Shown here: positions 1-19,065 of the stretch, piece by piece | Layout of the letters: each line of letters begins with the position of its first letter | Position numbering within the stretch: position 1 is the first letter of the stretch | Assembly (NCBI GenBank): GCA_964615185.1 | Contig: CAZTOS010000047.1 | Coordinates: forward strand, 1-19,065 | Length of the DNA stretch: 19,065 bases | Reading direction: 5' to 3' | Source: an uncultured Thermococci archaeon | GTDB lineage: Archaea > Methanobacteriota_B > Thermococci > Thermococcales > Thermococcaceae | Position numbers and translations under genes: made by a program | The notes under the pieces: generated by a model | The model's input: only the letters and a program-made list of their open reading frames with translations | Told to the model about the DNA's origin: nothing | Database searches by the model: none

Positions 1-80
1 GGACGTTTCTGTATATAGCTTGATAACTCACTCTTAAAACTTTTCCATTAAGAAGTTTTAGTGAATCTCAGAGATAGCTT

Positions 81-232
81 TTAGTATTTCCTTACTTCCT
101 CTTTTCTCCTTACCAAATTCTGTCTCGTGATTTCATTATCCTTCTTTGAGATAAATCAACATAGGCACATTCATAACACCAAAGTGCTCCACAAGCCAAA
201 GATATTCCCCCATCAATCTCCCAGAACTCCAA
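81..232 (-). pseudogene. Thioredoxin-like protein remnant (C-terminal half, frameshifted, CxxC part missing)
   Basis: Manual minus-strand translation across frameshifts gives LEFWEID / EYLWLVEHFGVMNVPMLIYLKEG / NEITRQNLVRRKEEV. This resembles the C-terminus of Thermococcales small thioredoxins (F.V.NVPTL.Y.KDG.E..RQNL.RRKEEV, with the cis-Pro 'VP' loop). Not in the ORF track. Confidence 0.7.
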
Positions 233-252
233 GCGCAGAACCCACCAGCATT

Positions 253-365
253 GAGCAAGGAGAATTTTAACCTAGTTAGGTTGCCAAGGGCATCGAAAAA
301 AATCAGCCATTTCCAGTATACTCTCCTCAGGAGGGAGTTTTCCTGAACTTCTAAGATTTTAACTT
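253..365 (-). pseudogene. ArsR/SmtB/CadC-family metalloregulator remnant (N-terminal part, multiple frameshifts)
   Basis: Manual translation gives KILEVQE / KLPPEESILEMADF / FDALGNLTRLK / ILLA, matching the 'A.FF.ALG.PTRLKIL.AL' helix of ArsR repressors. The shifts fall in short A/T runs (e.g. A7 at 296-302). The HTH half is missing. Confidence 0.75.
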
Positions 366-389
366 TTTTATTTCAAAATCCACGGAATA

Positions 390-1469
390 TTAGAGTAGGA
401 GTATCAAAAATGAAAATCCCAGAGCTATAAGGAAGTAGGGAATTGAAAACCTATGGAAGTCTCTTATTCTGATTCCAGAAATGCGGAGAGCTATAAGATT
501 GGCAAGGGAACCAATTACTATTCCAGTTCCACCCAGATTTACACCAAGTGCCAAAGGGAGCCATTCTGGTTTTCCTGCAGAGATCAAAACCACAGTTGCA
601 GGAACGTTGCTTATCAATTGACTTAACCCAGTAGAAAGTAGAACTACAGTTATAGAACTTTTTAGTGAGGGCAAAATATTAAAAGCCTGCATGAGTGTAG
701 AAAGCTCTTTAAAATCGATGAATATGAAAGCAAATGTAAGAATCAATGCAATATCAATAGAAAGCAAGACTCTTCGCTCAACAATTACTAAGATGGCAAG
801 AGTTAAAGGAAGTGCCCACAATGCATGTCCCAGCTGAATCAACACAACATCTACAAAAAACAATGTTGCAGATGAAAACATTAGAGCTTTGTTAAGCTTT
901 ACATCTGGCATTGTGAATACTCGAAACTGTTTCTTACTTCCTCCTATAAACACAAATAAAAGCAAAACAAACACCCATATAGAGACATAGGGAAGCATTG
1001 TTAAAATAAATTCATGTACAGAAATCCTATACACTCTCCACATGATTATGTTCTGTGGATTTCCAATAGGAGTCAATGCCGACCCCACATTTGCAGCAAT
1101 TGCTGTTAAGCTAACCGCTTTTTTCACATCTATTTCGGCAATCTTGGACATAGTCATAATAAGGGGAATAAATACGAACATGGCAGTATCATTCATTATA
1201 AGTGAGGATGAGAGCGATACAATGACTATCATGATGAACAAGAAGCGTCTTTCATCACCATCTGAAAGCTGTATTATGTAAGGAGCGATTCTTGTAAAGA
1301 CACCAGAAAGCTCAAGACCTCTTGACAGTATAAAGAAGGATATTATCGCTGAAAGACTTTCATAATCAATGAGTTTTAGAGTTCTTCCAAGCAAGGAGTT
1401 ATTCACAATTAGGAGCAATACATATAGTAATAACAAAAGAGCAAGGAACAATTCTCTCTTAACATACAA
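390..1469 (-). CDS. ArsB/NhaD/SLC13 (ion transporter superfamily) permease
   Basis: Highly hydrophobic 359-aa ORF with IT-superfamily motifs MNDTA, AANVGSALTPIGNPQN, SQLISNVPA and NLGGTG..IGSLANL. Start codon uncertain (TTG). Confidence 0.85.
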   Translation of the reverse strand: MYVKRELFLALLLLLYVLLLIVNNSLLGRTLKLIDYESLSAIISFFILSRGLELSGVFTRIAPYIIQLSDGDERRFLFIMIVIVSLSSSLIMNDTAMFVFIPLIMTMSKIAEIDVKKAVSLTAIAANVGSALTPIGNPQNIIMWRVYRISVHEFILTMLPYVSIWVFVLLLFVFIGGSKKQFRVFTMPDVKLNKALMFSSATLFFVDVVLIQLGHALWALPLTLAILVIVERRVLLSIDIALILTFAFIFIDFKELSTLMQAFNILPSLKSSITVVLLSTGLSQLISNVPATVVLISAGKPEWLPLALGVNLGGTGIVIGSLANLIALRISGIRIRDFHRFSIPYFLIALGFSFLILLL

Positions 1470-1500
1470 TGCTATGACTCTAATTAGTCCCTTGATATTA

Positions 1501-1992
1501 TTAAATGACGTATCTCCTTACCTCCTCTGTAAGGCCATAATCAGGTATAAGCTCCCTACCATCATAAGAAACTTTAACATGCATTATTATGAGTCTATTC
1601 CATGCCACTGGAATTACCCAAGCATCTTCTGGCTCCCTAAATTCTGCAGCTTCAATGACGTAGGCTTCTTTTAATGCAACCTCGATTGTTTGTCGAACTT
1701 CTTGGGGATCAATTTCAACGTTCCACGCCCTAACAGGTCTCCCTTTAGGAGATGGAGCTTTTAAGTAAGGATCATAATGTACTCTGTCTATAGCAACCCC
1801 CATGTACATTATTGGAACATCAACATGTGTTTCACCACCTGGCCCCTTCTTGACTATCGGTAGTCCTGCAGTAAACAAAGGCAAAGCGACTTTAACAGTC
1901 TCGATAGCCTTGGCCATAAGCTTAAGATCAAGAGGTTCTTTGTGGTCTTTCCATCCGGATCTTATATGAGGGGGAGGACTTGGCGGTATCAT
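1501..1992 (-). CDS. Hypothetical protein with Pro-rich N-terminus
   Basis: Long ORF. GGAGGT RBS lies just upstream of the ATG at 1992, so I prefer it to 2007. Apparently co-transcribed with the permease. Confidence 0.7.
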   Translation of the reverse strand: MIPPSPPPHIRSGWKDHKEPLDLKLMAKAIETVKVALPLFTAGLPIVKKGPGGETHVDVPIMYMGVAIDRVHYDPYLKAPSPKGRPVRAWNVEIDPQEVRQTIEVALKEAYVIEAAEFREPEDAWVIPVAWNRLIIMHVKVSYDGRELIPDYGLTEEVRRYVI

Positions 1993-2170
1993 TTTGTGAA
2001 CCTCCATTACGGTTGTTGATTAAGTTGCCACGAACCCTAATAACCTTTCCCTTACAATTATTTACCCTTCTTAGGATGAAGACTAACACCAAGAACAACA
2101 GATACATTCCGATTTCCGACAATGCCTTTGTCCTGCAAAATTTATAAGATGGACTTTTTAAACAACCCTT

Positions 2171-2833
2171 ATGTATGAAGTTGAAATCAACGGCAAGAAA
2201 ACTAAATACGAATTAATTTTGCGACCTGTTCGTTACATAAGAATTTATGTTCAGCCTGAGGGCTATCTGAGGATAGTTTCCCCAACTCGGAATGTAAGGC
2301 CTATTCTAAAATCAAAGGAAAGGTGGATTTCAAAAAATCTTGAAAAAGTTGAGAAGGGTAAAATATTAGCATCTCGGGGATTTCCTATTTTTGGGAAATT
2401 TTATGAAGTCTGGAGCTGTCAAAGGACTAAGATTTTCACCGATGTCATTTGTGTTTCAAACCTTGAAAGTCTGAAAAGAACTATCAAGAAGGAGCTTAAG
2501 AAAAAGGTCGAGGAAATAATTGAAAAAAGGGCAGAGCATATTGGGAGAAGACCGAATAAAGTGTTTATTAGAGTCCAGCGAAATAAATGGGGTAGCTGTT
2601 CATCAAAGGGAAACCTAAGCTTGAACATAACACTTGCAGCCCTCCCAGAGGAGCTTTTAGATTATGTCATAACCCATGAGCTTGCCCATCTATTAGAGCT
2701 GAACCACTCCAAACGCTTCTGGAAGCTTGTAGCAAAAGCCCACCCCGATTATAAGAAGAAGAGGGAGGAGTTAAAGCTGTGGTGGGTAATCGTTAATAAT
2801 AACGAGCTGTGGAAAAAGATTTTGGGTGAGTGA
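2171..2833 (+). CDS. YgjP/DUF45-like zinc metalloprotein (M48/SprT-like HExxH)
   Basis: KWGSCSSKG, DYVITHELAHL and NHSKRFW motifs. Upstream AAAATTTATAAG BRE/TATA at about 2137-2148. Confidence 0.85.
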   Translation: MYEVEINGKKTKYELILRPVRYIRIYVQPEGYLRIVSPTRNVRPILKSKERWISKNLEKVEKGKILASRGFPIFGKFYEVWSCQRTKIFTDVICVSNLESLKRTIKKELKKKVEEIIEKRAEHIGRRPNKVFIRVQRNKWGSCSSKGNLSLNITLAALPEELLDYVITHELAHLLELNHSKRFWKLVAKAHPDYKKKREELKLWWVIVNNNELWKKILGE

Positions 2834-2834
2834 A

Positions 2835-3590
2835 ATGAGGGTAATAATCCTGGGCTCTGGCTCTTACAGCGGCACTCCCAAACCTCTGTGCAGCTGTGAA
2901 AACTGTGTTAGAGCAAGGAAATACCCTCAATACAAAAGGACCAGATTTTCAGTCTTCATTCCGGAGATAAAAGCGTTGATCGATCCCTCACCAGATTTGC
3001 ACTATCACTTAGAGCATTTGAATATGGAGGTGAGAAAAGTTTTCATAACTCATGCCCACTTTGATCACATAGCTGGGCTTCCAGAACTGCAGATTTTCAG
3101 GGGAGTCAAGTTTTACTCCCACGAATACGCAGTAAACGTTGCAAAGCACCTGCAAGAGCTTTTCTTAGGTGAGAGGGACTGGAAGTACATAGTCTTAGAA
3201 TTCAACCGCTGGTATGACTTTGGATTCAAAGTTTATCATTTCCCAACAGTGCATCACCCAATAGAGGTTGCTGGGGGATTTGTTATTGAAATTGGGAAGA
3301 AAAGAATTGCAGTTACTGGAGACACTGGACCGGAGATTCTAAGCGATGAGAATGCCATAGAGGTTATGAAAGGAGCGGATTTGCTCATAGCAGAGATGAC
3401 CCATAAGCAATCAATTCCCAAGACACACTTGGGTGTTGAAGATGCAATAAAGCTGGCCCAAAAAGTTGAGGCTAAAAAGACAGTTTTTGCTCACATAAGC
3501 CACAGCAACTACACTCAAGAGAAGCTTGAAGACATGGTTAGAGGTTATGGCTACATAATTGCAAGGGACTTCATGTATGTGGAAATCTGA
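2835..3590 (+). CDS. Metallo-beta-lactamase-fold hydrolase (PhnP-like phosphodiesterase)
   Basis: LGSG..SGTP..CSCENC, THAHFDH, TGDT, HL and HISH motifs. ATG at 2835 follows GGGTGAG, directly behind the upstream stop. Confidence 0.88.
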   Translation: MRVIILGSGSYSGTPKPLCSCENCVRARKYPQYKRTRFSVFIPEIKALIDPSPDLHYHLEHLNMEVRKVFITHAHFDHIAGLPELQIFRGVKFYSHEYAVNVAKHLQELFLGERDWKYIVLEFNRWYDFGFKVYHFPTVHHPIEVAGGFVIEIGKKRIAVTGDTGPEILSDENAIEVMKGADLLIAEMTHKQSIPKTHLGVEDAIKLAQKVEAKKTVFAHISHSNYTQEKLEDMVRGYGYIIARDFMYVEI

Positions 3591-3610
3591 TGATACCTCC
3601 ATAGAGAAAC

Positions 3611-3624
3611 AAAAACCTTATAAC
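3611..3624 (+). promoter_or_regulatory. BRE/TATA promoter of the ATPase gene (probably leaderless mRNA)
   Basis: AAAAACCTTATAAC about 22 nt upstream of ATG 3646, with no RBS in between. Confidence 0.55.
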
Positions 3625-3645
3625 CACAAGAACCTACTCTAAAGT

Positions 3646-5016
3646 ATGATACTCACGAGTAAGTTTATCGATAGAAACCCAGAGCTTGAATTTTTGAGAA
3701 CCAGATACCACTCAGGGAGGGCAGAGCTTATAATTCTCTACGGAAGAAGGAGAATAGGCAAAACTTACCTACTTCAGAGGTTTCTTTCCGAGGTTGGTGG
3801 TTTGTACCTGCTCGCAGAAGAGAGCGAGACAATCCTTGACGACTTCTCGGAGAGACTTGCAGAGTATTTTAACGATCCCCTTCTCAAAGAGAACCCTCTG
3901 AAGAGCTGGGGAGCCTTTTTTACATATCTATCCCAGAAAAGCTCCAAAAGACTTGTTGTTGTCATAGATGAAGTTCAGTACATAGCTAAAGCCCATAAGG
4001 AGTTCCTCAGTGTTCTTCAAAAGTACTGGGATCTTTATCTCTCAAAAACAAAGATAATGTTAATCCTCTGCGGTTCGCTTGTTTCATTTATGGAGGGTAT
4101 TCTATCAGCAAAGTCTCCGATATATGGCAGAAGAACTGGAGCTTGGAAAGTTGAGGAAATGGACTTCTTCAGTGTGAAGAATATAATATCCACAGATTTA
4201 GAAACTGCCATAAGGATTTACTCAGTCTTTGGCGGTGTTCCGCAGTATTGGGCTGATTACAATCCAGAGCTTAATTTCTGGGACAACCTTCGGATTCTTC
4301 TACTATCAAAGGGAGCCAAATACTATGATGAACCAAAATATTTGCTCAAACAGGAGCTTAGGGATGTGTCGCGCTACTTCTCAATTTTAAGGGCAATAGC
4401 TCTTGGCTACACTCGCTTTGGCCAAATAGCTGATAAGGCAAAGATAGAAACAAAATCTCTCGGAAAGTATCTCAATGTCCTTGAAGAAATGGGTTACATC
4501 ACTGAGGAAAGATCCATTCTCGGAAAAGGCAGAGCAGTTTACAGAATAGCTGATAATCTATTTAATTTTTGGTTTCGCTTCGTCTATCCAAGAAAAAGCG
4601 AGATAGAATTGGGATTTGATGTTGTTGATGATATCAAAAAGGAGTTTGATGAGTATGTTGGATTCATATTTGAGAGAATAACGAAGCAGCTCTTGGTGAG
4701 ATTTAATCAAGAAAGAGTGTTACCTTTTAAGTTTACAAAAATTGGACGGTGGTGGCATAAAGGTGAGGAGATTGATTTGGTTGCTTTGAATGAGCGTGAG
4801 AAAAAAGTTCTGTTTATTGGGGTTAAGTGGAAAGAGCTGAGGAAAAAGAAAGCAAAGAAAATTTTGGAGAATTTGAAAAGGAAGGGTGAGCTCGTGGGTT
4901 TAGAAGAGTGGAGCAGGTTTTATGGAATGGTGGCAAAGAAAATTGATAACAAGGAGGATTTGAGAGAAGAAGGCTGGCTGATTTGGGACTTAGATGACTT
5001 CATGGGAGTAGACTAG
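3646..5016 (+). CDS. Archaeal ATPase (STAND-like ATPase_2 + winged helix + DUF234 PD-(D/E)xK-like domain)
   Basis: FIDRNPEL, Walker A YGRRRIGKT, Walker B VVVIDE, CGS, SPIYGRRT, FGGVPQY, DNLFNFWFRF and GRWWHKGEEIDLVA. Confidence 0.92.
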   Translation: MILTSKFIDRNPELEFLRTRYHSGRAELIILYGRRRIGKTYLLQRFLSEVGGLYLLAEESETILDDFSERLAEYFNDPLLKENPLKSWGAFFTYLSQKSSKRLVVVIDEVQYIAKAHKEFLSVLQKYWDLYLSKTKIMLILCGSLVSFMEGILSAKSPIYGRRTGAWKVEEMDFFSVKNIISTDLETAIRIYSVFGGVPQYWADYNPELNFWDNLRILLLSKGAKYYDEPKYLLKQELRDVSRYFSILRAIALGYTRFGQIADKAKIETKSLGKYLNVLEEMGYITEERSILGKGRAVYRIADNLFNFWFRFVYPRKSEIELGFDVVDDIKKEFDEYVGFIFERITKQLLVRFNQERVLPFKFTKIGRWWHKGEEIDLVALNEREKKVLFIGVKWKELRKKKAKKILENLKRKGELVGLEEWSRFYGMVAKKIDNKEDLREEGWLIWDLDDFMGVD

Positions 5017-5069
5017 GCTAAGTAAATCATGCTCGATGATATTTTCCCAAAAGATTAAAAAGTACAAGT

Positions 5070-5483
5070 TCACTCCCCAATAGCTTGCAGAACTATTCTC
5101 CTCCTTCTTGGCCTTACATCAAGCTCAACGAAGAATATCTGCTGCCATACTCCTCTAACCAGCCTACCATCAATGATTGGCAGAACCAACGATGCTCCGA
5201 GCAGAGAAGCTCTCAGATGAGAGTGTGCATTGTTGTCAATCAAATCATGCTTATATCCTTGTCCTCTTGGGACGAGTTCTCTCAGTATTCTCTTGAAATC
5301 CTCAAGAAGTCCGCTTTCATGTTCGATTGTTATAACTGCCCCTGTTGCTCCCGGGACAAATATTAAGACTTGTCCATTCGTTATTCCGCTTTCTTCAACG
5401 AACCTCTCAACCTCATGCGTTATGTCAACGAGGTCAATTTCTCCCCTTGTGGAAAAGTGAAGCTCCTTTTTTACCACTCTCAT
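5070..5483 (-). CDS. yjbQ: YjbQ/UPF0047 family protein (secondary thiamine-phosphate synthase family)
   Basis: VDITHEV, GATGA, HD..DNNAHSHLRASLLG and G.WQQIFFVELD motifs. Start at 5483 follows GGTGGT. Confidence 0.9.
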   Translation of the reverse strand: MRVVKKELHFSTRGEIDLVDITHEVERFVEESGITNGQVLIFVPGATGAVITIEHESGLLEDFKRILRELVPRGQGYKHDLIDNNAHSHLRASLLGASLVLPIIDGRLVRGVWQQIFFVELDVRPRRRRIVLQAIGE

Positions 5484-5760
5484 ACCACCACCCCGCAATA
5501 ACTCCAACTCCAAAGCCTATTAGATTTGCGACCATATCATAGTACGAAAAGCATCTACCCGGAACAAAGAGCTGAAGATATTCAAGGACAATAGGCAACA
5601 CAAGAAGAAAAGCCTTATCATATCCCAAAATTCCCAAAATGAGGAACTCCAAGAAGTGTGCAATTTTATCTCCTCCGCTTATTGGAACTGTAGGAACTTG
5701 AGGCGTTAGATTAGCATAGAAGAGAAAAACCAAATATGCAAAGAGGATTTTGCCCCTCAT
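5434..5760 (-). CDS. VanZ-like membrane protein
   Basis: DKIAHFLEF, EYLQLFVPGR and DMVANLIG motifs. ATGA-style overlap with the upstream gene. Confidence 0.85.
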   Translation of the reverse strand: MRGKILFAYLVFLFYANLTPQVPTVPISGGDKIAHFLEFLILGILGYDKAFLLVLPIVLEYLQLFVPGRCFSYYDMVANLIGFGVGVIAGWWYESGKKGASLFHKGRN

Positions 5761-6650
5761 AGGAAACTCTCCAGCTTCTTCACCTTTTCAACAACTTCAA
5801 TTGGATCCCTTCCGAAGATATAAACACAGGGCTCAATTCCAAAGGCTCCCTTGTCTATCACTGCATCCAGGACTCCTTTTTCTTTAAAGAGCTGAACTAT
5901 TAGCTCAACAGTCTTATCCTCATCCCTATTCTTTTCTTCTATACTTTCCACTTTAAATCCTGCTTTTCTGAGTGCATCTTCTATTTTTTCATCGAATTTT
6001 ATATTAATGACACTTCTTATTTCTGGAGCAACCTTTGAGAGCTCAAGAAGAATCTTTGCTATATGCTTGCTCACGCCGAATTCTGGGGGTAAAGCAAAAG
6101 CTTTTCCCTTTACAACTGTTATCCTCCCCGGAACTGCTGCCACATCGCTAAAATCTTTGGGCTCTGGTAAAGCGTAAGCTATGTTGCTCCTAATTTCGGG
6201 AATCAGCTGAAGGAACTTATCATCTTGTAAAAGCTCACTTAAAGCCAAATTTAGCCTTTCCAGAACTTCGCTTCTTGAGGGTATCGCCATAAAAATCTCC
6301 TTGCAGATTGATTCTTCAACCCCAGCGTATTCTGCATAATATCTGCAGAGAAATCCGCTCTGGAAAAGCTCAAAAAACTTTCTTGCTGTAAATTTTATAA
6401 TTTCCTCTTTTTTGGCACCGTAAATTATGAGCTTTGCAATTTCCTCTGCAATTTCCTCAATTTTTTCATCTAACCCCTTCTCCAATTTTTTATATTTCCC
6501 AGCTAAATACTTGCTAACCATCGCTTGAGTTATCCCTAAGTAATCAGCTATCTTTGCTTGGGTAAAGCCTTCTTTATAGAGCCTTTGGGCAACTTTAGCC
6601 CTTAAAGTGGGCATTACCTCCTCAACCCAAAAGACACATGGCGTTTTCAT
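5757..6650 (-). CDS. thiR: HTH + ThiN-domain protein (ThiR-like thiamine-phosphate-sensing regulator)
   Basis: N-terminal HTH (FTQAKIADYLGITQAMVSKYL). C-terminal ThiN-like motifs IPEIRSNIAYA, VAAVPGRI, PEFGVSKH and D.GAFGIEP. Start at 6650 or 6662. Confidence 0.8.
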   Translation of the reverse strand: MKTPCVFWVEEVMPTLRAKVAQRLYKEGFTQAKIADYLGITQAMVSKYLAGKYKKLEKGLDEKIEEIAEEIAKLIIYGAKKEEIIKFTARKFFELFQSGFLCRYYAEYAGVEESICKEIFMAIPSRSEVLERLNLALSELLQDDKFLQLIPEIRSNIAYALPEPKDFSDVAAVPGRITVVKGKAFALPPEFGVSKHIAKILLELSKVAPEIRSVINIKFDEKIEDALRKAGFKVESIEEKNRDEDKTVELIVQLFKEKGVLDAVIDKGAFGIEPCVYIFGRDPIEVVEKVKKLESFL

Positions 6651-6668
6651 CTTTTCTCCCATCTTGAT

Positions 6669-6689
6669 TTTTAAAACCTGGTTATAAAA
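6669..6689. promoter_or_regulatory. Near-perfect palindrome, candidate operator overlapping the thiR TATA box
   Basis: TTTTAAAACC-T-GGTTATAAAA: 10-bp arms with one mismatch. Confidence 0.5.
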
Positions 6690-6722
6690 TTATCCCTCCA
6701 CAATTATAAACAAATTCATGTC

Positions 6723-8153
<1,431 letters not shown>

Positions 8154-8154
8154 A

Positions 8155-8180
8155 TTCTGTTTTTACCTTAATATTTTTGC
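8155..8180 (+). terminator. T-rich archaeal terminator after pyrI
   Basis: TTCTGTTTTTACCTTAATATTTTTGC directly after the stop codon. Confidence 0.4.
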
Positions 8181-8250
8181 TCTAAATTCTAAAGTTTAAC
8201 ACGGAGAAAGATTTATATTGCCCTCGCCTCTTTTTCCTATGGGGAGTAGT

Positions 8251-9798
8251 ATGAAATCGGCAAAAATCATCATTATGTCACTAATCCTTATCTTATCTAC
8301 GGGATGTATTTCTATTGAGACATCATTTCATTCCCATAACCACAACTATCCAATCAAGGTTTTTGTTCAAATCGAGGAGGAAGCCGCTGCTTTTGAATTC
8401 GCAAAGTTCAAGCTAACTGTAGGTAATGTGACCATTGATAAGCTCAATACTCCACTCTTTGTTGGGAGGGTAGGCATAAATGATGGAGAGGTTCCAATAA
8501 TTTTTACTGTAAGAGGAAGTCTCACAAACTGGTATGGGAAGACATTTAAGGTGAAAGAAATGCTTTCCATATCCTTTAAGGCAAATGACAATGATAAAAT
8601 CCTAATAACTCTAAAAATCTACAAAGAAGATGACACCTTTAGAGTTGGAATTGATGAGAAGAAATCTGGGATAATTGGGAGAGAAATTCCAGAGGACGTT
8701 TTTCTGAGTCCCGAAGATGCACTTCTAAAAAGAGCCAAAGGGACAGGGTTTTATAACGAACTCATGAAGGAACTTGAAAAAAATCGTGAGATTAGAGAGA
8801 AGTTCTGGAGACAATATAAGGAAACGGGAGATTTAAAGTATCTAAGGAGTTATCGAGATTCATTCTATACTGTCAGAATTTTTGGAGAGCTTGCAAAATG
8901 GAGAAAGCTGAATGAGGTTGAATACAGAGCCCTTTTGGCAGAACTAAGGGCAAACAATGCCTACTATTCCCATTATACTTCCCCAACCAAAGATTTTTCT
9001 GCGCTTGTTTTTTCTGATGACTCTCCTTATTATTCAACTTTTAGAATCAAAGGGTCTCTGAATTCTTCTTTGCCATTCATATATTACACTGGAAGAGGAT
9101 TCAACCTTTATCCAGTAACAGCCATCCATTGGGCCGAAATACACTTTCAAAGAGGACAAAACAAAAAAGCCCTGCAAATCCTAAAAGAGCTCAGCCAATA
9201 TGCCCAATATGGAGAATATAAAGGAAAAGAGTACGTGCTCTTCAAGAATTATTTCCACTTTGAAAATGCTTCAGTTCCGTGGGTTTCTGGGTATGCCCAA
9301 GGAATGGGTGCCGGGGTTTATGCAATAGCCTATAACCTAACGGGCAATGAAACCTATTTGAAAATAGCTAAGGGATTGGTGAATTCCTTCGATTTGCCAC
9401 TAAGCATGAATGGCTTTGTTTCACACACAAAATATGGAGACTGGTATCTTGAATACAACTACAACTCAAATGAGCTCGTTCTAAACGGACACATCATAGC
9501 TCTGCAGGGGCTTTACTATTACTGGCAGGTAACCCACGACGAAAAAGCCTGGCAACTTTTCCAAAACGGAGTCCAAGCTGTGAGAAATGCACTCCCGATA
9601 TTTGATACCGGCTCATGGTCGAAATATTCAAATATTCATGGAGATGCCAGCGAGTTCTACCACCGTTTACATATTAGACTCTTGAAGTGGCTCTATGATG
9701 TTGCTGGAGACAAGTACTTCCTTGAATATGCAAGAAAATGGAATGATTACCTCGTGATTAGAGGTCTGAAACCAGAAAAGATTCAGGTGAGCAGATGA
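8251..9798 (+). CDS. Lipoprotein with C-terminal D-glucuronyl C5-epimerase-like domain
   Basis: Signal peptide with lipobox (MKSAK-hydrophobic-LSTGC). C5-epimerase C-terminal motifs WVSGYAQG, LEY, VLNGHIIALQGLY, FDTGSWSKY and YHRLHI. TATA (AAAGATTTATAT) at about 8207-8218 argues against the 8218 start. Confidence 0.8.
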   Translation: MKSAKIIIMSLILILSTGCISIETSFHSHNHNYPIKVFVQIEEEAAAFEFAKFKLTVGNVTIDKLNTPLFVGRVGINDGEVPIIFTVRGSLTNWYGKTFKVKEMLSISFKANDNDKILITLKIYKEDDTFRVGIDEKKSGIIGREIPEDVFLSPEDALLKRAKGTGFYNELMKELEKNREIREKFWRQYKETGDLKYLRSYRDSFYTVRIFGELAKWRKLNEVEYRALLAELRANNAYYSHYTSPTKDFSALVFSDDSPYYSTFRIKGSLNSSLPFIYYTGRGFNLYPVTAIHWAEIHFQRGQNKKALQILKELSQYAQYGEYKGKEYVLFKNYFHFENASVPWVSGYAQGMGAGVYAIAYNLTGNETYLKIAKGLVNSFDLPLSMNGFVSHTKYGDWYLEYNYNSNELVLNGHIIALQGLYYYWQVTHDEKAWQLFQNGVQAVRNALPIFDTGSWSKYSNIHGDASEFYHRLHIRLLKWLYDVAGDKYFLEYARKWNDYLVIRGLKPEKIQVSR

Positions 9799-10898
9799 GG
9801 GAGAAAGCTTTAATTTTGGTCTTTATGCTGCTGACTTCTTCTCTCTTTGGTATATATGAAAATGCAGAAAATCGAATTTTAGCTCAAACCGAGGATCCAG
9901 AACTTGCTACCCTTCTGCAACAAAACGAGAATGTTGTGCTTGGCAACTTCATGTCATTTCTCAGCACCGTGAATCCTCTTTACTTAATCTCAAGTTTTGA
10001 GGCTTCTTATCCTCGTTTAGTGTTTTCAAAGGTAAAACTAACTCCAGAGAGAAATAAAATCTTAAAAGCAACACTAAGAGCAAACAACGAATTCTATTCT
10101 CGCTATTTATCACCACTTAAAAGCTTCTATGCAGTTTCATTCACAAGCTCGGCACCCTACAATGATGTATTTCTTGCAAACTCAAGTTTCAAAAGTGCCT
10201 TGCCTTATGTCCATTATAACTTTAGGGGATTAGTTCTTTATCCAGTTACAGCACTTCATTGGGCTGATGTTTATTTCCAGATAGGTAAAGAGGAGAGAGC
10301 TCTGGAAATATTAAGGGAACTTCAGTCGTATTTAATCATAAAGAACTACCAGGGATTAGAATACGCAGTTTTTGAAAACTATTTTCACTTCGAGAACTCT
10401 TCAATCCCTTGGATTTCAGGCTATGCTCAGGGGCTTGGAGCGGGACTATATGCAAAAGCCTACAACATCACAAAAAACGAGAGCTACCTAAAAACTGCTC
10501 AGCTCCTAATGAATTCATTCAGAGTTCCTTACAGCAAAGGAGGATTTATTGTAAATTCAACTTATGGACTTTGGATTTTAGAGTATGCCTACAACTCAAA
10601 CGAGCTTGTGCTGAATGGACATATAATAGCCCTCCAAGGTGTTTACTACTATTGGGAAATTACAAACAACACCTATGCAAAATGGGTTTTTGATGAAGGA
10701 GTAAAAGCTGTTGAAAAAGCTCTTCCAGACTTTGACGAAAACGGATGGAGCTTGTACTCAAACGTTCATGGCAGAGCGATGAAAAATTATCACAAACTCC
10801 ATATTCAGCTTTTGGAATGGCTCTATGAAAAAACAAAAGATGAAAAATTCAAGGAATACGCAGAAAGATGGAGAAAATCACTCCAAAATGTGAGGTAG
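9795..10898 (+). CDS. Second exported D-glucuronyl C5-epimerase-like protein (tandem paralog)
   Basis: N-terminal signal or anchor. Motifs WISGYAQG, LEY, VLNGHIIALQG, FDENGWSLY and YHKLHI. ATGA overlap with CAGGTGA RBS. Confidence 0.8.
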   Translation: MREKALILVFMLLTSSLFGIYENAENRILAQTEDPELATLLQQNENVVLGNFMSFLSTVNPLYLISSFEASYPRLVFSKVKLTPERNKILKATLRANNEFYSRYLSPLKSFYAVSFTSSAPYNDVFLANSSFKSALPYVHYNFRGLVLYPVTALHWADVYFQIGKEERALEILRELQSYLIIKNYQGLEYAVFENYFHFENSSIPWISGYAQGLGAGLYAKAYNITKNESYLKTAQLLMNSFRVPYSKGGFIVNSTYGLWILEYAYNSNELVLNGHIIALQGVYYYWEITNNTYAKWVFDEGVKAVEKALPDFDENGWSLYSNVHGRAMKNYHKLHIQLLEWLYEKTKDEKFKEYAERWRKSLQNVR

Positions 10899-11462
10899 CG
10901 CTCTAATCACGGGCAGACTTATTAGGATTCCTCCAATTACATCCACGGCACTTTGAATTGCATTTGGGAGTGCTATCACAAGCCAAAATGGAATGTGGAA
11001 CCACTCTTCAATCTTTGGAATAACTTGCTCCCTTGGAATGCCGAGCCATATTGGAAGTGCATAATAATAGTTCAATCCAACCATGAGAGGTATTCTAATC
11101 GCAATGCTAATTAGATAGGCAGAAACGATAAATGCAATGAGCTGCTTTTCTGTGTAGCTCTCTGGACTGAATTTTGTAAGTTTTTTCGCTATCTCAAGAC
11201 CTAAGATTACGCTGAGTGTTGCAAAGAACTTCATGCTGGCACCAAGCCATGAAGATTGGGACACTATGCTGAGTCCAACGAAGAGCAACACCAAAGATAT
11301 CAAGGAACTTGTAAAGCTTAGTAAGATGTAAACAACAACTATTGGGATTGCAACTAAATCTATTGTCATTCCCCACTGACTAGGCACCTTGAGTGGAGAA
11401 ACATTTAGCATTAAACTGAGAGCCAGCATTATTCCGATTAAAGCTATTTCCCTCGATTTCAT
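10878..11462 (-). CDS. ECF transporter substrate-specific (S) component
   Basis: About 194 aa with roughly 6 TM helices. N-terminus SREIALIGIMLALS..L, then IDLVAIP and IR..LM..LNYYYALP. Substrate not assignable. Confidence 0.75.
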   Translation of the reverse strand: MKSREIALIGIMLALSLMLNVSPLKVPSQWGMTIDLVAIPIVVVYILLSFTSSLISLVLLFVGLSIVSQSSWLGASMKFFATLSVILGLEIAKKLTKFSPESYTEKQLIAFIVSAYLISIAIRIPLMVGLNYYYALPIWLGIPREQVIPKIEEWFHIPFWLVIALPNAIQSAVDVIGGILISLPVIRALPHILE

Positions 11463-11481
11463 GCCCATCCCCATCTTCAAG

Positions 11482-11521
11482 TTTGTTCCATAATTTATAA
11501 AGTTTTGTTCCATAAATGGAA
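11482..11521. repeat. 12-bp direct repeat flanking a TATA box plus an overlapping palindrome
   Basis: TTTGTTCCATAA at 11482-11493 and 11504-11515. TTCCAT-AA-ATGGAA at 11508-11521. Confidence 0.7.
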
Positions 11522-11581
11522 TAATTGAGAGAGGCAAAATCCTTTATAGCCCCTTGAACGAGTTTTCATGGGTGGTTTGAA

Positions 11582-12772
11582 ATGAGAATTCCAGAGGATG
11601 TTAGAAAGGACATCCCTCTTACTCAAGAGGTCATTTACTTTGACAACACGGCTACAAGTTTAACCCCAATTCCAGTTGTTGAAGCCATGAACGAGTATTA
11701 CCTCAAATACAGGGCAAATGTTCACCGAGGCATTCACCGGTTGTCTCAGATGGCGACACACAAGTATGAGGAAGCAAGGAAAATTGTTGCAGATTTCCTC
11801 GGTGCAAAGTTTGAGGAGATAATTTTCACAAAGAACACAAGCGAAAGCTTAAACTTGGTTGCCCTTGGATTAGAGTGGAAGAAAGGCGACAAAATAGTAA
11901 CAACACCTTATGAGCACCACTCTGATTTGCTTCCCTGGCAGAGGGTTGCAAAGAAGTATGGAGCAAAGCTTGAAATTATTGAAGGCGATGATGAAGGAAA
12001 CCTTGATTTAGCAGATGCCGAGAAAAAGATTAAGGGTGCAAAGCTCGTTGCAGTTCAGCACGTTTCTAACGCTTTAGGAGTGATCCATGAGGTTGAAGAG
12101 ATTGGAAAGATGGCAAAAGAGGAAGGAGCGATATTTGTCGTAGATGCGGCCCAAAGTGTAGGGCACATGGAGGTTGATGTTAGAAAGCTTCATGCTGACT
12201 TTTTAGGATTCTCTGGACATAAAGGAACATTAGGACCAACAGGGATTGGAGTTCTGTATATTAACGAGGAGATGTTTGACATCTTTGAGCCTCCATTAAT
12301 AGGCGGAGGAACCATTGAAGATGTTGAGCTTTATGATTACAAGCTTACAGCTCCTCCAGAGAGATACGAAGCGGGAACTCCAAACATCGGCGGGGCAATA
12401 GGATTAGCGGCAGGGATTAAGTACATTGAAAAGATTGGGCTCGATAAAATCGAAAAGCAGGAGCACAAACTCGTCAAAAGAACAACTGAAGGTCTAACAG
12501 AGCTTGAAATTCCATGGTACGGGCCGAGAAACTTGAAAAAACACGCTGGAGTTGTTAGCTTTAACGTTCCACCATTACACCCACATGACGTTGCTGCTAT
12601 ATTGGATGAACACAACATAATGGTCCGCTCTGGACATCACTGTGCTCTGCCAGTGATGAAACGTTTGGGCATTAACGGAACAGTAAGAGCTTCATTCCAC
12701 GTCTATAACAGCATTGAAGAAGTCGAGACATTTTTGAGTGTCTTGGAGGAGCTCGTTAAAAGCTTGCGTTAG
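11582..12772 (+). CDS. sufS: Cysteine desulfurase, SufS/CsdA (class II) type
   Basis: YFDNTATS, ANVHRG, EHHSD, VDAAQS, PLP lysine in SGHK, EAGTPNI and catalytic RSGHHCA. Confidence 0.95.
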   Translation: MRIPEDVRKDIPLTQEVIYFDNTATSLTPIPVVEAMNEYYLKYRANVHRGIHRLSQMATHKYEEARKIVADFLGAKFEEIIFTKNTSESLNLVALGLEWKKGDKIVTTPYEHHSDLLPWQRVAKKYGAKLEIIEGDDEGNLDLADAEKKIKGAKLVAVQHVSNALGVIHEVEEIGKMAKEEGAIFVVDAAQSVGHMEVDVRKLHADFLGFSGHKGTLGPTGIGVLYINEEMFDIFEPPLIGGGTIEDVELYDYKLTAPPERYEAGTPNIGGAIGLAAGIKYIEKIGLDKIEKQEHKLVKRTTEGLTELEIPWYGPRNLKKHAGVVSFNVPPLHPHDVAAILDEHNIMVRSGHHCALPVMKRLGINGTVRASFHVYNSIEEVETFLSVLEELVKSLR

Positions 12773-12786
12773 CTTTTTCTCTTTAA
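12773..12786 (+). terminator. T-rich terminator after sufS
   Basis: CTTTTTCTCTTTAA directly after TAG. Confidence 0.45.
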
Positions 12787-12908
12787 TATCAATTTTGAGG
12801 AGTTGAAATAGAAAGAGAAACAAGGAGCTTTAATGAAGCTTATCTTAAAGAAAAAATTGACATAAATCTTTTTATCTCCCTCTCCTAAATCTTATCGGGG
12901 TGATTCTT

Positions 12909-13184
12909 ATGCTCATTGCAAAACCATGTGCAAGTATGAAAGCCATAAACATAACCCCAGAAGAAAAATATGACATTGATATGGAAGAACTCTGTGAATG
13001 CTTAGCTGAGAAAGGTTTTCAAATTAAGAGGGTCACGCGGTTTTTGGCTTTAGTTAAGAAAAAGTACGATATAAGCGTATTTCCAAGCGGAAAGATTATT
13101 GTGAAAGACACTGATGATAAGGAAGAAGCATTGAAGATAGCAAAGGAGATTTATGAGTGCATGGAGCCGTACAAGGTGATCTAA
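12909..13184 (+). CDS. Small Cys-containing hypothetical protein (TBP-like alpha/beta fold suspected)
   Basis: GGGGTGAT RBS before ATG 12909 and upstream TATA. Contains the ISVFPSGKIIV..T.D.EEA..IA motif. Confidence 0.75.
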   Translation: MLIAKPCASMKAINITPEEKYDIDMEELCECLAEKGFQIKRVTRFLALVKKKYDISVFPSGKIIVKDTDDKEEALKIAKEIYECMEPYKVI

Positions 13185-13984
13185 TGTTCACAAAAGAGTT
13201 CATTACAGAGAAAGTTAGGGAAATTCGAAAGAGGTATGGCTTTGAGGAAGTTCCCTTTTTTATTGACGAAGTCATCTATGACAGCGAAGGGGATAAGCTG
13301 TTCATCATAGCAAGGGATAGGAGCGACAAGAGCACAATTATAGGCAACAGCTTTGTGATTGGAAAGCTCAGAGAAGAGCTTGGAGTGAAACAAGTTACCG
13401 TATATTCCAAGCTCGACTTGCTGATTAAGAGAAAAAGAGTTCTCAAGAACATTAGAAGAATTGAGGGTACACATTTAGAGTTTCTAAAACCTATACTTGA
13501 AGCAGAGCTTAAATTTCCTCCAAGAAAATGGCCAGAGCTTAATGATAATGGAGAGGCTTTAGTCTTCCTAAGCTTCAACGCTAAGGCCATGATTAGCTTT
13601 GCCGAAAAAGTTGGGTTAATTCCCGTGAAAGTTGGGATCAAATATGCCTTTCCGAAATGGGAGTATGAATCAACTGAAGGTTCACCAAAAGAGGTTCTGT
13701 TCCCAGACGAGGAAAAACTGATAGGAATCGCAAAGAAGAAAGGTCTGAGAATTATAATTTCTGACTTTCCTTTTGATTTGAAGTTTAAAGAGGATATTGC
13801 ACTTTTAAATCCTCTCCGATTTTTGCACATGGGATTCTTTGAGGCGAAGTACTTCTTTGGCTTTGAAAAGCCAGTGATTCTTGACAAAAATGCTTTAGTG
13901 GACTTTGTAATTAGCTATGTTCATGAAGGTCTTATGGAGTCAACTGATGGTGCAAACTTAATCTGGAGGGAATGGAAAAGGTGA
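13184..13984 (+). CDS. Hypothetical protein with KH-like N-terminal region, related to COG1365-type PP-loop proteins but lacking the PP-loop
   Basis: TAATG coupling with AGGTGAT RBS. Contains IIARDRSDKSTIIG..VIGKLREELGVK and C-terminal EGLMESTDGA. No SGGxDS motif. Confidence 0.65.
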   Translation: MFTKEFITEKVREIRKRYGFEEVPFFIDEVIYDSEGDKLFIIARDRSDKSTIIGNSFVIGKLREELGVKQVTVYSKLDLLIKRKRVLKNIRRIEGTHLEFLKPILEAELKFPPRKWPELNDNGEALVFLSFNAKAMISFAEKVGLIPVKVGIKYAFPKWEYESTEGSPKEVLFPDEEKLIGIAKKKGLRIIISDFPFDLKFKEDIALLNPLRFLHMGFFEAKYFFGFEKPVILDKNALVDFVISYVHEGLMESTDGANLIWREWKR

Positions 13985-14049
13985 AACAACCTCCAGTAGC
14001 AAAAACTCTTTTAAACATTATTAATTAATAGAGTTGTCAGGTGCCATAG

Positions 14050-14868
14050 ATGATTGGCATATATGATAAGGTGACGTTTATCTCAGACCTCTTAAATTTT
14101 GTATTTGTGCTGATAGTTTTTGTGATTACATTTAAGTACCGGCATGCTTTTGTGAATAAATTTCCATCCCTAAAGGGATTCTACTACACAATCTTAGTAA
14201 GCCTTGGAATAGCAGTTGGGGGGAATGTAATTGATGTTCTTGACAACTTAATAATCCAAGGACATCGCTTGGGAGGTCAATTCACAGACCAGTTGACAAG
14301 TTGGATATATGCAATAACAATAGCTTTCATAGGAATTGGTTGGATAAAACTCATAGCGGATATAGTAGAGAGGTACATTCCAGTTCCAGTAGTCAGGGAA
14401 GATTTTGAAAAAACGGTGAGCATTTACCTTGATCCGGGGCTTTATATATGCACTGATGAAGACAAATGCTACAGCTATTTTAAGGCGTTACTATCTGAGC
14501 GTCCTGGGCTTGTAATTTCAAGAAATCCCCCAGAAATCGTCAGAGAGACTTTAGGACTTAAAGAAACACCAATACTGTGGCTGACGAAGATTAAAAGAAA
14601 AGGCACCGTTTACCCTACAAATCTCCCCTACCTACTGCAGACCCTTGTTGATTTTATGAGAAAAGAGGGAAAACCAAAGGTCATACTCATAGGAGGTCTC
14701 GAATACCTCACTACTGAAAACGGCTTCAAAAGCATTTTTAAGTTTCTAACGACCCTCAAAGATTATGCAGTGATACATAATTCAATAATCCTAATACCAA
14801 TTGAAAGCAAAGCCTATGATGATAGGGATATCCATCTATTGCTAAGGGAATTTGAAATCATAAGCTGA
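14050..14868 (+). CDS. DUF835-domain membrane protein
   Basis: Three N-terminal TM helices, then L.ISRNPP, LWLTK, V.PTNL, LEYL..ENGF.SI.KFL..LKD and LLLRE. CAGGTG RBS. Confidence 0.88.
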   Translation: MIGIYDKVTFISDLLNFVFVLIVFVITFKYRHAFVNKFPSLKGFYYTILVSLGIAVGGNVIDVLDNLIIQGHRLGGQFTDQLTSWIYAITIAFIGIGWIKLIADIVERYIPVPVVREDFEKTVSIYLDPGLYICTDEDKCYSYFKALLSERPGLVISRNPPEIVRETLGLKETPILWLTKIKRKGTVYPTNLPYLLQTLVDFMRKEGKPKVILIGGLEYLTTENGFKSIFKFLTTLKDYAVIHNSIILIPIESKAYDDRDIHLLLREFEIIS

Positions 14869-14877
14869 GGTGATAAA

Positions 14878-16011
14878 ATGATTATCGGCGTTGTTGGGAA
14901 GATAGCAGCCGGAAAAACGACAATAGCAAAGTTTCTTGAGAAAAAAGGTTTCTGCAGAATTTCATGTAGCGACCCCCTTATAGATTTGCTGACCCATAAT
15001 GTTGATGCTTACTCCCGGATTCCTGAACTTCCACCGAAAGCCGAACCAGCGAGAGAGAAGCTGATTGAATATGGAAGATATCTAAAGGAAACCTATGGGG
15101 AAGATATCCTAATTAGGCTTGCTTTGGATAAAATGAGGCATTGCAAAAATGTTGTCATTGATGGTGTTCGCTCAAAAGGGGAGATTGAAGCTATAAAGCA
15201 GAGAGGAGGCGTTATTATTTACGTTGAGGCAAAGCCCGAGCTTAGATATGAAAGACTGGTTAAAAGAAAAGCAGAAAAAGATAGAGCCATTAACAGCTTT
15301 GAGGACTTCAAAAGGATGGATAACGAAGAGGAGAGGCTTTATCATACGAGCAAACTCAAAGATTTGGCAGATTTTGTAATTGTGAATGAAGGAACTTTGG
15401 AGGATTTGAGGAGAGAAGTTGAAAAGATTCTTGAATTTCTGAATACACTTGTGGTTATTGCTCCCTGCCTGCTTAGCCCTTTCACCGTTTATAGAGGCCC
15501 AAAGGAGAAGGAATACAGAGCCGCTTCAGCCCTAATGAGGCTCTTTGGGAAGTATCACTACCTCAAAATTTTGGCTTATCCGTGTCCAGAATTCTTACTC
15601 TTAGGTTTTCCAAGGCTACCTGCAAGCAAGGAAGTTTATGAAAAGCTCGGTATGAGAGAATATGCCAAGAGAATTGCTGAGTTCATAGTTAGGAGCATCG
15701 AAGAAGAGCAGCCCCCAAGAGTGATTTTCATTGGGGTTAAAGGTTCTCCAACATGCGGAGTCTTCCACACAACATCAAGCGACCCAGAAAAGTATCCCTA
15801 TGAGAGAATGGAGGAGTTCAAACGGCTTCCACAAGAAGAAAGATTTAGATTAGCAGAGAAAATGATTAAGGAGTTCAAACTTGTCAGAGGGGAGGGAATC
15901 CTGTTTGAGATTTTAAAGGCCAAAATAGAGGGCATTTATCTGGAAGTTGATAAGGATGATTTAGAAAGAAGTTTGAAGAAAATAGAGAAAGCTCTTAGTG
16001 ATTCATTATGA
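14878..16011 (+). CDS. Fusion of P-loop NMP/dephospho-CoA-kinase-like domain and DUF523/TudS-like desulfidase domain
   Basis: N-terminal half: GKIAAGKTT, VVIDGVRS, ELRYERL..R, ADFVIVNEGT. C-terminal half (from about 15445): APCLL, PCPE..LLG.PR, GSPTCG, GEGIL. GAGGTGAT RBS. Confidence 0.8.
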   Translation: MIIGVVGKIAAGKTTIAKFLEKKGFCRISCSDPLIDLLTHNVDAYSRIPELPPKAEPAREKLIEYGRYLKETYGEDILIRLALDKMRHCKNVVIDGVRSKGEIEAIKQRGGVIIYVEAKPELRYERLVKRKAEKDRAINSFEDFKRMDNEEERLYHTSKLKDLADFVIVNEGTLEDLRREVEKILEFLNTLVVIAPCLLSPFTVYRGPKEKEYRAASALMRLFGKYHYLKILAYPCPEFLLLGFPRLPASKEVYEKLGMREYAKRIAEFIVRSIEEEQPPRVIFIGVKGSPTCGVFHTTSSDPEKYPYERMEEFKRLPQEERFRLAEKMIKEFKLVRGEGILFEILKAKIEGIYLEVDKDDLERSLKKIEKALSDSL

Positions 16012-16419
16012 AAAATACTTATAACTTACGTATCTATTCACTACAAAAAACACTGAAAAAATAGCAAAGATTGTGAGAGACATTCTAAATGTTCGACTTG
16101 CTAAGCCCTGAGCAGTCAACCAGAAGAACTTTTAGACTAAGCCTATTTGGTAGGCTTTGGTTCTGGAATATACTAGCGGAGATATCACTGGGCACTTCTC
16201 AAGCTCGTGGACAATCTTCCAAGAATGGAAGGGAAGAAGGCATTTATCTTTTCAAGAGCTGGAATGAACATCCTCTGGCACAACCACATAGTTAGAGAAT
16301 TTTCATGCAGGGGCAGGACACAAACTGGTTGGCTCACAAAGATTGGAGGGATAAACAAAGGAAGATCAAAAAAGGACTTAGAGAGAGCGAGGAGATTTGC
16401 TGAGAGATTGGGAAAGTAA
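16008..16419 (+). pseudogene. Flavodoxin-family pseudogene
   Basis: Manual translation across shifts and stops: MK/ILITYVSIHYK/NTEKIAKIVRDILNV...LVGFGSGIY*RRYHWALLKLVDNLPRMEGKKAFIFS.AG...EFSCRG..TGWLTKIGGINKGR..KDLERARRFAERL. ATGA overlap with the upstream stop. Confidence 0.88.
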
Positions 16420-16434
16420 GGTAACAAAAACCGA

Positions 16435-16455
16435 ACGCTTAAATATTATAAGCGT
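16435..16455. promoter_or_regulatory. Perfect 7-7-7 inverted repeat over a TATA box
   Basis: ACGCTTA-AATATTA-TAAGCGT contains TTAAATA and ends 26 nt before ATG 16482. Confidence 0.6.
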
Positions 16456-16481
16456 GCAAGTAAAAAATAGTAGGGATAGTT

Positions 16482-17576
16482 ATGGGAAATAATACTCAAA
16501 ACTCTTTACTATATTACCCGACTATTATCCCTCCAAAAGAATGGATGTATTGGGCATTATTTTATTGGGACAAAATTTTTTCCATAATTCCAAAAGAACT
16601 GGAGGATGCACTAAAAGATAACGATCATAAAATAATTTCTATTCTGAATGCAAAAAGAGGAGACATATGTCTTATTCAAGAACTATTGGAAAATTATCCA
16701 GAGTATTTTGAACCAAAATACCCAGAAGAGTACTTTAAAAGGCAAGAATTTCCAAAACAAGAATTTATTAAAGAAGTTCAAATAAAATTACAATCTATCC
16801 AAAACTATGAAAGAGGCAATGGTACGCTATTTCTACTTCATAAAAATAAAATTCCTCCAGAACTCTATGATATGTTTATGAATCTTGATCGTAAGTTACT
16901 TTGGTATGAAAATAACAAACTTAAAATACCGTCAAAATGGACATTTAAAAATCCTAAAACTGCAATTGTCTATATGGCAATCTTAGCCAAGTACATCAGT
17001 ATATATGATACAAAAATGAATAAGAGGAGTATTGTTGAGCCAATAACGGATAAAAAGAAATTTGAAGATTATGCTATAAGAACATTTACTAAAGAAGGAC
17101 TAAACCGACAAGTGGCCATTAATATCGCTTTTCCAGAAATATTGCCCGTACCTAACAGTAAACACTCTCTAAAAACGATAATCAAGTTCAAAGAAGAACA
17201 TAAATACAAACTATTAAGATTTAGAGAATTTTTTATAATATTAAACGTGAACTCCAGACCATTAATGATGAAACTGAGATTAATGAGCTAATAGTACATT
17301 ATTCAGAACAAATTGAAAGAGAACTCCATGAATTATTGAAACTTGAAAAAAGTAAGAGACGTGAAATTTTTTTTAGGTTTATTGAAAGCGGGCATCAACT
17401 TGACAGTCCTCTTACCCCGATTCGAAGATATATCCAGTGACATGACAGGAGCCATAGCACTCATAAATGGAATAGTTGAAGTTGTACATGTTTTTGAGAA
17501 GTGGAAACGCTTTGATAAACTAAAAGAATATCCCACATTCTATGTATATCAAGCAAAAAAGAAAGGTATAATATAA
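16482..17576 (+). pseudogene. AT-rich DUF6236-like gene interrupted by two compensating poly-T frameshifts (364 aa if repaired)
   Basis: N-terminus LLYYPTI.PP.EW...ALFYWDKI.SI.P, plus LPVP....L..I.KFK..H...L.RFR. A stop-free alternative frame (17234-17374) bridges ORFs 16482-17291 and 17343-17576. Family name is from recall. Confidence 0.7.
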
Positions 17577-17594
17577 CATTAAACTCAAAATGTT

Positions 17595-18944
17595 CTAAGC
17601 CCCCTTTATCGCCCTCTCCACTAATTCTTTCGCTTTCTTCATCAGCTCCTCCGCTTTCTCTTTTGTGCGGGCTTCAAGTGTAATCCTCATTATCGGCTCT
17701 GTTCCGCTTGGCCTAAAGAGAATCCACCAGTCAGAGTTCTCAATCCTCACTCCATCAATGTCAATTAACCTCTCATATTCAAAACTCTTCAGAGCTTCTC
17801 TTTCAATTATCTCCATGGCTTTTCTCTTTTTCTCATTTGGACATGGTATCTTTGCCCTCATTGTGACATATCTTGGCACTTCCTTAGCCAATTCGCTCAA
17901 AGGCCCTAATTTGTCAATCATCTCAATGACAAGCGCACCGGCAAAGATTCCATCTGGAGTGAGGTTCCACTGGGGCATTATCCAAGTTCCACTTGGCTCA
18001 CCGCCAAAGACTGCATTTTCCCTAACTATGCCTTCCGCAACAGCAACGTCTCCAACTTTGACCCTAACAACTTCTCCCCCCAAGGGCTTAACGTAATCAT
18101 CTAAAGCAAAGCCAGCATCAACAGTCGTAATTATCTTTCCTTTTCCAAACTTCCTCAGCATATAGCCTGAGATTAAGCTTAGCATAACTTCATATTTAAC
18201 AAAGTTGCCCTGATCATCAACGACGCCAATTCTATCGGCATCTCCATCATGGGCAATGCCGACATCAGCTTTCATAACTTTCACAGTTTTGGCAAGCCAC
18301 TCAAGGCTTTTCGCATTCGGCTCCAGCTCGCGGACAAAGTATCCGGAAGGATGGGCATTGAGGCTTATAACTTTGTTGCCCAGCTCCCTCTGAAGATATG
18401 GGCTAACGAGAGAACTTGCACCGTTTCCAGTATCAACAACAACAGTGTAGGAATTTTCAAGATTAATCAGATTCAAAATCCTCTTGATGTATTCTTCTTT
18501 CGGATCTGCATAGCTCAGCTTTCCAATTTCATTCCAAGCAACTTTCCTAAAGCTTTCACTCTCAAGGATTTTCTCAAGCTCATTCTCCATTTCACTTGTG
18601 TATGCCATTCCATTGGGCTGCCAGACCTTGATTCCATTGTATTCTGGGGGATTGTGTGAGGCCGTGATTGTTACTCCAGCATCCGCTTCGTAAAGCTTTA
18701 TCGCAAAACCCGTCAAGGGAGTAGGAGAGAGACCAATATCAATGACATCAATGCCCGTACTTAAGAGCCCAGAAATTAGCGCATTCTTGAGCATCTCTCC
18801 AGAAGTTCTGGTGTCCATACCAACAACAACTTTTCCTCCGCCGAGATAAGTTCCCAAAGCCTTTCCAACTTTTAAAGCAAGCTCTGGAGTCAGTTTTTCA
18901 TTGACCACTTCTCTAATCCCGCTTGTTCCGAAGTATTTTCCCAT
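17595..18944 (-). CDS. glmM: Phosphohexomutase, archaeal phosphoglucosamine mutase (GlmM) type
   Basis: FGTSGIR, TASHNP (phosphoserine), DGDADR (metal), GGEPSG and RPSGTEP. AGGTGAT RBS before ATG 18944. Exact substrate (GlcN/Man/Glc) uncertain. Confidence 0.85.
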
Positions 18945-19065
18945 CTCAATCACCTGATGAACATGCTTACAATTACAAAAAGTCACAAAAGTTTATAAAT
19001 AAAACGGATTACCGACATTGGAGCATTAAGTTTTCTGCATTTTGATCACCTGAATAAGGTTTAAC

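What the first reader, a model, noticed from the sequence alone, without database searches (positions are those of the whole stretch)
14878..16011. Nucleotide kinase fused to a TudS/DUF523-like [4Fe-4S] desulfidase: candidate thio-nucleotide recycling enzyme
Seen: one uninterrupted 377-aa ORF. About 190 aa form a P-loop NMP/dephospho-CoA-kinase-like domain. The rest carries three spaced cysteines (APCLL codon 15466, CPE 15583, SPTCG 15754) and a GxG motif, with no internal RBS or ATG at the junction. Known: these motifs define DUF523/TudS, which uses a 3-Cys [4Fe-4S] cluster to desulfurate thiouracil and 4-thio-UMP, and Thermococcales tRNAs carry thiolated uridines. Inference: the fusion is a Rosetta-stone hint that this poorly characterised archaeal kinase acts on thionucleosides/nucleotides or their products, coupling desulfuration to phosphorylation.
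Basis: partly seen in the sequence, partly recalled or inferred. Interest (0 to 1): 0.78.

Follow-up and report, generated by a model that had tools for sequence, protein, structure and literature searches.

The report
Kinase fused to TudS-like desulfidase
In one group of Thermococcus, two neighbouring genes have merged into one reading frame, joining a kinase of unknown substrate to an iron-sulfur-type domain that likely strips sulfur from thiolated pyrimidines; the merger probably reflects their being neighbours more than a shared reaction, but it points to a testable job for two unstudied proteins.

Summary
The 377-aa ORF is real. Residues 1-188 are the orthologue of TK2192, a P-loop kinase shown not to be a dephospho-CoA kinase (PMC6650551). 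Residues 189-377 have the TudS fold (Z 12.1 to 6Z92) and keep its three cluster cysteines, Glu45 and Ser101, with Ser103 as Thr and Arg17 as Val. They miss both the PF04463 and CD3072 cut-offs: a divergent TudS-related subfamily. The fusion is in 8 of 8 genomes of the genus, under purifying selection, and in a sister lineage, but it joins genes that are already neighbours (73 of 87 other Thermococcaceae within 5 kb, often with overlapping stop and start). They are unlinked in one whole genus, and the closest bacterial copies stand alone. Those copies lie beside pyr genes or nucleoside-type importers in 7 of 10 loci, which supports a thio-pyrimidine salvage role independently of the kinase. The kinase's steadier neighbour is another gene (81 of 95 adjacent). 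Verdict: desulfidase likely; coupling to the kinase possible but weakly supported. No activity was tested.

The parts
14878..15441 (+). P-loop kinase domain (residues 1-188), PRK08356 / arCOG01045, orthologue of TK2192; Walker A GKIAAGKTT and DGVRS motif intact
15439..15444 (+). Linkerless junction: CTG (Leu188) stands where unfused relatives have the start codon of the second gene
15442..16011 (+). TudS-fold domain (residues 189-377) with Cys197, Cys236, Glu238, Arg246, Ser290, Pro291, Thr292, Cys293
13157..13984 (+). Context: conserved 275-aa gene, apparently the non-catalytic half of a PP-loop ATPase; steadiest neighbour of the kinase
14050..14868 (+). Context: DUF835 membrane protein inserted between the 275-aa gene and the fusion (present in 5 of 8 genus genomes)

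Best explanation
This is a genus-wide fusion of two neighbouring genes: the C-terminal domain is likely a [4Fe-4S] desulfidase that recycles thiolated pyrimidine bases, nucleosides or nucleotides, and the N-terminal domain is likely a nucleoside-monophosphate-type kinase of still unknown acceptor that probably need not act on the same molecule. Shown: the single frame, the TudS fold, the conserved cysteines and Glu/Ser pair, purifying selection on both halves, the distribution of fused, adjacent and unlinked forms. Inferred mechanism (by analogy to TudS): three cysteines hold a cluster whose fourth iron binds the substrate's sulfur, Glu238 with Ser290/Thr292 activates water, and sulfide leaves to give the oxo-pyrimidine (most likely from 4-thiouridine species; 2-thio species are possible since the pocket differs). 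Inferred origin: the two genes overlapped by ATGA, and a small net deletion (5 nt by count against L011) removed the stop and the ribosome-binding site, fixing 1:1 co-production without being required for function.
For: Fold: top five Foldseek hits are all TudS (E 2.6e-4 to 8.5e-4); VIA-align Z 12.1, rmsd 3.0, 145 aligned, next hit 7.0. C197, C236, E238, R246, S290, P291, C293 invariant in 103 of 103 rows. dN/dS 0.06-0.11 for the kinase half (7 pairs) and 0.09-0.15 for the TudS half (6 pairs, the seventh saturated). Only TudS-related domain found in the genome; ThiI and TtuA/NcsA-type genes present; s4U, s2C, m5s2U, cnm5s2U in T. kodakarensis tRNA (PMC11323500). Pyrimidine context without the kinase: 7 of 10 distinct bacterial loci beside pyr genes or a Bmp-type ABC importer; 4 of 18 loci in other orders of the class directly before an NCS1 nucleobase permease. 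Dispensability of the link: 8 fused, 35 adjacent, 38 within 5 kb, 8 far apart, 3 on different contigs, 3 without the desulfidase gene, of 95 genomes; stop/start overlap in unfused g3 genes.
Against: No activity, cluster or expression data. The domain fails both family cut-offs, and no member of its subfamily was found characterised in 10 literature searches. Arg17 and probably Tyr110 of TudS, which dock phosphate and ribose, are not kept, so the substrate may differ. The bacterial loci are kin, not independent. The genes have stayed linked in 81 of 92 genomes that have both, and the fusion may have arisen twice (kinase tree unresolved), which would suit a real functional tie.
Confidence: 0.55

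Rival explanations
1. True two-step salvage enzyme: the TudS domain desulfurates a tRNA-derived thio-nucleotide and the kinase phosphorylates the product or substrate, most plausibly a 5-substituted UMP (m5UMP, cnm5UMP) or similar that PyrH and Cmk would not take.
For: Linked in 81 of 92 genomes with both genes; fused in the whole genus and in a sister lineage at the same register; DGVRS motif and NMP-kinase fold, closest structure 3LW7 titled 'bound to AMP'; the same kind of kinase module is fused to a nucleotide deaminase elsewhere (NF041025 hit, residues 1-196); pyrBI directly upstream of the block in L050 and near it in several others; one bacterial locus (L125, 1 of 10) has a different, PfkB-type kinase two genes upstream.
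Against: Unlinked in 9 of 9 g2 genomes; desulfidase gene not found in complete genome G011 and broken in G074 while the kinase stays; no arCOG01045 kinase in 12 of 12 bacterial loci, 18 of 18 other-order loci or 5 of 5 bacterial MAGs; unrelated genes are often inserted between the two (38 of 95); PyrH and Cmk are present; the kinase is more tightly tied to the 275-aa gene.
Confidence: 0.22
2. The C-terminal domain binds a 3-Cys cluster but acts on something other than thio-pyrimidines (another thio- or seleno-compound), as the CD3072-type branch has no tested member known to me.
For: Closer to NF045597 than to PF04463; TM-score to TudS only 0.45-0.56 and an inserted helical segment; altered pocket; many CD3072-type genes lie in contexts with no nucleobase link (14 of 18 loci).
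Against: Tyr18, Pro102, Glu45 and Ser101 equivalents kept; the nearest outside relatives sit in or beside pyr operons and nucleoside-type importers.
Confidence: 0.15
3. The desulfidase is also, or mainly, made as a separate protein from the CTG/TTG at codon 188, as RefSeq annotates it.
For: Codon 188 is CTG or TTG in 8 of 8 genomes, one of only 2 of 27 invariant Leu sites with that property; RefSeq lists 189-190-aa products (P0012, P0252, P0256).
Against: No Shine-Dalgarno-like sequence before it, unlike unfused relatives; the kinase frame has no stop; descent from ATG explains the codon; other Leu codons are just as fixed (CTA at 69, CTT at 122).
Confidence: 0.06

Closest known systems
TudS thiouracil / 4-thio-UMP desulfidase (DUF523, PF04463; PDB 6Z92, 6ZW9; PMC10611767)
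   Same: Fold; Cys10/43/104 = Cys197/236/293; Glu45 = Glu238; Ser101 = Ser290; Tyr18 = Tyr205; Pro102 = Pro291; Arg54 = Arg246 (numbering read from the chain).
   Different: 18-23% identity, below the Pfam cut-off; Ser103 is Thr292; Arg17 is Val204 with an invariant Arg two residues on (Arg206); Tyr110 not evident; longer, with a helical insert; fused behind a kinase.
CD3072 family TudS-related putative desulfidase (NCBIfam NF045597)
   Same: Best family match (E 2e-16); all distant relatives tested hit it (18 of 18 TudS-like proteins plus P0084).
   Different: 57.6-60 bits against a cut-off of 130; PCLLSP-x3-YRG in place of HCLLNQN; forms its own branch in Thermococcaceae, Bipolaricaulota and a few other archaea.
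RudS (TudS-DUF1722; PMC11417400)
   Same: A TudS domain fused to a second domain.
   Different: RudS has a C-terminal tRNA-binding partner that changes the substrate and makes up about 40% of the family; here the partner is an N-terminal kinase, found fused in one lineage only.
TK2192 / TK1334 (arCOG01045; PMC6650551) and SSO1041 (UPF0200, PDB 3LW7, 3H0K)
   Same: 75.7% identity to the kinase ORF that begins with the TK2192F primer sequence; same fold as SSO1041.
   Different: TK2192 is a separate 22-kDa protein; its substrate is unknown and it has no dephospho-CoA kinase activity.

Membership tests
TudS / DUF523 (PF04463) | Pfam gathering score 34.7 bits | tested here: not met
   20.4 bits whole protein, 22.8 bits C-half; no genome match over cut-off
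TudS / DUF523 (PF04463) | TudS fold | tested here: met
   model pLDDT 96.9; Foldseek ranks 1-5 TudS; VIA Z 12.1, rmsd 3.0, 145 aligned
TudS / DUF523 (PF04463) | Three cluster cysteines (Cys10, Cys43, Cys104) | tested here: met
   Cys197, Cys236, Cys293 in 103 of 103 rows
TudS / DUF523 (PF04463) | Catalytic Glu45 and Ser101 | tested here: met
   Glu238, Ser290 in 103 of 103 rows
TudS / DUF523 (PF04463) | Catalytic Ser103 | tested here: inconclusive
   Thr292; Thr in 21 of 21 closest rows, Ser 53 / Thr 16 of 74 distant rows; hydroxyl kept
TudS / DUF523 (PF04463) | Phosphate-binding Arg17 (preference for 4-thio-UMP) | tested here: not met
   Val204 at that register; invariant Arg206 might substitute
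TudS / DUF523 (PF04463) | [4Fe-4S] cluster and desulfidase activity | not testable with these tools
   needs biochemistry
CD3072 family (NF045597) | NCBIfam cut-off 130 bits | tested here: not met
   57.6-60 bits
PRK08356 / arCOG01045 kinases | NCBIfam cut-off 189 bits | tested here: met
   344-347 bits
PRK08356 / arCOG01045 kinases | Intact Walker A and DGxR motif | tested here: met
   G7, K8, G12, K13, T14, T15, D95, G96, R98 invariant in 24 of 24 rows
Dephospho-CoA kinase (CoaE) | TIGR00152 cut-off 65.55 bits and activity | tested here: not met
   34-38 bits; orthologue inactive in PMC6650551
RudS | DUF1722 domain fused to TudS | tested here: not met
   no such Pfam hit in the protein

The most novel reading that the evidence does not exclude
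The fusion is a bifunctional salvage enzyme for tRNA-derived thio-pyrimidines of hyperthermophiles: a new TudS branch with a remodelled pocket desulfurates 2-thio, 5-substituted nucleotides (m5s2U, cnm5s2U, s2C) that classic TudS binds poorly, and TK2192-type arCOG01045 kinases are the missing kinases for modified pyrimidine nucleotides, giving the first substrate for a near-universal archaeal kinase family.
Probability: 0.15. Interest if true: 0.75.

Novelty: new variant of a known kind. Interest (0 to 1): 0.42.

Why it matters
The substrate of arCOG01045 kinases is a stated open question (PMC6650551), and how hyperthermophiles dispose of their many thiolated tRNA nucleosides is not described in the papers I could search. 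The two genes are adjacent in the genetically tractable T. kodakarensis lineage, so both can be tested directly. It also flags an annotation fault: GenBank names the fusion 'dephospho-CoA kinase' and RefSeq cuts the desulfidase half off at a CTG. If the halves prove unrelated, it remains an ordinary fusion of neighbours plus a new TudS branch.

Tried and rejected
Strain-specific stop loss: rejected (8 of 8 genus genomes; 4 of 4 runs bridge the junction). Unfused near relatives P0012, P0252, P0256: P0012 is identical to the second half of the fused ORF in L004, so these look like annotation splits, not separate genes. Independent kinase fusions: a search of 372-2000-aa proteins with alignment A2 gave 9 hits, 8 this fusion and 1 an F420H2-quinone-reductase fusion; only the 8000 best candidates were scored, so this is weak. 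Among 105 representatives the long ones checked (8) held no such kinase by Pfam or NCBIfam. Complex prediction of the unfused pair from G031: no verdict, not used either way. Full-length model pLDDT 93, pTM 0.87, but no coordinates were given, so active-site proximity was not tested. Single origin of the fusion: TudS tree groups g1 and g4 (96/85), kinase tree leaves it open, one-clade test p-AU 0.15. Sequence searches of the PDB with P0084 and A1 did not find TudS; the deeper alignment A2 did (E 0.0014). No RNA holder listed. The search for related loci could not use A2 or A3. The 'phylum' search returned the same 133 genomes as 'class', so other archaeal phyla were not surveyed by neighbourhood. 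Literature: searches TudS+desulfidase (11), TudS+difficile+4-thiouracil (15), TK2192 (16), TK2191 (24, none), arCOG01045 (34), DUF523+archaea (45), thiouracil desulfurase+difficile (55), MJ1399/UPF0200/TK1334/SSO1041/COG0237 (77), T. kodakarensis+s4U (98), thiouracil+Thermococc+desulf (117) showed no paper on this fusion or subfamily by title, abstract start or the passages read. PMC11985272 (C. difficile TudS) is not held; it and unread supplements may discuss CD3072-type or archaeal members. PMC2948915, PMC12013277 and PMC12210855 passages added nothing on this locus.

Full report
Observation. The window holds one open frame at 14878-16011 (+), 377 aa, preceded by an AGGTGA sequence. The first 188 residues pass the cut-off of PRK08356 (344-347 bits against 189); the last 189 hit PF04463 at 20-23 bits (cut-off 34.7) and NF045597, the CD3072-type TudS-related family, at 58-60 bits (cut-off 130). 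The frame is not an assembly error: all four public runs laid (four studies, the possible source run left out) have a gap-free contig across the junction. Named fused homologues come from T. barophilus and T. paralvinellae.

The kinase half. It is 75.7% identical to a kinase ORF in L018/L031 whose 5' end matches the published TK2192 forward primer, so it is the TK2192 orthologue. Shimosaka et al. (PMC6650551, passages read) purified TK2192 and TK1334, found no dephospho-CoA kinase activity, and call the function of these arCOG01045 proteins unclear. Walker A, the DGVRS motif and several arginines are invariant in 24 of 24 rows. The closest structures are SSO1041 (3LW7, titled as AMP-bound; TM 0.80 by target) followed by adenylate, dephospho-CoA and UMP/CMP kinases. 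From general knowledge of the fold (recalled), the DGxR arginine binds the acceptor's phosphate, so a monophosphate acceptor is more likely than a nucleoside. The genome also has the TK1334-type paralogue, PyrH and Cmk.

The TudS-like half. A model from 103 sequences (pLDDT 96.9) finds TudS at ranks 1-5 by Foldseek and at Z 12.1 by VIA-align, the next hit being 7.0. With the 6Z92 sequence shown and the residue roles in PMC10611767 (first 10,000 characters and passages read), Cys10/43/104, Glu45, Ser101, Pro102 and Arg54 map to Cys197/236/293, Glu238, Ser290, Pro291 and Arg246, each invariant in 103 of 103 rows. Tyr18 maps to Tyr205. Ser103 is Thr292. Arg17, which docks the phosphate of 4-thio-UMP, is Val204, with Arg206 invariant in the 21 closest rows; Tyr110 has no evident match. 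So the chemistry looks intact and the pocket altered. It is the only TudS-related domain found in this genome (95.6% complete), which has ThiI and TtuA/NcsA-type genes. T. kodakarensis tRNA holds s4U, s2C, m5s2U and cnm5s2U (PMC11323500, passages). Both halves are under purifying selection.

Distribution. Of 97 Thermococcaceae genomes, 92 have the TudS-like gene and 95 the kinase. Among the 95 with either: 8 fused (all of genus g1), 35 adjacent within 200 bp (one of them, G074, broken), 38 within 5 kb on the same strand, 8 far apart, 3 on different contigs, 3 with no TudS-like match, including complete genome G011. All 9 genomes of g2 (probably Pyrococcus; my inference, no call names it) have both genes unlinked (8 far, 1 on another contig). 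In unfused g3 genomes the kinase stop overlaps the next start (ATGA or GTGA) with a GAGGT ribosome-binding site inside the kinase tail; the fused form is 5 nt shorter there by count against L011 and has lost both. A second set of fused proteins (P0008, P0245, P0246, P0249, P0251) belongs to lineage g4, whose genome G010 has the genes split by 3.7 kb. One origin with later fission fits the shared register and the TudS tree; two origins are not excluded. The kinase's steadier neighbour is the 275-aa gene at 13157-13984: adjacent in 81 of 95 genomes, including 9 of 9 in g2. Its relatives in other families are followed by or fused to a PP-loop domain.

Context outside the family. The closest outside copies (48-84% identical to one another) are in Bipolaricaulota/Acetothermia records, one record labelled Neomarinimicrobiota, and GC-rich metagenome contigs. 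Of 12 loci, 10 are distinct. Four lie in or beside pyr genes (L073, L105, L126 directly after pyrE; L125 before pyrB-I-C-F-K and after an ABC importer and a PfkB kinase), three directly follow permeases of a Bmp-type ABC importer (L119, L129, L136), two have other neighbours and one is too short upstream. That Bmp-type importers usually carry nucleosides is recalled knowledge; NCBIfam's nearest model was a putative B6 importer, below cut-off. No arCOG01045 kinase was seen in these 12 loci or in 5 of these MAGs (completeness not given, no positive control in that call). In other orders of the class, 4 of 18 CD3072-type genes directly precede an NCS1 permease, 14 do not, and none of 18 has the kinase nearby. 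These loci are kin, so the counts overstate independence, but they tie the subfamily to pyrimidine supply without the kinase.

Reading. The best account is a desulfidase for thio-pyrimidines, fused to an operon neighbour by a small deletion. Direct coupling is possible: the linkage is old within the family and a kinase for non-standard products would make sense of it. But ordinary UMP needs no extra kinase, phosphorylating a thio-NMP is what TudS is thought to prevent (PMC10611767), and each gene persists without the other. I put coupling at about one in five.

Novelty. RefSeq already labels the second half DUF523 or 2-thiouracil desulfurase family, split at the CTG, and GenBank labels the whole dephospho-CoA kinase. 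PMC11417400 (passages) lists stand-alone TudS (58.9%) and RudS (40.1%) as nearly the whole family and has no mention of Thermococc* or kinase in its main text. Ten searches showed no paper on this fusion; the scan's earlier notes held none either. It is a new variant of a known kind, of moderate interest because it makes two orphan proteins testable in a tractable archaeon.

Noticed in passing
window 16012-16437 (+): Flavodoxin-like pseudogene overlapping the fusion's stop: 56% identical to the intact 153-aa gene in L002, with several in-frame stops and deletions.
   Followed up: yes
window 16482-17576 (+): Low-GC (30%) insert with a 269-aa and a 77-aa ORF, no Pfam or NCBIfam hit, absent at this place in G002; looks like one broken foreign gene.
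   Followed up: partly
window 13157-13984 (+): 275-aa gene in 95 of 97 family genomes; lacks the PP-loop motif, while relatives in other families are followed by or fused to an intact PP-loop domain. A possible non-catalytic subunit of an unstudied archaeal PP-loop enzyme.
   Followed up: partly
protein P0216 (365 aa, cluster of 5, labelled Bathyarchaeota): KptA/Tpt1 RNA 2'-phosphotransferase domain fused to a CD3072-type TudS-related domain.
   Followed up: partly
protein P0266 (447 aa): F420H2-dependent quinone reductase domain fused to a PF04463-like domain.
   Followed up: no
window 10878-11537 (-), 11582-12772 (+), 6739-8153 (+): ECF S-component-like gene (NF046054, below cut-off), SufS-type cysteine desulfurase and pyrBI lie in the same conserved block; the ECF-like gene was within 7 of 20 fetched regions.
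   Followed up: partly
L034:9471-10494, L035:4485-5460, L039:7365-8328; L043:4252-7129: In genus g5 the kinase follows a ThiS/MoaD and a ThiF gene; in G021 the TudS-like gene is divergent from ThiF and ThiI. Sulfur-relay neighbours recur after rearrangement.
   Followed up: no
L073, L100, L102, L125, L126: A BtpA/SgcQ-family gene directly follows the TudS-like gene in 5 of 10 distinct bacterial loci, a hint that BtpA/SgcQ works in nucleoside salvage.
   Followed up: no
window 8218-10898 (+): Two tandem secreted-looking proteins with a D-glucuronyl C5-epimerase C-terminal domain.
   Followed up: no
G000:C57:12918-14109: Two tandem strong ThiI-domain matches in separate frames: a duplication or an assembly repeat.
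   Followed up: no
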